Origin: an uncultured Clostridium sp.
Lineage (GTDB): Bacteria > Bacillota > Clostridia > TANB77 > CAG-508
Direction: 5' to 3'
NCBI GenBank assembly: GCA_902491155.1
Contig: CABUGH010000001.1
Span: forward strand, 28,177 to 92,176
Length of the DNA: 64,000 nucleotides
Below the pieces are notes generated by a model, which was given only the letters and a program-made list of their open reading frames with translations, was not told where the DNA came from and ran no database searches. Shown in pieces: positions 1-64,000 of the stretch. The position numbers were made by a program, and so were the translations under genes. How positions within the stretch are numbered: position 1 is the first letter of the stretch; the number at the start of each line of letters is the position of its first letter.

Positions 1-2243
1 GCATCTAATCCATCTGCAAAAGATGATTTAATTGGAATTTCTACTGCTTTACCTGTTGTACTAGCCATCAAACCTCTCATACCAGCAATTTGACGTAACT
101 GGTTCATATTACCACGAGCTCCAGATTTAACCATCATATAGATTGGGTTTAAGTCATCAAAGTTATCTTCCATTGCCTTACTAACATCATTAGTAGCTTT
201 ATCCCAAACTTTGATAACAGCATTATAACGCTCTTCATTTGTAATCAAACCACGTGTATACTGTTTTCTAATTGTTTCAACTTTTTGGTCAGCTTCTTTT
301 AATATTTCTTTTTTAGCTGGTGGTACTTTTACATCACTCATAGAGAACGTAATACCTGCTAATGTAGAATATTTAAATCCTAAAGCTTTAATATAATCTA
401 TAACTTCAGCTGATTCTGTTAAACCATGTAATCTAATAACTCTTTCTATAATTGTTCCCATTGTTTTTTTCATAACTGGAAAATCTATTTCATATTGGAA
501 TGGATCTTCCTCTCTATTTATAAATCCTAAATCTTGTGGAATTCCTTGGTTAAAAATAATTCTTCCAACACTTGTCTCAATTTTCTTTGTTTTCATTTCG
601 CCATTAATTTCTTTAGTAATTCTAACAAAAATCTTAGCATGAATATCTACATCATGATTTTCAAAAGCCATTATTGCTTCATCAGGATCACGGAAATATG
701 TACCTTCTCCTTTTTCACCATCTAATGTCATTGTTAAATAATAACTTCCTAAAATCATGTCTAGTCTAGGAACTGCAACTGGTTTGCCATCTTGTGGTTT
801 TAACAAGTTGTTTGTAGATAACATTAAATATCTTGCTTCTGATTGTGCTTCTAATGATAATGGTAAATGGATAGCCATTTGGTCACCATCAAAGTCAGCA
901 TTAAATGCTTCACAAACAAGTGGGTGAAGTTTAATTGCTCTACCCTCTACTAATACTGGTTCAAATGCTTGAATACCAAGTCTATGTAGTGTTGGAGCAC
1001 GGTTTAACATTACAGGATGATCTTTTATAACATCTTCTAATATTCCCCAAACTTCTGGATTTAATCTTTCTACCATTCTTTTTGCATTTTTAATATTTTG
1101 AGCTAAACCTCTTCCTACCAATTCTTTCATAACAAAAGGTTTAAATAATTCTACTGCCATTTCTTTAGGTAATCCACATTGATATATTTTTAGTTCTGGT
1201 CCTACAACTATAACAGAACGTCCAGAATAGTCAACACGTTTTCCTAACAAGTTTTGACGGAAACGTCCTTGTTTACCTTTTAACATATCTGATAAAGATT
1301 TTAAAGGTCTATTTCCTGCACCTGTAACAGGTCTTCCACGTCTACCATTATCAATTAAAGCATCAACAGATTCTTGTAACATACGTTTTTCATTACGTAC
1401 AATTATTTCTGGAGCTCCTAATTCTAATAAACGTTTTAATCTGTTATTTCTATTTATAACTCTACGATATAAATCATTTAAGTCAGATGTTGCAAAACGT
1501 CCACCATCTAATTGTACCATAGGTCTTAATTCTGGTGGTATAACAGGAACAACACCCATTATCATCCATTCTGGTCTATTTCCAGAAATTCTAAATGATT
1601 CTACAGTATCTAATCTTTTAATATATTTACTTCTTTTTTGTTCACTTGCTTTTTCAATATCTTTTTTAATAGAAGCTGATAATTTATCCAAATCAATTTC
1701 TTCTAATAATTTTTTAAGTGCCTCTGCACCCATTTGAGCTTTAAAAGAACCTCTACCATATTTTTCTTCCGCTTCATGATATTCTTTTTCTGTAAGAACT
1801 TGGCATTTTTCCAAACCTGATGTACCTTTATCGACAACTATATATGAAGCAAAATAGATAACTTTTTCCAAATTTCTTGGAGAAACATCTAACATCAAAG
1901 CAATTCTACTTGGAATTCCTTTAAAATACCATATATGTGCAACAGGTGCTGCAAGCTCAATATGTCCCATTCTTTCACGTCTAACTTTAGCTTTAGTTAC
2001 CTCTACACCACAACGGTCACAAACAATTCCTTTATAACGTACTCTTTTATATTTACCACAATGACATTCCCAGTCTTTTGTTGGTCCAAATATTCTTTCA
2101 CAGAATAAACCATCTTTTTCTGGTTTCAATGTTCTATAATTTATAGTCTCTGGCTTTTTAACTTCTCCTTTTGACCATTCTCTTATTTTTTCATCTGATG
2201 CAATACCTATTTTTAATTTATTAAAAATATCTAACTCGTCCAC
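1..2243 (-). CDS. rpoC: DNA-directed RNA polymerase subunit beta' (N-terminal ~747 aa; the gene runs off the window edge)
   Basis: The reverse-strand translation from the GTG at 2243 reads [82 protein letters not shown], the canonical RpoC N-terminus with its zinc-binding CxC..CxxC. An AGGGAG RBS sits 7 nt upstream. The gene lies immediately downstream of rpoB on the same strand. It is missing from the ORF track because it is open at the window edge. Confidence 0.93.
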
Positions 2244-2356
2244 AACTTTTCTCCCTTCAAATTTTACATTTGGGTAATTTTGGAACAGGCACAAGAACTA
2301 TCCACTGCTCGAACAATTCCTTCTTGTCGTCTTTTGCCTTTCCAAAATTTATTTAG

Positions 2357-5300
2357 TTATATAATATCATTTTCGTCATCTAAATTATCCTCAGCCAAGT
2401 CACTGCCAAAAATTTCTTCATCCTCATCATCTAATTCTTCAAAAAGATCATCACTCTCATCATCTTCCAAAGCAATATTATCATCATCATCTTCTTCTAA
2501 AGACTCATCCATATAACCATCTTCTAAATCATCAGCTGCAATAACTTCATCTTCACTTAATATTTTTTTATCTTGTTCAGGATCATATTCTATTCCATCT
2601 TCAATATTTTCTTTTAATTCAAGTTCTTCATTATTTTCAGAATATAAACGAACATCTAATCCTAAAGATTGTAATTCTTTTACTAAAACTTTAAAGCTTT
2701 CTGGAACACCTGGTTCTGGTATGTTTTCACCTTTAACAATAGCTTCATAAGTTTTAACACGTCCAACAACATCATCTGATTTAACTGTAAGCATTTCTTG
2801 TAATGTATAAGCTGCACCATAAGCCTCCAATGCCCAAACTTCCATTTCTCCAAAACGTTGTCCACCAAATTGTGCTTTACCACCAAGTGGTTGTTGAGTA
2901 ACTAATGAGTATGGTCCTGTTGAACGAGCATGTATTTTATCATCTACCAAGTGATGCAATTTTAACATATACATAACACCAACTGTACATGGTTTTGCAA
3001 AAGGATCACCTGTTCTACCATCATATAAAATAGATTTTCCATCTTTGCTCATTCCTGCTTTTTCTAATAACTCTTCAACATCTTGTTGTGTAGCACCATC
3101 AAATACTGGTGTTGAAACATGCCAACCTAATGCTTTTGCAGCTCCACCTAAGTGAACTTCCAAAATTTGTCCCAAGTTCATACGAGAAGGAACACCTAAT
3201 GGGTTTAATAAAATATCAATTGGTGTACCATCTGGTAAAAATGGCATATCTTCTTCTGGTAAAACTCTTGAAATAACACCCTTATTACCATGACGTCCAG
3301 CCATTTTATCACCTACAGAGATCTTTCTCTTTGTAGCAATATAACAACGAATTATTTGATTTACACCAGGTCCTAATTCATCTGAATTATCTCTTGTAAA
3401 TATTTTTACATCAACAATTGTTCCTGCCTCACCATGTGGCACTTTTAATGATGTATCTCTTACTTCTCTTGCTTTTTCTCCAAAGATAGCACGTAATAAT
3501 CTTTCTTCTGCTGTTAATTCTGTTTCTCCTTTTGGAGTAACTTTACCAACTAATATATCTCCTGGTCTAACTTCTGCACCAATTCTAATAATACCATTTT
3601 CATCTAAGTCTTTTAATACATCATCACCAACATTTGGTATGTCTCTTGTTATCTCTTCTGGTCCCAATTTTGTATCACGACATTCGCAATCATATTCTTC
3701 TATATGTATAGATGTAAATACATCTTCTTTTACTAATCTTTCATTTAATAAAATAGCATCTTCATAGTTATAACCTTCCCATGTTGAGAATGCAACTACA
3801 CAGTTTTTACCAAGTGACATTTCTCCATCTTTTGTTGATGGTCCATCAGCTATAGCATCACCTTTTTTAACTATTTCCCCATTTTTTACAATTGGTCTTT
3901 GATTTATGCATGTTCCACCATTTGTTCTTTTGAACTTACGTAATTTATGAATAACTGTTTTTCCATTATTATATTTCATAGTAATGGCATCACCTGTTAC
4001 TTTTTGAACAACTCCATCATCTTCTGCTAAAATTAATATTCCTGAATCCTTTGCCGCTCTATATTCAATTCCTGTTCCGACAATTGGCCTTTCTGTAATC
4101 ATAAGTGGTACAGCTTGACGTTGCATGTTTGCACCCATCAAAGATCTTTTTGCATCATCATGCTCCAAGAATGGAATCATTGCTGCAGCAATTGATACTA
4201 ATTGTTTTGGAGAAACATCAACATATTGAACTTGTTTTTTATCAACTTCTATAATGTCATTTCTGTAACGAACTCTAATTCTGTCATTTATAAATTCTCC
4301 ATTTTCATCCATTGGCTCTGATGCTTGGGCAATTATATAATTGTCTTCAACATCTGCACTCATATATTCTACAATATCTGTAGCTCTATGTGTTTCTGGA
4401 TCTATTTTTCTATATGGTGTTTCTATAAATCCATATTCATTTATACTTGCAAATGATGAAAGTGCTGATATAAGTCCAATGTTTGGTCCTTCTGGTGATT
4501 CAATTGGGCATAATCTACCATAATGTGTATAGTGAACATCACGAACCTCAAATCCTGCTCTTTCTCTTGTTAAACCACCAGGTCCTAATGCTGAAATTCT
4601 TCTTTTATGTGTTAATTCAGAAAGTGGGTTTGTTTGGTCCATAAATTGTGATAATTGTGAACTTCCAAAGAATTCACGAATAGCAGATGTTATAGGTTTT
4701 GTATTAATTAATGTTTGTGGTGTTACAACATCTAAGTCTTGAATTGTCATTCTTTCACGAACAACTCTTTCAAGTCTTGCTAAACCAATTCTGAATTGGT
4801 TTTGTAAAAGTTCACCTACACAACGAATTCTACGGTTTGCTAAGTGATCTATATCATCTTTCTTACCTAAACCATGTGATAAATTTAATAAAAAGTTAAT
4901 TGATGCTATCATATCTTCTGTTGTGATATGTTTTGGTACTAATTCTTCCATTCTTTCTTTTAGCATTTTTATTAAATCTTCTTCTGCTGTATTATCTACT
5001 ATATTTTTTAATACTGCATAATTTACATTTTCTTTTAAATGTAAACTACTTAAATCAACATTTGGTAAAACTTTATGTGCATTTACTGTACCATTACCAA
5101 TAATTCTAACTTTTCTTTCTCCTACTAAAATATCAACAATATTAATTCCTGAATTTTGTATATCTTCTGCAATATCTCCTTTAATTATTTCTCCTGCTTG
5201 TACAAAAACTTCTCCTGTCTCACTATCAATAATATCATTTGCAGCTACTTTTCCTTTAATTCTTCCTGCTAGTCCTAATTTTTGATTAAATTTATATCTA

Positions 5301-6124
5301 CCAACTTTTGCTAAGTCATATCTTCTATTATCATAAAATAATCCATTAAATAAACTTCTTGCTGCTTCTACAGTTGGTAATTCTCCTGGTCTCAATTTTT
5401 TGTATATTTCTATTAAAGCTTCATCTTGATCTTTTATTGGATCTTTTGCAATAGTTGTTGTTATTAAATCTTCTTCTCCAAACAATTCCCTTATTTGATC
5501 ATCTGTAATAACTCCTATTGCTCTTAATAATGTTGTGATTGGAACTTTTCTTGTTCTATCTACACGTACCCAGAATATATCGTTTCCATCTGTTTCATAT
5601 TCTAGCCATGCTCCTCTTAATGGCATTACTGTTGATGTATATGTTTTCTTTCCTGTTTTTGTATCAAATATTTCGTCATAGTAACATCCTGGTGAACGTA
5701 CCAATTGGCTTACTACAACTCTTTCTGCTCCATTGATTACAAATGTTCCACTGTCTGTCATTAATGGAAAATCTCCTAAATAGATTTCTTGCTCTTTTAT
5801 TTCTCCTGTTTCACGGTTGATTAATCTTACTTTTACATGTAATCTTGTAGAATATGTAGCATCTCTTTCTTTTGCTTCTTCCAATGTATATTTTGTTTTT
5901 TCTTCCATGTAATAATCAAAAAACTCAAGAACTAGATTGCCTGAATAATCTTCAATTGGTGAAATATCTTTTAATACTTCTCCTAATCCTTCTTCTACAA
6001 ACCAGTCATATGAATCTTTTTGTACTTTGATTAGGTTTGGCATTTCAATAAAATCTCCAACTTTGGCAAAATCTTTTCTTGAGGCTTTTTCATATTGGAT
6101 ATCGCGTATTTTCAAAAAAATCAC
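2357..6124 (-). CDS. rpoB: DNA-directed RNA polymerase subunit beta, with a ~60-aa poly-acidic C-terminal tail
   Basis: The 1255-aa ORF opens with [15 protein letters not shown] and is collinear with RpoB across the rifampicin-cluster region and the [15 protein letters not shown] motif. The C-terminal tail is rich in D and E. Confidence 0.97.
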
Positions 6125-6360
6125 TCCTTAATTTTATTTTGGCAGAAATAATTTATTTGATTTTAGGAAAAGTCCTTCTTAGAATATAGCTCCTTTAAGT
6201 TTTCTAAAATGTCTGCTCTTCATCTTAGATTTTCTTACGGTTTTCTATATTTAATTCCTCTTTTCTTAAAATTGAAATCTTTGATTAAAATTTGTTGATT
6301 TTAACTTCTTCGTTTGATTTTAATAAATTTCGTGAAAATTCTTATATATTATATCAAAAA

Positions 6361-6400
6361 AATCACTGTCTTGTCAATAGCTGAACAGTGATTTTTTACT
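6361..6400. terminator. Bidirectional rho-independent terminator (AAAAATCACTG..CAGTGATTTTTT)
   Basis: A perfect 9-10 bp inverted repeat is flanked by an A-run and a T-run. It lies between the 3' end of the pilin-like/FGE gene and the rpoB promoter region. Confidence 0.6.
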
Positions 6401-6553
6401 TATAAATTCAATTTTTTTATACTAATCTACTAATACTTTTATATACATTATTTCTTTAAATAAAATTAATTTTTTTCTTTTGTCAGTTTTACTTTTTGCA
6501 TTATAGTTAAAAATTTTGAAAGAAGTTTTAAATTTTAGGTAGTTTTTTCATTT

Positions 6554-7855
6554 TTAATTCATGCAAAGTACAGGTCTAAAACTAACAGCATTTCCACTAT
6601 AGGTTACTCCATTATAACCATGATAAGAAACAGCCCTACTAGAACCTAAATCATAAAAACTTCCGCCTCTGTGGGAACAAGGATAAATATCATCAGAAGT
6701 TTTTTCTAATGTCCATTCCCATTCATTTCCTGCTAAATCATAAATATTCATTTTTTTGGTATAGTCTGATATCCCAGTGCTTAATAATGTTCTATAATCA
6801 TTTCCTGAATCTGGTTTTACATAAGAATTTGCAATTTTTGTCCATGCCCCTAATGAATCATTATGTATAGCATATTTTCCCACTGTTATATTTTCTATTT
6901 TTGCATTATTATAATTTCCCCATATTGTACTATCAGAATTTATATCTGCTATTGTCAATTCACTTTTCATTTCTAGAAATTCACAAATTAAATCCCATTG
7001 TATTCCAAACATTAAAGAACTTGAATAATTATTGTCTGGTGTTATTTCTTTAGCCAAAGCTTGAGCTTCACTACAATATATATAGTTATATGGTATAGCA
7101 TCTTTTTGAATTATAGCTTTTGGAGATATTCCTATTTCTATATCTTTATGTGAGTTTCTCGATTTCGCTAAATTTTCTATACTTCCTTCTATTCCAGCCT
7201 CATATCTTCCCATCCAGAATCCACCATAAGTATACACATTTTTTAACATTTTTTGATAAGCCTTTTTGTATTCATCATATGTTAATCCACAGCCATTTTT
7301 TAATTTTTTTTGCTCATCTGTTAAGTTAGATGTACTTGCTTTTACCAATGTATTTCCATCCATTGCATACCATTCATCTGAATATAGACCTCTATATGTT
7401 GCTGCATAATTTATTAATTTATTTTTTATATCATTATAATTTTGCTCAGTTAATTCTTTTGATGTATCTATTGTTAAACCTGAAAATACTGTTGTTTTTG
7501 GCACTTCTACCCAAACCCATTCATTATTATTTCGATCTTTTATTACTATTCCTTCATTTGCATCATTTTCTAATACACTTGAATTTTCTGGCACTGTTTC
7601 TCCTGGATTTGTATCTGATTTATTTACATTTTTGAAATTATAAACTCCTACCATATTTTCCATATTTGATAAAGTTTTTTCTTCTTCTTTTTGTGCCTGT
7701 GCTGTTTTCTCTTTTGCTTCCTTTGCTCTAGTCAAAATTCCATTATCACCACTTAAAGCTGCTATTGCTACTCCTGCAAGTATTAGAAGTACTATGGTTG
7801 TTATTACTAGTGCTATTAGTGTAATTCCTCTTGCGTTTTTCTTCGTTTTGTTCAT
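6554..7855 (-). CDS. Prepilin-type N-terminal domain protein fused to a formylglycine-generating-enzyme (FGE/SUMF1) family domain
   Basis: The N-terminus KNARG|ITLIALVITTIVLLILAGVAIAAL is a class III (type IV pilin-like) signal that lacks Glu+5. The C-terminal half carries FGE-sulfatase hallmarks: GFWMGRYE, HRGGSF and NAVSFRPVL. Confidence 0.7.
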   Translation of the reverse strand: MNKTKKNARGITLIALVITTIVLLILAGVAIAALSGDNGILTRAKEAKEKTAQAQKEEEKTLSNMENMVGVYNFKNVNKSDTNPGETVPENSSVLENDANEGIVIKDRNNNEWVWVEVPKTTVFSGLTIDTSKELTEQNYNDIKNKLINYAATYRGLYSDEWYAMDGNTLVKASTSNLTDEQKKLKNGCGLTYDEYKKAYQKMLKNVYTYGGFWMGRYEAGIEGSIENLAKSRNSHKDIEIGISPKAIIQKDAIPYNYIYCSEAQALAKEITPDNNYSSSLMFGIQWDLICEFLEMKSELTIADINSDSTIWGNYNNAKIENITVGKYAIHNDSLGAWTKIANSYVKPDSGNDYRTLLSTGISDYTKKMNIYDLAGNEWEWTLEKTSDDIYPCSHRGGSFYDLGSSRAVSYHGYNGVTYSGNAVSFRPVLCMN

Positions 7856-8038
7856 GTCAAAATCCCCCTTGTTTTCCTAAAATTATTTTTATTAAGTTTT
7901 AAACTTTAGTAAAAGTATATAACTAATTTTATAGCATATACCAAGAAAAAATGCAATATTTTATTATAACATAAATAAAACAAATCAAAAATATAACTTC
8001 ACATCAATATTTCATCTTATTTTTTATTCCACAAAATC

Positions 8039-8067
8039 TTGATTTATAAGCCAAAAAACAGTATAAT
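8039..8067 (+). promoter_or_regulatory. Sigma-A-type promoter (TTGATT, 17 nt, TATAAT) for the P-type ATPase gene
   Basis: The -35 box TTGATT at 8039-8044 and the -10 box TATAAT at 8062-8067 are separated by 17 nt. The promoter sits about 80 nt upstream of the 8146 start. Confidence 0.55.
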
Positions 8068-8145
8068 TTTAATATAAAAAACAAACTCAAAGTAGACATA
8101 TTAACCTAACACAAATTTGCCTACATCTTAATATTTAAAAGGAAT

Positions 8146-10614
8146 GTGATAAATTTGAAAAATATAGAAAGATATGAAACAAATACAAAAACAGGACTAA
8201 CAGCAGAACAAGTCCAAAAAAGAATAGAAGAAAATCTAGTAAATCATGACACAACAGTACCAACAAAAAGCATAAAAAAAATATTATACGAAAACTTTTT
8301 TACATTATTTAATCTAATAAATCTTGTATTAGGACTATGTATATTTTTTGTAGGCTCATACAAAAACATGCTATTTTTACTCATAGTAATAATAAATACA
8401 GCAATAAGCACTATTCAAGAAATCCATTCAAAAAAAGTAGTGGATAAATTGTCAATAGTTGCATCTCCAAAAGCTACAGTAATAAGAAATAGTAAAAAGG
8501 AAAATATAGATATTCATCAATTAGTTTTAGATGATATTATCATCTTAAAAACAGGTGACCAAATTGCAGCAGATTGCAAAATTCTAAATAATGAGGTCGA
8601 AGTAAATGAATCTTGCATAACTGGAGAAACAAATACAATTAGAAAAAAAGTTGGTGATTTACTACTTTCTGGAAGCTACATTGTAAGTGGCAATACTACT
8701 GCAAAAATTGAACATATCGGAGAAGAAAATTACACTGCCAAAATTTCAAGTGGTGCCAAATATGTAAAAAAAGTAAAATCAGAAATCATGACTTCTCTAA
8801 ACCAAATAATAAAAATACTAACTTTTGCAATTATACCTATTGGAATTTTATTTTTTGCTAATCAATTACGTATTCCTGGAAATACATATCAATCAGCAGT
8901 TGTAAAATCAGTTGCTGCAATAATTGGCATGATACCAGAAGGTCTAGTACTATTGACAAGTACTGTATTAGCCGTAAGTGTTATAAGACTTTCAAAATCA
9001 AAAGTTCTAGTACAAGAACTTTATTGCATAGAAACATTAGCAAGGGTTGACACCCTTTGCTTAGATAAAACTGGAACACTAACAGAAGGTAAACTTCAAG
9101 TAGAAAAAACAATTCCAATTATGCAAGAAAAACTTTTAGAAAAGAGCTCTGTAAATTCTAAAAAACCAGAAAATATTCAAAATACAAATACAATTAGAAA
9201 TTCAGAAAACTTACAAATAATATTAAACTTATTTGCTAAATTTTCACCAGATTCTAACACAACAATAGAAGCTATTAGAAATTTTTGTACTAAAAACAAA
9301 ACAAAAATTGATAAAAATTATCAGCTTAATCAGGCTGTACCTTTTTCTTCAGAAAAAAAATGGTCTGGAATATCAATAACCAATAATGGAAGCTATGTTT
9401 TAGGAGCACCAGAGTTTGTGTTAAAACAACAATTCAATATTTTTAAAAATGATATTTTACATTATCAAGAAGATTATAGGGTTCTTGCAATAGCGTATTC
9501 AAATAATGATTTTGAGAATAATGAATTACCAGAAAATCTAGAATTGCTTGGATTTGTCATACTTTCTGATATAATACGTAAAGATGCTAAAAATACTCTT
9601 CAATATTTTAAAAATCAAGGTGTAAATATAAAAATAATATCAGGTGATAATCCTGTAACCGTTTCTAAAATTGGTAAACAAGTTGGTTTAGAAAACTATG
9701 ATAAATATATTGATATGTCTACTGTTAAAGATTGTGATATCAATAAAATAGTCGAAAATCATACTATTTTTGGCAGAGTTTCACCCATACAAAAAAAATT
9801 AATTATAGAAGCTTTACAAAACAATGGTAAAACTGTTGCTATGACTGGTGATGGAGTTAATGATGTTTTAGCTTTAAAAACTTCTGATTGTAGTATTGCA
9901 ATGGCTAATGGAAGTGATGCAGCAAAAAATGTGTCTCAATTGATTTTGTTAAATTCTGACTTTTCTTCTATGCCTAAAATAGTAGCAGAAGGTAGAAGAA
10001 CAATAAATAATATTGAACGTTCCGCTTCTCTATTTTTAGTAAAAACAATTTATTCTTGTTTAAACGCTATTTTGTTTTTACTAATTGGAGAACCATATCC
10101 TTTTGAACCAATTCAACTAAGCTTAATAAGTACTGTAACAATAGGTATTCCTTCATTTGTTTTAGCATTAGAGCCTAACAAAGAACGAATAAACGGTAAT
10201 TTTTTAAAAAATGTAATTTCAAAATCACTACCAACGGCTTTATGTGTAACAACAAATATTTTTGCAATAACAATATTAAAAAAATACAACATACTAACAT
10301 CAGAAGAAAGTTCCACATTATGTATAATCTCAACTGGAATCTTAGGATTGCTCCTATTATTCACACTAGCCAAAAGTAGAAAAAGTGAACAATCAAAATT
10401 ACCTTTTTCAATATTCAGATTAACACTTGCACTTTTAATGACTATATTATTCATCTGCTGCCTTACTACATTTAATTGGTGGTTTGACATAACTGAATTA
10501 TACAATCTTTTTGATAAAATTCTTCCTTTAATTATAACATGTATTCTCAATTACATAATACTAAATTTTATAAACTCAAACTATAAAGCACTTGATTATC
10601 ATAGAAACAATTGA
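8146..10614 (+). CDS. P-type cation-transporting ATPase (P2-type, Ca2+/Mg2+-like)
   Basis: The ORF has the DKTGTLT phosphorylation motif (LCLDKTGTLTEG), the hinge motif TGDGVNDVLALK, and N- and C-terminal transmembrane bundles. It is 822 aa and carries a low-complexity insert (NSKKPENIQNTNTIRNSEN). Confidence 0.9.
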   Translation: MINLKNIERYETNTKTGLTAEQVQKRIEENLVNHDTTVPTKSIKKILYENFFTLFNLINLVLGLCIFFVGSYKNMLFLLIVIINTAISTIQEIHSKKVVDKLSIVASPKATVIRNSKKENIDIHQLVLDDIIILKTGDQIAADCKILNNEVEVNESCITGETNTIRKKVGDLLLSGSYIVSGNTTAKIEHIGEENYTAKISSGAKYVKKVKSEIMTSLNQIIKILTFAIIPIGILFFANQLRIPGNTYQSAVVKSVAAIIGMIPEGLVLLTSTVLAVSVIRLSKSKVLVQELYCIETLARVDTLCLDKTGTLTEGKLQVEKTIPIMQEKLLEKSSVNSKKPENIQNTNTIRNSENLQIILNLFAKFSPDSNTTIEAIRNFCTKNKTKIDKNYQLNQAVPFSSEKKWSGISITNNGSYVLGAPEFVLKQQFNIFKNDILHYQEDYRVLAIAYSNNDFENNELPENLELLGFVILSDIIRKDAKNTLQYFKNQGVNIKIISGDNPVTVSKIGKQVGLENYDKYIDMSTVKDCDINKIVENHTIFGRVSPIQKKLIIEALQNNGKTVAMTGDGVNDVLALKTSDCSIAMANGSDAAKNVSQLILLNSDFSSMPKIVAEGRRTINNIERSASLFLVKTIYSCLNAILFLLIGEPYPFEPIQLSLISTVTIGIPSFVLALEPNKERINGNFLKNVISKSLPTALCVTTNIFAITILKKYNILTSEESSTLCIISTGILGLLLLFTLAKSRKSEQSKLPFSIFRLTLALLMTILFICCLTTFNWWFDITELYNLFDKILPLIITCILNYIILNFINSNYKALDYHRNN

Positions 10615-10676
10615 CAATAAAATATAATTGTGATATATTTTTTAAAATCAAATTAAACATAAGAAAGGACAAAAAA

Positions 10677-11243
10677 ATGGCAACATTACCTATATTTGTA
10701 AAATATTTAATAACTTTTTTCATAAGTATGGTACCAATAGTAGAATTAAGAGGAGCAATACCTATTGCTGAAAGCTTAGGGCTTAACATTTTTACATATT
10801 ATCCTGTAGCAATAATAGGAAATATGTTACCTGTACCAATAATATATTTATTTGCAAGAAAAGTACTTGAATGGGGAAAAGACAAAAAAATAATTGGTAA
10901 ATTTTTTACTTGGTGTTTAGAAAAAGGTGAAAAAGGTGGACAAAAATTAAAAGAAACAGCAGGAGAACGAGGTCTATTTTTTGCTTTACTTTTATTTGTT
11001 GGTATCCCACTACCAGGAACAGGTGCATGGACAGGAACATTAGCTGCAAGCTTTTTAAATATCGATTTCAAAACAAGTATCTCTGCAGTAACTCTTGGTG
11101 TACTATTAGCTGGAATAATAATGTCTTTAGGGAGTAAATTTGTATCTACTCTAGGCTGGCCAGGATTAATTGCAATTATTGCAATACTATTAATAATTAT
11201 ATGCATATTTGTTTTCAAAGGAAAAAAGAAAAGCTCAAAATAA
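10677..11243 (+). CDS. Small multidrug-export-like membrane protein (COG2426 / Sm_multidrug_ex family)
   Basis: The sequence MATLPIFVKYLITFFISMVPIVELRGAIPIA matches the conserved N-terminus of this family and the protein has four transmembrane helices. The start is set at the internal ATG with RBS AGAAAGGA rather than the upstream ORF-track start at 10611. Confidence 0.6.
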   Translation: MATLPIFVKYLITFFISMVPIVELRGAIPIAESLGLNIFTYYPVAIIGNMLPVPIIYLFARKVLEWGKDKKIIGKFFTWCLEKGEKGGQKLKETAGERGLFFALLLFVGIPLPGTGAWTGTLAASFLNIDFKTSISAVTLGVLLAGIIMSLGSKFVSTLGWPGLIAIIAILLIIICIFVFKGKKKSSK

Positions 11244-11252
11244 TAACCAATT

Positions 11253-11291
11253 AGAGGTAAAAGTTTTCAAACTTTTACCTCTAAATTTTTA
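11253..11291 (+). terminator. Rho-independent terminator (AGAGGTAAAAGT-loop-ACTTTTACCTCT)
   Basis: A 12-bp perfect stem is followed by a T-rich tract. It lies between convergent genes. Confidence 0.6.
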
Positions 11292-12446
11292 TTAAACATA
11301 TTTTACATCATCATTCACAAAATCTTCTAAGACAAGTTTTATAACTGCTGCAACTGGAACAGCTAAAAACATGCCAACCATTCCAAAATATGCTCCACCA
11401 ACAGTAACAGAAAAAATAACTAACAATGGACTAATTTCTAAAGAATTTCCAATAATACGTGGATTAATAATATTCGCATCTATTTGTTGTAAAATAATTA
11501 CAACAATTGCCATAATCAAAGCTTGAAGCCAACCACCAGTAATAAAAGTAATTAAAATTGCAATTGCAACTGCAACAATAGCTCCAATATATGGAATCAA
11601 ATTAAATAATCCTATCATAAAACCTAACAAAGGTGCATATTTAACACCAATTATACTCATAGCAATAGTTGTTAAAATCCCAACAATAAATGCATCAATT
11701 ACCTGACTTCCAACAAACTTAAAAAACATTTCATTTGCTTGTCCAAAATATTTATTAATATGCTCATAAGTTTTTTTATTAAACACTCTTTTTGCTAATT
11801 TATCAAAAAATCTCATTATATCAGAGCGCTGTAACAAAACATAAACAGAAACAACTATTGATACAAAAATATCAAAAATAGAATAAAAAACATTCAATAT
11901 ATTTTGCAAATATTGTAATACTTTATCATAATTCAAGCTTAATACCTGTTGAATATCTATATTTTTTACATTTTCTATAATTGATTTTGCAGCATCACTT
12001 TTAAAAATCGAATCCTCTGGCAAATCATTTAATTGATTAATAATACTTTCATAATAAGATGGTATTCCAATAAATAATTCCATAATACTATCTTTTAAAA
12101 TAGGAAAAATAAAATTAATAATAATTATAAGTATTAAAAACACTATCACATATGTAGTAAATACGCTTAAACCTCTTGCATGCTTAGAAAAAATTTTAAC
12201 TTTTGAACTTTTAAATGTTTTTTCAATTTTCCTACATGGTAACATCAAAATATATGCTATAAAAATGCCTACTAAAAAAGGTTTTAATACTTTAAGTAAT
12301 ACTCCAAACCATTCTTGAACATTTCCAAAATTATCAAATATTTTATAAACAATAATCACACAAACAGCTAATATAAAATAAGATAACCACCTTTTTGCAC
12401 TTAATTTTTTTACTTCTCTCTTTTCTTCTTTAATATTATTTATCAT
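11292..12446 (-). CDS. AI-2E family transporter (PerM/UPF0118 permease)
   Basis: The 384-aa polytopic membrane protein has the length and topology of this family and a conserved C-terminal region (GGAYFGMVGMFLAVPVAA). Confidence 0.75.
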   Translation of the reverse strand: MINNIKEEKREVKKLSAKRWLSYFILAVCVIIVYKIFDNFGNVQEWFGVLLKVLKPFLVGIFIAYILMLPCRKIEKTFKSSKVKIFSKHARGLSVFTTYVIVFLILIIIINFIFPILKDSIMELFIGIPSYYESIINQLNDLPEDSIFKSDAAKSIIENVKNIDIQQVLSLNYDKVLQYLQNILNVFYSIFDIFVSIVVSVYVLLQRSDIMRFFDKLAKRVFNKKTYEHINKYFGQANEMFFKFVGSQVIDAFIVGILTTIAMSIIGVKYAPLLGFMIGLFNLIPYIGAIVAVAIAILITFITGGWLQALIMAIVVIILQQIDANIINPRIIGNSLEISPLLVIFSVTVGGAYFGMVGMFLAVPVAAVIKLVLEDFVNDDVKYV

Positions 12447-12496
12447 AAATATTCAATTCCTTCCCTGGTGTTTTTTGAGTCCTGCCCCAAAAACAC

Positions 12497-13261
12497 TTAT
12501 AAATCAATTTCTAATTCAATCGGACAATGGTCACTACCAAAAACCTCTGAATATATTGCAGCATCCTGTATTTTATCTTTTAGACTATCCGATACTATAA
12601 AATAATCAATTCTCCAACCTACATTTTTCTCTCTAGCTCTTCCCATATATGACCACCAGCTATAACTATCTGTTTTATCTGGATACAAATATCTAAAAGT
12701 ATCTATAAATCCTGCATTTAAAAGTTCTGTCATTTTTTCTCTTTCTTCATCTGTAAAGCCTGCATTTCCCCTATTTGATTTTGGATTTTTTAAATCTATT
12801 TCCATATGTGCTACATTTAAATCCCCACACATTATTACAGGTTTTTTTGCATTTAATTTCAATAAATATTTTCTAATTTCATCTTCCCATACTTGCCTAT
12901 ATTCTAGTCTTTCTAATTCTCTCTTTGAATTTGGAGTATAAATTGTTACCATATAAAACTCATCAAATTCAAGTGTAATAACTCTTCCTTCTTTATCATG
13001 TTCATCTATACCTATCCCATAAGAAACACTTAAAGGTACTTTTTTAGTATAAATTGCCGTACCAGAATAGCCTTTTTTCTCTGCACTATTATAATATGAT
13101 TTATATCCATCAAACTCTAATTCTATCTGATCTGGTTGACATTTTGTTTCTTGTATACAAAATATATCAGCATTAGTTTCTTTAAAAAATTCTTTAAAAC
13201 CTTTGTTTACACATGCTCTTATTCCATTTACATTCCAAGATATAAGTTTCATTTTTACCAC
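12497..13261 (-). CDS. xth: Exodeoxyribonuclease III
   Basis: MKLISWNVNGIRA, QETK and the C-terminal SDHCP motif are the ExoIII/AP-endonuclease family signature. The likely true start is MKLISW, 9 nt inside the ORF-track start. Confidence 0.92.
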   Translation of the reverse strand: MVKMKLISWNVNGIRACVNKGFKEFFKETNADIFCIQETKCQPDQIELEFDGYKSYYNSAEKKGYSGTAIYTKKVPLSVSYGIGIDEHDKEGRVITLEFDEFYMVTIYTPNSKRELERLEYRQVWEDEIRKYLLKLNAKKPVIMCGDLNVAHMEIDLKNPKSNRGNAGFTDEEREKMTELLNAGFIDTFRYLYPDKTDSYSWWSYMGRAREKNVGWRIDYFIVSDSLKDKIQDAAIYSEVFGSDHCPIELEIDL

Positions 13262-13356
13262 TATCCTTTTTATTGTTCTTTTATCTTTATAACACGATTA
13301 TTAATAAAAGTCAACAAAAAAATCAAGTGCTATAACTTGATTTTTTTTATTAACTA

Positions 13357-14385
13357 TTAAAAATATACATTTCCACCAATATAAACACCTACATGTGTTC
13401 CTGCTGATCTAAAAGATAAATAATTATGGTTTCTTTTACCATTCAAAGCATCAACAACTGCTTGCTTAACATAAGAAGGATAATTTCCATTTAATTTTCT
13501 TTTCCAATTACTATCTATAGAATAACAAAATTGTCCTTTAGCTTTATACTGACTTAATGGATCTGAACCATTTTTTCTCCATTTACCACTTTCTGCTCTA
13601 TTGCAAGCTGCAGTTATTACTGCAAGAGAACCTGCATAGCTTGAACCAGATTCTTGTGCTGTTATAGCACATAATAAATCTAAATCACTTGCAGAATATG
13701 TCCATTTTCCTCCAGAATATGATGTTGTACTTGTTGATGATCCAGTTTTTTTCCTTGAAACTGTTGATCCTCTTGAAGTAACAACCTTTTTATTAACTTG
13801 AACTATTTTATTAACTGGTTCCTTAATTATATTTTCTGATAATTGTGTTTTTTCAATTTCTACATCATTTTGATATTTCACTTTATAAGTTACTTCCTTT
13901 AAGCCCTCTTGACCTTCTTGCAATATTTTATTTTGAACATTATTATCTGTACCTGCCGTATTTTTAGTAATAGTTTCAAAAGGTATTACCTCTTGTTCTA
14001 CAACTATCTTTTCTGTTATTGGTGCATAATTTTGCATTAATTCATCTAAAGATGTTTTTACACCTTGTTCAGAAACTTCTGCAATTTTAACCTCATTATA
14101 AGATTTATCTGTAATTTTTATAACCATTCCTTCTGTAACTTTTTCCTCAACATCTGGAACTGTCTTTTGTGTATCATCCAAAATAATATTATTTTCTGCC
14201 AATACATCAGAAACCTTATCCTTTGCTGTTATTGTAGTTAATTCATATCCATTTTGTAATACAATTTTAACATCAGTCATATTTTTGTTAACTGCCAAAA
14301 CACCAATACCTGATATTAATACTAAGATAATGCTAACACATATAATTTTAACAATCGAAAGTGAAGCGTTTTCTTTGTTTTTCAT
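13357..14385 (-). CDS. Membrane-anchored cell-wall hydrolase (SleB/CwlJ-like C-terminal domain, G5/DUF348-like middle region)
   Basis: An N-terminal signal anchor is followed by a Ser/Thr linker. The C-terminal region DLDLLCAITAQESG...AVITAACNRAESGKW resembles the SleB-type hydrolase fold. A perfect AAAGGAGG RBS precedes the start. Confidence 0.5.
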   Translation of the reverse strand: MKNKENASLSIVKIICVSIILVLISGIGVLAVNKNMTDVKIVLQNGYELTTITAKDKVSDVLAENNIILDDTQKTVPDVEEKVTEGMVIKITDKSYNEVKIAEVSEQGVKTSLDELMQNYAPITEKIVVEQEVIPFETITKNTAGTDNNVQNKILQEGQEGLKEVTYKVKYQNDVEIEKTQLSENIIKEPVNKIVQVNKKVVTSRGSTVSRKKTGSSTSTTSYSGGKWTYSASDLDLLCAITAQESGSSYAGSLAVITAACNRAESGKWRKNGSDPLSQYKAKGQFCYSIDSNWKRKLNGNYPSYVKQAVVDALNGKRNHNYLSFRSAGTHVGVYIGGNVYF

Positions 14386-14529
14386 TTTTTCTTACCTCCT
14401 TTGGCAATACTTCTCTATTATACCACCAACAAGCTTTTTTGTCAAATTTTAGCAAGTCCATAAAAGCCTTATAGCAAGCCTTTTCCAGTATTAGTATATG
14501 CTTAAAATTGTATAAATATAACCACTTTT

Positions 14530-15324
14530 TCATATTTTTAAAATTTTTTTTGCATTTTCAAAAGTAATATTAGCAACATCTTGTACAGAAATCCCTTTTG
14601 CATCCGCTATTTTCTGGGCTATATATTTTACATTTCTTGGATCGTTTCTGGTACCACGTACTGGTTCTGGAGCCAAATATGGGCTATCAGTTTCTATTAA
14701 AATCCTATTATTTGGAACCAATTTAATAATTTCCTCAGCATTTTTAGAACTTTTAAACGTAATAGGTCCTGCAAAAGATATATAAAACCCAAATTTCAAA
14801 GCTTCTTTTATAAGTTCTCTATTTTGTGGACAACAATGAAAAATCCCATTCTCTTTAACAGGATTGGCTTTTAATATTTCTAAAGTATCCATTATTGCAT
14901 CTCTTGTATGAATAACAATTGGTAACTGTAACTTATTAGCTAATTCAATTTGTATTATAAACGCTTTTCTCTGAAGATTTCTTCTTTCATCATCTTTTTC
15001 CCAATAATAATCAAGTCCTATTTCACCTATAGCAACTATCTTTTTTGAATCTTTATTGCTTTTAACTATTGATTCTATTTCTAAAATCTCTTTCCACAAG
15101 TTTTCCTCATCCTGTGGAATATCATTTGGTGAAATACCACAAGTAGCATATATAAAATTATACTGATTTGCTATCTTCACTGCTTTTTTAGAAGCTTCTA
15201 AACTGTATCCTGCTGTCACAAAACAAGCAATATCACTATTTTCTATTTCAGAAATCACTTTTTTTCTATCAACATCAAATTTTTCATCATCTAAATGTGC
15301 ATGACTATCAAAAAATTTTAACAT
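14530..15324 (-). CDS. tatD: TatD family metal-dependent DNase/hydrolase
   Basis: The ORF begins FFDSHAHLDDEKF, the HxH motif at the very N-terminus, and the downstream His/Asp/Glu metal ligands of the TatD/YabD family are present. It is 264 aa. Confidence 0.9.
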   Translation of the reverse strand: MLKFFDSHAHLDDEKFDVDRKKVISEIENSDIACFVTAGYSLEASKKAVKIANQYNFIYATCGISPNDIPQDEENLWKEILEIESIVKSNKDSKKIVAIGEIGLDYYWEKDDERRNLQRKAFIIQIELANKLQLPIVIHTRDAIMDTLEILKANPVKENGIFHCCPQNRELIKEALKFGFYISFAGPITFKSSKNAEEIIKLVPNNRILIETDSPYLAPEPVRGTRNDPRNVKYIAQKIADAKGISVQDVANITFENAKKILKI

Positions 15325-15339
15325 ATGTATTCTCCTTAA

Positions 15340-15723
15340 CTATTTTTGCAAAACCACCACATAAGCTACTGCATATTCCCTACAATGTGAAATACTAATA
15401 TCAATACTCTCAAAAATATCATCATTTATACCATATAAATGTATATGTGGTTTTCCCTGTAAATCATTCTCTATTTCTATATCTTTCCATGTTATTGAAT
15501 ATTTATCAGTCAAATTTATAGAAATTGCCTTAAAAACCGCTTCTTTAGCTGCAAACCTAGCAGCATAATGTTGATATTTTTGTTTTTTCTTAGATTCACA
15601 ATAATCAATTTCATTTTCTGTAAAAACTCTATTCAAAAAACAGTCTCCTTTACTTTCTAAAGCATCTTTTATTCTTCCAATTTCTATTATATCTGTACCA
15701 CAACTAATCTTCATATTCTTCAT
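15340..15723 (-). CDS. acpS: Holo-[acyl-carrier-protein] synthase
   Basis: The 127-aa ORF carries the GTDIIEIGRI motif of 4'-phosphopantetheinyl transferase (AcpS). Confidence 0.9.
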   Translation of the reverse strand: MKNMKISCGTDIIEIGRIKDALESKGDCFLNRVFTENEIDYCESKKKQKYQHYAARFAAKEAVFKAISINLTDKYSITWKDIEIENDLQGKPHIHLYGINDDIFESIDISISHCREYAVAYVVVLQK

Positions 15724-15729
15724 CCCTTA

Positions 15730-16956
15730 TCAAAACATATTAAAATAATTTAACATATTAAAAATTAAAGTTAAAATTAAAATTCCTACTAAAAATAACA
15801 TAATTTTCGAATTTCTTTCAACCCTCATATTCTTATACATAACATCATATTGATTTTTTACATCTACATACAATCTATCAATATCTATTTTTTTAGCAAT
15901 TTCCAAGTTTATCCATGACCCAACTTCCTCATCAGTAACTTCTTGAATCCAAAGCCTTTTAGTAAAATCAACAAACTTCCTACAACCTTTTGTTACATCT
16001 TGAGTTTTTGTAAATTCAAAATTTATCTTTTTTAAATATATCTTTTTATATAAATTTAACAAATATGTATATAAATAAACTCCTTCGAATTCATCTGGTA
16101 AAATAGTATAATTATACATGTCAGCATCTGAAGCAAATAAAGTAACACCATGTTTTGAAACACTAAGCTTTGCATATTTCCATTTTGAAAATGTAACTGC
16201 ATTATTATCTTTTTCATAATCAACACTATTATCTGCAGGCAAAAAATTCGAAAATTTAATAAAATTATTTTCAACATTCTCAAAAGAACTATTCATTCCC
16301 CAGCTTTGTTGATCTATACACACATATGAATAACTTAAAAAACGTTCTGTATCTAAGTCTAATTTTATAGATTCAACCTTTGAACCAGTTATATCTTCTA
16401 TTAAGTCTGTTAATTTGCTTATATCAGAAAAAGTATCCATTTGCAAATGAATATTTTGATATGTTCCTATACACTCATCCTTTTTTTGAATATCACGAAA
16501 TCGATAATTAAAATTCAATACATCAAAAAACTCATCTATATTATCCAAATTAGTTTTCATCAGCAAAAAACATATGCCTGTATTAAAACATACTATTTCC
16601 AATTTTCTAATTTTAAAAAATATACAATTCTCATCTGTTTTACCATGTACATCTCTTGGCAAGTCATATTCAAAAATAGTACATGGGTACCCTGCCAAAA
16701 TTGCTGCTCTAGTTTCATTTGGTAATTCTTCTAACTTTTTTCTTTTATTTTCAGAAAAGCCAAAACTAGAAAATAAAAATTCCTGCATCTTTGGTAAAAA
16801 ATACTTATATAATCTTAAATCACTTTCTTTTCTAAATATCCTTAACCTAATATTTTTATTTTTTAATAATTTTAACAAATATTTTTGATATTTATTTTCC
16901 TTTATAACAAAAGGATGTATAAAATACGAATATTGATATTTTATCTTTTGTCCCAT
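15730..16956 (-). CDS. Hypothetical protein with a C-terminal transmembrane anchor
   Basis: The 408-aa ORF matches no family I recognise. It has a single C-terminal TM (LFLVGILILTLIF) and appears translationally coupled to acpS, 7 nt away. Confidence 0.5.
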   Translation of the reverse strand: MGQKIKYQYSYFIHPFVIKENKYQKYLLKLLKNKNIRLRIFRKESDLRLYKYFLPKMQEFLFSSFGFSENKRKKLEELPNETRAAILAGYPCTIFEYDLPRDVHGKTDENCIFFKIRKLEIVCFNTGICFLLMKTNLDNIDEFFDVLNFNYRFRDIQKKDECIGTYQNIHLQMDTFSDISKLTDLIEDITGSKVESIKLDLDTERFLSYSYVCIDQQSWGMNSSFENVENNFIKFSNFLPADNSVDYEKDNNAVTFSKWKYAKLSVSKHGVTLFASDADMYNYTILPDEFEGVYLYTYLLNLYKKIYLKKINFEFTKTQDVTKGCRKFVDFTKRLWIQEVTDEEVGSWINLEIAKKIDIDRLYVDVKNQYDVMYKNMRVERNSKIMLFLVGILILTLIFNMLNYFNMF

Positions 16957-17000
16957 CTATTATCACCTTTTTTAAACCTTTCCTTATCATATTAATTATT

Positions 17001-18548
17001 CTATAATTGATTATAATAATTCATATTTAAATCTTCACCTATGTGCCATCTTCCTATAAAATTTACAAGTAAATAATTATCTAAATTATATATTGGTTCT
17101 TGTACAATTTTTCCATTTGCATCAATTGATCCCCATTTTCCATCTTTTTTTACTCCAGCAAAACCGTAATCATTTTGATCTGTAGCATCATCATACTGAT
17201 AATCTACAACGACATTTCCATCTTTATCAACAAAACCATATTTACCATTTTGTTTTCTTAAAAATAAAGTATGATTTGCAAAAATTTCTGTATCATGTTT
17301 TTCCTCAAATTTAAAATTATAATATGAAACATTTTCTTGATTTTTTATTTTTATATATCCTTCTTCATTATTAAAAGCAAGTAACATACCCGATAATTTC
17401 ACATTAAATGTATCATCTATTATATCTGATTCAAAATTTTCTTTCTCAGCTATGTACATATCTGATGCTTCTTGATATGTAATATTAGTATACTTAGCTG
17501 AAACCTTTTCATTATTATCTACATCTATAATTCCATATTTTCCATTTTTCTTAAAAATAAATATTCCAGATTTAGCCTCTTGCAATTCATCATAATTAAA
17601 TTCTATTACCTTTTCTCCTTTTAAATTTATAACTCCATATTTTTTCCCTTTTTTAACTATAACACCTGCATCTTTTGTTTTTAAAATACTTGTTATTTCA
17701 TCATAATTCTGGTTCGAACTTAAAACTTCCTTTCCATCTTTTCCAACTAGAATCTGTTTTTCTAATTTTGTAACAACATACAAATCATTTCCATATACTT
17801 GATTTACCTTATCATATTCACATTGTAAAATTACATTGTCAGAATAATCTACAATTCCATATTTTTGATTATCATCTTCCACAATATATCCTGATTTATT
17901 GTCTTTTCCCAACTGTGCTATCTCTAAATATTGAGGTTTTATCACAATTTTACCCTCATTATTTGCTATTCCATATTTTCCATCCTTTTTTATTTTTAAT
18001 GCATTTTTTATTCCTAATATTGATTCTATATTATCATACTCTACTGGTAAAATTTCTTTTCCTTTAAAATTAACAAGTCCATATTTCCCGTCCTTCTGCA
18101 CTTTTAAAACATCTGCTTCATACCACAAAGAACCTTCATCTTTGTTTGCAATTGCCTCAATTTTATCATATCCTGTTAATATTTCTTCATTTTTACTATT
18201 TAATACCTTTGTTTTATATCCACCTGTTGCATAATCTACATCATAAGTACATAAAAACACATCTTCTTTTTCGTCTGGTATTATTATCATTTCTTGATAT
18301 ACTAAGTCTATAACCGTATTACCATCTGAATCTATTACTCCCCATTTTCCATCTTTAAAAGCTGAAAAATATTTTTTAACAGAAATATTAGTACTTGTAT
18401 TATCTTTATTATTAAAAGCACCTTTTATTACTAGAATAAACATAATTATTACAATAAATGCAACTAATACTGCAAAAACTTTTTTCATATTTAACTTTGG
18501 TTCTTCATCATATCTTCTTCCTTTAGTTCTGCCTCTACTTCTACTCAT
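17001..18548 (-). CDS. WG-repeat (WG_beta_rep) membrane-anchored protein
   Basis: An N-terminal basic segment and TM are followed by at least 8 tandem ~40-aa repeats of the KDGK[WY]G(V/L/I)...G pattern. Confidence 0.7.
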   Translation of the reverse strand: MSRSRGRTKGRRYDEEPKLNMKKVFAVLVAFIVIIMFILVIKGAFNNKDNTSTNISVKKYFSAFKDGKWGVIDSDGNTVIDLVYQEMIIIPDEKEDVFLCTYDVDYATGGYKTKVLNSKNEEILTGYDKIEAIANKDEGSLWYEADVLKVQKDGKYGLVNFKGKEILPVEYDNIESILGIKNALKIKKDGKYGIANNEGKIVIKPQYLEIAQLGKDNKSGYIVEDDNQKYGIVDYSDNVILQCEYDKVNQVYGNDLYVVTKLEKQILVGKDGKEVLSSNQNYDEITSILKTKDAGVIVKKGKKYGVINLKGEKVIEFNYDELQEAKSGIFIFKKNGKYGIIDVDNNEKVSAKYTNITYQEASDMYIAEKENFESDIIDDTFNVKLSGMLLAFNNEEGYIKIKNQENVSYYNFKFEEKHDTEIFANHTLFLRKQNGKYGFVDKDGNVVVDYQYDDATDQNDYGFAGVKKDGKWGSIDANGKIVQEPIYNLDNYLLVNFIGRWHIGEDLNMNYYNQL

Positions 18549-18562
18549 AATTGCCTCCTATT

Positions 18563-20995
18563 TTATTTTTTCAAAAATCTACATACTAATACAGTCATAT
18601 CATCTTTTGCAAAGCCATAATTATTATCAACTGCTTCATTTAACACTAAATCTGCAATTTTTTTGGTATTAGTAGTTTCAATATCCTCTAAAATATATCT
18701 TAACCATAACTCTTTATTTTTATATTCTACATTAGAATCCAAAACACCATCTGTGCACATTAACATTATTTCATTACTATCTATATCTCTATCATATACT
18801 TGTAAATTTGCATTTGGTACAATTCCAACTGGTAAAGAATTTGCCTTTAATATCTGAACTTTGTCACCTTTTTTTATATATGTAGGACATGCTCCACTTT
18901 TTATAAATTCTATATTACCCTTATACAAATCAATAATTGCAATATCAAGTGTAGCAAAAGCCTCCTTATTTTGATTAATTAAACTAGTGTTTATTAATTC
19001 CAAAGACTTTTCTTTTTGAAAACCCGCAAGTAAAAGATTCTCTAACATTTTCAAAGATTTACTACTACTTTCTTTGGCATTATGTCCTGAACCCATACCA
19101 TCACTAATTGCTAATAAATATTTTCCATCTTTAAGTCTTATATTTAAAACACTATCCCCTGAAATATCACTTTTATTTTTTATTGCATCTGCTGTTCCTA
19201 CTGCCATTACATATTTATCATCTGATAAAAAATTAAGTTTATTGCCCAAACAATTTTCATCATTTAAAACAATTTTTTCATTTAATACTTCAGTAAGTAT
19301 TTTTTCTATAACATCTATTTTAGCCTTTTGCATAGCTTCTACATACATATCTATTAAAAATCTGTCTTGCTTTTTTATTGAAATTTCTTGTATACCAATT
19401 TCTTTTTGTTTCAGCAATTCTAAAATTTGTAGCTTTTCTTTTTCATATTTTTCTTCAATATATACATCTTTTTCAATATCTTTTGCCAAACTAGAAATCG
19501 CCTTTGATACACCACTTAATTGCTCTTTTATATTTTTTTTGTTTTCAGACATTTTTTTCTGCCATACAAAACTAGATTTACTAATTTTATAAGACATATT
19601 TACAACTCGCACCATTTGCTCAATATTTTCTTCCAAGAAATCACTTATTTCTCTGTCATCAAATCCTATTATATAACTATTGCAATCAGCAAAAATTTTT
19701 AGCAAATCCTCTCTTTTTATTTCCTGTTTGTCTATTAATACATTAAATATTTCATCATCAATTTTACCATCCGCATTTTTCAAATCATCATAAAGCATGT
19801 TATTTTCATAACCTTGTAAATTATCTAACAATTCATTAAGAAAAATTTGTTTGTTTTCAATTTCTTTTTGTTGAGGAGTTACATCATCCGTATAAATTTT
19901 TGCCATTTGCTCTATTGTTTCAGAAACATTATTCAATTTTTCTGCTGTTTCCTTAGTCTGACTTAATGCACGACTTGGGACATTTGGCAAAAACTTAGAA
20001 TTATCCATAAATTCTTCAATATCTATTTTTATTGATTTTGGAACAGCAAGTAAACCAATAGATGCTATTAAAATTTCCTTAAAATATATTAGTTCTACTG
20101 TATACCCATTAGATACATATGCAAGTACCACATTTCCTAAACAAAAACCAATAATTACTCCAATCTTTCCAAATCTATTTAAAATTCCAGCACACATACC
20201 AGAAATAGCATAAGCTGCAACCATAAGTGGTTCTGCATTTGTTATTACTCCTAATGTTACCCCAATTGTAACACCCGCTGTTGCTCCTACTAAGATTCCA
20301 TTTTTCCAGCCTAATATAAGGACTATTAATATACTTAAAATATTTCTAATTGAAAATCCATATACATTTAAGTCCCCAAAACATGTAATACTAATAGCCA
20401 ATAATAAACTTGCTCCCATTATTTCTTCTATTGAATAAGCATGTCTTTCTCCTAATCCCTGAAATACAATAATAGAATTCACAAATATTTTATAAAATAC
20501 AACCGATATTACTGAAAATGATATAATTGACAATATATCATATATAGTGAATCCTGAAAAGCCAACTTTTAAAAGTTGAATTACAAAAACTGAAATAAAA
20601 ACATTTTTTGATAAACGTATTTTTTCATTTCTTTCTTCTTCCTGATACATTGGTTTTATAATAAATGTAGAACCGACAAACACTAAAGAAATTATAAGAT
20701 ATGTTATAGCTCCTTCTATTCCAAATCCTATAGCATTTCCAATCAATCCTGCTAATACTACACCTAAAATTGGTACAGAATTTCCCATACAAGCTGCCAT
20801 CATACTAATACCAAATGCTGAAACTTGTCCTCCAGTTCCTACGCCTACCATTGATATCATAAATGACATTATATATAATGGTATATTCTGTATTGAAAAT
20901 ACATTTGCAAATACTCCTGCTCCTTTATGTTTTCCTCCTACATGTGCTTCTTTTATATTTTGAAACATCCTTACCACCTCTAAAACTTTTTTCAT
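18563..20995 (-). CDS. spoIIE: Stage II sporulation protein E (PP2C phosphatase)
   Basis: The 810-aa ORF has an N-terminal domain of about 10 TM helices, a central regulatory region, and a C-terminal PP2C domain (AISDGMGSGHNAKESS, MCTDGVLD). Confidence 0.9.
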   Translation of the reverse strand: MKKVLEVVRMFQNIKEAHVGGKHKGAGVFANVFSIQNIPLYIMSFMISMVGVGTGGQVSAFGISMMAACMGNSVPILGVVLAGLIGNAIGFGIEGAITYLIISLVFVGSTFIIKPMYQEEERNEKIRLSKNVFISVFVIQLLKVGFSGFTIYDILSIISFSVISVVFYKIFVNSIIVFQGLGERHAYSIEEIMGASLLLAISITCFGDLNVYGFSIRNILSILIVLILGWKNGILVGATAGVTIGVTLGVITNAEPLMVAAYAISGMCAGILNRFGKIGVIIGFCLGNVVLAYVSNGYTVELIYFKEILIASIGLLAVPKSIKIDIEEFMDNSKFLPNVPSRALSQTKETAEKLNNVSETIEQMAKIYTDDVTPQQKEIENKQIFLNELLDNLQGYENNMLYDDLKNADGKIDDEIFNVLIDKQEIKREDLLKIFADCNSYIIGFDDREISDFLEENIEQMVRVVNMSYKISKSSFVWQKKMSENKKNIKEQLSGVSKAISSLAKDIEKDVYIEEKYEKEKLQILELLKQKEIGIQEISIKKQDRFLIDMYVEAMQKAKIDVIEKILTEVLNEKIVLNDENCLGNKLNFLSDDKYVMAVGTADAIKNKSDISGDSVLNIRLKDGKYLLAISDGMGSGHNAKESSSKSLKMLENLLLAGFQKEKSLELINTSLINQNKEAFATLDIAIIDLYKGNIEFIKSGACPTYIKKGDKVQILKANSLPVGIVPNANLQVYDRDIDSNEIMLMCTDGVLDSNVEYKNKELWLRYILEDIETTNTKKIADLVLNEAVDNNYGFAKDDMTVLVCRFLKK

Positions 20996-21162
20996 GCCTA
21001 TTTTACAACTTGTCTTATGTATTTTTTGTCTTTTTTAGTAACCTATTTCAAAAAAGTTTTTTACAAAAAGCGATGATACCTTTTATATTTTTTTATCTTT
21101 TATTCTTTTTCTACTTTTTACTTTTTTATTTTATTATATATTTAGCAAAAAAGCAAGATTTT

Positions 21163-21195
21163 TGTATCAAAAAAGAGACTTTACAGTCTCTTTTT
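21163..21195. terminator. Bidirectional terminator (AAAAAAGAGACT-ttaca-AGTCTCTTTTTT)
   Basis: A perfect 12-bp stem is flanked by an A-run and a T-run, directly downstream of the giant-protein operon. Confidence 0.7.
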
Positions 21196-21211
21196 TGATT
21201 ACACTATTCTA

Positions 21212-24200
21212 TTATTGTTCTTCTTTATTATTCATTCTTCTAATAAAGTAAACTCCTAATCCTAATACAACCAATGCTGTCAATGTAACACTTCCTATAA
21301 TAGCATAATTTTTATTTCCACCAGTACTTGGAGTAACTATCATTTCTTCTGACATAGAATCATCTGATTCATGTGCATCTCCAAATGGTTTATAGTTTCC
21401 AGGTATACATGTTATTCTGCTACCAAAAGACTTTTTCATTTCAACAATTTCAATTTGGTTAAGCATATTTACATCTTCTGAAGGTGATAAGCTTCTTTCA
21501 GTTACCATACGCATGCTTTCAGAATCTGCAGATTGTAATTTACCATCAACCATTCTTTGTGGTTTTAATTCTTTTGATGCCATACAATCTGTATAGTATT
21601 CATATGTTTTACTTTCATCTATTGCATTTACAACATCATCACTAACATATTTTTCTTCTTTTATTTTATTAGTATCAATTAATGTCCAACCATATCTAGT
21701 ATTTTCTTCATCTGATTGTGTATAGTTAAGTTTTCTATCTAAGTAATCTATCATCTTTGTAGGAGAAATTGTAACTATATCTTTATTTTTTTGTACATTA
21801 CCATTTGATAAAGATTCATAATATCCTATACCGAAGTTATAGAATCCCTCTGAATTATAATCAGCCTCACCAGAATTTTTAACTTCAAAATTGTATTTTA
21901 AGTTTAAAGATGTATTTTGTAAAACCTCACTATCAATTTCTGCCTTTAAAAATCCTCTTTGTCTAACACCATTACTTGAAACGGTTGGTTTCATATATGT
22001 TAAATAATTTGTTTGTCCTGTTAATTTACCATTATTATCAACATCTGCATCTATTAATAAATCTCCACTTGTGTATCTTAATGTAACATGACTTATTTTT
22101 TTATCTATAGATATTGATTGTATTGGTCTTCTTACAATTCCAAAATCAATATTATCAACATTAAAAGTTACCTGTTTTGTTGCATCCTCTGTAATATTAT
22201 TTAAATCATTATCATCATATTCTATTTTAAACTTCATTATAGGAGTTTTAGATATCATTTCTGTTACAGTAACTTTTGTATCAAAATTATATCCATTATT
22301 TTCTCCACCTGAATGGCTATTTAATTGTGAATCAATTTGTTTTCTTAATTCCCAATCATCTGTACCATGTGTTAAAGCTTGTCCATTTAATTTATTATAG
22401 AAATATGGATCTGAATTCTCTTGATCATATCTACTCTTTTCAAATATAGTTGCTTTATAATTTTCAACTGCATTATCATAATTTTGTTTGTTGCCATCTA
22501 CTATTTTATACATTCCATTTCCCCAAGTATATTTAATTGCATAACTTCCTGGTGCAAATCCTTTAAAGCTATATTTTCCATCATCACCTGTTTTTCCGTC
22601 AAATTTAGCTTCTGTCCAACCACCTTGTCCATTATTTAATGTCTCATCATATACTTGTGCAACTTTATCAGTAATTTTACCATTGCTATCAACTTCCATT
22701 AATTGTACTGTAACTCCACCAACTGTGCTCTCTTTAGTACTGTCAAATTTTCCATCACCTTGGCGAATATTTTGATCTTTCAATAAGTTTTGATCTGCCT
22801 CATCCTCAAATACAACACCTGAAATTTGTCTAGCATTTGCAATTACTAATCCTACATTTGGAGCTGTTCTAGTATCATCTTCATAAGTATTTTCATTATT
22901 TACATCTATATTTCCTACTACCGAATCATTATCTACTGCCGCATAATATTTATTCATTGATTCATCTGTAAATAATGTATATGAATTAATTTCTGCTATA
23001 TTCTTTAAGTTTGGTTCTATATTATTATTTGCTTGTTTTGCCTCATTTAATAAGTTTAATATATTTTCTCTTGACAATTCAAACTGTACATATACATACT
23101 GTGGATCTTGATTTGGTTTTACAGCTGAATTTGTTCCTATATCAACTTTATAATATGCATTTGCAATTTTTTGATTAGATACTTTAGCATCTAAACTATT
23201 TGTAATATTACCTTTATCATCTAATCCTAATCCTGCTCCTACAAATTCATAACGAGAATCAAAGTAATCAGATATTCCATTAACTCTAGCAAATATTGAA
23301 GATTGATTTCCTACTGCTAATTTATATGTTAAATACATTTTTATGTTATTATTTGCATTTTCCCTATCTTCATATTCAGCATCTGCTCTATATACAGGTC
23401 TTAAATATGTTGCATTATTTCTGTTTTTAGGGAATTTAACACCTACATTCCAATCATCTGCTGTTGGTGTTCCACCTGTAAACCTAGATGCATATTTATA
23501 AATATGTGTATCACCTTTTACACTAATCTTAACTTGTTCTAAATCTTGTGTTAATGCTAAATCAGTTTGCTCTCTTTCATATAAACCTAAATTAATATTC
23601 TTAATTTCTTTAGTATCACTATTTTTATTATATTTAAAAGTATATCCGGCAAGTTTTGTATTAGCCGCAATTAAACAATTCGTTTCTTTTATACTTGCAG
23701 TTCTATTTTCAGAATCTAATGTATATTTTACATTATAAACATTATTTCCATTGTCATCTTTTATTTGAACTTCATCTTGAGCTTTTGCATCAACCCTTGC
23801 AAATTTACCATTAAATTGATCACGTAAAATTCCTTCTGCTGCCTTAGAACCATTATCTTTATTAAAGTTTGTAATTACATTCTGATATAACAATCCATCA
23901 TATATAAATTCAACATAGTCTGTATCAACAGTATCAACATCTACATTTTCAAATTTATATTCACCATTTTGGTCTGTTTTTGTTTCTTGAAGTATATTAC
24001 CTTTTGAGTCTCTTAATCTTACTGTCACACCAGATTTTCTTATATCTTCAGTATCATCATTACCATCACGATATAAATCATTTCTGATAGATTGTTTTAC
24101 ACCATTTGGTTTATCAACCCACACATATCCAGAAAGTTTTATGTATTCAAATTTATTCTTTATAATACGCTCTCTTCCTGCTTCTGCTCCAACTTTTAAT

Positions 24201-25504
24201 GAAACTGGCTCTTTCTTTATAACATATCCTTCATTTGGGTTTGCAATTTCATATGCATAATAATTACCTGTAACTATATTTTTAACTTTGAATTTACCAT
24301 CACTGCCTGTTTTATATACAGTTGCATCTTCTCTTTTACTTACATAAGTTGCAGCATCCTTACCTTTTTTTACATATTTATTCAAATCTCTATTATAAAT
24401 AACAAATTCTACATCTTTCAAAGGTATATTAGTATTATCCTCATCAACTTTTTTAATTTGTAAATCCACAAAAACAGGAGTATCATATTTATCATTAAAG
24501 TTTAAGTTTGTTTCTTGTTTACCTGTACCTGGTTTCACTAATAATAAATTTTGATGTTCATTACATGTTAAAAACCATAACTCAGCATTATAAACACTTT
24601 CTGGAATAGAAACTTTACCTGTTAGCCCTGTAATTTTACTAACATTATCACCTGGTTCTAAATAAATATAAAAATTTTTATTACTCTTTATTCCACTAAC
24701 ATTTACAAATTTTTGTTGCTTACCTTGTGTAATTCCATATTTTACATTACTAATGTTTTTTCCATTTTGATCTTTAACTGATAAAGATTCAATCTTTCCT
24801 GAAAATTTATATTTAAATGGCCCTACTCTTGTATATTGTTTATTTCCAACAGTTGTACTTTTTACAGTTATTTTATTTTTATTTGTTTTGTTTTCAACCT
24901 TTGTATCAGAACTAATTTTTCCAATATTTTTAGCATATGTGTCAGCATCTACTGATAGCTTTGCTCCTTCATCTCCTATTTCGCCTTGATTCAATCCCCA
25001 ACTATTATTGCCTTCCCAAGTTTGATCAAAATTTCCTAATTTTTTTCCTGATTCTTGATACCAGTAATTAATTATTCCCCACACAGCTTGCTGTGATGGA
25101 TAAATAGAAACTCCTGATTCTCCGTCTTTACCGCCTCTTGCATTAAAATACTCATCACCTTTTGCAATTATATAAGCTAATTTTCCATTTGATGTTGTTT
25201 GACTTTTATTTCCATTATTATCTGTAGCAGTATTTCCTTCTATTTTCACATATTTATTTACAACGTATTTTACTTGATCAAAATGCAATGATGACTTCCA
25301 TTGTATACAATATAAATCAGAACGTTTATGTAAATCATCCAAACTTAACACTACATTTTTTCCAACATTAGTTCCTTGTTTTATTTGATCACAAGTTATT
25401 GTACTTGACGCTGCAAAGGTAGCAGTATTAGGAATTATTATCCCTAGTGTCATAATCACAAAAGTAATCATGACACTTTTTATTAACTTATTTAAACTCT
25501 CCAT
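21212..25504 (-). CDS. Giant cell-surface adhesin (1430 aa) with an N-terminal thioester-domain-like module, SdrD/Cna-B-type domains and a C-terminal sorting signal (TPSTG + TM + RRMNNKEEQ)
   Basis: A signal peptide precedes the thioester-domain-like motifs YCIQW (Cys66) and SQQAVW (Gln138-139). Several SdrD-B/CnaB-like units follow (GYVWVDKPNG...DGNDD, ISGVVFEDEADQN...). The C-terminus is a non-LPXTG sorting-signal-like tail. Confidence 0.8.
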   Translation of the reverse strand: MESLNKLIKSVMITFVIMTLGIIIPNTATFAASSTITCDQIKQGTNVGKNVVLSLDDLHKRSDLYCIQWKSSLHFDQVKYVVNKYVKIEGNTATDNNGNKSQTTSNGKLAYIIAKGDEYFNARGGKDGESGVSIYPSQQAVWGIINYWYQESGKKLGNFDQTWEGNNSWGLNQGEIGDEGAKLSVDADTYAKNIGKISSDTKVENKTNKNKITVKSTTVGNKQYTRVGPFKYKFSGKIESLSVKDQNGKNISNVKYGITQGKQQKFVNVSGIKSNKNFYIYLEPGDNVSKITGLTGKVSIPESVYNAELWFLTCNEHQNLLLVKPGTGKQETNLNFNDKYDTPVFVDLQIKKVDEDNTNIPLKDVEFVIYNRDLNKYVKKGKDAATYVSKREDATVYKTGSDGKFKVKNIVTGNYYAYEIANPNEGYVIKKEPVSLKVGAEAGRERIIKNKFEYIKLSGYVWVDKPNGVKQSIRNDLYRDGNDDTEDIRKSGVTVRLRDSKGNILQETKTDQNGEYKFENVDVDTVDTDYVEFIYDGLLYQNVITNFNKDNGSKAAEGILRDQFNGKFARVDAKAQDEVQIKDDNGNNVYNVKYTLDSENRTASIKETNCLIAANTKLAGYTFKYNKNSDTKEIKNINLGLYEREQTDLALTQDLEQVKISVKGDTHIYKYASRFTGGTPTADDWNVGVKFPKNRNNATYLRPVYRADAEYEDRENANNNIKMYLTYKLAVGNQSSIFARVNGISDYFDSRYEFVGAGLGLDDKGNITNSLDAKVSNQKIANAYYKVDIGTNSAVKPNQDPQYVYVQFELSRENILNLLNEAKQANNNIEPNLKNIAEINSYTLFTDESMNKYYAAVDNDSVVGNIDVNNENTYEDDTRTAPNVGLVIANARQISGVVFEDEADQNLLKDQNIRQGDGKFDSTKESTVGGVTVQLMEVDSNGKITDKVAQVYDETLNNGQGGWTEAKFDGKTGDDGKYSFKGFAPGSYAIKYTWGNGMYKIVDGNKQNYDNAVENYKATIFEKSRYDQENSDPYFYNKLNGQALTHGTDDWELRKQIDSQLNSHSGGENNGYNFDTKVTVTEMISKTPIMKFKIEYDDNDLNNITEDATKQVTFNVDNIDFGIVRRPIQSISIDKKISHVTLRYTSGDLLIDADVDNNGKLTGQTNYLTYMKPTVSSNGVRQRGFLKAEIDSEVLQNTSLNLKYNFEVKNSGEADYNSEGFYNFGIGYYESLSNGNVQKNKDIVTISPTKMIDYLDRKLNYTQSDEENTRYGWTLIDTNKIKEEKYVSDDVVNAIDESKTYEYYTDCMASKELKPQRMVDGKLQSADSESMRMVTERSLSPSEDVNMLNQIEIVEMKKSFGSRITCIPGNYKPFGDAHESDDSMSEEMIVTPSTGGNKNYAIIGSVTLTALVVLGLGVYFIRRMNNKEEQ

Positions 25505-25522
25505 TTTACACCCTCCTTTCCT

Positions 25523-28500
25523 TTATATTACCTTTTTATTTAAAACTTTTCTTGTTATAATATAAGCTCCTGCTCCAATAATTATTATTGTAGATAATAT
25601 TACTAAAATTGTTTCAACAACTTGACCTGTTTTTATACTTAAAATCAAATCGGCAGAACCCATGTCATCTTCACCTTTTACTCTATTGCCTTCAGTTGAA
25701 TCATTATCTTTTAAACCTTGTTCATTATAACTTTCAGCTATTTCTGCAGTATTATTTATTAATCCTGTATTATTTTCTGTCATTTGCTTTGTTAATATTA
25801 ATGTTATCTCTTTACTTTGTCCTGGTTCCAATTTAACATTAGCTAAACTATTATTATAAAGATCTGATCCTGATTGATACCAATCTTTATTTAACTCAGA
25901 ACTAAATTTGAAATCACTAGAAACATAATCTTGTATTTTCTTAATATAACCTGCAACTTCACCATCGTTTGTAACTTTTATTTTATATTCCACTACTACA
26001 CTTGTATTACTCAATTGTTTTGAATCCAAATCAACTTTTGCTAAAGTTGCATCTTGATATTCTACTGCTCTTGTTGTTTTTGAATTTTGTACAACAACTC
26101 TAGTAACCATTTTTTCCAATTTCATGTCATATATTTTACGTTCTTTTAAGCCTATGTTCATGTTAGAAATATGTCCATCCTTAACTGTAAATTCTTCAGT
26201 AACACCAACTTCTTTATCAGTACCATCAATTTTCATTTCTTTACTAATTACTTTTGAATTTTTACTTTCTGCAACTCCATCTTTTTCATAAGCAGTTAAA
26301 GCATATTTTGAATTATCATACTCAAATACCACAATATATTTTCCTTGTGGAACATCTGCTAGCGTATAGAATCCGTTATCATTTGTTGTTGCTACTATTT
26401 CCTGATTTTTATTATTTTTTTGGTATTCATTTTTTTCTGTATTAAACAATCTTACTTTAATACCTTGTAATAAATCTTCACCATCATCTTTTTGTCCATT
26501 TCCATCTTTATCTAACCAAGCTATACCAGAGATTATTTTTAAATCTTCTTGTGTTTGACCATCATCAGATTTACTATTATTTTCATCAGAATTTGTTTTA
26601 TTACCAGAATCTATAGTATCGTCATCACCAGTTACATCTCCATCAATATCTGTAGATTTAGTTGGCTCTAAAATATGACTTACTTCTGATTTTCCTGTTT
26701 CCACATCATATGCATATGCTGCAGCTGTATTGGATAATTCTACTGCTTGATCATTTTCTGCATCTGAATCTATTGCTGATTTTATAACATAATTTTTTGT
26801 CTGTCCAGGCTGCAATTGTTCATTTATTGTTATATTTGTTACACCACTATCTTCATCAGTATTTTCTGTATAACTTTGTGTTGACAATTCTTGTCCATCT
26901 GATGTTATTGATAGCAATGACTCATAAGAAGATAAATTATCTTTAATATTTACACTTGTAATAGGATCTTGTCCATCGTTACTTACAGTAATTTGATAAG
27001 AAATTTCATCTCCAGCCTTTACATATTGGCCAGCATTTTCAGATTTATTACTAATATTTACTATTTGAGCTACTGCAGTCATTTCTTTTTGGTTTGAATG
27101 ATATTCCTCATTATCAATTTTTGCAGTAACATTTATTTTTGCTTGCTTATTCTTAGCATCTGTAAACATATTAACTCTTGCATATATTGAAACTTCTGAT
27201 GTTTCTCCAGCTCCTAATTTATTTATTGTATAATTATCAGTATTTTCAATATATTGCAAATCGCCATCACTATTTGTTGCCAAAATTTGACTTATAGAAA
27301 AATTCTCCAACTCAAATTGTAATTTAATATTCTTTATTTCTTTATTAGTTGTATTTTTTACAGTAACTACATATCTATATTGATATCCAGGTTTTACCGT
27401 ATCTGTAGCTTCCGCAGGAGAAAGGCTTATTTCTATTTTTCCTTTTACTATATTTGTTTTTACTAAATTTGATTCTTTCTTAGCCTCACCATATTGAACT
27501 TCTATTTTATTAGAAACCGTCTTTTTCTCTGATGCTCCATCTTTAATTTTAACCATATATGTTTTTGATATTTCTTGTCCTGGTTCCAATGCTATACCTG
27601 TGAATTTAACTTCTTTTTGATCCTCTATTTCATTGAATTTCTTTTCTTGTGGTTTATCATCCATTTCAGTTGAAGGAGTTACTTCTTCGATATACACTGT
27701 TCCATCTGGAACACTTCCAATTAAAGTTAAATTTTCGACTTTTTCAGAACCAGAATTTTTTGCAGTTATTGTATATTGTATTTTTTCTCCTTCTTTAGCT
27801 TCTTCTAATTCTTTACCACCTATTAATGCCTTTAATGTTGTATCCACACTTGGACCTTTTCCTGTAGATAAAGTCATTTTTTGCACTTGTACAGTTTGTT
27901 CAATATTATTTGAATCAACATAATATACAGTATATTCTTCTGCTGCCGTTGCATTATATTCCAAATTTGCTGGAATAGTCATTTTATAAGCTATGTTCAT
28001 ATCTTCTGAAACATCTAAACTACTAACTGCAATCAAGTATTTTTTTACATTTGAATTATTATCTATCTTCTCTTGCCAAGCATTTGTAGAGTTTGATATG
28101 TCTGCTGTTGCATTTGCATTTTCAGAATAATATACTTTTATTTTAGAAGCATCAATACCTGATATTTGTAACTCTTGAACAGTTGTAGATAAATTATTTT
28201 CTGATAATGCATCCTTAGTTGGAAAACTTCCTAAAATTCTTACATTAGACATTACTGTTTCTTGGTTATTTAAAACTTCAGATGTAACAGTTGTTGTTTT
28301 TGCCTCAGATGCTAAAGCTAATTTGCCATCTTTACTTCCGTCATTATTTATTGTTTCAATTCCATAATCTTTAATTCCATTTGTAGTAATTACTCCTGCA
28401 TAAGAAACAATTTTAATATCTCCTTCAATTCTTCCTGCATTTTGTCCTCCTGCATAATTAATTACTTTTTTATTAGTATAATCAACAACTATTTTTTCAT

Positions 28501-30442
28501 CAGCATTTTTCTGTTTCTTATTTGTTGTTAAATTCATTGTCATTAAAATTGTAGCCCCATCAATTGCCTCACCTTTATATTCTGTCTGCTCACCGTCAAT
28601 TTGAATATCTATTGAATTTCCATTTAATTTTGCACTTGTTATTTTCAAATTATCATCATTTAAAAGTTTTATTGATGTCACATCAATATTTTCAAATTCT
28701 TTTGGTAAAGTAACTACAACATGTGGATCTTTATATAATTCATCTTTTTCACTATTTGAGTTTAATGTAACACGCAATTCTACATTTTCATTTGTTCTCA
28801 TTGCTGAAAATTCTGTTTTATTAATATTTAGTGTTGCAGTAGTTTGTGTTTCTTTTAATATAATCTTTGAAGAACTATCTGAAATTTTATTTTCAGCATC
28901 ACCAATATAATAACTTGCATGTACAAAATATTGCATTTCAGAAATAGATTTAATTTTTGAAATATCATTTGCCTTTATTACTTTAGTTGTTTGTATTGGT
29001 AATATTCCTGATTTTACCGGTTTTGTAGTTTCAACTATAATTTCTTTTGTCGTATCTGGTAATACCACAGAAATATTTTGATTTTCATCACTCTGTGAAT
29101 CTTTATTTATATCTGCCAATACAGTCTTTATATTTTTATCAATAATTTTCAAACTTCCATCTTGTCCTAAAATCTCTAACAAATTTGCTTTGTTAAGAAC
29201 AATATTTTTAGTATATATATTAGATAGTCCCATATTTGTATAATCTTCTTGTACACTTATTTTATCAGTAATATTTTCTAAATTAACTTGTATATTTATT
29301 TTTTCTGTGATCTCTTTATCAATTTTTGAATATAATTTTCCTTTATATATTTCATCCTCTTGATTTTTTATATCTACATTTACTATAGAATCAATTTCTT
29401 CAGAAGGAAGTGTTATTTCGCTACTATATGACATTACAGTTTTCTCTATATCATATAGAGAAATTTTTGCATCTGCCTTTAATGATTGCTCATCTATTTG
29501 TGAGGTATCTGAAAATACATATGTAACAATATAACGATCTTCACCTGATTTATTCCATACAACTTTTCCATCTTTTTCTGGATTCTGTACAGTCACAGCT
29601 AATTTTCCTGTTTTATTATCATATGTATATTTAATTTCATCTTGACTATTATCAATAAGTTTTAAGCTATTAGTAGCAAGTGCCTCTGGAGTTTGCACAT
29701 ACATACTTTCTGGGTATGCACCATTTAACATTGGCGCTTGCAATTCCACAGTTTCTGTCTTTACTGGATACATATTATCTTTTAGTCCTGTTTCTATTTG
29801 TAATTGAACAACACGGTGATTTCCTTGATAATTTAAAACTTTATTTGTTAACACCGTTTGCTTCAAGAAAATACCATTATTTTCTTTAGTATATGGACTT
29901 GCCATTCTTAAATTAACTTTTTTAGTTCCAGTAACTTTAATATCTTTTTGTTTACTATCGCGATAAGTTCCTGATAACTCCAATACACTCTCTTGATTTA
30001 TTAAGTTAATATTATAACTAGAATCCTTTATAGTTTCAACACTCATTTCAATTTCTACTGAATCATTTGCATTAATTTGATGAAGTGTTACACTGTTTTC
30101 CGTTATAGATGAAACTTTATCACTAGCATTATCAGTTTTAAACTTAAAATTACTGTCTTTTAAGTTTATTGTTCCATTAAAATATCCCTCTTGTTTTACT
30201 GAAACAGCAAGATATAACTTAGTATCCGCATCAGTAGTTTTCAAAGAACAATTAGATACATGGTTTCCTTGTTCATCCTTAAAATAAGCCATAAATTCAA
30301 TGTTTTTATGACTCGTATTTTTGTCTTGCACATTTTGTTCAACAGCATTAACAACATTTATACCAATCAAAAGAAAATTTGACATTGTCATTGTCATAAT
30401 TAATATAAATACTATTAATACTTTTAACATTCTTTTTTGCAT
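25523..30442 (-). CDS. Giant cell-surface protein (1639 aa) with DUF11/CARDB-like repeats, an SdrD-B-like domain and a C-terminal sorting signal (SIKTG + TM + RKVLNKKVI)
   Basis: The ORF has a signal peptide and many beta-rich repeats with the ...NTTNKEIKNIKL... pattern of DUF11 conserved-repeat domains. An SGIAWLDKDGNGQKDDGEDL SdrD-like unit is present. It sits 18 bp upstream of the previous gene, so the two form an operon. Confidence 0.8.
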   Translation of the reverse strand: MQKRMLKVLIVFILIMTMTMSNFLLIGINVVNAVEQNVQDKNTSHKNIEFMAYFKDEQGNHVSNCSLKTTDADTKLYLAVSVKQEGYFNGTINLKDSNFKFKTDNASDKVSSITENSVTLHQINANDSVEIEMSVETIKDSSYNINLINQESVLELSGTYRDSKQKDIKVTGTKKVNLRMASPYTKENNGIFLKQTVLTNKVLNYQGNHRVVQLQIETGLKDNMYPVKTETVELQAPMLNGAYPESMYVQTPEALATNSLKLIDNSQDEIKYTYDNKTGKLAVTVQNPEKDGKVVWNKSGEDRYIVTYVFSDTSQIDEQSLKADAKISLYDIEKTVMSYSSEITLPSEEIDSIVNVDIKNQEDEIYKGKLYSKIDKEITEKINIQVNLENITDKISVQEDYTNMGLSNIYTKNIVLNKANLLEILGQDGSLKIIDKNIKTVLADINKDSQSDENQNISVVLPDTTKEIIVETTKPVKSGILPIQTTKVIKANDISKIKSISEMQYFVHASYYIGDAENKISDSSSKIILKETQTTATLNINKTEFSAMRTNENVELRVTLNSNSEKDELYKDPHVVVTLPKEFENIDVTSIKLLNDDNLKITSAKLNGNSIDIQIDGEQTEYKGEAIDGATILMTMNLTTNKKQKNADEKIVVDYTNKKVINYAGGQNAGRIEGDIKIVSYAGVITTNGIKDYGIETINNDGSKDGKLALASEAKTTTVTSEVLNNQETVMSNVRILGSFPTKDALSENNLSTTVQELQISGIDASKIKVYYSENANATADISNSTNAWQEKIDNNSNVKKYLIAVSSLDVSEDMNIAYKMTIPANLEYNATAAEEYTVYYVDSNNIEQTVQVQKMTLSTGKGPSVDTTLKALIGGKELEEAKEGEKIQYTITAKNSGSEKVENLTLIGSVPDGTVYIEEVTPSTEMDDKPQEKKFNEIEDQKEVKFTGIALEPGQEISKTYMVKIKDGASEKKTVSNKIEVQYGEAKKESNLVKTNIVKGKIEISLSPAEATDTVKPGYQYRYVVTVKNTTNKEIKNIKLQFELENFSISQILATNSDGDLQYIENTDNYTINKLGAGETSEVSIYARVNMFTDAKNKQAKINVTAKIDNEEYHSNQKEMTAVAQIVNISNKSENAGQYVKAGDEISYQITVSNDGQDPITSVNIKDNLSSYESLLSITSDGQELSTQSYTENTDEDSGVTNITINEQLQPGQTKNYVIKSAIDSDAENDQAVELSNTAAAYAYDVETGKSEVSHILEPTKSTDIDGDVTGDDDTIDSGNKTNSDENNSKSDDGQTQEDLKIISGIAWLDKDGNGQKDDGEDLLQGIKVRLFNTEKNEYQKNNKNQEIVATTNDNGFYTLADVPQGKYIVVFEYDNSKYALTAYEKDGVAESKNSKVISKEMKIDGTDKEVGVTEEFTVKDGHISNMNIGLKERKIYDMKLEKMVTRVVVQNSKTTRAVEYQDATLAKVDLDSKQLSNTSVVVEYKIKVTNDGEVAGYIKKIQDYVSSDFKFSSELNKDWYQSGSDLYNNSLANVKLEPGQSKEITLILTKQMTENNTGLINNTAEIAESYNEQGLKDNDSTEGNRVKGEDDMGSADLILSIKTGQVVETILVILSTIIIIGAGAYIITRKVLNKKVI

Positions 30443-30705
30443 AATAAATACCTCCTATATTTTTATATACAAATATGACACAATTATTATTAACAATATT
30501 ATTGGGTCACATAACACATCTACAATATATTATACACGCAAAGCCAAAGTTTTTCAAGTATTTTTTGCCATTTTTTAGGTGTTTACGACTATTTTTAGTT
30601 TAAAAACTTATATCCCTAGATAATGTAATAAAAATGCAATTAAATTTATATATTAAAAAGAAGAAACTTTTTTAACAAATCACATATAATATTTATAAAG
30701 GTAAG

Positions 30706-31104
30706 GTGATTATATTGAATAATGAATTAGACGAAAATACAATGAACAACATAAAAAAGATGGTAGATAGTGGAAATATTAATGGTGCAATATCGCAAAT
30801 TTCTCCTGAAATGATACAAAATTTTTCAAAAATGTTTCAAAATACAAGTAAGCCAAAAAATAATAATGAGCAAGAAAATAATAATTCAAATTTAAATGGA
30901 ATAGATATAAATACCATTATAAAACTCTCAAGCAGTATAAACAGTAATTCTGATCCAAGAAATAATCTTTTAAGTTCCTTAAAACCTTATTTAAGAGATA
31001 ACAAAAAGGAAAAACTTGACAGTTACATTAATTTATTAAATATGAGTAAAATAGCTGAAACTATAAAAAACAACAAAAACTTTTCAAATAAGGAAGATAC
31101 ATAA
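30706..31104 (+). CDS. Hypothetical protein (Asn-rich, 132 aa)
   Basis: The ORF has a GTG start with RBS AAAGGTAAGG. No family was recognised. Confidence 0.4.
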   Translation: MIILNNELDENTMNNIKKMVDSGNINGAISQISPEMIQNFSKMFQNTSKPKNNNEQENNNSNLNGIDINTIIKLSSSINSNSDPRNNLLSSLKPYLRDNKKEKLDSYINLLNMSKIAETIKNNKNFSNKEDT

Positions 31105-31494
31105 ATGTCTTTAATTTTTCCACCATTCAGACCTATATACCCATATTATAATCCAAAATATTTTTCATCATATAAAAAACCAGAAAAGAAATTTGATAAT
31201 TCACAAAGCAACAATGAAAAAATTTTGGAAGAAAAAAAACAAAACAATAGAGTGTCTACTAAAAAAGACACTCCTATTAATTCTCTATTGTCAATTTTTC
31301 CAACTTCCATTGGTCCTTTAAACTTCAATCCAAATGCATTTGCAGACAAAGACGAACCAGTATTTGAAATGTTTGGAATACATTTATACTTAGACGATAT
31401 AATCATTATATGTATTATTATTTTCCTATATCAAGAAGAAGTAAATGATCAATTATTATATATAACATTATTCATGCTACTTTTACAAAACTAA
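31105..31494 (+). CDS. Hypothetical protein with a Pro/Tyr-rich N-terminus and a C-terminal hydrophobic segment
   Basis: The N-terminus reads PFRPIYPYYNPKYF and a C-terminal TM is predicted. It is convergent with minC and overlaps it by 4 nt. Confidence 0.35.
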   Translation: MSLIFPPFRPIYPYYNPKYFSSYKKPEKKFDNSQSNNEKILEEKKQNNRVSTKKDTPINSLLSIFPTSIGPLNFNPNAFADKDEPVFEMFGIHLYLDDIIIICIIIFLYQEEVNDQLLYITLFMLLLQN

Positions 31495-32102
31495 TCTATT
31501 TCTATTTTATCATCAACAACATGAATATATACTTGTTTATGTAAAGTTTCTTCTTCTCTGTCTATCTCCCTAACAATATTCGCAATTCTAATTTGTACAA
31601 CATCTAATAAACCTGCTGCTATTATTGCTTGCTTATTCCCTTTTGCCCCAGCATGTGCTAAACCACGTAAATTTCCCAAAACCACTATATTATCTGAAGC
31701 CATTACTTCTGCTCCAGAATTAACATCACCTATTATAACAACACTTCCATCTACTTCCAATTTCTGTCCTGAGCGCAAAGAGCCTCTATGATATGTAGTT
31801 TCAGAAACAATCGTCTCTTGTTTAAATGTTCTTTTAATACTAGAAAGTCCTAAAGATTTTGGTGTATCAAAATCAACATCTACATCTATATTATACTGTA
31901 TCAATCTCTGTATTTCATCCATCTCTTTATTCTTTAAAGCCTTACCTGTAACTCTAATAGGCGTTCTTTCTGTCCTATACATTTTTTTTAATTCTGGTAA
32001 TTTTCTCCTCAAAGATTGCATTATTTCTTTTTGTTCTGCATTATCTAATATTTTAAAAACTGTCTCATCCTTCTTTAATTGTACACTCATAACATTTTTC
32101 AT
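31491..32102 (-). CDS. minC: Septum site-determining protein MinC
   Basis: The C-terminal beta-helix repeats read VVIIGDVNSGAEVMASDNIVVLGNLRGLAHAGAKGN. It is 203 aa and sits downstream of mreBCD-pbp. Confidence 0.85.
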   Translation of the reverse strand: MKNVMSVQLKKDETVFKILDNAEQKEIMQSLRRKLPELKKMYRTERTPIRVTGKALKNKEMDEIQRLIQYNIDVDVDFDTPKSLGLSSIKRTFKQETIVSETTYHRGSLRSGQKLEVDGSVVIIGDVNSGAEVMASDNIVVLGNLRGLAHAGAKGNKQAIIAAGLLDVVQIRIANIVREIDREEETLHKQVYIHVVDDKIEID

Positions 32103-32135
32103 TGATACATCCTATCCTTTCTAAAACATAATTAA

Positions 32136-34262
32136 TTACCTTATTTCTTCTGTATATGGAGTAGCTGTAACATCTTCTGTAATACTCTGTAAATTCATTC
32201 CAAAATACTCTCTCATTATTTGTTTAACAGCATCTGCTGTATAATATCCATGTCCACCATTTTCTGCCATAACTACTACTGCAATTTCAGGATTATCAAA
32301 TGGTGCAAAACCCGCAAACCATGCATTTACCTTGTTTCCTGGTGCCTCAGCAGAACCAGTTTTTCCTCCAACTGCAATTTCAAAATCTTTAAATATACTT
32401 GCCGCAGTTCCTTCTTCTGTTACAGATCTCATTCCTTCTAAAACAACTTGCAAATTGTCTTTATTAATATTCAAATCCTCAGTATTACCATCTGATAATC
32501 CTAATTTTTGTTTTACAAAATTTTTTATATTATCTCTTGACTCTTCTGTCCCATCTGCCTTTCTTATTGTTTTTATAATACTTACATCTATCTTATTTCC
32601 ACCATTTGCTAACATACTAATATATTTTGCCATCTGTAATGGACTAAATTCATTATCTCCTTGCCCTATTGCTGCATTTAATGTATCACCTGGAGCCCAA
32701 TAAGATGCATCAGGATGCATTTTTGCTTTAGTTTCTTTACTTGCAAGTACTCCTGACGTTTCATCACGCAATTCTACTCCTGTTTTATTTCCCAATCCAA
32801 AATATTTTGCATATTTATCTAAAGTATCTATCTGCATTCTATCAGCAGTCTCATAAAAGAAATAATTACAAGATTTTTCTATAGCACCAATTACATTTAA
32901 AGGTCCATGGCCTCTATGGTAATCAGTATAATACCAACAATTCATTCTAGTTCCATATTTTTCATACTTTGTATAAACACCTGTATCATTAATTACCGTT
33001 TTAGGTGTAATAACACCTGATTCTAATCCAGCAATAGCTGTAACCATTTTAAATATAGAGCCCGGAGAATATGAAGTTTGTATAGCCTTATTTACCAACG
33101 GTTTTGACACATCATTAATATAACTATTCCACTTTTCTGTACTAATTCCTCCTATAAAATCAGATGGATTATATCCTGGATAACTTGCCATTGCTAAAAT
33201 CTCACCTGTTTTTACATTCATAACAACACAACTTTCAGAAATAGCATTATATGCCTTTCCAAATCCACCACTTCTTATTTTTTGCATATTTGCAGCTAAC
33301 GCATCCTCTGTTACCTTTTGCAAATTAGCATCAATTGTAAGAACAACATCTGAACCAGGAACAGCTTCTTCTGAAGTATATTCTCCAGTAATAGTTCCAT
33401 CAACAGCCATGTCAATTTGTTTTACACCTTTTTTTCCTTTTAAATACTCCTCAAAAACATACTCTATGCCTGTTTTTCCAATCATATCATTTTGATCATA
33501 AGTATCCTTTCTAGTTTTATATTCATCTGAACTAATTTTAGATGCATAACCTAATATATGTGATGCCAATGTTCCTTTTGTATATGTTCTTTCAGGTTTT
33601 ACAAAAATATTAATTCCTGGAAATTTCTCACTATTTTCAGAAAATTCTGCAACTGCCTCTCTTGGAATATCATTAGAAATAGTTACAGCCTTTGTACTAC
33701 TATAACCTTTTTGTACTATTTCATATCGAATAGCCATAATTTTTCTAGTCTCTCCATTATCTGCTTTATTAATTTTATATTTCTCTTTCATTTTAAAAAA
33801 TGCTTGCTCTGCAGTAATATCCTCAGCCAAATTATTAGATCTTTTCCAATTTGATAAATCTTCACCACTCAAAGTAAATTTAAATGGATCCATTTTTATA
33901 GGAAAAGAATCCGGATAACTAACATTATATTTTTCCAAAACATTTATCATGTTTAAAATCGTATTATTTAAATCATCTGTATCAATTTTACTCTTGTAAA
34001 GTTCAAGTCCAAATTTAGTAGTTGAAGAAACCAAAACATTTCCAGACTTATCCATTATATTTCCTCTTGTTGCCTCTAAAACACTTTCTCTTGTTAATCT
34101 TGTATTTGATTCTTCTCTATATTCTGCACCATGTATAATCTGTAAATTAAATAATTGCATTAATAAAACAATACCAACCAAATATGTAATAATTGTCATT
34201 ACATTAAATCTCAAATTTGTATTTGCATTATTTTTCTTTATTCCTCCTACTCTTCTAATCAA
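32136..34262 (-). CDS. mrdA: Penicillin-binding protein 2 (elongasome transpeptidase)
   Basis: An N-terminal TM is followed by the SIFK (SxxK), SCN and KTGS motifs. The gene lies in the mreBCD cluster. Confidence 0.88.
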   Translation of the reverse strand: MIRRVGGIKKNNANTNLRFNVMTIITYLVGIVLLMQLFNLQIIHGAEYREESNTRLTRESVLEATRGNIMDKSGNVLVSSTTKFGLELYKSKIDTDDLNNTILNMINVLEKYNVSYPDSFPIKMDPFKFTLSGEDLSNWKRSNNLAEDITAEQAFFKMKEKYKINKADNGETRKIMAIRYEIVQKGYSSTKAVTISNDIPREAVAEFSENSEKFPGINIFVKPERTYTKGTLASHILGYASKISSDEYKTRKDTYDQNDMIGKTGIEYVFEEYLKGKKGVKQIDMAVDGTITGEYTSEEAVPGSDVVLTIDANLQKVTEDALAANMQKIRSGGFGKAYNAISESCVVMNVKTGEILAMASYPGYNPSDFIGGISTEKWNSYINDVSKPLVNKAIQTSYSPGSIFKMVTAIAGLESGVITPKTVINDTGVYTKYEKYGTRMNCWYYTDYHRGHGPLNVIGAIEKSCNYFFYETADRMQIDTLDKYAKYFGLGNKTGVELRDETSGVLASKETKAKMHPDASYWAPGDTLNAAIGQGDNEFSPLQMAKYISMLANGGNKIDVSIIKTIRKADGTEESRDNIKNFVKQKLGLSDGNTEDLNINKDNLQVVLEGMRSVTEEGTAASIFKDFEIAVGGKTGSAEAPGNKVNAWFAGFAPFDNPEIAVVVMAENGGHGYYTADAVKQIMREYFGMNLQSITEDVTATPYTEEIR

Positions 34263-34294
34263 TTTATCACCTACTTCTTATCTCTAATAATACT

Positions 34295-34828
34295 CTAAAA
34301 ATATCTTGTTAATATTTTATTTCCATTATAAGTATTTTCAATATAATACCCGAATTTTTGCATTTGAGGATATAGAATAACAGTCAAAATCACATTATAT
34401 ATAACTTCCACAATTAATATTTTTATAAAATATAAAAATTCTAAATTAGTAGAAAAAATTATATAACTAGCAACATAAGAAAAAACTTCATAAAAAATAG
34501 TCAATGCTGACATCATTAACATTACTGTTATTCTACTATCCTTAGAAAAATTTTTATCGAAAATCTTTGCAAAAACACCAACTAACCCTAAAGCTATTGC
34601 TGATATTCCAACTTTACTCCTAAAAAGATAGTCCAAAAAAAATCCTAACAAAATACCATATGATACTCCCATAAATTTATTTCCAAATAAACCAATAAAA
34701 ACAATTAAAATAACAAACAAATTTGGGGATATTCCTGCTATTGTAAACCAATTAAAAAAGTTAGATTGCAGGAAATAACTAATAAATATTAATATTACTA
34801 GTACAACATTTATTATTACTTTTTTCAT
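34295..34828 (-). CDS. mreD: Rod shape-determining protein MreD
   Basis: The 177-aa polytopic membrane protein sits immediately downstream of mreC. Confidence 0.75.
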   Translation of the reverse strand: MKKVIINVVLVILIFISYFLQSNFFNWFTIAGISPNLFVILIVFIGLFGNKFMGVSYGILLGFFLDYLFRSKVGISAIALGLVGVFAKIFDKNFSKDSRITVMLMMSALTIFYEVFSYVASYIIFSTNLEFLYFIKILIVEVIYNVILTVILYPQMQKFGYYIENTYNGNKILTRYF

Positions 34829-34862
34829 TCTATCATTCCTTTCTAACTTTTAACAAATTTTA

Positions 34863-35687
34863 TTATTGTGCATTATTAATTACCAAAACAGTATCCAATT
34901 TATTAAAGTCAACCGCTGTTTCCACTTCTACATAACGGTCAATAGCATTCTTAGTAGAACTAACACTCTTTACGCTTCCAACATGTATCCCTTTAGGATA
35001 TATTCCTCCTAATCCAGAAGTCTCTATACTATCACCTTGTATAACATTTGCATCAGTTGGTATATACATTCCTTTTAATAAAGAATTATCCTCTAAAGTT
35101 CCTTTACAAACAATACTATCTTTATTAGTACTCATCAAACAACTAACAGAACTACCAGTATCTATAATTGTCTGTACCTTAGCTGTAGAACTCGTAACAG
35201 AAACAACATGTCCAACTAAACCTCTATCAGCAATCACAGTCATATTTTCCTTAATTCCATCTTTTGACCCAACATTTATAACTATTGTTTTTGAATAATT
35301 GCTAATATCTTTATTTATCACATATGCTGGTATCGTTTTATACTCACCATACTTTTTATTTAAATCCAAATATTCCTTTAAAGTCTCGTTTTCTGTTTTT
35401 ATATTTTCCAATTCACGCAAAGACTGCTCTAACTCGCTATTTTCTTGTTTCAATTTTTCATTTTCCTGTTTTAAATTATTAATATCAGCAAAAAAAGTAT
35501 CATTTCCATTTATCTTATTTTTAAAAAAAGTTAAACCATTTTGAATTGGCATAACCAATTTGTTTGCTACACTTTCAAAAAAAGAAGTATTTCTTTCTCC
35601 ATTAGAAAAAATAACAATTAAAATAAGAATAACAATTGTAATAACAATTCCCCATATTCCTGCTTTGCTTTTTTTATACATAAACAC
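34863..35687 (-). CDS. mreC: Rod shape-determining protein MreC
   Basis: An N-terminal TM is followed by a coiled coil (LKQENEKLKQENSELEQSLRELE) and a C-terminal beta domain. Confidence 0.85.
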   Translation of the reverse strand: MFMYKKSKAGIWGIVITIVILILIVIFSNGERNTSFFESVANKLVMPIQNGLTFFKNKINGNDTFFADINNLKQENEKLKQENSELEQSLRELENIKTENETLKEYLDLNKKYGEYKTIPAYVINKDISNYSKTIVINVGSKDGIKENMTVIADRGLVGHVVSVTSSTAKVQTIIDTGSSVSCLMSTNKDSIVCKGTLEDNSLLKGMYIPTDANVIQGDSIETSGLGGIYPKGIHVGSVKSVSSTKNAIDRYVEVETAVDFNKLDTVLVINNAQ

Positions 35688-36727
35688 TATCTCCTTTTAC
35701 GAGCATTTATTAAAACAGTTTTTAAATTTTCCAAATCATCCAACGTCTTACCTGTTCCTCTTACAACACAGTCAAGTGGTTCTTCTGCAACATATACTGG
35801 CATACCTGTTTCTATACTCAATAATTTATCTAAGTTTTTAATCAAAGCACCTCCACCAGCTAGCACAATACCCTTTTCCATAATATCAGCAGCTAATTCT
35901 GGTGGCGTCTTTTCTAAAGTTGCTTTTACTACTTCAACAATTTTTTGAATAGATTCTTTCATTGCTTCCTGAGCCTGTACAGAAGAAATCTTTTCGTTTC
36001 GTGGCAATCCATCTGCCAAATCTCTTCCTCTGACTTCCATAGTCATCTCTGTCATTAATGGCATAGCACAACCTATAGAAATTTTTATTTGTTCAGCAGT
36101 TGTTTCTCCAATAGCTAAATTCATTTCTCGTTTTACATAATTAACAATGTCATCATCTAATTCATCTCCTGCTATTCTAAGAGAATAGCTAACAACTATT
36201 CCTCCTAACGAAATAACAGCAACCTCTGTAGTTCCTCCACCAATATCTACAATAATACTTCCACTTGGCTCTGCAACATCAAGTGATGCACCAATTGCAG
36301 CAGCCATAGGCTCTTCTATTAAATAGACTTCCTTTGCACCTGCTTGCAAAACAGATTCTTCAACAGCTCTCTCTTCCACTTCTGTAATTCCTGATGGAAC
36401 ACCTACTACAACTCTTGGTCTACCTAAATTAAATTTTCTATCCACTTTACCAATTATATTTTTTAGCATTAATTGAGTAGCTGTAAAATCTGCTATAACC
36501 CCATCCTTTAACGGTCTTACCGCTTTAATTTGCTCAGGTGTTCTTCCTAACATTTCTTTTGCCTCTGTCCCTGTTGCCATAATAGCTCCTGATTTTCTAT
36601 CAATAGCAACAACAGATGGTTCATTCAAAACAATTCCTTTTCCTTTTACAGTCACTAAAATATTAGCAGTTCCTAAATCTATTCCTATATCTTTTGAACC
36701 AAATGAAAAAATTTTCATAATACACAT
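35687..36727 (-). CDS. mreB: Rod shape-determining protein MreB
   Basis: The ORF contains IGIDLGTANILV, the actin-like ATPase fold signature. The likely true start is MKIFSF, 9 nt inside the ORF-track start. Confidence 0.93.
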   Translation of the reverse strand: MCIMKIFSFGSKDIGIDLGTANILVTVKGKGIVLNEPSVVAIDRKSGAIMATGTEAKEMLGRTPEQIKAVRPLKDGVIADFTATQLMLKNIIGKVDRKFNLGRPRVVVGVPSGITEVEERAVEESVLQAGAKEVYLIEEPMAAAIGASLDVAEPSGSIIVDIGGGTTEVAVISLGGIVVSYSLRIAGDELDDDIVNYVKREMNLAIGETTAEQIKISIGCAMPLMTEMTMEVRGRDLADGLPRNEKISSVQAQEAMKESIQKIVEVVKATLEKTPPELAADIMEKGIVLAGGGALIKNLDKLLSIETGMPVYVAEEPLDCVVRGTGKTLDDLENLKTVLINARKRR

Positions 36728-36751
36728 TCCTTTCTAACTTAACGTCCTAAA

Positions 36752-37495
36752 TTAATTTTCATTAGCATCTGACCTTGCTTTTTGACACAATTCTCTAATA
36801 TACTCGAAAACACTCTTATATTCCAAATTTCCAATAATAATATGATCTAATAACTCTATATTAAAATCATTAAGCATATTATAAAGTTTATCAGTAAAAT
36901 GTATATCAGCTTGACTTGGAGTACTATCTCCACTAGGATGGTTATGAACCAAAACAATTCTATTTGCCCCTGTTCTCATCACACAAGAAATAATACTTTT
37001 TATATCCAAGTTTACGAAACTCGTTCCTCCAAATGCAATATCCTCTATTTTTAATAATCTATTCCTTGCATTTAGCAAAAACAACCTAGCCAATTCGCAT
37101 TTTTCATATTGAAACTCCCCCAAAACCATTTGAGCAATTTGGTCAGTATTTTTTATTAATACTCCTGTAGAGACTATAGGTCTTGAAAGCCTAATTGATA
37201 ATTCACAAATTGCTTTTAACTGTATAGCCTTTACTTTTCCAATTCCTTTTATTTTCATTAGTTCTTCTAAAGTAGCTGTTTTTAAAAAAGCTAAATCATC
37301 TCCCATTCCATTCATACCTAATTTTAAAATATTCTGTGCCAACTGAACTGAAGTCTCGTTTTTAGTACCATTTTTTATAATTATAGCTAATAATTCTGAA
37401 TTTGATAAAAATTTAGCTCCTCTTTTTTCTAATTTCTCATAAGGTCTTTCACCTTCTGGTAAATCTTTAATTTTAATTGACAAATTAATATACAA
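36752..37495 (-). CDS. radC: RadC-family JAB-domain protein (UPF0758)
   Basis: An N-terminal helix-hairpin-helix region is followed by the JAMM motif HNHPSGD. It occupies the canonical position upstream of mreB. Confidence 0.88.
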   Translation of the reverse strand: MYINLSIKIKDLPEGERPYEKLEKRGAKFLSNSELLAIIIKNGTKNETSVQLAQNILKLGMNGMGDDLAFLKTATLEELMKIKGIGKVKAIQLKAICELSIRLSRPIVSTGVLIKNTDQIAQMVLGEFQYEKCELARLFLLNARNRLLKIEDIAFGGTSFVNLDIKSIISCVMRTGANRIVLVHNHPSGDSTPSQADIHFTDKLYNMLNDFNIELLDHIIIGNLEYKSVFEYIRELCQKARSDANEN

Positions 37496-37523
37496 TCCTT
37501 TCTAGCATCAAATTTGTCCCTTA

Positions 37524-37781
37524 TTAAACTTTTCTATAAATAAAAATTGAAAGCACCATACCAATAATACTAGCAATATTAATTTTAAACATCAATCCAA
37601 ATGTTAATTTTAATATACTTAAATCCAATATAAGTGGCTCATTTAGTCCAAATTCCTGTTCAAATGAAAGCCACCATAACCATGGTACACTACTAGCTAA
37701 TTTTCCAATAAGTCCCCCAATTACTAATCCTGATAAAATAAATACCATTAATACCCATATATTTTTTTCTCTCGTTGCCAT
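37524..37781 (-). CDS. Small membrane protein (DUF4321-like)
   Basis: The 85-aa ORF has two predicted TM helices. A small membrane ORF is commonly found between maf/radC in Clostridia. Confidence 0.45.
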   Translation of the reverse strand: MATREKNIWVLMVFILSGLVIGGLIGKLASSVPWLWWLSFEQEFGLNEPLILDLSILKLTFGLMFKINIASIIGMVLSIFIYRKV

Positions 37782-38031
37782 TTTTATTCATTCCTTTCAT
37801 AAGGTATAATAAAATCGAAAAGTTCTATAATGAACTCCAATTTTTTACCTTAACTTTCGTTTTTCTATTCAATTTTTTCTTACGGTTTCACAGTTTTTAA
37901 TTAACATACGTATTATATATTGAATTTGAAAATTTTTCAAGTAATTTACATTAATTTTTCCAGAAATTATATATTTAAAAATAAAACAAAATATAGTATA
38001 ATATAGTTATGTAAACAAAGGAGGGCTTAAT

Positions 38032-38640
38032 TTGAAAATAGAAAAATTAACAAATAACAAAATAAGAATTATTTTAAAACAAGAAGACTTAAAAAACAAT
38101 AAAATAACTGCAAAATCAATTTTATCATCAAATCAATATTCACAAAAACTATTGCTAGATATTTTAAATTTCGCTCAAAAAGAAGTTGATTTTGATACAA
38201 ATGGATATAAACTACTTATAGAAACTTTTTCAACTTCTGAAGATAATATAGTATTTACTATAACTAAATTTAAAAATGAAAAAAATTCTATAAAACTAGC
38301 AAGAAAAATATCAAGCAAAATTCAAAATTTTTACATATATCAATTTAATAATTTTAATGATTTTTGCAACTTTTGTAGTACAATAAAAACAAACACCTTA
38401 TCAACATGTCCACAAGTAAAATACTCAACTCTTTATTATTATAAAAACAAATTTTATTTAACATTATCTAAATTTGATACAAAAAGCAAAAACACTTTTA
38501 ATTTTCTCTCATTAATTAACGAGTTTGCTTATTATACTACAAACAATATTAACTTTGAAAACATTTTAAAAGAACATGGAAAAATAATTATTAAAAAAGA
38601 TGCAATTTTAACAGCTAAAAAATATTTCACAAAATCTTAA
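38032..38640 (+). CDS. mecA: MecA-like adaptor protein (short form)
   Basis: The N-terminus MKIEKLTNNKIRIILKQEDLKNNKIT matches the conserved MecA start (MEIE[RK]IN.NT[IL]K[IV]..S.EDLE.RGI). It uses a TTG start with RBS AAGGAGGG. Confidence 0.7.
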   Translation: MKIEKLTNNKIRIILKQEDLKNNKITAKSILSSNQYSQKLLLDILNFAQKEVDFDTNGYKLLIETFSTSEDNIVFTITKFKNEKNSIKLARKISSKIQNFYIYQFNNFNDFCNFCSTIKTNTLSTCPQVKYSTLYYYKNKFYLTLSKFDTKSKNTFNFLSLINEFAYYTTNNINFENILKEHGKIIIKKDAILTAKKYFTKS

Positions 38641-38644
38641 ATAA

Positions 38645-38790
38645 CAAAAGCGGACATTATAGCATTAGCACTTATTAGAATATTTTAAAGTCTGCGTTTT
38701 TGTTCTCGCACGAAATTTGCAAGGCAAATTTCTGTGCATTGGTATTTTTATATTATAGGAAGTTCGAAGAACTTTCATATAATGTAAAAA
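38645..38790 (+). ncRNA. Conserved ~150-nt structured intergenic element, copy 1 (candidate sRNA or cis-regulatory RNA)
   Basis: The region is about 85% identical to 59775-59925. It has a 6-bp helix GCGGAC/GUCUGC, a long hairpin GCACGAAAUUUGC..GCAAAUUUCUGUGC and a second hairpin GGAAGUUC..GAACUUUC, and it ends at a terminator. Confidence 0.5.
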
Positions 38791-38830
38791 TGGTATAAAT
38801 TTTCTATATAAATTTATACCATTTTTATAT
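38791..38830. terminator. Bidirectional terminator (GGTATAAATTT-tctatat-AAATTTATACC)
   Basis: An 11-bp perfect stem has T-runs on both strands. It lies between the convergent mecA-like and M23 peptidase genes. Confidence 0.65.
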
Positions 38831-39849
38831 TAATATAAATAATTCTGTGGATTATATGCTACACCATTTACTCTAATCTCTAAATGTAAATGCGGTCCTG
38901 TTGAATTACCTGTTGAACCAACAGCAGCTATAACTTGACCTTGCGATACACTCTGACCTGTTGAAGCATACAAAGCATTACAATGTCCATAATATGTTTG
39001 AACACCATTACCATGTGTAATAACAATTAAATTTCCATAAGATCCCTTACGTCCAGAAAACGTAACAGTACCAGACGCTGCAGCCTTAATTGGTGTTCCT
39101 GTAGAAGCCGAAATATCTAATCCTGTATGTCTCGAAGAACGAATTCTACTTGATTCAGCAAATCTAGATGTTATAATTCCTGATATAGGTTTTATTAAAC
39201 TAATTCCTAAGCTGGTTTTCGCACCAGATATATTAAACCCTGTATTAACAGTACCCGTAGTCTTTTTAACATAACTTGTATCCGCTTTTTTTGCCACTTG
39301 AACAGTATCAGTTTTCTTTTTTTCCACATATAATTTTGCAACTGCATCATCTTGATTCGTAAATTCCTTATATTCTGTTTCATATTTTTCTGAAATAGTA
39401 ATTCCATCTATATTATCACTATTTCTTTCCTTTAATATATTTACAACATTTTCAGCTTCAATAAATGTAGGAACATAAGCCTTTTCTTCTTCATTTTCTA
39501 AAATAGCATAATACCTATAATATGTAGTACCCATATTTTTTACTTTTTCATAAATCTCATCATCATTAAACACTATTCCTCTCTTTAATAAACACAATTG
39601 ATATTCTGGCATTAGATCAACTTGTACAAAAGCAACATTTTGGCCATCACCATTTTTTATGTAATTATTAATTTTAGCCTGTAACTTTCCTTTATCTGAT
39701 GTATAACCTACTGGCTCATTATTAATTATAACCCTATATGTCGGCTTAAAAAAATAAGCAACCAAGCCAACACTTAAAAAAATTGCTATTAATAGTAATA
39801 TTACTAATTTCAAGGATTTTCGCACATGTACACATATCTTTTTTAACAT
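38830..39849 (-). CDS. M23 family metallopeptidase (LytM domain), membrane-anchored
   Basis: An N-terminal TM is followed by a C-terminal domain with HTGLD (HxxxD) and HLHLE (HxH) zinc ligands and the GNSTGPHLH motif. Confidence 0.85.
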   Translation of the reverse strand: MLKKICVHVRKSLKLVILLLIAIFLSVGLVAYFFKPTYRVIINNEPVGYTSDKGKLQAKINNYIKNGDGQNVAFVQVDLMPEYQLCLLKRGIVFNDDEIYEKVKNMGTTYYRYYAILENEEEKAYVPTFIEAENVVNILKERNSDNIDGITISEKYETEYKEFTNQDDAVAKLYVEKKKTDTVQVAKKADTSYVKKTTGTVNTGFNISGAKTSLGISLIKPISGIITSRFAESSRIRSSRHTGLDISASTGTPIKAAASGTVTFSGRKGSYGNLIVITHGNGVQTYYGHCNALYASTGQSVSQGQVIAAVGSTGNSTGPHLHLEIRVNGVAYNPQNYLY

Positions 39850-39990
39850 TATATAATTCTCTCCTTTGTAACATTACTGTAATCATATTGTAATATTGCA
39901 AAAAAAGCAAGATAAATAACTTCAAGAAAAATACGCATTTATCTCTACTTTTCTCTTTTTATCTCACTTTTTTGCTATTTTTCTCCGTTT

Positions 39991-40233
39991 TTAAGAAAAA
40001 TTAGTTTTTATGTTATTAATTTCTGTAACTGTAGCCTTTTGTGCTGGAATATAATACCCTTTTGTTTGAGCTAATTTAAACAACTCATATTGGAAACTTT
40101 CATCATTATTTCTTATTTGTTGAAAAGTTTGCCTAAGTCCCATATTTTCAGACTCAGAAATTGCTGTTTGATATGCAGTTAAATCTGCTTTTACACTACC
40201 TAAAACATCATTAACCATAGTCTTTTCATCCAT
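39991..40233 (-). CDS. Spore coat protein F (Coat_F) family protein
   Basis: The 80-aa ORF MVNDVLGSVKADLTAYQTAISESENMGLRQTFQQIRNN matches the Coat_F domain pattern. Confidence 0.55.
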   Translation of the reverse strand: MDEKTMVNDVLGSVKADLTAYQTAISESENMGLRQTFQQIRNNDESFQYELFKLAQTKGYYIPAQKATVTEINNIKTNFS

Positions 40234-40244
40234 ATTAATACCTC

Positions 40245-40442
40245 CTAATTATTTAAAAATGTCATTAATTTTTGCTTTGTATTTAAAGCATCCTGTGCTG
40301 ATTTTGAAAACAACTGCTTAATTTGTGGATCAACTGCCTGTGCAGAATATGCATTTAATTTTTGATAAGCTGTTTCATGAGCACCTATTAGATGTCTTAA
40401 ATGTTGTAATTCAACTTGTGTTAAATCTGCCATTTTTACCAC
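40245..40442 (-). CDS. Small Coat_F-like protein
   Basis: The 65-aa ORF resembles the Coat_F N-terminal half (ELQHLRHLIGAHETAYQKLNAYSAQAVDPQIKQLF). It is paired with the gene downstream. Confidence 0.45.
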   Translation of the reverse strand: MVKMADLTQVELQHLRHLIGAHETAYQKLNAYSAQAVDPQIKQLFSKSAQDALNTKQKLMTFLNN

Positions 40443-40575
40443 ATTCCTTTCTTTCTAAAAATCTTATTTTTATAGCAAAGCTACTTTTCATATTATGTAC
40501 AAAATCAAAAAAAATATAACTATGCAATATAAAAATCTTATTTGATTTTTATTTTTATACATAGTTATATAATTG

Positions 40576-42903
40576 CTAAATTATTTCTAAATTAGCATAT
40601 TTTGCCATCAATCTTTTATGACCAAATTTTTCAAACTGAATATCAACTTTTAAGTCATCATTTTCTGGCTCAATAGAAGATATTACTCCTTCTCCGAATT
40701 TTTTATGATATACTTTAGTTCCTTTTTGATATTTTGATAAATCAACATTATTAATCTGAGTTTTCTTTCCAAGTGAACTTAAAAAACTCTCCGCAGTTCT
40801 TTGGAACACACATATATTATTAGATGTTTCAACTTTTCCAGTATCTACTTTATATGTTTTTATATTACCATTATTTTTGCTTCCATATGTCCAACTAAAT
40901 GGTGAATCCCCAAAGATTTTACCTCTATTGCCAAAGTTATTATCGTCTTGACTTTCGCCTAAAGCTTCATCATATCCATCTAATAAAACTGGTGGTATTT
41001 CCTTTAAGAATCTCGATACTGGGTTGCAACTCGTAGAACCAAAAACAGTTCTTTGCCTACTAAAAGTCAAAAATAAATATTGTTTAGCTCTAGTAATCCC
41101 TACATAGCATAAACGTCTTTCTTCCTCCAGTTCCTTTGGTTCTCCAATAGATTTATATCCAGGAAAAACACCTTCTTCTAATCCAACTAAAAACACAACT
41201 GGAAACTCCAAACCCTTAGCACTATGTAATGTCATTAAAGTAACTGTATCTTCTGATTCTTCCATATTATCTAAATCACTAGACAAAGTAATTCCTTCTA
41301 AAAATTCACTTAATGTATTATCTGCTGATTCTTCCTCAAATTCAATTGCAACATTTAAAAATTCATCTAAATTTGCAATTCTATTTTCTGCTTCAATATT
41401 ATTCTCTTCTTCCAAAGCTTTAGTGTAACCTGATTTTTTTAATGTAGTAGTAATTAATTCTGAAATAGGAATATCATCTTTTTTTGCTCTTAATTCTTCT
41501 ATCAAATTAACAAACTCTCTTGAATTTAAAAATATCCTATTAAATCCGAATTTATCAGCATCTTTAATAACTGAATACATAGACTCACCTATTCTATTAG
41601 CTAATTTCTCAACATTTTCCAAACTTGCTTTACCAATTCCTCTTTTAGGTTCATTTATTACTCTTTTCAAACTCAAATTATCTGATGGATTTTGAATTAA
41701 CCTCAAATATGAAATTATATCTTTTATTTCTTTTCTTTCATAAAACTTAAGTCCACCTACAATTTTGTATGGTATACCCTCTCTATTAAAAATATCTTCT
41801 ATAGCTCTTGATTGCGTATTCATTCTATACAATACAGCAAAATCTGAATATTTAAAATATTCCTCTCTTTTCAAATTATTAATTTGTTGTACAATAAAAC
41901 TTCCTTCATCATACTCATTTTTTGCCGAATATACTTTAGGCAAATGACCTTTTTCATTATTTGTCCATAGTTCTTTTTTATATTTAACTTCATTATTTTT
42001 TATAACTGCATTTGCTGCTTTTAAAATATTACCTGTACAACGATAATTTTGTTCTAGTTTTATAATTTTAGTTCCAGGAAAATCTTTTTCAAAATTTAAA
42101 ATATTTGAAATATCTGCACCCCTAAAAGAATAAATACCTTGATCATTATCTCCAACAGCCGTAACATTTCCATTTCGTGAGGCCAACATCTTTATTAATG
42201 CAAATTGAGATTTATTTGTATCTTGATACTCATCAACTAAAATATATTGAAATTTATCCGCATAATAACATAAAATATCTTTATTATCTAACAATATTTT
42301 TATTGCATAATTTATAATGTCATCAAAATCTATAGCATTATTTTCCTTCAATCTTTTTTGATATAATTCATAAATTTTGGCAATTTGATCTTTTCTATAA
42401 TCTCCCATCGCTGTCGCAGAATACGCTGCTGGATCAAGCATTTCATTTTTCGCATTGCTTATCTCTGATTGTACACTTCTATCAGTCAATTTTTTATCAT
42501 CAATACCAAGCTCCTTCATACAACCTTTTATCATTGTTTTTTGATCTGATGAATCAAAGATAATAAAAGATGAATCAAATCCAATTCTATCTATAAACTT
42601 TCTTAATATCCTAACACATATTGAATGAAATGTTCCCATCCATATATCTTGTGCAGAATCACCAACTAAATTAGAAATTCTCTCTTTCATTTCATTTGCC
42701 GCTTTATTTGTAAAAGTAATTGCTAAAATATTCCATGGTTTTACCTGTTTTTCCTGTATCAAATACGCAATTTTATGAGTTAATACTTTTGTTTTTCCAC
42801 TTCCAGCACCAGCTATAACTAGGCATGGTCCTTCCGTATTCACTACTGCTTCATATTGTTTATCATTTAATCCCTTTAATAAGTCACTTTCTACTTCTGC
42901 CAT
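40576..42903 (-). CDS. pcrA: ATP-dependent DNA helicase PcrA (UvrD family)
   Basis: The Walker A motif AGAGSGKTKVLTHKIAYLI and UvrD motifs throughout the 775-aa ORF, plus the C-terminal Tudor-like domain, identify it. Confidence 0.92.
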   Translation of the reverse strand: MAEVESDLLKGLNDKQYEAVVNTEGPCLVIAGAGSGKTKVLTHKIAYLIQEKQVKPWNILAITFTNKAANEMKERISNLVGDSAQDIWMGTFHSICVRILRKFIDRIGFDSSFIIFDSSDQKTMIKGCMKELGIDDKKLTDRSVQSEISNAKNEMLDPAAYSATAMGDYRKDQIAKIYELYQKRLKENNAIDFDDIINYAIKILLDNKDILCYYADKFQYILVDEYQDTNKSQFALIKMLASRNGNVTAVGDNDQGIYSFRGADISNILNFEKDFPGTKIIKLEQNYRCTGNILKAANAVIKNNEVKYKKELWTNNEKGHLPKVYSAKNEYDEGSFIVQQINNLKREEYFKYSDFAVLYRMNTQSRAIEDIFNREGIPYKIVGGLKFYERKEIKDIISYLRLIQNPSDNLSLKRVINEPKRGIGKASLENVEKLANRIGESMYSVIKDADKFGFNRIFLNSREFVNLIEELRAKKDDIPISELITTTLKKSGYTKALEEENNIEAENRIANLDEFLNVAIEFEEESADNTLSEFLEGITLSSDLDNMEESEDTVTLMTLHSAKGLEFPVVFLVGLEEGVFPGYKSIGEPKELEEERRLCYVGITRAKQYLFLTFSRQRTVFGSTSCNPVSRFLKEIPPVLLDGYDEALGESQDDNNFGNRGKIFGDSPFSWTYGSKNNGNIKTYKVDTGKVETSNNICVFQRTAESFLSSLGKKTQINNVDLSKYQKGTKVYHKKFGEGVISSIEPENDDLKVDIQFEKFGHKRLMAKYANLEII

Positions 42904-42994
42904 TTATATCAATCCTTTCATTTATTCTTTCAAAACTCTGTTTGTATTTTACTATAGATTTTTAAAATTTTCAATACTTTATATATTTTTGATA

Positions 42995-43298
42995 CTAAAT
43001 ATTTAAATTCATAGCAAACATACCTATCAAAAAACCTATAATATTACCCATCGCAGTCATTCTTCCATGATACAATTGATTTGACTCTGGTATTAATTCA
43101 CCTGATACTATATATAACATAGCTCCTGCTGCAAAACTCAAACAAATAGCTATTATACCTGTTGATATAGTTCCTAAAATTGCTCCAAAAAACGCACCCA
43201 CCCCTGTTGTTATTCCTGACAATATCACATAAAATATAACCTTTATTTTTGACATTCCACCATTTTTCATTGGAACAGCCATTGATATACCTTCTGGT
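42995..43298 (-). pseudogene. zupT: ZIP-family zinc transporter (ZupT-like) C-terminal fragment, the distal half of a gene split by the inserted element
   Basis: The 95-aa ORF (AVPMKNGG...YIVSGELIPESNQLYHGRMTAMGNIIGFLIGM) matches the last three TM helices of ZupT. The reading frame continues upstream as ...PEGIS-M up to the junction. Confidence 0.8.
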
Positions 43299-43364
43299 TG
43301 ATATAAAAATAGACAGTTTTAATTTTTATTTTTGGCTAATCTAATATTTAATATTAAATTAGCC

Positions 43365-44921
43365 TTATATTTTTTCTTTTAAGTTATTTAATTGTTTAAA
43401 ATTAAAATACAAATCTACTTGTTTATCTTGATGTATCTCTATTCTATTAATAATTACTTTCATAATTTCTGATGTTGGTTTATTTAGACTTAGAAAATCC
43501 TGTACAATACTTTTTATTTTTTCTGTATCATCTTTTTTTGATTCTTCTTTTTGTCTTTTAATTTCTATGTATTCGTTTTCTTTTTGCTTTATTTCATTTT
43601 TTAGTTTCGAGAATAACCTTTCATACATTTCTTCACTTATTTTATTGTTTAATTTATCTACATACATTTGGTCAATATTGCTATTTATTAATTTTATCTC
43701 GTTTTCTAGTTTTTGAAGTATTTTTCCATAATCATATTTTGTCATTTTCTTTTTTACTTCTAATTCGATTTTTTCACTATCTATTTTTTGAAATAAATTT
43801 CTACTATAATTAATTACTGTTTCTTCTAAATTAGAATAGCTAAAACCATGTGATGTACAAAGTTTTAATTTTGAATTTCTGCGATAATTGTTACATACCA
43901 TATAATAATTACCATTCTTTTTTCCTCTTACTCCTATTTTATGTTTGCATTCATAACAAAAAAGTAAACCATCTAATAAAAACATGTTTTTCTTTTCATT
44001 TCTATTATAGTTTTGAACTATTACCATTTTTTGTACTGAGTCAAATACATTTTTTTCTATTATTGGCTCATGTGTATTTTCTACAACAACCCATTTTTGT
44101 TCTGGATTAGCTTTAATTTTCCTATTTTTGTAGTTTATTCTACTTCTTTTATTTTGCACAGTTGTGCCTATATAAGCCTTGTTTTTTAATATATTTTTAA
44201 CTGTTTTATTTTCCCAGAATGTATCTTTATTATATCTTGAGTTATTAGCTGTTGGAATGTTGTTGCTATTTAAGTAATCTCTTATTACCCCAGCTTGATT
44301 TCCTGCAAATGCCATATTAAAAATTTTTCTTACAATTTTAGCCTCTGGCTCATATATTATTAGTTTATTTTTGTCATTTGAGTCTTTTATGTATCCAAGT
44401 GGTGTTTTTCCACCTACCCATTTTCCCTGTTTTTGCATAGTATGCATAGCTGTTCTAATTTTTTTAGACAAGTCTTTAGAATACATATCATTTAGTATTG
44501 ATTTAAAAGGTGCTATGTCATTATTACCATTTGATGTTTCAAAAGTGTCTATTCCATCTGTTACAGAAACATATCTTACATTATTTTCTGGGAACCATTT
44601 TTCTATATATTCTCCCGTTTCTATATAATCACGACCTAAACGAGATAAGTCTTTTGTTACAACCATGTTTATTTTACCTAGTTCAATATCTTTTATCATT
44701 CTTTGAAAATCTGGTCTATTAAAATTTGTACCTGTAAATCCTTGGTCAACATATGTATCTATTAACTGGTACTTCCATCCTAATTTTTGTACATATTCTG
44801 TTAGTAACGTCCTTTGATTTTTTATACTTTCACTTTCGTCATATCCTCTGTCTACGTCTTCTTTTGATAGCCTTATATAAATTGCTACTTTGTATATTGT
44901 TTTTTCTATTTGTTCAAGCAT
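43365..44921 (-). CDS. Large serine recombinase (resolvase/invertase N-domain + recombinase domain + zinc ribbon + coiled coil)
   Basis: The ORF is 518 aa. The N-terminus VAIYIRLSKED carries the catalytic Ser. A Cys-rich ribbon (CYECKHK...CNNY) and a C-terminal coiled coil complete the large serine recombinase architecture. Confidence 0.88.
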   Translation of the reverse strand: MLEQIEKTIYKVAIYIRLSKEDVDRGYDESESIKNQRTLLTEYVQKLGWKYQLIDTYVDQGFTGTNFNRPDFQRMIKDIELGKINMVVTKDLSRLGRDYIETGEYIEKWFPENNVRYVSVTDGIDTFETSNGNNDIAPFKSILNDMYSKDLSKKIRTAMHTMQKQGKWVGGKTPLGYIKDSNDKNKLIIYEPEAKIVRKIFNMAFAGNQAGVIRDYLNSNNIPTANNSRYNKDTFWENKTVKNILKNKAYIGTTVQNKRSRINYKNRKIKANPEQKWVVVENTHEPIIEKNVFDSVQKMVIVQNYNRNEKKNMFLLDGLLFCYECKHKIGVRGKKNGNYYMVCNNYRRNSKLKLCTSHGFSYSNLEETVINYSRNLFQKIDSEKIELEVKKKMTKYDYGKILQKLENEIKLINSNIDQMYVDKLNNKISEEMYERLFSKLKNEIKQKENEYIEIKRQKEESKKDDTEKIKSIVQDFLSLNKPTSEIMKVIINRIEIHQDKQVDLYFNFKQLNNLKEKI

Positions 44922-44999
44922 TTTTCCTCCCTTCTATGCTTGATAAAACAATTTGAATTTAAGTTTAATTATATCTTATTTAAGACAAAATTTTAATGC

Positions 45000-45110
45000 T
45001 CAAAAATGTTTTTCTTTAAAATATTAATTATTAAATGTTTTATTAATTCTTCTAATTCTTCACCTTTTTCGTCGAAGTACATATTAATTTTAAAAGTTTC
45101 ATTCATATCA
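45000..45110 (-). CDS. Possible small ORF (36 aa) with a strong RBS
   Basis: The ORF reads MNETFKINMYFDEKGEELEELIKHLIINILKKNIFEH and is preceded by GGGAGAG 8 nt upstream. It is absent from the ORF track because of its size and is speculative. Confidence 0.25.
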
Positions 45111-45445
45111 ACTCACTCTCCCTATACTATATATACATCCGTTTTTTTATAAAAATTCTCCCTTAAATTAAAATTAATTTAAAAAATTTTCAAATATGTT
45201 CATATATAGTTCAAGGGTAGCTATGCGATAGTTTTCACTATCACACACCTACCCTAGTTAGTAAAATATGTTATTGATTTGGTTCAAAAGCATTGATATT
45301 ACTGATTTTTCTCATTATAAAAAATGTCCATTTTTTTTAGTTTATTTTACTCGAAAATTTGGACATTTTTAACTCACATATAATCTTAAATTAAACTGTT
45401 AAAATAGTACTAGAAAATTGTAAGTTATCTTCAAAAATTTTCTCT

Positions 45446-46042
45446 TTATTTTCTCTTATGCTTCTTATAAATTTCTATTAAATCTGGATCATTTTGATTT
45501 TTAGGTAAATTATTCAAGTCAAAAAATTTCATTTCTTTAGATTCTTCGTTACATTTTAATTCTCCAGCATAATGTCTTATACAATATAGGACTGTATTAT
45601 TTATTACAACATCACCATTCGGATAACTATTTCTTCTAGTTTTTCCTGATACTATGTCTATTAATTCTAAATTTTTTTCTTCTACATCTAAATTAGTTTC
45701 TTCTTTGACTTCTCTAATTATAGTATCCTTAAAACTTTCACCTAATTCTTGGCATCCTCCAGGCAATCCCCATAAATCTCTATCTGCTCTACTCTGAAGT
45801 AATATTTTTCCTTCATTATTAATTATTATTGCTGCAGCACCATCTTGTAGTAGGACAAATTTATGCTGTAATACTCCCATACATAATCGAGTAAAAACAG
45901 GATATCCAATTATATTGCTTAATTCAATTATTTCATCTGGTGTCATATATTCCATTATTTCCTTTAAATTCTCATAATTGATTTTTATTTTTTCTTCATT
46001 AGAAAGTATTTTTATTTTTTTTAATATTTCTTTACTATTCAT
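45446..46042 (-). CDS. NUDIX hydrolase with an N-terminal extension
   Basis: The Nudix box GLPGGCQELGESFKDTIIREVKEETNL (GX5EX7REUXEEXGU) is present. Confidence 0.85.
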   Translation of the reverse strand: MNSKEILKKIKILSNEEKIKINYENLKEIMEYMTPDEIIELSNIIGYPVFTRLCMGVLQHKFVLLQDGAAAIIINNEGKILLQSRADRDLWGLPGGCQELGESFKDTIIREVKEETNLDVEEKNLELIDIVSGKTRRNSYPNGDVVINNTVLYCIRHYAGELKCNEESKEMKFFDLNNLPKNQNDPDLIEIYKKHKRK

Positions 46043-46099
46043 TTTATTATCTCCTACAATACAACAATTTCTACATTAATTTCACCATAATAATATTTT

Positions 46100-47119
46100 T
46101 TACGTTTTGTTATTTAATCTATTTGCTTCAATAAGTAATTTATCAAAATCTGAAACTATTTTTTGATTTTTATTAAATTCATTATACTCTTTTTCTGCTT
46201 TTTCTTCTGCCTGTTTTCTTGATATTTTGCCATTGTCTTTTAAAATGTCATATTTTCTAAACTCCAAAAATTCATTTATACTTTTAGCAAATTCTTCCAT
46301 AGTAAACGTATTTTCTCTTTCAACCAAATCCTCTATATAATCAAAATATCCAGAAACTGTTCTCTCTAATCTTTTGATTTGTCTTTCATCTAAATAGTTT
46401 TTTGCAATCATTACATCTGATTTTAATATTCTTCCATCTGGTGAATTTTTCCACGTTGTTAAGCCCATATTTTCTTTTGTATGGTCTGCATTTTTGTATA
46501 TTATTTCTGCTGCAGTGTTTCCCGTAATGGCATAATGGAATTTATTTTGAACTGTTGCATAAAACTTTTGTGTTATTTCTGAATCTTTGTCATAGTCTAT
46601 ACTACATTCCGCAAATATATCTGTTATTTGCTGCCATATTCTTCGTTCACTTGTCCTAATTGAACGAATTCTTTCTAATAATTCTTTAAAATAGTCTTTT
46701 CCAAATTTTGGACCGTTTTTTAATAATACATCATTTAAAACAAATCCTTTTTTTATATATTCTTTCAATGTATTAGTTGCCCATATTCTAAAGTCTGTTG
46801 CTTGTTTTGAGTTCACTCTATATCCAACCGCTATGATAGCATCTAAACTATAAAATGTTAATTCTCTTGAAACCTCTCTGTTTCCTTCTTTTTGAACTGT
46901 TCGAATTTTTCGAATAGTTCGATTTTCTTCCAATTCATGAGTTTCAAATATCTCCTTTAAATGATAATTTATTGTGTTTACTTCTACATCAAACAATTTA
47001 GACATTGATTTTTGTGTTAACCAAAAATCTTCGCTATCATATAAAACTTCTACAGATATGTTTTCGTTGCATTGACTTTGATAAATTATTAAATCTTTTA
47101 AATTTTCTATTATATTCAT
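46100..47119 (-). CDS. RhuM-family virulence-associated protein
   Basis: The conserved core ...TFYSLDAIIAVGYRVNSKQATDFRIWATNTLKEYIKKGF... is typical of the Virulence_RhuM family. The ORF is 339 aa. Confidence 0.7.
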   Translation of the reverse strand: MNIIENLKDLIIYQSQCNENISVEVLYDSEDFWLTQKSMSKLFDVEVNTINYHLKEIFETHELEENRTIRKIRTVQKEGNREVSRELTFYSLDAIIAVGYRVNSKQATDFRIWATNTLKEYIKKGFVLNDVLLKNGPKFGKDYFKELLERIRSIRTSERRIWQQITDIFAECSIDYDKDSEITQKFYATVQNKFHYAITGNTAAEIIYKNADHTKENMGLTTWKNSPDGRILKSDVMIAKNYLDERQIKRLERTVSGYFDYIEDLVERENTFTMEEFAKSINEFLEFRKYDILKDNGKISRKQAEEKAEKEYNEFNKNQKIVSDFDKLLIEANRLNNKT

Positions 47120-47176
47120 ATTGGTCTCATCTCCTTCTCTATATCTTCATAACTTACTATTTTTCTTAGTTTTATA

Positions 47177-48013
47177 TCAAATACTTTGCCAATAATAATA
47201 TAAGATATTTTTATCAGCATCATAAACTCCTATTTCCCAACCTGTTGCTTCTTCTTTTGTAAAATTATGTTTTTTGTTTTCATCGCTTGTTCTACATACT
47301 AATTCATAATGATAATATCCATTTTTTATTTCAAGTACTTCACGGTTATATTCAAAATCATCTAATATACTATCATCAAGTCTGCTTTTACTCCATTTTG
47401 AATTAACATCTAATTTTTTTACTATATCCTGTCCATTTTCTTTTGAAAATTCATATACATAATAATCTAATCCATCATATTGAATTCCTTCTCTTACACT
47501 ATAAATCTCTCTTTTGATATAGTCTTCTGTCTTTACTCCTAAAATATTACTATAATTATTATGTGTTCCATAAAGGTAGCTTTTTAAATAATATAATTTT
47601 TCATTTTTTAAATCAAATATAGCATAAATCCCCTTACTATCATAATAATATAAATCTTCTCTATCTATATCCTTCATATCATTGTCAACTATCTCATAAA
47701 ATCTCATCATCTCATATTCATAAAATTTGTTTTTACTCCAATAATTGCTTTTCTCTAATTTTCTTCTAAATTCTTCTTTTTCTCCAAACATATTTAATTT
47801 ATATACCGTATACTTCTGTAAAGGGTCATCCTTATATACAGTATAGTAATCTACATTATATGAACTTAGTTCTAGGTTTATTTTTTTATATTCCTCATCA
47901 ACTTTAAAAGTTACTTTTGATATAAGTATATAAATAATCAAAAACATTATAATTACTATTAATAATATAAGTACAACTTCTTTCAAACCTTTCTTATTCA
48001 ATATGAACACCAT
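47177..48013 (-). CDS. Hypothetical membrane-anchored protein (Tyr/Asp-rich extracytoplasmic domain)
   Basis: The 278-aa ORF has an N-terminal signal anchor. No family was recognised. Confidence 0.45.
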   Translation of the reverse strand: MVFILNKKGLKEVVLILLIVIIMFLIIYILISKVTFKVDEEYKKINLELSSYNVDYYTVYKDDPLQKYTVYKLNMFGEKEEFRRKLEKSNYWSKNKFYEYEMMRFYEIVDNDMKDIDREDLYYYDSKGIYAIFDLKNEKLYYLKSYLYGTHNNYSNILGVKTEDYIKREIYSVREGIQYDGLDYYVYEFSKENGQDIVKKLDVNSKWSKSRLDDSILDDFEYNREVLEIKNGYYHYELVCRTSDENKKHNFTKEEATGWEIGVYDADKNILYYYWQSI

Positions 48014-48025
48014 CCTATTATAACA

Positions 48026-49099
48026 TTAAAATTCTCCTTCTTTTGTTTCAAATTTTATTTTAACATTATATGTCTTTATAACTCCATATTCGCTTGAGGC
48101 TACTCCTAAATTATTTAATGTAGTAGATATAATATCTCTTAACTTTCCCTCTTCTTCATCTGCATATTCCCTTAAATCCTTGAAGTCAGTAAAATCATAA
48201 GTATCTTTAATTTCAATTTCTAAATTCCATTTATTATTTTCGTTTCTTGTTCCTTTAACTAATAATGTTGCATCATGGAGAGCATAAAGTAAATCTGCAT
48301 CATCAAATCTAATTAAAGTGTCCTCTCTTGGCGATTTTTCGTCTACAATAAATTCATTTTTCTTTTCTCCATATTTTTCTATTAATTGTTTTAGTTTTTT
48401 CTTAAATATTGGGCTTTCAAGTAATGTCTTTTTTATGTTTTCATCCTCTATCACTAAATCACTGGGTTCTTTTCCAAATATAGATAGTGAATTTGTCAGT
48501 AATTTAGCAGAAAGTGGCTTATTAGTAAATAGTCCACCTATAACGACAACTTGCCAAAACATATATTGCATTGAATAAAATACAGTATATGATATCGGAT
48601 TGTTCTTCTTTGTTATATCAAATATAAAACTTAAACTTTTTATATAACCATTAGCAACTTTTACATCTATATCATTCCAATTTATATTTTGAAAATCTTT
48701 TATAATCTTTTCGAATTTTTGGTAATAATTAAATAATTTATATATATCATTTAATGAAAAATTCATTAATTCTACAGTATCTTTAGAAAAAGGCGTTATA
48801 TTCTTTATATCCTTTAACATTTTTTCTTCTATATTTCTCAATGCATCAAAGTTCATATTCTTTAAATAATTTAGTGCTATGTATTTTTGTGTTAAATCAT
48901 ATTTCTTAGTTTTACTTAAGAAATATTTATGATTTTTCCAAGCAACTTTAGTACATAAATATAATTCCTTATTCCATACAAATTTAGGTGGTTTACGTAT
49001 TCCTAATTCTCCATAAATGTTATCAAGGCATCCTCTTCCAAACATTTTATATTTATAATCATATGGTTTATTGCATAATAAACATCTTTTTTCTTCCAT
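48026..49099 (-). CDS. Hypothetical protein with an N-terminal Cys cluster (CLLCNKP...GRGC)
   Basis: The 357-aa ORF has a possible zinc-ribbon-like N-terminus. No family was recognised. It is the first gene of the cargo operon. Confidence 0.45.
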   Translation of the reverse strand: MEEKRCLLCNKPYDYKYKMFGRGCLDNIYGELGIRKPPKFVWNKELYLCTKVAWKNHKYFLSKTKKYDLTQKYIALNYLKNMNFDALRNIEEKMLKDIKNITPFSKDTVELMNFSLNDIYKLFNYYQKFEKIIKDFQNINWNDIDVKVANGYIKSLSFIFDITKKNNPISYTVFYSMQYMFWQVVVIGGLFTNKPLSAKLLTNSLSIFGKEPSDLVIEDENIKKTLLESPIFKKKLKQLIEKYGEKKNEFIVDEKSPREDTLIRFDDADLLYALHDATLLVKGTRNENNKWNLEIEIKDTYDFTDFKDLREYADEEEGKLRDIISTTLNNLGVASSEYGVIKTYNVKIKFETKEGEF

Positions 49100-49304
49100 A
49101 GATTTATCAATCCCCTTTTTATTATTATAAGTTATATTAATTATTCTATTTATATCATAATATTTAAAACTTTTCCATAAACTTACAAAATTTATTTTTT
49201 CTCGATTTTATATCAAACATTTGTTTTTGTCAATAGTTAAAAATAAATTTCAAAATTTTTTTAAACTCTGAAATTTAAGTATTTCTATTAAATTCAAATT
49301 GTTT

Positions 49305-49772
49305 TTATCTAGCATACTGTCTACTTTGAAATCTACCTTCTGGTATATCATGTAAGCAAATAGCAATAGCAAGACTAATTCCTAATTTTATAGATGCATT
49401 AAATCCAGAACCTATTGCTAACCCTTCTGGAAAATTATGAATAGCCAAACCTATAGAAATAACAATACCTGTTTTTAATAATTGATTCGACTTTACATTT
49501 TCTGCTCTTTTATCCACAAACAAATCACAAAAAATCATAACAACAATTCCGAAAAATATTCCTAATAAAACTGGAAATATCTCACTAATTTCCAAAGCTT
49601 CTGGTATTAAATCAAAACAAATAATTGCCATCATTAATCCAGAAGCAAACGATAAAATAAAACTTAAAAACTTATTTGAATTTTTCTTTACATATACTCC
49701 AATTAGCCCTCCTAATGTAGTACCAAATGTGCCAAAAAACAAACCTAATAAAGTAGTCTTTAAAATTTGCAA
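49305..49772 (-). pseudogene. zupT: ZIP-family zinc transporter (ZupT-like) N-terminal fragment, the proximal half of the split gene
   Basis: The ORF has TM helices and the paired metal-binding motifs HNFPEGLAIG and HDIPEG. After PEG it reads into the element and terminates after 9 unrelated residues (RFQSRQYAR*). Confidence 0.82.
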
Positions 49773-49896
49773 ATAATATCATCCCTTTCCAAAAAAGTGA
49801 AACCATGAATTTTTACATATATAAATTACTAAAATTCTAGGTTCCACATTTTATTATTATTCACTAAATTTTATGTTCTACTCTATTAGGTTATGC

Positions 49897-50958
49897 TTAA
49901 TCATCCTCACCTTTTAACTTTTCAGCCCTATCTGCTGCAATCAAATTATCTATCATTTCATCCAAATCACCATTTAAAAAGTTTTCCATTTGATAAATAC
50001 TCATACCAATTCTATGATCTGTAATTCTACCCTGAGGATAATTATATGTTCTAATTTTTTCACTTCGATCCCCTGAACCAACTTGTGATTTTCTGCTATT
50101 TGCTATTTCACTATCTTGCTTTTGCTTTTCAATTTCATATAACTTAGTTCTTAACATTTTCATAGCATTATCTCTATTTTGAAATTGTGATCTTTCCGTT
50201 TGACATTCTACAACAACTCCAGATGGTTCATGTATAAGTCTTACTGCTGATGAAGTTTTATTTATATGTTGTCCACCAGCACCAGAAGAACGAAAAACCT
50301 CCATTTTTATATCTGCAGGATTTATATCTATTTCTACATCTTCAACAACAGGTAAAACAGCAACTGTCGCTGTTGATGTATGTATTCTACCACTACTTTC
50401 TGTATCTGGAACCCTTTGAACTCTATGAACACCACTTTCAAATTTCAAACGACTATATACACCTTTTCCTGTTATCATAAAAGAAATTTCCTTATATCCA
50501 CCAAGCCCTGTTTCATTTTCATTAAGAATTTCTAGCTTCCAGTGTTTTTTTTCGGCATACATAGTGTACATTCTAAATAGTGTCCCTGCAAACAAAGCTG
50601 CTTCTTCCCCTCCAGCACCAGCACGAATTTCACATATAATATTTTTATCATCATCTGGATCTTTAGGAATTAACAATATTTTTAATTCCTCCTCTATTTT
50701 AGGTAACATCTCCTTAGATTCATAATATTCTGCTTCTGCAAGTTGTTTCATTTCTGAATCTTGCATCATTTCTTTTGCTTCTTCCATATCTTTTTGAACT
50801 TTTTTATATTCTCTATATTTTAAAACAACTTCTTCTATACTAGCATGTTCTTTCATCAATTTCTGCCATTCTGACTGATTTGCAATAACTTCTGGGTCAC
50901 TAATCAATTTTGTTAATTCATCATATCTTTTTTCTACTAACTTTAATTTGTCAAACAT
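49897..50958 (-). CDS. prfA: Peptide chain release factor 1
   Basis: The GGQ motif ([11 protein letters not shown]) and the PxT-type decoding region are present in a 353-aa ORF. Confidence 0.95.
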
Positions 50959-51016
50959 CTAATAACATTCCTTTCCTACTCATATGGTAATATTTTACTA
51001 CAAATACAACAAAAAA

Positions 51017-52960
51017 TCAACTAATATTAATTAAATTATAATCAATCATATTTTTTCTTAATACTTTTTCTTCTCGATTCGTACAAGTAAAAATAAAAAT
51101 TTGATTTTTCTCATTATTTTTAGTCATTGCCAATAAAAAATTTTCTAATCTTTCATCATCAAAATAAGCAAAAGCCTCATCAAGAATAATTGGTAAACTT
51201 TCATTTGACAATTCATTAATCATAGAAAGCCTTAGGGAAAGATACAATTGCTCTATTGTGCCAACACTTAATTTTCCAGCTGGAACATAATCTCCTTGCT
51301 CATTTTCAACTATTAAACCTATTTCATCATTAAAATTAACATTTGTGTATTTACCACCAGTTATTTCAGAAATATTTTGAGATAAATTCTGAGTAAATCT
51401 TGGAGCAACAGATCCTTTCATTAATTCATAACATTCACTTAAAACTGATTTAGCCAATTCAAAACTCATATTTAATTTTTCTAACTCATATTTATTCTGT
51501 TTTCGTAAAACATACTCCTCCTGAATACTAGACAACCTATCCAATTTAGGTTCGATATTGTTTTTATCTAGAATTAAACTATGCAAATTAATCTTAGCAT
51601 TTGCAAGTTCTACTTGCAATTCTTGAATTTTTGATTGTATTTGTTCAATTTTTATAGTTTCATCAAATTTCATATTAGTCCCATATCTTTGAAAAACGAA
51701 ATTTAATTTTTGGTTTTTCTCAGCATTTATCTCATTTTGCATACGCAAAATATTATCATCTACTTCCTTATTATTTACTTCTAAATTATATATTTCATTT
51801 TGTATTAATTTTATCTTTTCATTTATAATTTCATTATTTTTTATTTTAGTATTATATTCCTCATTCTTCCTCTTTACTTTTTTTCTATTATTAATATCTA
51901 AAAAAGCAAAAAATATTACAAATAAATCTAGAACAAAAAACAAACTATACTTAACAATATTATTTTTTAAAAAAACAAATTGTATTATATTTAAAAATAT
52001 CAAAATAATTGATAAAACAATAAATATATAATTTTTTTCTGTATTTAATTGATTACCATTCCAAGTAGAAAATTCTTTTAATAATTCTTTATTTTCTTCT
52101 CTAATTGTATCTATATTGAAATCATATTCTTTAATTTTATTTAAATTATTAGATTTTATTTTTTTTTGGAAATCAATATCTTGTTGTTTAATATTTACGT
52201 TTTCCAACACATTTCTTATTTCAGTATACATCTGCATATCATTTTCGATTTTTTTGATATTATTTTGCACATCAAAAATCTTGCCTTCCACTTCATATTG
52301 CAAATTTTCATATTTTTCCAAAGTATTTTTTTCTAATTCTAACTCTTCTATTTTTTTGCTAACAACATTAATAGGTTTCTCTCTTGATCTTGAAGTTCCC
52401 ACCTCATCTAATTGCCTTCTGTTTATACGATCAATAGCTATTTTAAAAGATGTATTGTCATCTCCGGTTCCTACTAAATTAGCAATTTTTTGAATCAATA
52501 TGCTTTGTTCGGATTTCTGTAATCTTATTTCTTGCTGACTTGAAACTAAAGTAGATAAAAACAAATCCTCGTCTACTTTAGTTTGGTCATAAAAAAATTG
52601 ATTTCCTGTAGATTTATCTATGGTAAATTGATTAGAAATATCTTCTTTTTGTTCATTATATATTTTAGGATTTTTCTTTTTAAAATCACGGTAAACTTCA
52701 AATTTATTACCATCGTCTAATTGATATAAAAGCTTTCCAGAAAACTCTTCTCCAGACCAAGGCAAATATTTATCAAATTCTGAAAATTCCCTACCTTTTT
52801 TATTTTTCCCTATACCATAAAAACTACTTAATATATAATGCATTATTGTAGATTTTCCAGATTCATTTTTTCCATAGATAATATTTAATCCATCACCAAA
52901 TTGTATCTCCTTATTTTGTAGTTTTCCAAAAGAATTAATATTTAATTTTTTTATTTTCAA
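51017..52960 (-). CDS. SbcC/YhaN-like AAA (SMC-type) ATPase with central transmembrane hairpin
   Basis: The N-terminal Walker A motif GKNESGKST and a long coiled coil are followed by two central hydrophobic helices (FIVLSIILIFLNIIQFVFL, LFFVLDLFVIFFAFL). The C-terminus carries the signature and Walker B motifs (LSVGTIEQLYLSLRL, ILDEAF). Confidence 0.75.
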   Translation of the reverse strand: MKIKKLNINSFGKLQNKEIQFGDGLNIIYGKNESGKSTIMHYILSSFYGIGKNKKGREFSEFDKYLPWSGEEFSGKLLYQLDDGNKFEVYRDFKKKNPKIYNEQKEDISNQFTIDKSTGNQFFYDQTKVDEDLFLSTLVSSQQEIRLQKSEQSILIQKIANLVGTGDDNTSFKIAIDRINRRQLDEVGTSRSREKPINVVSKKIEELELEKNTLEKYENLQYEVEGKIFDVQNNIKKIENDMQMYTEIRNVLENVNIKQQDIDFQKKIKSNNLNKIKEYDFNIDTIREENKELLKEFSTWNGNQLNTEKNYIFIVLSIILIFLNIIQFVFLKNNIVKYSLFFVLDLFVIFFAFLDINNRKKVKRKNEEYNTKIKNNEIINEKIKLIQNEIYNLEVNNKEVDDNILRMQNEINAEKNQKLNFVFQRYGTNMKFDETIKIEQIQSKIQELQVELANAKINLHSLILDKNNIEPKLDRLSSIQEEYVLRKQNKYELEKLNMSFELAKSVLSECYELMKGSVAPRFTQNLSQNISEITGGKYTNVNFNDEIGLIVENEQGDYVPAGKLSVGTIEQLYLSLRLSMINELSNESLPIILDEAFAYFDDERLENFLLAMTKNNEKNQIFIFTCTNREEKVLRKNMIDYNLINIS

Positions 52961-52973
52961 TAAAATACCTCCT

Positions 52974-54104
52974 TTATTTTAATGCATCAAAAGTAATCTC
53001 AACTGCTTTTTCTATAATATCTTTTTCTTCCTCTGATAAATTTTCTAATTTCATTTTTTCATTTATTTTTTTTGCAAACAATCCCTTTAAAGTATTTTCA
53101 TTTGATAATTGTTCCAAACTATAATTAATTTTTGTTTTATTTTTTATTTTAATTACTTTGTCATTTTGAATAACTTTATATAAACTATTTGGATTTATTT
53201 CAAAATTCCTTTTTCCAATTAAAATAATTTTTACAAATTCATTCTGGTTAAAATCTTCCCTGTTTATTTTTTCTATTAATTCTTCAATTGATAAAATATT
53301 TGTTACATCAATTTCTCTTTCTACAAATCTTTTATCATCCAAAGAAATAAATTGTAAATTAACATTAGAATTATTTTTCTCTTTATGAACATCACCTACA
53401 ATCATACCATGTTCTCCAAGTTCATCAAATCCCATTGAAACAGTAGACCCTGGATATACAATTTTTTGGTTAGGTATATCATTATAATATAATTTATGAA
53501 TATGTCCTAAAGCCACATAATCAAATCCTTTATCTTCCAATACTTTTTCTGAAATAGGATTATAATTATTATCTTTTAAAACTGCACCATTTAATGTTCC
53601 ATGAACTACTAAAATGTTTATTTTATTAGGATTTTCTATACATAAATTTTCCACTCCACAACCATCACAATAAAAATTATCAAACCCAAAACCATAAATA
53701 TCAACCTCATCAAAAGAAACCTTTTCCATTTTTGATCCAAAAATTTTCACATTATCGCTCCATCTATATTGACTATAATAAGAATTCTTTAAAAAAGGAT
53801 CATGATTACCTGGTGTAATAAATATTTTAGTATTAGCTATTTCTTCAAATAAATTATTTACATATTGAATTGTAGATTTTTTTACAAATTTATTTTCGTA
53901 TAAATCTCCAGAAATAAATAAATATGGTATTTGGCTATCTTTTACATAATCTACAATCTTTCTAAATACTCGTCTTTGATCTAATCTTCTTAAATCTCCA
54001 AAACCTTCTCTATCAGACAAATTAACAAATGGACTATCAAAATGTGTATCTGCAATATGTACAAATTTCATACCTTCACTCCCTTTAATATCTCTCATTT
54101 TCAT
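52974..54104 (-). CDS. SbcD/YhaO-like calcineurin-type metallophosphoesterase (DNA repair exonuclease)
   Basis: The motifs HIADTHFD, GDL, GNHD and GH.H are present. The gene is translationally coupled to the ATPase downstream. Confidence 0.8.
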   Translation of the reverse strand: MKMRDIKGSEGMKFVHIADTHFDSPFVNLSDREGFGDLRRLDQRRVFRKIVDYVKDSQIPYLFISGDLYENKFVKKSTIQYVNNLFEEIANTKIFITPGNHDPFLKNSYYSQYRWSDNVKIFGSKMEKVSFDEVDIYGFGFDNFYCDGCGVENLCIENPNKINILVVHGTLNGAVLKDNNYNPISEKVLEDKGFDYVALGHIHKLYYNDIPNQKIVYPGSTVSMGFDELGEHGMIVGDVHKEKNNSNVNLQFISLDDKRFVEREIDVTNILSIEELIEKINREDFNQNEFVKIILIGKRNFEINPNSLYKVIQNDKVIKIKNKTKINYSLEQLSNENTLKGLFAKKINEKMKLENLSEEEKDIIEKAVEITFDALK

Positions 54105-54237
54105 ATACTATAAAATTTCTAAAATCTCTTCATGTAATGCGAACATTTGTATTGTATCATATTTATAAAAAAAGTCAAGAAAAAAGTAGAAATTTTTTAT
54201 CATTTCTACTTTTTTAATCTAAATTAAACTTATAATA

Positions 54238-56257
54238 TCATTCATCAATTGGTCCAAATAATTCATCAAACTTGGCCTCAAGTTCTTTCTGTAAATCATA
54301 TTCATCATCTTGTGGAAGTACAGGGGCCTCATCTCCAAAATCTTCTAAAGAAGTAACATTTGTACCGACTTTTACTGGTATTTTTTCTTCTATTTTGTCA
54401 ACATTTTGGGCAAGAGATTCTTTTTTCACATCTTCATCATCTTCAAACAAATCATCTAAAGATTCTACTTTTAAATCTTCAACTTTTTGTTCTTCGCTTT
54501 CTGGTACATATGGATTATATGGATTATACTTTCTCCATCCTCCTCTTTGTATTTCTCCAATATCATTATGACTAATTTCATGACTAGCTAATTCCTTTGC
54601 CATAGGATGTTTAAAATAATAAAATTTTGGTGCTTTTACAGGTTTCAAACCTTTAACAAATATAATACATTGATCTATATCCATTCTACGCAACTCATCC
54701 GGAGTCATTAAAGCACGCGCCATAACTTGATCTGATATGCTCTTTCCTGTTTTATGGTTTTCTTTATCCTTACTTATTGAAATACTATCTCTGCCTATTG
54801 TTTTCTCACCTAATTGCTTTGAAAAATATTCAACAGTTTTAAAAGAGTTACTTCCCAAAAATAAATGTGTATCACAATTTCCCATTATAGTCTCATAAGA
54901 TTTTTCATAAACAGCCTCTAATTGATCTACATTTTGTAAAATTACACTAAATGAAATTTTTCTACTTCTTGAAGTTGAAATTTTTTTATCAAAATCAGGT
55001 ATTTTTCCTATATTTGCAAATTCATCTAATATAAAAAATGTTTGTTCCTTCAATTTTCCACCATTTTGGTCAGCATAATCATATAATTGTTGTATCATTT
55101 GTGAAAAAAATATTGTTAGCAAAAAGTCATATGCAGTATGTGTATCAGAAGAAATTACATAAACTGCTGTCTTTTGATTTCCGATCTCTTCAAAGTCAAT
55201 TGTATCTGTAGATGTTAATTCAGCTATTTCCTTAGAATCAAATTTACCTAGTTTTGATTGTAAAGTACTTAAAATAGAACTATATGTTTTTTCTGGTGCA
55301 ATTTCAATAGATTTATAATACATCCTAGCAGGATGATCATATGGTAAAGCACTAATTAACTCTGTTAATAAATTACTCCCTCCATTTGAGTTTGCCGCTC
55401 TAACTAATTCCGCACAGCTAGCCAAATTTTGTTCTTCCTTTGGTCTTGTTGCCAATAAATAATAAATCAAAGCTTTTAACAGCATTTCCGCTGAATCATC
55501 CCAAAAAGGTTCAGAACTCCCTCCATCTGTTTTTTGACCTCTAATAATGGTATTTGCAATTACATCGACATCGATTTCTGAAGATATGTGCATTAATGGA
55601 TTATATCCATCACTATATTGAGGCCTTACTAAATTTAAAACTTTAATTTTATAACCATGATCTTTTAAATATCCTGCTGTTCTATCATACAATTCACCTT
55701 TTGGATCTGTAAAAACATATGAACCAAGCATTTGATATGCATTTGGAATTGAATATGATGCTGATTTACCAGAACCAGAACCGTCCAACTACCAACACAT
55801 TTACATTTCCTCTTTTATCTACAGGTAAATAATTATTTTCCGCTAAAATAATTCCTTTGTTTTTATTTAATATAGCATATTGTTCACCATGTTGACTCCA
55901 ATCACTTGAACCATGTTCTATATCTGTATATTCACTCTTGGGCGCAGACTTAAAAACGCCAATAATAAAAGCCACAATATAAATAATTGTAAATCCCAAT
56001 AATGTAGATAAAAAATTACTTACTGCACCATTAGAAAATATACTTCCAAATGATTTAAAAGGATGAATTATATTTTTTGTAAAATTACTCAAAAACAAAG
56101 CAAGATCAAATGTATCACCTTTTCCCACTTGAAAAATAGAATACGAAAAAGGCGAAATAAATATTAAGACTAAAATAAGCCATAATATTCCGCCAACAAT
56201 AAACTTTTTCCTATTCTTTTTTAATGCACCTTCTATTTTATAGTTCATTAATATCAC
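54238..56257 (-). pseudogene. Type IV secretion coupling protein (VirD4/TraG/TraD family), frameshifted into two ORFs (55766-56257 N-terminal TM part; 54238-55788 ATPase part)
   Basis: The N-fragment has two TM helices and ends ...NVNVLVVG. The C-fragment begins in the +1 frame with DGSGSGKS (Walker A), then DPKGELY..NPL and DEF (Walker B), and ends in an acidic tail. The two ORFs overlap by 23 nt. Confidence 0.75.
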
Positions 56258-56278
56258 CTACTCTTTTGTTAATAACTC

Positions 56279-56650
56279 TTAACCTCTATCTATTTCTGAT
56301 TTATTATTTGATTCAATAACTTTAATACTTTTACCTCTGTTTTTACGTTGTTCATCAATTTTTTTAAACAATTCTGCATTAGCTTCTATAACTTGACCAT
56401 CAACTATTCTAATAGCTAGACCTGTTTCTGAATCATATCTACATTCATTATCTCTAGCCACAGTTTGCACTAGTTCTTCCACAATATGTTCTGCAATATC
56501 ATCTTTTTGTGCTATAGCTTGTACTTTTGTTGCATCCCCTGGTCTTTGACCATTTTTTAATTCATTTTGTACTTCTGCAAGTATAGAACAAACAATTTGT
56601 ATTCTCATTTTTCCATCATCTTTTTGAGATTCTGTGCTCGCATTTACCAT
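56279..56650 (-). CDS. Hypothetical protein (123 aa)
   Basis: The ORF lies adjacent to the coupling-protein gene on the same strand. No family was recognised. Confidence 0.4.
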   Translation of the reverse strand: MVNASTESQKDDGKMRIQIVCSILAEVQNELKNGQRPGDATKVQAIAQKDDIAEHIVEELVQTVARDNECRYDSETGLAIRIVDGQVIEANAELFKKIDEQRKNRGKSIKVIESNNKSEIDRG

Positions 56651-56664
56651 TTAAAACTTCCTCC

Positions 56665-57189
56665 TTAATAATCTTTTTTGTCTCTGATTTCAAAGGCAAA
56701 ATAAGATTTATATGGTTTTAATTTACACTTACCTTTCACTTCATTTGTTTTTTCATCAAAATAAAGAACTGGCTTTACCTCTTCTGTATTTTCTGGATCT
56801 ATAATACATATAGGTCTTTTCAAATTTGGCGTATAGCGAAAATCTTTATATTCTGTTTCTGTTTCAGTATACAAACTATCAAGCTTTAGTGGCATTGGCT
56901 TTTTAGAAATAGAAATCTTATTTTCTTCCAAAATTGCCATATTTACAACAACTCGTTCTTTTGCAAAAGACAAAATTACCAATTGGTCTTCATTTTCTGA
57001 TGGATTGTCTACATAAAATGTCTTTCTAATATTTTCACCTCTTAATTCTTCAGAAAAATCTAATCTTTGTATTGTATATTTTGGTGAATCTGGTAAAAAT
57101 TCTTTTTCTGTTTTATTTACTTGGTATATTACTGTTCTAACACCTTTAGGATCTGTTATACTAAAGTGTTTTCCTTGCCACATATCCAT
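56665..57189 (-). CDS. Hypothetical protein (174 aa)
   Basis: No family was recognised. It sits in the same strand block as the T4CP remnant. Confidence 0.4.
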   Translation of the reverse strand: MDMWQGKHFSITDPKGVRTVIYQVNKTEKEFLPDSPKYTIQRLDFSEELRGENIRKTFYVDNPSENEDQLVILSFAKERVVVNMAILEENKISISKKPMPLKLDSLYTETETEYKDFRYTPNLKRPICIIDPENTEEVKPVLYFDEKTNEVKGKCKLKPYKSYFAFEIRDKKDY

Positions 57190-57311
57190 TTATGACACCC
57201 CTCTTCTATGATTATATACATAGCTTGTCTTTTGCATGCCCACTTCTAATTATACTCAAAAACAAGCTTTTTGTCAACACAAAATTATGTTAATTTATTT
57301 AATATTATATA

Positions 57312-58181
57312 TTATACTTGCTCTCTTGGATTAAAAGAAGAAACTTCTTGTAATTTTTTATAAAGTTCTTCCTCCTCTTTTGTCAATTCACGTGGTACTA
57401 TAATCTTAACTTCGGCAACTAAATCGCCTCGTTTTCCTTGTTCATTATAATAACCTTTATTAGGAATTTTTAATCTTTCGCCACTCTGAATTCCTTTAGG
57501 TATATATATTTTAGTTTCACTATCAATTGTAGAAAGAGTTACTCTAGCTCCTAAACTTGCTTCTGATGGAGTAATCAATAAGTCTGTATATAAATCCACA
57601 CCATCCAATTTAAATTTTTTATTATTTTGAATATCAATCTTTATATACAAATCTCCATTTTTTCCGCCATTCCTTCCATTTTTGCCTTGCCCTATTAGCC
57701 TTATCTTTTCACCATCTTTTATACCTTTTGGTATATTAATAGTAAAAACTTTACTCTTTCCAGTTACATCTTTTAGTGCTATCTTTTTTTCAGTACCGAA
57801 ATATGCCTCTTCCAAAGGTATTTTTATTTCTGTTTCTACATCTTCACCACGAATAGAGCTTAATGTTTGAGTCTTTTCGAAATTATTATCTACACTTCCT
57901 AAAAAAATTTGAAAAATAGATTCCTTTCCCTTTAAATCTTTTTGTTTCATTTTTATATTATGAGAATTCCAAGTTCTATCATACTTTCTTTTTGTAGATG
58001 GAACTGATAATATTCTATAAGCTTCATTAATATCCTTAATTTTCTCTTCTGCTTTATCATCACCAATATTTAAATCTGGGTGATACTTTTTAGCAGCAAT
58101 TCTATAAGCCGATTTTATTTCATCTATTGATACTCTAGTTGTTTCCAACCCTAGCAAATTATAATAATCTTTAAATATCAT
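57312..58181 (-). CDS. J-domain protein (CbpA/DnaJ-like, no zinc finger)
   Basis: The N-terminal J domain carries the HPD motif (YYNLLGL...KKYHPDLN). The DnaJ C-terminal beta domains are present but a Cys-rich region is absent. Confidence 0.8.
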   Translation of the reverse strand: MIFKDYYNLLGLETTRVSIDEIKSAYRIAAKKYHPDLNIGDDKAEEKIKDINEAYRILSVPSTKRKYDRTWNSHNIKMKQKDLKGKESIFQIFLGSVDNNFEKTQTLSSIRGEDVETEIKIPLEEAYFGTEKKIALKDVTGKSKVFTINIPKGIKDGEKIRLIGQGKNGRNGGKNGDLYIKIDIQNNKKFKLDGVDLYTDLLITPSEASLGARVTLSTIDSETKIYIPKGIQSGERLKIPNKGYYNEQGKRGDLVAEVKIIVPRELTKEEEELYKKLQEVSSFNPREQV

Positions 58182-58246
58182 TGAACATCCTCCAAGTATA
58201 AATTGGTATTTCTATTATACCATAAATCTGAAAAAAATCTATACTT

Positions 58247-59686
58247 TTATTTATTTTTTTCAGATTTCACATAATCCTTCGCAATTTCAAAGAATTTCAT
58301 ACCATTTGAAGCCTTAAAAAGAATTACATCACCAGATTTAACATTATCAATCAAGTATTTTAATATCTCATCTTTATTCTCAAAATAATACGCTTTTTTG
58401 CTATCAAGACTAACTTTTTTCACTTGTTCAAAAATAAATTTAGCATTATCACCACAACATAATAAAATATCAACATCACTATCTAATACAGCATCACCTA
58501 TTTTTCTATGCATTTCTTCAGCAAAATTACCCAACTCAAAAACATCACCTAATACAGCAATTTTTCTTCTTCCCTTATACTCATCCAAGCACCTCAAAAC
58601 AGCTGTAATAGACTCAAAACTTGCATTATAAGCATCATTTATAACTGTAACACCATTTTTTAAATTTTCAACTTCCATTCTTTTTTTGGTCAAAGAAAAA
58701 CTCTCTATCCCATTTTTTATTTTCTCATTCTCTATACCTAAAATCTTTCCGACAAGAGTCGCACATAAAGCATTATATACAAAATGTACTCCACCAACAG
58801 GAACTTTAACTAAAAAAGATTTTTCTATTCCATTTTCAACCACATGACAATTAAACTCACTACTATTTTCTTCTAATATTATATTATCTGCCCAAACCTC
58901 ACCACGATTCTCAATTCCAAAACAGTGAATTTTTAATTCTCCATTATTTAAATTTTCCTTATTCCATTCATCTAGTAAATCATTATCACAATTAATAATT
59001 ATTTCTTTTTTTTGCATTCCCTCCAATATTTCCAATTTTGATTTTAATATATTTTCCCTTGAACCCAAATTACCAATATGTGAAGTTCCTATATTCGTTA
59101 TTACTGCCAAATTAGGCTTTGCAATATTAGTTAAAACTCTAATCTCGCCAAAATGATTCATCCCCATTTCAACTACAGCAACCTCTTCGTCAGTTAATCT
59201 AAGTAAAGTCAATGGTACACCTATATGATTATTATAATTTCCCATTGTTTTTAAAGTTTTATATTTTTGCGAAACAACACTAGCTATCATATCTTTTGTG
59301 CTAGTTTTTCCAACACTACCAGTAATAGCAATCACTTTTAAATCTTTTCCATATAAATCCCTTTTATATGTGGCAATTTTCTGTAAAGCTTCCAAGGTAT
59401 TATCTACAACTATAATCGTTTTATTAGACCATTTTCTTAATGCCTCTTTGTCTAACTTTATCTTATTTATAATAACTACCTCTCCACCATTTTTAAAAGC
59501 TTCTTCCCAATATTGGCTACCATCTATTGTATCAGCTTTTATTCCAATATAAGTATCACTTTTTCTCATAATACGTGTATCATAATTAAATTCACCACAA
59601 ACAAATTCCAAATCCCCCTGCAATAGATCTCCTCCAGTTATTTTTAAAATATCTTTTACTTTTAATTCTTTCAACATATTATTCAA
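58247..59686 (-). CDS. murF: UDP-N-acetylmuramoyl-tripeptide--D-alanyl-D-alanine ligase
   Basis: The Mur ligase P-loop ITGSVGKTSTKDMIASV and the domain order match MurF. The ORF is 479 aa. Confidence 0.85.
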   Translation of the reverse strand: MNNMLKELKVKDILKITGGDLLQGDLEFVCGEFNYDTRIMRKSDTYIGIKADTIDGSQYWEEAFKNGGEVVIINKIKLDKEALRKWSNKTIIVVDNTLEALQKIATYKRDLYGKDLKVIAITGSVGKTSTKDMIASVVSQKYKTLKTMGNYNNHIGVPLTLLRLTDEEVAVVEMGMNHFGEIRVLTNIAKPNLAVITNIGTSHIGNLGSRENILKSKLEILEGMQKKEIIINCDNDLLDEWNKENLNNGELKIHCFGIENRGEVWADNIILEENSSEFNCHVVENGIEKSFLVKVPVGGVHFVYNALCATLVGKILGIENEKIKNGIESFSLTKKRMEVENLKNGVTVINDAYNASFESITAVLRCLDEYKGRRKIAVLGDVFELGNFAEEMHRKIGDAVLDSDVDILLCCGDNAKFIFEQVKKVSLDSKKAYYFENKDEILKYLIDNVKSGDVILFKASNGMKFFEIAKDYVKSEKNK

Positions 59687-59774
59687 GACCTTTCTTAACT
59701 TTATATAAATATAGTTTATTTTATTTTTTTCATTTTATTATAAAAAACAAGAAAAATCAAGCATTCAATTTTAG

Positions 59775-59925
59775 AACAAAAGTGGACATTAATAATATTA
59801 GCACTTATTAGAACATTTTAAAGTCCGCGTCTTTGTTCTCGCACAGAAATTTGCTTTGCAAATTTCTGTGCATTGTTATTTTTTATATTATATGGAAGTT
59901 CTTTGAACTTCCATATAATATAAAA
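59775..59925 (+). ncRNA. Conserved ~150-nt structured intergenic element, copy 2
   Basis: This region is homologous to 38645-38790. Hairpin 1 is perfect here (GCACAGAAAUUUGC/GCAAAUUUCUGUGC) and hairpin 2 is a perfect 13-bp palindrome (TATATGGAAGTTC ttt GAACTTCCATATA). The 6-bp helix has a compensatory change to GUGGAC/GUCCGC. Confidence 0.5.
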
Positions 59926-59958
59926 AAAGACCTAGCATAAAACTAGATCTTTTATCAA
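59925..59958. terminator. Bidirectional terminator (AGACCTAG-cataaaa-CTAGATCT) flanked by A- and T-runs
   Basis: It lies directly downstream of the giant surface protein gene, with TTTTTTT on the minus strand after the stem. Confidence 0.6.
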
Positions 59959-59959
59959 A

Positions 59960-62900
59960 TTACTTTAATGCTTTTTTCTTAATGATTATTATTCCTACTG
60001 CCAAAACAACTAATACTGTTATTCCTAATACAGTATATAGAATTAAACTTTTTGAAATACCCGTTGGTGGATGTATAATAATATCTTCTGGATAATGGAA
60101 ATCTGGTTCCTTATTTGTACCCGGATTTTTATTATTTACATCTGCTGGATCTGGTTGATTTGGATTAAAGTTACCTAATGTTTCTCCAAAAGTCCCATTA
60201 GTATCTTGCTTATAAATCTCTCTACCCCATGTCTTTGTAACTTCAACAATTTCAGTCCAATCAGAATATTTCATATCATCCTGTGTAGGAGTTAATGTTC
60301 TATTTACTAATAGTTTTGTAGGTTGACTTGTTTGACCAGGTTTAAGTGCTGACCTGTCAAAATATTGTCCTAATAAAACTGTTGTATATGTAGAATCATT
60401 CGTACTAGAATTTGTCAATTTTTCCTTTACATCTTCTGCTATCCATTTACTAGCATCTGTTTTCCAATTCATCTTATTCCATTTGTAATCACTATTCTTT
60501 GTTGAATCAGTCAACATTTGGCTATTATCATCATAGAATAATTCATTATCAACATAGTTTATCATATTAGAAACTGTAACTCGTACAATATTACTATCCG
60601 TACCCCTAGTTCCATTTCTATAATAATCTTTAGTATTATAATCAAGTTCACTTTTATTAGTTACTGTAAATCCATACTCTACATACAATTCTGCTCTTTG
60701 TAAAATTTCAGAATCCAATTCCATCTCTAATGAACCTTTTACAGCTTTTTGTGTCTTGCTAGTTCTTCCTGTTGATGGCAAATATTTTACATTAGGTACA
60801 TTCATATCTGCACTAGGTACAATTTCTTTTATAGTATTTCCATCACTTGATTTTAATAATATTTTATTTATCTTATCATCAACTTGTACTTTATATCTCG
60901 CTCTTTCTACAATTCCAAAATCAATATTATTAATTGTGTAATCAGGTTCTGCTGCATTTTCTGCATTTTCAGTAAACCTATTATCTTTTTCATATAAGAA
61001 TTCCATACTTGGTGTAAATGCATCTATTTTTAAATTAGAATCAATACTTGTATCATATTTTAAATGTTGAACATTATCACCATTAGCCCAAGTCTTTTCT
61101 ATATCTGTCCTTTTTTTAGAACCATCATTTAGCATTGATAATTTATAATACTCATCAAAATTATCATAAACATCCATTGCATCAGAATATCTTGTATTTA
61201 CATTTTCTTTATACCAATTAACATTATGTGATTTATAATTACTGCTCTCTCTATTTTTATCATAGATAGTTGCCTGATATTGTTGCACTGGATATTGAGC
61301 ATTTCCATATTGATAAACAACTACATAATTACCTGGAAGAAATCCCGACAATTCATATGAACCATCATTTTTTGTTTCAGTAGTCAACTCTGAAATTCCA
61401 CTATCTGCGTATCTATATGCAACATTAGCAACATTGCTATTTGCACCAATATCTATTAGTTTTACTTTTACACCACTAACTCTTTTTGTATCTTGACTAT
61501 TTAAGATTCCGTCACCTTTTCTTTCTTGACCTTCCTTAAATTCTTGATCTGTATGATCTTCAAACACTACACCACTTGTAATTCTGGTTTTACTTGAAAT
61601 CATCAAATTAACATCTGGTGCCCAACCCAAATCATCTTCAACAGTTTGAAGTCTTCTACTTGGATCTGCATTTCCAACAGCAGAATCATTATCTATAGCT
61701 GTATATGGTTTTCCATTTTTTTGTGCAGAACATGAATTTATTTCACTAACATTAGCTGCAATATTCACACCCTGACCAGGATTTAAGTTTACTAAACTTA
61801 ATAATTTTTCTTGATTAACTTGATATCTTACATATATTGTAGTATTTGAACCAATATTAATATTTACTTTATTGTATTCATTATTATATTTTTCAACACT
61901 ACTATATTGAACTCCTTGTCCATAATTAATCACACCTGCATTTTTATCAATACTTGCACTATTTGATACACCTACTAACGTTAATCCACTATCAAAGTAA
62001 TTTACAATATTATTAACTGTTGTATTTATTGATGTATTCTGGTTTTGAACCACTATCTCATATGTCAAATATAATTTTAATGATTCTTGGTTTTGATTAT
62101 TATATAAAATATCTGACTTATATAATTCTCTTTCAAGTGATTTGTTATAAACATCACTCATTCTAACTTTTATATCAAAATTATCATTTCTATTATATTC
62201 ATAAACATGTGAATACGTTTTACCATAATCTTGTCTTGTTAAATCAACTTGAGCTGCATATAATTTATCTTTTATTGCCATATCTGGTAAATCTCTTTCA
62301 TAGATTCCAAAATTTACGTTTGAAATAGTTTTATCAACAATATTTTGCTTAGAAAGATCATATTTAGCATTTTGTGTACTAGCAGTTATATGATATTTAT
62401 CATTTGCATAATAAGTATTGTCATAAGAATGACCCTTATCATCTTTTGCATTTGTTTCATAAATTACCTTACTTTCATATCTACCCTCATTTGGATATTG
62501 AGAATATTTATATTCAACAGTACTTCCAGATACACTATTATTAATACTTCTTCCATTAGCATCTATCTTTGAATTTGATGTTACAGTTGAATACTTCCAA
62601 TTCATATATGATCTATCTTCTGAAGATTCTGAGGCCTTTGAACCATTATTTGCAAAACTTGTTGCAACATTTTCGTATTTAATACCATTATATTCAAATA
62701 TTACTTTATAACTACTCAATTCAGTTTTTGCTATTTTCAAATCTTCTCCATAGAATTTATATTTACCATCTTTTCCTGTTGAATTTCCTCTACTATCATA
62801 TCCAGAAGAAACTTCAGCAACTTTTTCATCACCCTTTTTCAAGATAACTCTAACACCATTTATGCCTTCGCCATCTTCACAAATATCATTTCTAATATTA

Positions 62901-64000
62901 GTTTTTCCTTTTCCTCCATCTAAGAATACAGTACCTTCAATATCAACAGATTCTGCTTTATTTGGTACAGTAACTGTATCATCATCAACAAGAGTAATTC
63001 CATTTGCATTTTCTACATAATATCCAGTTGGCGCTTCTACTTCATAAGCTTCATACTCACCATTTCTAAGATTTTCTAATTTTATCATACCTAATGCATC
63101 TGTAACAAATATATTTGCTTTTTGCTCAGTATCTAGTTCTAATGAAGAATTTAACCACTTATTTTCTGTTTTATTTTTTATTTTAAATTTTGCACCCTGT
63201 AATGCTTTATTTTCATTATCTGCATCACATTTATAAATATTAAAACTTAAAGTTTTTAAAGTGTTATAAACTTCTGTAACTTCATTTTTCTCTAATTCTA
63301 TGCCATTTCCTTCTGTTACAATATATCCCTCTGGTGCCTGAATTTCATATGCCACATATGTTGCATCAATAGGAACATCATCTATTTCTATTAATCCGTC
63401 TTTATCTGTAGTAAATTCTGCTGCTTCAGCCTCAGCAACTAATTCACTTTTTGCATTTAAATATTTTCCTGTTTTTTCATCTTTTATTTTAAACACTGCA
63501 CCCTGTAATGGTTTATTTGTTTCATCATCTAATTTTTTAATTGTTAAACTTATACTTTTTGTATTCGGAATAACAGTAGTATCATCTGCCTCTAATGATA
63601 TTCCATCAGCATACGAAACAGTATATCCTTCTGGTGCCTCTACTTCATATGCTTTATAATCACCTGCTGGAACATCTTTTATACTAATAATACCTTTAGC
63701 ATTAGTTGTAAATTTATATGCATTCTGTGCAGCAACTAGTGCTCCAGATGAATTCAAATATTTTTTTGTTTTTTCGTCTCTAATCTTAAACACTGCACCT
63801 TTTAAAGGAACCTTTGTTTTACTATCAATTTTCTTTATTTGTAAATCAATATTAGTATCTTGTGGATTACCTATTGGAGTCTTTGCATTCATTTTTAAAG
63901 TAACTCCTGTAGACCTACCAACATATCCATCAGGTACTTTAGTCTCATAAGCAATATATGTAGCCTTTTTAATTTTAGGAATATTAATTTCTCCTTTTTC
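59960..64000 (-). CDS. Giant cell-surface protein with tandem Cna-B/SpaA-type (isopeptide-fold) domains and a C-terminal sorting signal (HPPTG + TM + KKKALK). The N-terminus lies beyond the window.
   Basis: At least 4 N-terminal repeats follow the KGAVFKI[KR]DEKTxKYL...DGxIxIxDVPxGxYxAYEVEAPEGY pattern. The reading frame is open upstream of the track's Met through position 64000. Confidence 0.8.
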   Translation of the reverse strand, partial: EKGEINIPKIKKATYIAYETKVPDGYVGRSTGVTLKMNAKTPIGNPQDTNIDLQIKKIDSKTKVPLKGAVFKIRDEKTKKYLNSSGALVAAQNAYKFTTNAKGIISIKDVPAGDYKAYEVEAPEGYTVSYADGISLEADDTTVIPNTKSISLTIKKLDDETNKPLQGAVFKIKDEKTGKYLNAKSELVAEAEAAEFTTDKDGLIEIDDVPIDATYVAYEIQAPEGYIVTEGNGIELEKNEVTEVYNTLKTLSFNIYKCDADNENKALQGAKFKIKNKTENKWLNSSLELDTEQKANIFVTDALGMIKLENLRNGEYEAYEVEAPTGYYVENANGITLVDDDTVTVPNKAESVDIEGTVFLDGGKGKTNIRNDICEDGEGINGVRVILKKGDEKVAEVSSGYDSRGNSTGKDGKYKFYGEDLKIAKTELSSYKVIFEYNGIKYENVATSFANNGSKASESSEDRSYMNWKYSTVTSNSKIDANGRSINNSVSGSTVEYKYSQYPNEGRYESKVIYETNAKDDKGHSYDNTYYANDKYHITASTQNAKYDLSKQNIVDKTISNVNFGIYERDLPDMAIKDKLYAAQVDLTRQDYGKTYSHVYEYNRNDNFDIKVRMSDVYNKSLERELYKSDILYNNQNQESLKLYLTYEIVVQNQNTSINTTVNNIVNYFDSGLTLVGVSNSASIDKNAGVINYGQGVQYSSVEKYNNEYNKVNINIGSNTTIYVRYQVNQEKLLSLVNLNPGQGVNIAANVSEINSCSAQKNGKPYTAIDNDSAVGNADPSRRLQTVEDDLGWAPDVNLMISSKTRITSGVVFEDHTDQEFKEGQERKGDGILNSQDTKRVSGVKVKLIDIGANSNVANVAYRYADSGISELTTETKNDGSYELSGFLPGNYVVVYQYGNAQYPVQQYQATIYDKNRESSNYKSHNVNWYKENVNTRYSDAMDVYDNFDEYYKLSMLNDGSKKRTDIEKTWANGDNVQHLKYDTSIDSNLKIDAFTPSMEFLYEKDNRFTENAENAAEPDYTINNIDFGIVERARYKVQVDDKINKILLKSSDGNTIKEIVPSADMNVPNVKYLPSTGRTSKTQKAVKGSLEMELDSEILQRAELYVEYGFTVTNKSELDYNTKDYYRNGTRGTDSNIVRVTVSNMINYVDNELFYDDNSQMLTDSTKNSDYKWNKMNWKTDASKWIAEDVKEKLTNSSTNDSTYTTVLLGQYFDRSALKPGQTSQPTKLLVNRTLTPTQDDMKYSDWTEIVEVTKTWGREIYKQDTNGTFGETLGNFNPNQPDPADVNNKNPGTNKEPDFHYPEDIIIHPPTGISKSLILYTVLGITVLVVLAVGIIIIKKKALK

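Follow-up and report, generated by a model that had tools for sequence, protein, structure and literature searches.

Small structured repeats with the same general properties as the element analysed here have precedents in bcr1, BOX, RUP, and SPRITE (PMC3184786, PMC3049150). bcr1 (bcr group A) of the Bacillus cereus group is a multi-copy intergenic repeat of ~155 bp with a genomic distribution that related strains do not share. It is composed of independent stem-loops with compensatory changes, its copies lose structural stability over time, and direct repeats of 5 bp (TTTAT-type) are present on both sides (PMC3184786). BOX of S. pneumoniae (boxA-boxB-boxC) is a composite, structured, multi-copy repeat of 67-637 bp that is co-transcribed with its neighbours and occurs as full, partial, or lone modules (PMC3049150, PMC3184786). 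SPRITE is an AT-rich repeat of ~105 nt in which an 18-bp duplex is followed by a U-rich tract; its only "TIRs" are AAAA/TTTT, and no target-site duplication (TSD) has been established for it. REP/BIME sequences and RAYT-associated REPINs are extragenic palindromes near gene 3' ends. They give rise to hairpins at the 3' ends of mRNAs, influence both termination and mRNA stability, and have been proposed to be mobilised in trans (in part PMC3733652).

The original prediction had placed two related elements of ~150 nt in the window, i.e. the whole stretch of 64,000 nt that was analysed, each followed directly by a bidirectional terminator and the 3' end of a minus-strand gene. Both elements were found, at about 38642-38790 (copy 1) and 59773-59928 (copy 2) and both on the + strand. 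They differed at ~19 of 151 aligned positions (~87% identity), and the likeness ended sharply at both element borders. Both terminators were present, and the minus-strand genes, coding for an M23 peptidase and a SpaA-domain adhesin, both end facing the element. The features of the two loci are as follows.

38032-38640, + strand: mecA-like adaptor gene; copy 1 starts 2-4 nt past its stop codon
38642-38790, + strand: copy 1 (P1, P2, and P3), slightly decayed, with a G-U pair in P1, a bulge in P2, and mismatches in P3
38643-38704, + strand: P1 of copy 1, an interrupted 13-bp stem (AACAAA.GCGGAC / GUCUGC.UUUUUGUU) with a ~35-nt loop that contains an inner AU mini-hairpin
38708-38737, + strand: P2 hairpin of copy 1, GCAC-GAAAUUUGC AAG GCAAAUUUCUGUGC, with one bulged base, followed by a U-rich tail
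38745-38790, + strand: P3 of copy 1, a long AU-rich hairpin with a U-run 5' and an A-run 3'
38786-38826, bidirectional: locus-specific terminator beside copy 1 (A-run, 12-bp stem, T-run)
38830-39849, - strand: convergent M23 peptidase gene, whose 3' end and terminator point towards the 3' end of copy 1
58247-59677, - strand: Mur-ligase-family gene; copy 2 is antisense to it, with 97 nt between the 5' end of the copy and the start of the gene
59773-59928, + strand: copy 2 (P1, P2, and P3), with near-perfect hairpins
59774-59838, + strand: P1 of copy 2 (GAACAAA.GUGGAC / GUCCGC.UCUUUGUUC) with a ~35-nt loop
59841-59871, + strand: P2 of copy 2, a 14-bp hairpin without mismatches and with AUUGUUAUUUUUU after it; scored as terminator-like, but on the + strand only
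59879-59928, + strand: P3 of copy 2, a perfect ~20-bp AU-rich hairpin with a U-run and an A-run on either side
59922-59956, bidirectional: locus-specific terminator beside copy 2, belonging to the adhesin gene and adjoining copy 2 at its 3' A-run; no variation among strains
59960-63892, - strand: SpaA-domain adhesin gene, annotated with 1771 aa in other assemblies; the stop and terminator of the gene are turned towards the 3' end of copy 2

Because copy 1 begins 2-4 nt past the mecA stop codon, it constitutes the mecA 3' UTR. The terminator at 38786-38826 is common to mecA/copy 1 and the convergent M23 peptidase gene; it lies outside the repeat and was invariant among strains. Inspection of both window copies by eye revealed only small ORFs of 4-5 codons within the element, and the idea that it encodes a small peptide was rejected on these grounds.

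Folding confirmed the three helices that had been proposed for both copies. In the family form, P1 reads AACAAA-A-GCGGAC, ~35-nt loop, GUCYGC-GUYUUUGUU; P2, GCAC(A)GAAAUUUGC / GCAAAUUUCUGUGC, is a 13-14-bp hairpin; and P3 is an AU-rich duplex of ~20 bp between a U-run and an A-run. The hairpin that had been described as bulged in copy 1 and perfect in copy 2 proved to be P2. Compared with shuffled controls, the folding z-scores of the + strand were -7.7 for copy 1 and -11.5 for copy 2. The reverse strands folded almost equally well (-7.0 and -10.6, respectively) because the hairpins are palindromes, and folding energy alone therefore does not choose the strand.

The helices were also examined in an alignment of 19 copies, in which 95% of the cells were paired and 17 of 50 pairs had changed on both sides. 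None of 500 shuffles reached the observed values, and slid registers fell to 32-51% pairing. Thus, the helices are maintained. True two-sided changes were seen in P1 of other copies (GCGAAC/GUUCGC) and in P3, where an A-U pair was replaced by C-G (UUAUA/UAUAA to UUCUA/UAGAA). The differences between the two window copies in the 6-bp helix had been taken for compensatory changes. The wobbles are as described, one G-U in copy 1 and one U-G in copy 2, but GCGGAC/GUCUGC and GUGGAC/GUCCGC are related by two independent one-sided transitions to wobble. When one representative per locus was considered, strand-specific pairs amounted to 35 G-U versus 18 A-C cells, a count in which the events are non-independent and the alignment was fitted to a + strand model that itself favours G-U. 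At two paired positions, G-U was the majority state. This modest wobble excess hints at the + strand. Pairing restricted to the + strand, as originally proposed, thus holds for the two window copies and is only a tendency across the family. The excess may hint at selection on a + strand RNA or a + single strand, which pure selfish DNA would not predict.

An exact-pattern scan, which covered one genome per species, detected true copies in CAKPOI01 (8 loci with 9 copies) and CAAECB01 (5 loci), both human-gut MAGs with the title "Clostridia bacterium". Four of the 17 genome matches of the exact pattern were chance matches within an ABC-transporter gene, and the two matches of a first 17-mer viral scan, both in coding DNA, were likewise discarded as chance. 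A covariance model, R1, was built on 11 full copies. It matched copy 1 at 38639-38793 (152.5 bits, E ~1e-35) and copy 2 at 59771-59929 (166.4 bits, E ~1e-38), and a full-sensitivity R1 scan with filters off gave no third copy in the window. With R1, further copies were found in the flanks of the MAG loci, in one IMG/VR contig, and in 26 of the 57 metagenome contigs that a degenerate pattern had retrieved. CAKPOI01 carries at least 9 copies and CAAECB01 at least 6. Pattern scans and R1 together gave 48 matches, 43 of them distinct, which flank clustering assigned to ~25 independent loci; nearly all copies were ascertained via the P1-loop pattern, which biases both copy number and loop conservation. 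The sequences all come from short-read metagenome assemblies, and the loci around the matches comprise 3-15 kb. The species of the window, which is common in gut metagenomes, differs from both MAGs.

The copies have a size of ~150 nt and a GC content of 27-33% (~30%). They were always intergenic, and their flanks were unrelated on both sides across the ~25 loci. Many copies at unrelated intergenic loci of a narrow lineage are what characterizes small interspersed intergenic repeats of the REP/ERIC/BOX/bcr/SPRITE class. A BLAST search of plasmid and phage collections yielded no similar sequence. Scans against Rfam 15 gave no match at gathering score in the whole window and none at related loci; a permissive scan of both copies returned only generic hairpin (miRNA-precursor) noise far below gathering scores, and tRNA and Rfam checks at the odd loci L057, L040, L044, and L066 gave nothing. 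The elements are a previously undescribed three-hairpin, multi-copy repeat family of an uncultured low-GC gut Clostridia lineage.

One could argue from the presence of just two copies in the window, both beside gene ends, that they are relics of a duplicated gene 3' end or of a segmental duplication, or else an assembly artefact. There is practically no chance of this. The ~25 loci with unrelated flanks in several genomes exclude the relic, the likeness stops at the element borders, and the orders mecA-element-M23 and ligase-element-adhesin were seen again in dozens of independent assemblies, showing that the window is not chimeric. In our judgement, the element is probably a non-autonomous, MITE-like structured repeat without terminal inverted repeats (TIRs) or detected TSDs that is inserted in fixed orientation on the side of terminators, evolves in concert, and decays by deletion.

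The most distinctive feature of the family is the position of its 3' end. A pre-existing, locus-specific bidirectional terminator (hairpin plus T-run) followed 0-3 nt past the 3' A-run in 19 of 21 independent P3-bearing copies, and the mean folding energy was -12.9 kcal/mol for the 3' flank and -5.0 kcal/mol for the 5' flank. The downstream neighbour was a convergent gene at ~15 of 19 loci, in one case (L019) tRNA-Met. The terminator hairpins differed from locus to locus, and a terminator was also present at an empty site (see below), implying that they belong to the target or its neighbourhood and not to the cargo. Selection for harmless sites would place copies at gene ends, yet it would leave unexplained why it is constantly the same end that faces the hairpin. 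Two explanations offer themselves: the terminator orients insertion, or copies persist only where a terminator lies downstream. Most full copies were oriented against the local gene majority and had a negative GC skew in their own orientation, trends that are confounded with terminator adjacency, as L019 illustrates: there, tRNA-Met runs against the local majority gene direction, and the copy is oriented by the terminator rule. Since L019 obeys the terminator rule against the local gene trend, a replication-strand cause of the orientation is not needed.

It is conceivable, although quite improbable, that the rule of an A-run against a terminator (19 of 21) and the wobble bias reflect something new, namely a terminator-guided mobile unit of 150 nt or a terminator-coupled family of + strand RNAs. 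In the first case, insertion of a non-coding 150-nt unit would be steered by intrinsic-terminator hairpins, as in group IIC introns, and movement might proceed via a single-stranded DNA or RNA intermediate, as the A-rich 3' end and the 5'-truncated copies might suggest. In the second case, dispersed terminator-coupled + strand RNAs would act in trans through a conserved P1 loop.

The element ends were compared to characterize the mode of insertion. The 5' terminus reads GAACAAAAG and the 3' terminus CTAGAATATAAAAAA, and neither is an inverted copy of the other; TIRs, as in a classical MITE, were not found in this comparison, and the inverted repeats are internal to each hairpin. No matching flank pairs indicative of a TSD were detected over 17 junctions, all with A/T-rich flanks and without a high-identity empty site. 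The dinucleotide TA preceded GAAC in 9 of 13 clear junctions. At the tandem loci L010 and L067, the second unit directly followed the AGAATA of the first, ahead of the A-run, a form to which repeated use of the same target would give rise.

Ends of this kind would be accounted for if the element derived from a single-strand DNA transposon, i.e. an IS200/IS605-type PATE or a REP/RAYT-like unit, with a Y1/HUH transposase recognising its hairpins on a single DNA strand. Such an origin is compatible with the MITE-like reading as a variant of its mobilisation, and it would explain at once why TIRs and TSDs are missing, why the strands are asymmetric, and why the orientation is fixed. Hairpins lie at both ends of the element, the wobble pairs prefer one strand, full copies mostly run against the local gene majority with negative GC skew, and the TA ahead of GAAC points in the same direction. 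However, no TnpA, TnpB, or RAYT gene adjoined any copy examined, no gene-carrying version with the element ends was found, and the orientation tracks the terminator even where the local genes run the opposite way (L019), so that a replication-strand bias is superfluous. REPs are GC-rich sequences of 20-40 bp with a GTAG/CGTC tag. The element, by contrast, comprises 150 nt with ~30% GC and three different hairpins, it lacks the tag, and no RAYT was present among the neighbours examined. We consider a single-strand DNA transposon derivative quite unlikely. Among the neighbours examined, no transposase was present near the copies and only housekeeping genes were seen (mraW, ftsL, spoIIIA, HU, amino-acid kinase); neither a mobilising enzyme nor an autonomous parent element was found.

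The original prediction had also considered the elements as small RNAs. A functional family of + strand RNAs, either trans-acting sRNAs or 3'-UTR-derived RNAs, would have P1 with its 35-nt loop as functional domain and a 3' end provided by P2 or by the adjoining host terminator. The orientation rule would then result from the need of each copy for a downstream terminator, and the 3' end facing a terminator at 19 of 21 loci could indeed reflect such a function instead of target choice. All three helices are supported by covariation, the window copies are fully paired only on the + strand, G-U exceeds A-C by 35:18 and is the majority state at two paired positions, and P2 plus AUUGUUAUUUUUU scored like an intrinsic terminator on the + strand only. 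The P1 loop, moreover, is nearly invariant in most copies. This invariance stems from ascertainment through the search pattern: in the three P1-bearing copies detected independently of the P1-loop pattern, the loop had 3-7 changes or an 11-nt deletion. The G-U excess, in turn, is favoured by the covariance model alignment itself, and there is no Rfam match.

Conservation began exactly at (TA)GAAC, the base of P1, and nothing upstream was common to the copies. No convincing promoter was detected on either element strand, where counts equalled those of shuffled sequences. A conserved promoter of its own, as expected of an sRNA gene family, is thus present neither inside nor upstream of the repeat. 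About half of the full copies, copy 2 included, lie antisense between two same-strand genes, where unrelated flanking DNA would need to supply a + strand promoter.

Within-species variation bears on the same question. The compared strains were 99.7-100% identical over 6.4-6.7 kb, and polymorphic sites were distributed as follows.

copy 1: 147 nt, 10 polymorphic sites, 6.8 per 100 nt
copy 2: 152 nt, 6 polymorphic sites, 3.9 per 100 nt
flanking genes and spacers: 0.2-1.0 polymorphic sites per 100 nt
two adjacent terminators: 0 polymorphic sites, 0 per 100 nt

The element was thus 4-20x more polymorphic within the species than adjacent genes and spacers, an excess part of which could be cross-talk between copies in short-read assembly, and two of the sites fell in the P1 loop. 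Other ortholog pairs were mostly alike, e.g. the L041/L057 pair with 94.8% identity in the element versus 99.8-100% in the flanks. Sequence conservation above neutral, as expected of an sRNA gene family, was not observed. Fourteen of the 16 variant alleles matched paralog states at the same position (background 32%, p ~7e-6). In P3 of copy 2, positions 59890 and 59916 changed together in other strains (A>C/T>G, i.e. A-U to C-G), whereby the family consensus was restored. This pattern is in keeping with gene conversion between copies or recurrent palindrome-templated mutation and not with purifying selection on an RNA. Gene conversion would transfer sequence between copies, and template switching inside the palindromes would alter their arms and loops. 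Both processes would generate "compensatory" changes without any need for RNA function.

Either orientation of the hairpin loops was encountered: P2 has AAA in some copies and TTT in others, and in P3 the orthologs L062 and L011 differ by GAA versus TTC. Such loop flips are a signature of DNA-level switching between palindrome arms.

Copies also decay by deletion. In L017 and L035, the segment between two TCTG repeats is deleted; relative to the near-identical full ortholog L014, 89 nt comprising P1 and half of P2 are missing from L061 and L071; and in L094 only 32 nt are left, joined to the A-run and the terminator. The arrangements seen were P1-only, P2P3-only, and tandem (P1P2P3 followed directly by P1). 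A modular organization like that of BOX was considered and downgraded, as the partial copies are products of deletion between short direct repeats. Furthermore, copies were present or absent at orthologous sites. One such site in the window is devoid of the element:

11243-11304, no strand assigned: empty site, a 62-nt intergenic region with its own terminator

In a related MAG, the orthologous locus L013 comprises 294 nt with a full repeat copy, and the flanks are ~85% identical, an identity at which the junction is inexact and insertion and deletion are not formally separable. Together with the full L014 and the truncated L061 and L071, this pair documents presence/absence at orthologous sites.

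Taken together, the missing shared promoter, the variability of the element, which is the most variable stretch of each locus within the species, the deletions, the presence/absence at orthologous sites, and the reduction of the supposed compensatory example to two single wobble changes argue against independent small RNAs, and a functional + strand RNA family appears unlikely to us. From the original alternatives, the REP-like, multi-copy repeat with covariation is what stood. The elements behave like selfish repeats of the BOX/bcr1/SPRITE type that lie beside terminators and not like a conserved small-RNA gene. As a MITE-like repeat, the element would have spread, now or formerly, by oriented insertion beside intrinsic terminators, and a putative enzyme may have mobilised it in trans.

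Among the known systems, the closest is bcr1, which the element resembles in size, host phylum (a Firmicute host), multi-hairpin architecture, covariation through compensatory changes, and decay with loss of stability. It differs from bcr1 in that no direct repeats were detected and in that its hosts are uncultured gut Clostridia and not Bacillus; it is also set apart by the description of bcr1, for which terminator adjacency in fixed orientation is not reported. With SPRITE, it shares a terminator-like P2 with a U-tail, a duplex (P3) between a T-run and an A-run, and a location at gene 3' ends. The terminator-like P2 plus AUUGUUAUUUUUU and the ~15 of 19 convergent downstream neighbours match the terminator type represented by SPRITE, a resemblance that is functional only. 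Unlike SPRITE, the element has an additional 5' P1 domain with a 35-nt loop, a second long hairpin, and an unrelated host lineage. SPRITE itself acts as a terminator, whereas the element adjoins a pre-existing, locus-specific one that the same end always faces. Partial (P1-only, P2P3-only) and tandem forms are reminiscent of BOX. However, BOX has TIRs, TSDs, and a variable number of boxB copies, whereas no TIRs or TSDs were found here and partial copies arose by deletion. We place the element in a new family within a known kind of repeat, outside every named family, from which it was set apart partly by their descriptions.

The family adds a repeat to the poorly known uncultured human-gut Clostridia. 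Such repeats break short-read assemblies, and synteny breakpoints were seen at L026 and L069. They also mimic sRNAs in structure-based screens, so that the covariance model improves MAG annotation and prevents false ncRNA calls. Two points are of note, the oriented terminator association and the coexistence of hairpin covariation with hypervariability. The strict placement on the terminator side in one orientation provides a concrete clue to how insertion works. Two-sided changes maintain the hairpins in the fastest-evolving segment of the locus, which implies that "compensatory" substitutions in palindromic repeats can come from gene conversion or template switching and do not prove that an RNA is functional.

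A cellular effect of the repeat would be incidental and exerted at the RNA level, and it is probably limited to the 3' ends of co-transcribed mRNAs. Transcription of mecA reading into copy 1 would produce a structured 3' end consisting of P1, P2 with its U-rich tail, and P3, which could terminate transcription or protect the upstream mRNA. A full copy with P2 and P3 inside an operon would be polar. Since the structured 3' end can terminate transcription, full copies would be tolerated nowhere but at gene ends, and operons would retain no more than P1 stumps. P1-only remnants inside operons were indeed observed, in sense orientation, between mraW and ftsL and between spoIIIAD and spoIIIAE.

When positions 1-100 of L026 and 830-1204 of L069, two related loci, were compared with window positions 38700-38830 in the region of copy 1, the break in synteny was found to fall exactly at the element. 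L026 was 99.7% identical to the window as far as position 38702; past the equivalent point it carried a copy reduced to the first hairpin (P1-only), followed by the ribosome-binding site and ATG of a different gene. In L069 (95.7% identity) the order was mecA, full element, terminator, and rplL, with the downstream side matching that of a further locus, L018. The breaks reflect recombination of one copy with another, or else mis-joins made at the repeat in metagenome assembly.

Another related locus, L014, showed a tandem duplication of ~70 nt upstream of a repeat copy (about 640-800, - strand). The duplication was conserved in three assemblies (L014 and its orthologs L061 and L071) and carried the promoter-like arrangement CTCCATTGAC-T7-GTGTCTACACACAC-T5-GTTAATATTATA. 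Elsewhere in L014 (2175-2666, - strand), a near-consensus promoter, TTGACA-17-TATAAT, was located directly downstream of a P1-only remnant. It was followed by ~350 nt devoid of open reading frames, the 3' end of which lay toward a copy lacking P1 (P2P3). Rfam and tRNA searches with this ~350-nt stretch gave no match, and it may represent an unannotated non-coding RNA gene.

Repeat copies were also present in two contigs classed as viral by IMG/VR:

L095 14584-14695, full repeat copy, cut off at the contig end
L094 1860-1892, 32-nt repeat stump joined to the A-run and terminator

These contigs are same-lineage prophage regions or bacterial contigs misclassified as viral.

On the far side of dnaJ, a few genes away from copy 2, the strain contigs (L087-L093) carried the following:

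Window about 55500-57300 (L087-L093 positions 4989-6431), TraG/VirD4-type coupling protein (PF02534, PF10412, PF12696) and three small unannotated open reading frames

The combination of the TraG/VirD4-type gene, the small open reading frames, and the 1771-aa SpaA adhesin suggests an integrated conjugative element adjoining the copy 2 locus. The adhesin gene contained three internal direct repeats (window 63127-63845) with a period of ~300 nt and 62-73% identity, corresponding to repeated SpaA/prealbumin-like domains.

In addition to mecA, the window harbors:

39991-40233, CotF spore-coat gene
37524-37781, DUF4321 gene

These three genes, together with the spoIIIA genes of related loci, identify the host as a spore-forming Firmicute, with a GC content of about 27-30%.

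Follow-up and report, generated by a model that had tools for sequence, protein, structure and literature searches.

The zupT gene of an uncultured gut Clostridium encodes a zinc importer (ZIP), and it is interrupted by a 6-kb cassette that carries its own serine recombinase. The question raised by this locus is whether the cassette is a switch that rebuilds the importer gene under a specific condition, or an integrative element for which zupT is one landing site. Large serine recombinase (LSR) elements are known to interrupt coding sequences that are rebuilt upon excision, as in skin (sigK, SpoIVCA), SPbeta (spsM, SprA/SprB), and gin (gerE, GirC/GirX); in these systems a small partner protein sets the direction of recombination, and gin is small and non-phage (PMC5595907, PMC4191935, PMC5499854, PMC5025042). 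We analyzed the cassette within a 64-kb stretch of DNA (the window) and compared it with related loci.

The two parts of zupT lie on either side of the insert (Table 1). The 5' part is read as a 155-aa ORF that ends in HDIPEG followed by RFQSRQYAR and a stop, and the 3' fragment is read as a 95-aa ORF. The 11-mer TACCTTCTGGT has only two copies in the window, one at each junction, whereas none were expected from 100 shuffles. In-silico removal of one repeat and the 6,035-bp insert yields a stop-free ORF of 732 nt encoding 243 aa, which contains CLHDIPEGISMAVPMKNGG and matches the Pfam family Zip (PF02535, E=1.1e-28). The fused ZupT can be aligned over its full length with intact 243-aa ZIP proteins (identity up to 93%), all of which have HDIPEGISM. 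No replacement 3' end for zupT is supplied by the element, as judged from the window ORFs. The original prediction had described a zupT gene split by an LSR element, an 11-mer at both junctions encoding the PEG of HDIPEG, an intact ZupT of about 243 aa upon deletion of one repeat and the insert, the lack of a substitute 3' end, and a 518-aa large serine recombinase, and our results agree with this description.

Table 1. Positions of zupT parts, junctions, and element features in the window.
Feature	Position	Strand	Remarks
zupT 5' part, codons 1-143	49345..49772	-	Called ORF 49305-49772 continues through the core into 9 element codons and a stop
Core copy, 5' junction	49334..49344	-	ACCAGAAGGTA on coding strand; encodes P-E-G of HDIPEG
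Element left end, one attP arm	49317..49333	-	GATTTCAAAGTAGACAG on coding strand; inverted repeat of the other arm
Sigma-70-like site, best in element, upstream of cargo	49205..49233	-	TTGACA-17-TAAAAT, 11/12; consensus match only
Cargo ORF, 357 aa	48026..49099	-	No family assignment; AF2 model pLDDT 84, weak colicin M fold likeness
Cargo ORF, 278 aa	47177..48013	-	No family assignment; N-terminal hydrophobic stretch (by eye)
RhuM-family cargo	46100..47119	-	Pfam PF13310 2e-108; PADLOC candidate defence family PDC-S05 4e-153
NUDIX hydrolase cargo	45446..46042	-	PF00293 1e-16; PADLOC PDC-S07 5e-12
18-bp hairpin, conserved	45214..45255	-	Within conserved non-coding block upstream of recombinase module
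Promoter-like block, conserved	45126..45153	-	TTTATA-16-TATAGT, overlaps conserved extended -10-like TGTATATAT; just upstream of 37-aa ORF
37-aa ORF, conserved, with ribosome-binding site	44993..45106	-	MxExFKINxYFDExGEELExxI...
Large serine recombinase, 518 aa	43365..44921	-	Resolvase, Recombinase, and Zn ribbon domains
Element right end, other attP arm	43299..43316	-	CTGTCTATTTTTATATCA on coding strand
Core copy, 3' junction	43288..43298	-	
zupT 3' part, codons 147-243 and stop codon	42995..43287	-	Internal ATG gives 95-aa ORF 42995-43282

Uninterrupted zupT genes in relatives had been proposed as a comparison, and their empty sites match the predicted sequence. Contigs encoding an identical RF1 protein were treated as the same species. 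Among 24 such metagenome contigs, the zupT site is occupied in 18 (for example, L085 and L089-L094) and empty in six (for example, L086-L088). The window with the element removed is 99.86-99.99% identical to empty contigs over 13,062 bp, and the alignments of this length with L087 (99.89%) and L088 (99.99%, one mismatch) are free of gaps. ZupT of the empty contigs differs from the fused ORF at 0 of 243 residues, and TGCTTACATGATATACCAGAAGGTATATCAATGGC is their attB sequence. Relatives with an empty site thus show an exact deletion of the element and one core copy, and both zupT halves in the window are identical to the intact allele. Occupied and empty alleles that are one mismatch apart in 13 kb indicate recent mobility, and the near-identical strain lacking the element indicates that the gain or loss was very recent.

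The window recombinase has the Pfam domains Resolvase (PF00239, 5e-24), Recombinase (PF07508, 3e-25), and Zn_ribbon_recom (PF13408, 2e-11). Residues Y15-I16-R17-L18-S19 are invariant in 12 relatives, and Ser19 is the predicted catalytic serine. The nearest PDB entries are the TnpX catalytic domain (3e-26), followed by SprA of SPbeta (3e-21). There is also a weak match to DUF4368 (E=0.009), which is typical of the TndX-like multi-targeting LSR clade (PMC10083194). Species-representative genomes contain 358 matches to the recombinase clade. In 66 of 67 loci the recombinase is preceded by a 37-aa ORF. This ORF resembles no Pfam family or PDB chain, SprA-SprB fusion entries included, and is a candidate recombination directionality factor or regulator. 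Its near-universal presence suggests some control over excision or integration, which leaves room for a regulated role.

Joining the element ends gives a near-palindromic attP of ~46 bp with the consensus CTGTCTACTTTGGAATCAACC-AGAA-GGTAGATTCCAAAGTAGACAG. Its arms are inverted repeats (CTGTCTA...TAGACAG) centered on AG/AA, and attB has the same center; in the window, attB is an 8+4+8 perfect palindrome, GATATACC-AGAA-GGTATATC, at zupT codons D142-S148. Junctions of family members in the ABC ATPase gene have only CAGAAG in common, which places the crossover within these 6 bp. The 11-mer had been proposed as the element boundary; the boundaries do lie in the repeated core, but the true crossover is narrowed to CAGAAG, and the 11-mer is merely the stretch where attB and attP coincide in the window. 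Judging from the att sequences, the crossover point is most likely the central GA, and TnpX and TndX have the same central dinucleotide. One element (L059) is inserted into zupT the other way round and has its core flipped to TTCT, which agrees with a polarity set by an asymmetric central dinucleotide. These att sites fit LSR-type integration.

Insertions of the clade occur at the motif ATA-(C/T)CAGAAG-G. The targets at 81 loci were zupT (29, plus 4 from upstream halves or inverted orientation), an ABC ATPase gene (20, plus 1), ZIP2 motif-1 (16), and other ZIP positions (3). The second ZIP paralog is hit at two positions. Insertions in the ABC ATPase gene fall in H-loop codons, where HDISEA-ISM resembles the codons of the ZIP PEG motif, and the fused gene encodes an intact 248-aa ABC_tran protein. 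All three main target genes are used by recombinases 88-93% identical to that of the window. At least 29 zupT insertions are at the same codon, many of them across species, and look-alike sites in other genes are also used. Because close clade members enter motif sites in the ABC ATPase gene and the ZIP paralog, targeting is by DNA sequence and not by gene function.

Catalogs of LSRs list thousands of enzymes at conserved intragenic sites (Durrant et al. 2022; Mageeney et al. 2020), and the window element is similar to these. For most LSR clusters (82.8-88.3%), the targets fall in 1-3 gene clusters (PMC10083194), and insertions that disrupt a domain are frequent for serine integrases (117 of 465; PMC7192596). 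The window element differs in its target. Zip is absent from the 410 disrupted domains of Mageeney et al. 2020 (PMC7192596), and the literature searched contains no report that pairs ZIP or zupT with an LSR, which is consistent with the earlier claim that a zinc-importer gene is undescribed as an interrupted locus.

The constant module of the family consists of a non-coding block with a hairpin, the 37-aa ORF, the recombinase (518 aa in the window), and the two element ends; the rest of the element is interchangeable cargo. Several relatives have a GNRA-like hairpin loop (GAAA, GAGA, GTAA), and the window has TGAAAA. Across 23 bounded elements (3.9-10.4 kb, 77 cargo clusters), the recombinase is the only universal gene, and the smallest element (L030) is ~2.4 kb. 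Cargo in the family includes MetRS, FtsX/ABC, zeta toxin, GNATs, radical SAM, rubrerythrin, a sigma factor, a kinase, NERD, HepT, and RhuM, and the 278-aa cargo gene always follows the 357-aa gene. The cargo is hypervariable accessory or defence-like DNA. Searches against Pfam, PHROG, and NCBIfam found no relaxase, conjugation, or phage genes in the window cargo, and no Mob or phage structural families were among the top 25 of 70 Pfam families in 65 cargo representatives. PHROG matches of the window element are integrase and NUDIX families only, and the best relatives in viral collections are 36% (GenBank phage) and 35% (IMG/VR) identical. A prophage or phage satellite was rejected on the basis of these low viral identities (at most 36%) and because the PHROG matches included no genes for phage structure, packaging, or replication.

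Element DNA is 84-90% identical to elements of other species, and the flanks are 69-84% identical. For example, the recombinase of L008 is 93% identical to that of the window, and its zupT halves are 72% and 80% identical. Elements are thus closer across species than their hosts, which indicates horizontal spread. The integrated form is present in 23 of 23 contigs with the exact window recombinase. JGI metagenome contigs, IMG/VR, and 130 fetched loci yielded neither an excised circle nor an attP junction, in a search that had no positive control and that used assembled contigs, which seldom capture rare circles. Because no circle was found, excision is deduced solely from the empty alleles, and these could equally be sites that were never occupied.

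Halves of zupT are frameshifted or truncated in 9 of 34 zupT-class loci, indicating that the split gene is not maintained in those lineages. Broken zupT halves amount to 9 of 51, versus 2 of 42 flanking control genes, and the flanking PcrA and RF1 genes are nearly always intact; the excess is 19-fold per residue (p=1e-5) and is not significant per gene (p=0.10). The fused zupT is intact in 8 of 14 cases. An intact target maintained by selection was therefore not a feature of the carrier lineages as a whole, and zupT of the window is itself intact.

We consider the insert to be a small, recently active, LSR-mobilized integrative element with ordinary sequence targeting, and not a sporulation-controlled switch (probability about 0.8). 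Under regulated gene integrity (skin- or active-lysogeny-like), the element would instead be a zupT switch: the recombinase and the 37-aa factor would excise it during sporulation or metal limitation, and the importer would be turned on, irreversibly in a terminal cell or reversibly. This is unlikely. It is true that, as in skin, SPbeta, and gin, an LSR-bearing element lies in a coding sequence and its precise excision rebuilds an intact, fully conserved gene, that SprA is the second-best PDB match of the recombinase, and that the element offers no alternative 3' end. The conserved small ORF beside the recombinase could be a directionality factor, and more than half of the fused zupT genes (the 8 of 14 above) are still intact. 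The host also has sporulation genes, as had been stated, since a SpoIIE gene (18563-20995) and a CotF-domain gene are present. However, ZupT is not known as a sporulation gene, and a mother-cell sporulation gene as the target was rejected; the target is a metal transporter, and members of this clade are also inserted in an ABC ATPase gene and at further ZIP positions, including another ZIP paralog, with only the DNA motif in common. The clade further differs from skin, SPbeta, and gin in its unrelated targets, variable cargo, interspecies transfer, and many decayed split genes, and the insertion is polymorphic within the species. The original reading as a skin-like sporulation intervening element was not upheld for these reasons. 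Many independent insertions at one codon across species would fit the operational criterion that Mageeney et al. 2020 use, a tight integrase clade that repeatedly hits one position of a domain and does not restore it (PMC7192596). The look-alike targets, on the other hand, parallel rimO/rhtB, a case that those authors leave open as a possible off-target effect (PMC7192596). Excision-dependent control of metal uptake, which had also been proposed, gained no support: there was no attP junction in the sequences searched, no Zur-box-like site close to zupT or within the element, and no sporulation-type promoter signal in the element. A CATA -10 is a feature of sigma-E and sigma-K promoters, and the conserved sequence ahead of the 37-aa ORF resembles an extended -10 (TGTATATAT) without CATA, a motif reading that argues weakly against such promoters.

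A dead insertion, in which the element would be an immobile remnant and zupT a pseudogene of this lineage, is less probable again. The uniform integrated form at the same site in all contigs with the exact recombinase and the failure to detect circles in the collections searched are compatible with it, and some relatives are decaying, with a recombinase split into 440 and 87 aa in L023, a truncated recombinase in L082, and frameshifted zupT halves in several. The window recombinase, however, is full length and retains R17-L18-S19 with the predicted catalytic serine, the two junction cores and the two attP arms are all undamaged, the zupT halves have not diverged from the intact allele, and the element is missing from a strain one mismatch away in 13 kb. 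A working ZIP transporter assembled from separately produced 155-aa and 95-aa fragments is very improbable. The ATG of the 95-aa ORF is 7 nt after a Shine-Dalgarno-like AGAAGGT in the core, and the 3' part is downstream of the recombinase gene with no canonical terminator found between the recombinase and the junction, but the cut interrupts the HDIPEG metal-binding motif in a transmembrane helix, and frameshifts in either half at the decayed loci argue against selection on the halves.

Among known systems, the integrative element reading invites comparison with Tn4451/Tn4453 and with the SCC (Ccr) cassettes of staphylococci. Tn4451/Tn4453 and the window element are ~6 kb, clostridial, and cargo-carrying, with a single LSR (which excises a circle in Tn4451/Tn4453 and presumably does so in the window element), and the catalytic domain of TnpX is the best PDB match noted above. 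TnpX is longer than the 518-aa recombinase. The window family is far more selective in its targets (a ~20-bp motif in three gene families) and has a conserved 37-aa ORF next to the recombinase, and Pfam searches of the window element identified neither a Mob relaxase nor an oriT gene; a Tn4451-type mobilizable element was rejected on the basis of the relaxase searches of the window cargo and the top 25 of 70 cargo Pfam families. SCC integrates at the rlmH 3' end without inactivating rlmH, whereas the window element cuts zupT mid-domain. SCC resembles it in hypervariable accessory cargo, no transfer genes of its own, and an LSR acting at a single chromosomal sequence. The window recombinase has its best NCBIfam matches in CcrC and CcrB, yet at 108 and 99 bits versus family cutoffs of 900 bits, and an SCC assignment was rejected accordingly. 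Serine-recombinase integrative and mobilizable elements are typically found inside dispensable genes, which they disrupt, and for Tn4451 the crossover sequence is 2 bp long and its recombinase catalyzes insertion and excision alike with no directionality factor (PMC5704250).

For the integrative element, LSR biochemistry suggests that the recombinase would pair attP with an attP-like chromosomal site, make staggered cuts at the central GA, and insert the circle by strand exchange. Since recognition is of DNA sequence, the family lands at any ATA-(C/T)CAGAAG-G, in ZIP genes at the two PEG metal-binding motifs and in the ABC ATPase gene at the look-alike codons for HDISEA-ISM. Insertion truncates the target gene, a loss that the host evidently tolerates. 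The same enzyme would excise the element conservatively and leave zupT exactly as before, possibly aided by the 37-aa protein, or unaided as with TnpX of Tn4451. Such restoration of zupT is a by-product of serine-recombinase chemistry and does not point to a developmental programme. The family is a large, previously undescribed family of gene-disrupting serine-recombinase integrative elements of uncultured gut Clostridia.

Integrative elements moved by serine recombinases typically insert within, and disrupt, dispensable genes (Guedon et al., PMC5704250). The 6,035-bp insert that splits zupT is real: it is a serine-recombinase cassette that disrupts a gene and has been active recently, and it belongs to a new and abundant family of an already known type. 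The original prediction described a ZIP gene split by an insert with an identical 11-mer at both junctions, a 518-aa serine recombinase within it, and a ZupT of about 243 aa rebuilt by excision; all of these were borne out. The 11-mer TACCTTCTGGT occurs in the window only at the two junctions (0 occurrences expected by chance). The 5' ORF of zupT ends in ...CLHDIPEG followed by nine element-encoded residues and a stop codon, and the 3' ORF starts three codons past the second copy of the 11-mer. Deletion in silico of the insert and one copy gives a stop-free ORF of 243 codons, which encodes a ZIP transporter (PF02535, 1.1e-28) and aligns over its full length with intact proteins of 243-247 aa at up to 93% identity, HDIPEGISM being invariant in those proteins. 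Both zupT halves, the recombinase, and everything else at the locus are intact.

Features of the zupT element and of genes around it, with positions in the window
Feature	Position	Strand	Sequence or remark
Element (6,035-bp insert)	43299-49333	-	
zupT 5' ORF	49305-49772	-	
zupT 3' ORF	42995-43282	-	
11-mer copies	43288-43298 and 49334-49344		TACCTTCTGGT
Recombinase	43365-44921	-	518 aa
Hairpin 3' of recombinase	43331-43364	-	GGCTAATTTAATATT/AAATATTAGATTAGCC
37-aa ORF	44993-45106	-	
Hairpin upstream of 37-aa ORF	45214-45255	-	AGGGTAGGTGTGTGATAG-TGAAAA-CTATCGCATAGCTACCCT
attB junction			TGCTTACATGATATACCAGAAGGTATATCAATGGC
Predicted attP junction (joined element ends)			CTGTCTATTTTTATATCAACCAGAAGGTAGATTTCAAAGTAGACAG
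SpoIIE	18563-20995		
P-type ATPase	8146-10614		considered as SpoIIE and rejected
VirD4-like coupling protein	54238-56257	-	516 aa, with the overlapping 163-aa ORF before it

Uninterrupted loci are found in related species and within this species. In related species, the empty locus has the same synteny (RF1-zupT-PcrA-CotF) and one copy of ACCAGAAGGTA. Twenty-four same-species contigs were read, chosen because they carry the exact RF1 protein of the window; 18 have the element, with gene order as in the window, and in the other six RF1 and PcrA flank an intact Zip gene encoding 243 aa. The window with the element excised in silico aligned to the empty contigs over 13,062 bp at 99.86-99.99% identity, gap-free in two of them (L087 and L088) and with one mismatch in L088. 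ZupT of the empty contigs is identical to the fused ORF at 243/243 residues. Thus, naturally uninterrupted alleles match the predicted excision product, and the element boundaries are exact. The species is polymorphic for the insertion, and the element was gained or lost very recently. The exact window recombinase occupies the same integrated site in all 23 contigs read that carry it. In sample ERZ27242394 (contigs L092 and L100), the metagenome assembly breaks within the element's RhuM gene, which suggests that this community or genome has extra, repeated copies of RhuM.

The empty chromosomal site (attB) is a perfect palindrome, GATATACC-AGAA-GGTATATC, covering codons D142-S148. The joined element ends (attP) have inverted-repeat arms (CTGTCTA...TAGACAG) around the same AG|AA centre, and the family attP consensus is a nearly perfect palindrome of about 46 bp with 21-bp arms. 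Junctions of relatives inserted in an ABC ATPase gene have only CAGAAG in common, so crossover lies within these 6 bp, and the central GA would most simply be the crossover point. The 11-bp repeat in the window is just the extent of attB/attP identity at the zupT site; as originally predicted it marks the exact boundaries. One related element (L059, about 10009-10060 of that locus) sits in zupT in the opposite orientation, and the core beside its recombinase is inverted (ACCTTCTGGT). This is consistent with polarity set solely by the asymmetric central dinucleotide of an otherwise palindromic site. A joined attP junction, sought with a family-specific and a looser pattern, did not turn up in contigs of JGI metagenomes, in IMG/VR, or among the 130 loci fetched; as circles are rarely assembled and the scans had no positive control, this is at most weak negative evidence.

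Most clusters of large serine recombinases (LSRs) use one to three target gene clusters (Durrant et al., PMC10083194). When one genome per species was scanned, 358 relatives were found, and the loci of the best 80 of these 358 were examined, with target class read from the sequence beyond the recombinase-side junction. In this classification, zupT is the target at HDIPEG|ISM in 29 loci, plus four recognised via upstream halves or inverted orientation. An ABC ATPase gene is the target at THDISEA|ISM, just past the H-loop, in 20 loci and one additional locus (L031), while a second, distant ZIP paralog is interrupted at its first PEG motif (HNIPEG|MAV) in 16 loci and other ZIP PEG positions in three. 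All three main targets are served by recombinases 88-93% identical to that of the window. Fusing the ABC gene gives an intact ABC_tran protein of 248 aa, and fusing the second paralog gives a Zip protein. The motif common to target sites is CAT-(G/A)A(T/C)-AT(A/T/C)-(C/T)CAGAAG-(G/C), and the resemblance of the zupT and ABC sites arises solely from the HDI(P/S)E(G/A)ISM that each happens to encode. Targeting by the family follows a DNA motif, not gene function. ZIP or zupT as an LSR target was not found in PMC7192596, PMC5704250, PMC10083194, the sporulation-element papers, or the literature searched, which agrees with the earlier statement that a zinc-importer gene had not been described as an interrupted locus.

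The recombinase has Resolvase, Recombinase, and zinc-ribbon domains, and its R17-L18-S19 motif, with the predicted catalytic serine, is invariant across 12 relatives. Among solved structures, its best matches are the TnpX catalytic domain (3e-26) and SPbeta SprA (3e-21); NCBIfam matches to CcrC, XisF, and CcrB are all far under the family cutoffs. A weak DUF4368 match loosely ties it to the TndX-like clade, which is described as multi-targeting (Durrant et al., PMC10083194). Homologs number in the thousands, with more than 100 clusters at 68-93% identity. A phage origin was rejected, since PHROG matches are to integrase and NUDIX families only and no relative above 36% identity was found in GenBank phages or IMG/VR. 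Two related elements have damaged recombinase genes (split into 440 + 87 aa in L023 and truncated to 445 aa in L082) and are therefore probably stranded.

About 450 bp located 5' of the recombinase are as conserved as coding sequence. This region includes a 37-aa ORF with a ribosome-binding site, which 66 of 67 loci have, even where the recombinase is only 64% identical. The ORF is conserved in the manner of a protein (MxExFKINxYFDExGEELExxI), and it was also called by independent gene callers. No Pfam family or PDB chain resembles it, the SprA-SprB fusion entries included. The peptide stands out as a candidate directionality factor or regulator; if it is a directionality factor, it would be shorter than those known. 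Tn4451-type recombinases work without a directionality factor (PMC5704250). Immediately 5' of the ORF is a promoter-like TGTATATAT block, and the non-coding block upstream has a strongly conserved 18-bp hairpin with compensatory changes at three pairs among 12 variants and GNRA-like loops in several relatives (GAAA, GAGA, GTAA). An Rfam search of the element gave nothing credible, and this hairpin had no match; it may serve as an RNA element, bind a protein, or be origin-like. Another conserved hairpin lies directly 3' of the stop codon of the recombinase, and the run that comes after it is A-rich, not T-rich. It is not a canonical terminator, so transcription may read through into the 3' fragment of zupT.

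The 23 fully bounded elements (3.9-10.4 kb) contain 77 cargo clusters, and the smallest element seen is about 2.4 kb (L030). Only the recombinase is universal; RhuM occurs in nine elements, and the window's pair of 357-aa and 278-aa cargo proteins occurs in four, one of them (L010) inserted in the ABC gene. Among the cargo are methionyl-tRNA synthetase, FtsX/ABC, zeta toxin, GNAT and hexapeptide acetyltransferases, radical SAM enzymes, rubrerythrin, adenylosuccinate synthetase, a sigma factor, kinases, NERD, and HepT. In the window, RhuM and the NUDIX protein both have matches among PADLOC candidate-defence families. Neither the window element (PHROG) nor the top 25 of 70 cargo Pfam families included a relaxase or phage structural family. 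Across species, element DNA reaches 84-90% identity against 69-84% for the flanks, and recombinase identity does not follow zupT identity across loci, both of which indicate horizontal transfer. The elements carry accessory and defence-like genes between species without recognisable transfer machinery. Elsewhere in the window, a VirD4-like coupling protein gene (NCBIfam conju_CD1115, 1.6e-129) is preceded by an overlapping 163-aa ORF. It looks frameshifted in this species because three loci of related species (L001, L002, and L004) have a single 687-aa gene there; its synteny adjoining SbcCD-like genes is conserved, with no obvious conjugative element around it.

Promoters of sigma-E and sigma-K have a CATA-type -10. 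The motif conserved ahead of the 37-aa ORF is unlike it. Sigma-70-like sites numbered 56, compared with 55.9 expected from shuffling, so individual promoter-like sites are only suggestions. Zinc-responsive control via a Zur box gained no support: matches to a Zur-box-like pattern were at chance level, with none near zupT or in the element. The host encodes SpoIIE and a CotF-domain protein, in line with the spoIIE and coat genes reported earlier. The skin, SPbeta, and gin elements are defined by a sporulation target gene and developmental timing. The zupT element is similar in architecture to this known group, some of whose members are small and non-phage or have small partner factors (PMC5595907, PMC4191935, PMC5499854, PMC5025042), but zupT is not a known sporulation gene. 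"Regulated gene integrity" refers to repeated same-site domain disruption, and cases in which a clade also uses look-alike sites elsewhere have been left open (Mageeney et al., PMC7192596); this family likewise uses look-alike sites in other genes. The proposal of a skin-like sporulation element controlling metal uptake is unsupported and on balance unlikely.

The cassette might also be a reversible on/off switch for ZupT, in which the 37-aa protein directs the recombinase, a defined signal such as sporulation or metal stress induces excision, and the circle can later re-insert. Cells with zupT on and off would then coexist, and the 18 occupied and six empty near-identical alleles across samples are consistent with this. 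Among fused zupT genes, 8 of 14 are intact and six have lesions (one, L039, ambiguous on recheck), and a zupT half is frameshifted or truncated in 9 of 34 zupT-class loci. Flanking PcrA and RF1 genes at the same loci have frame breaks in 2 of 42 cases, a 19-fold excess for zupT per residue (p=1e-5) that is not significant per gene (p=0.10). The rarity of flanking breaks and the per-residue excess indicate that the zupT lesions are real and did not arise in assembly. A sizeable minority of species could thus no longer regain a working transporter by excision. We consider such a switch improbable. As a genome feature, the insert is ordinary: another serine-recombinase element disrupting a dispensable gene.

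Precise reconstitution of a split gene is an automatic outcome of serine-recombinase chemistry, so by itself it does not point to developmental control, which is a caution for genome scans. The family also provides a well-defined natural recombination system: a recombinase of 518 aa, an attP that is nearly palindromic and about 46 bp long, and a candidate 37-aa directionality factor. Several natural attB variants map the sequence tolerance of the recombinase, and such material is used for integrase tool development. With 358 matches in species-representative genomes, these elements form an undescribed family of minimal cargo shuttles that is very abundant among uncultured gut Clostridia with small genomes.
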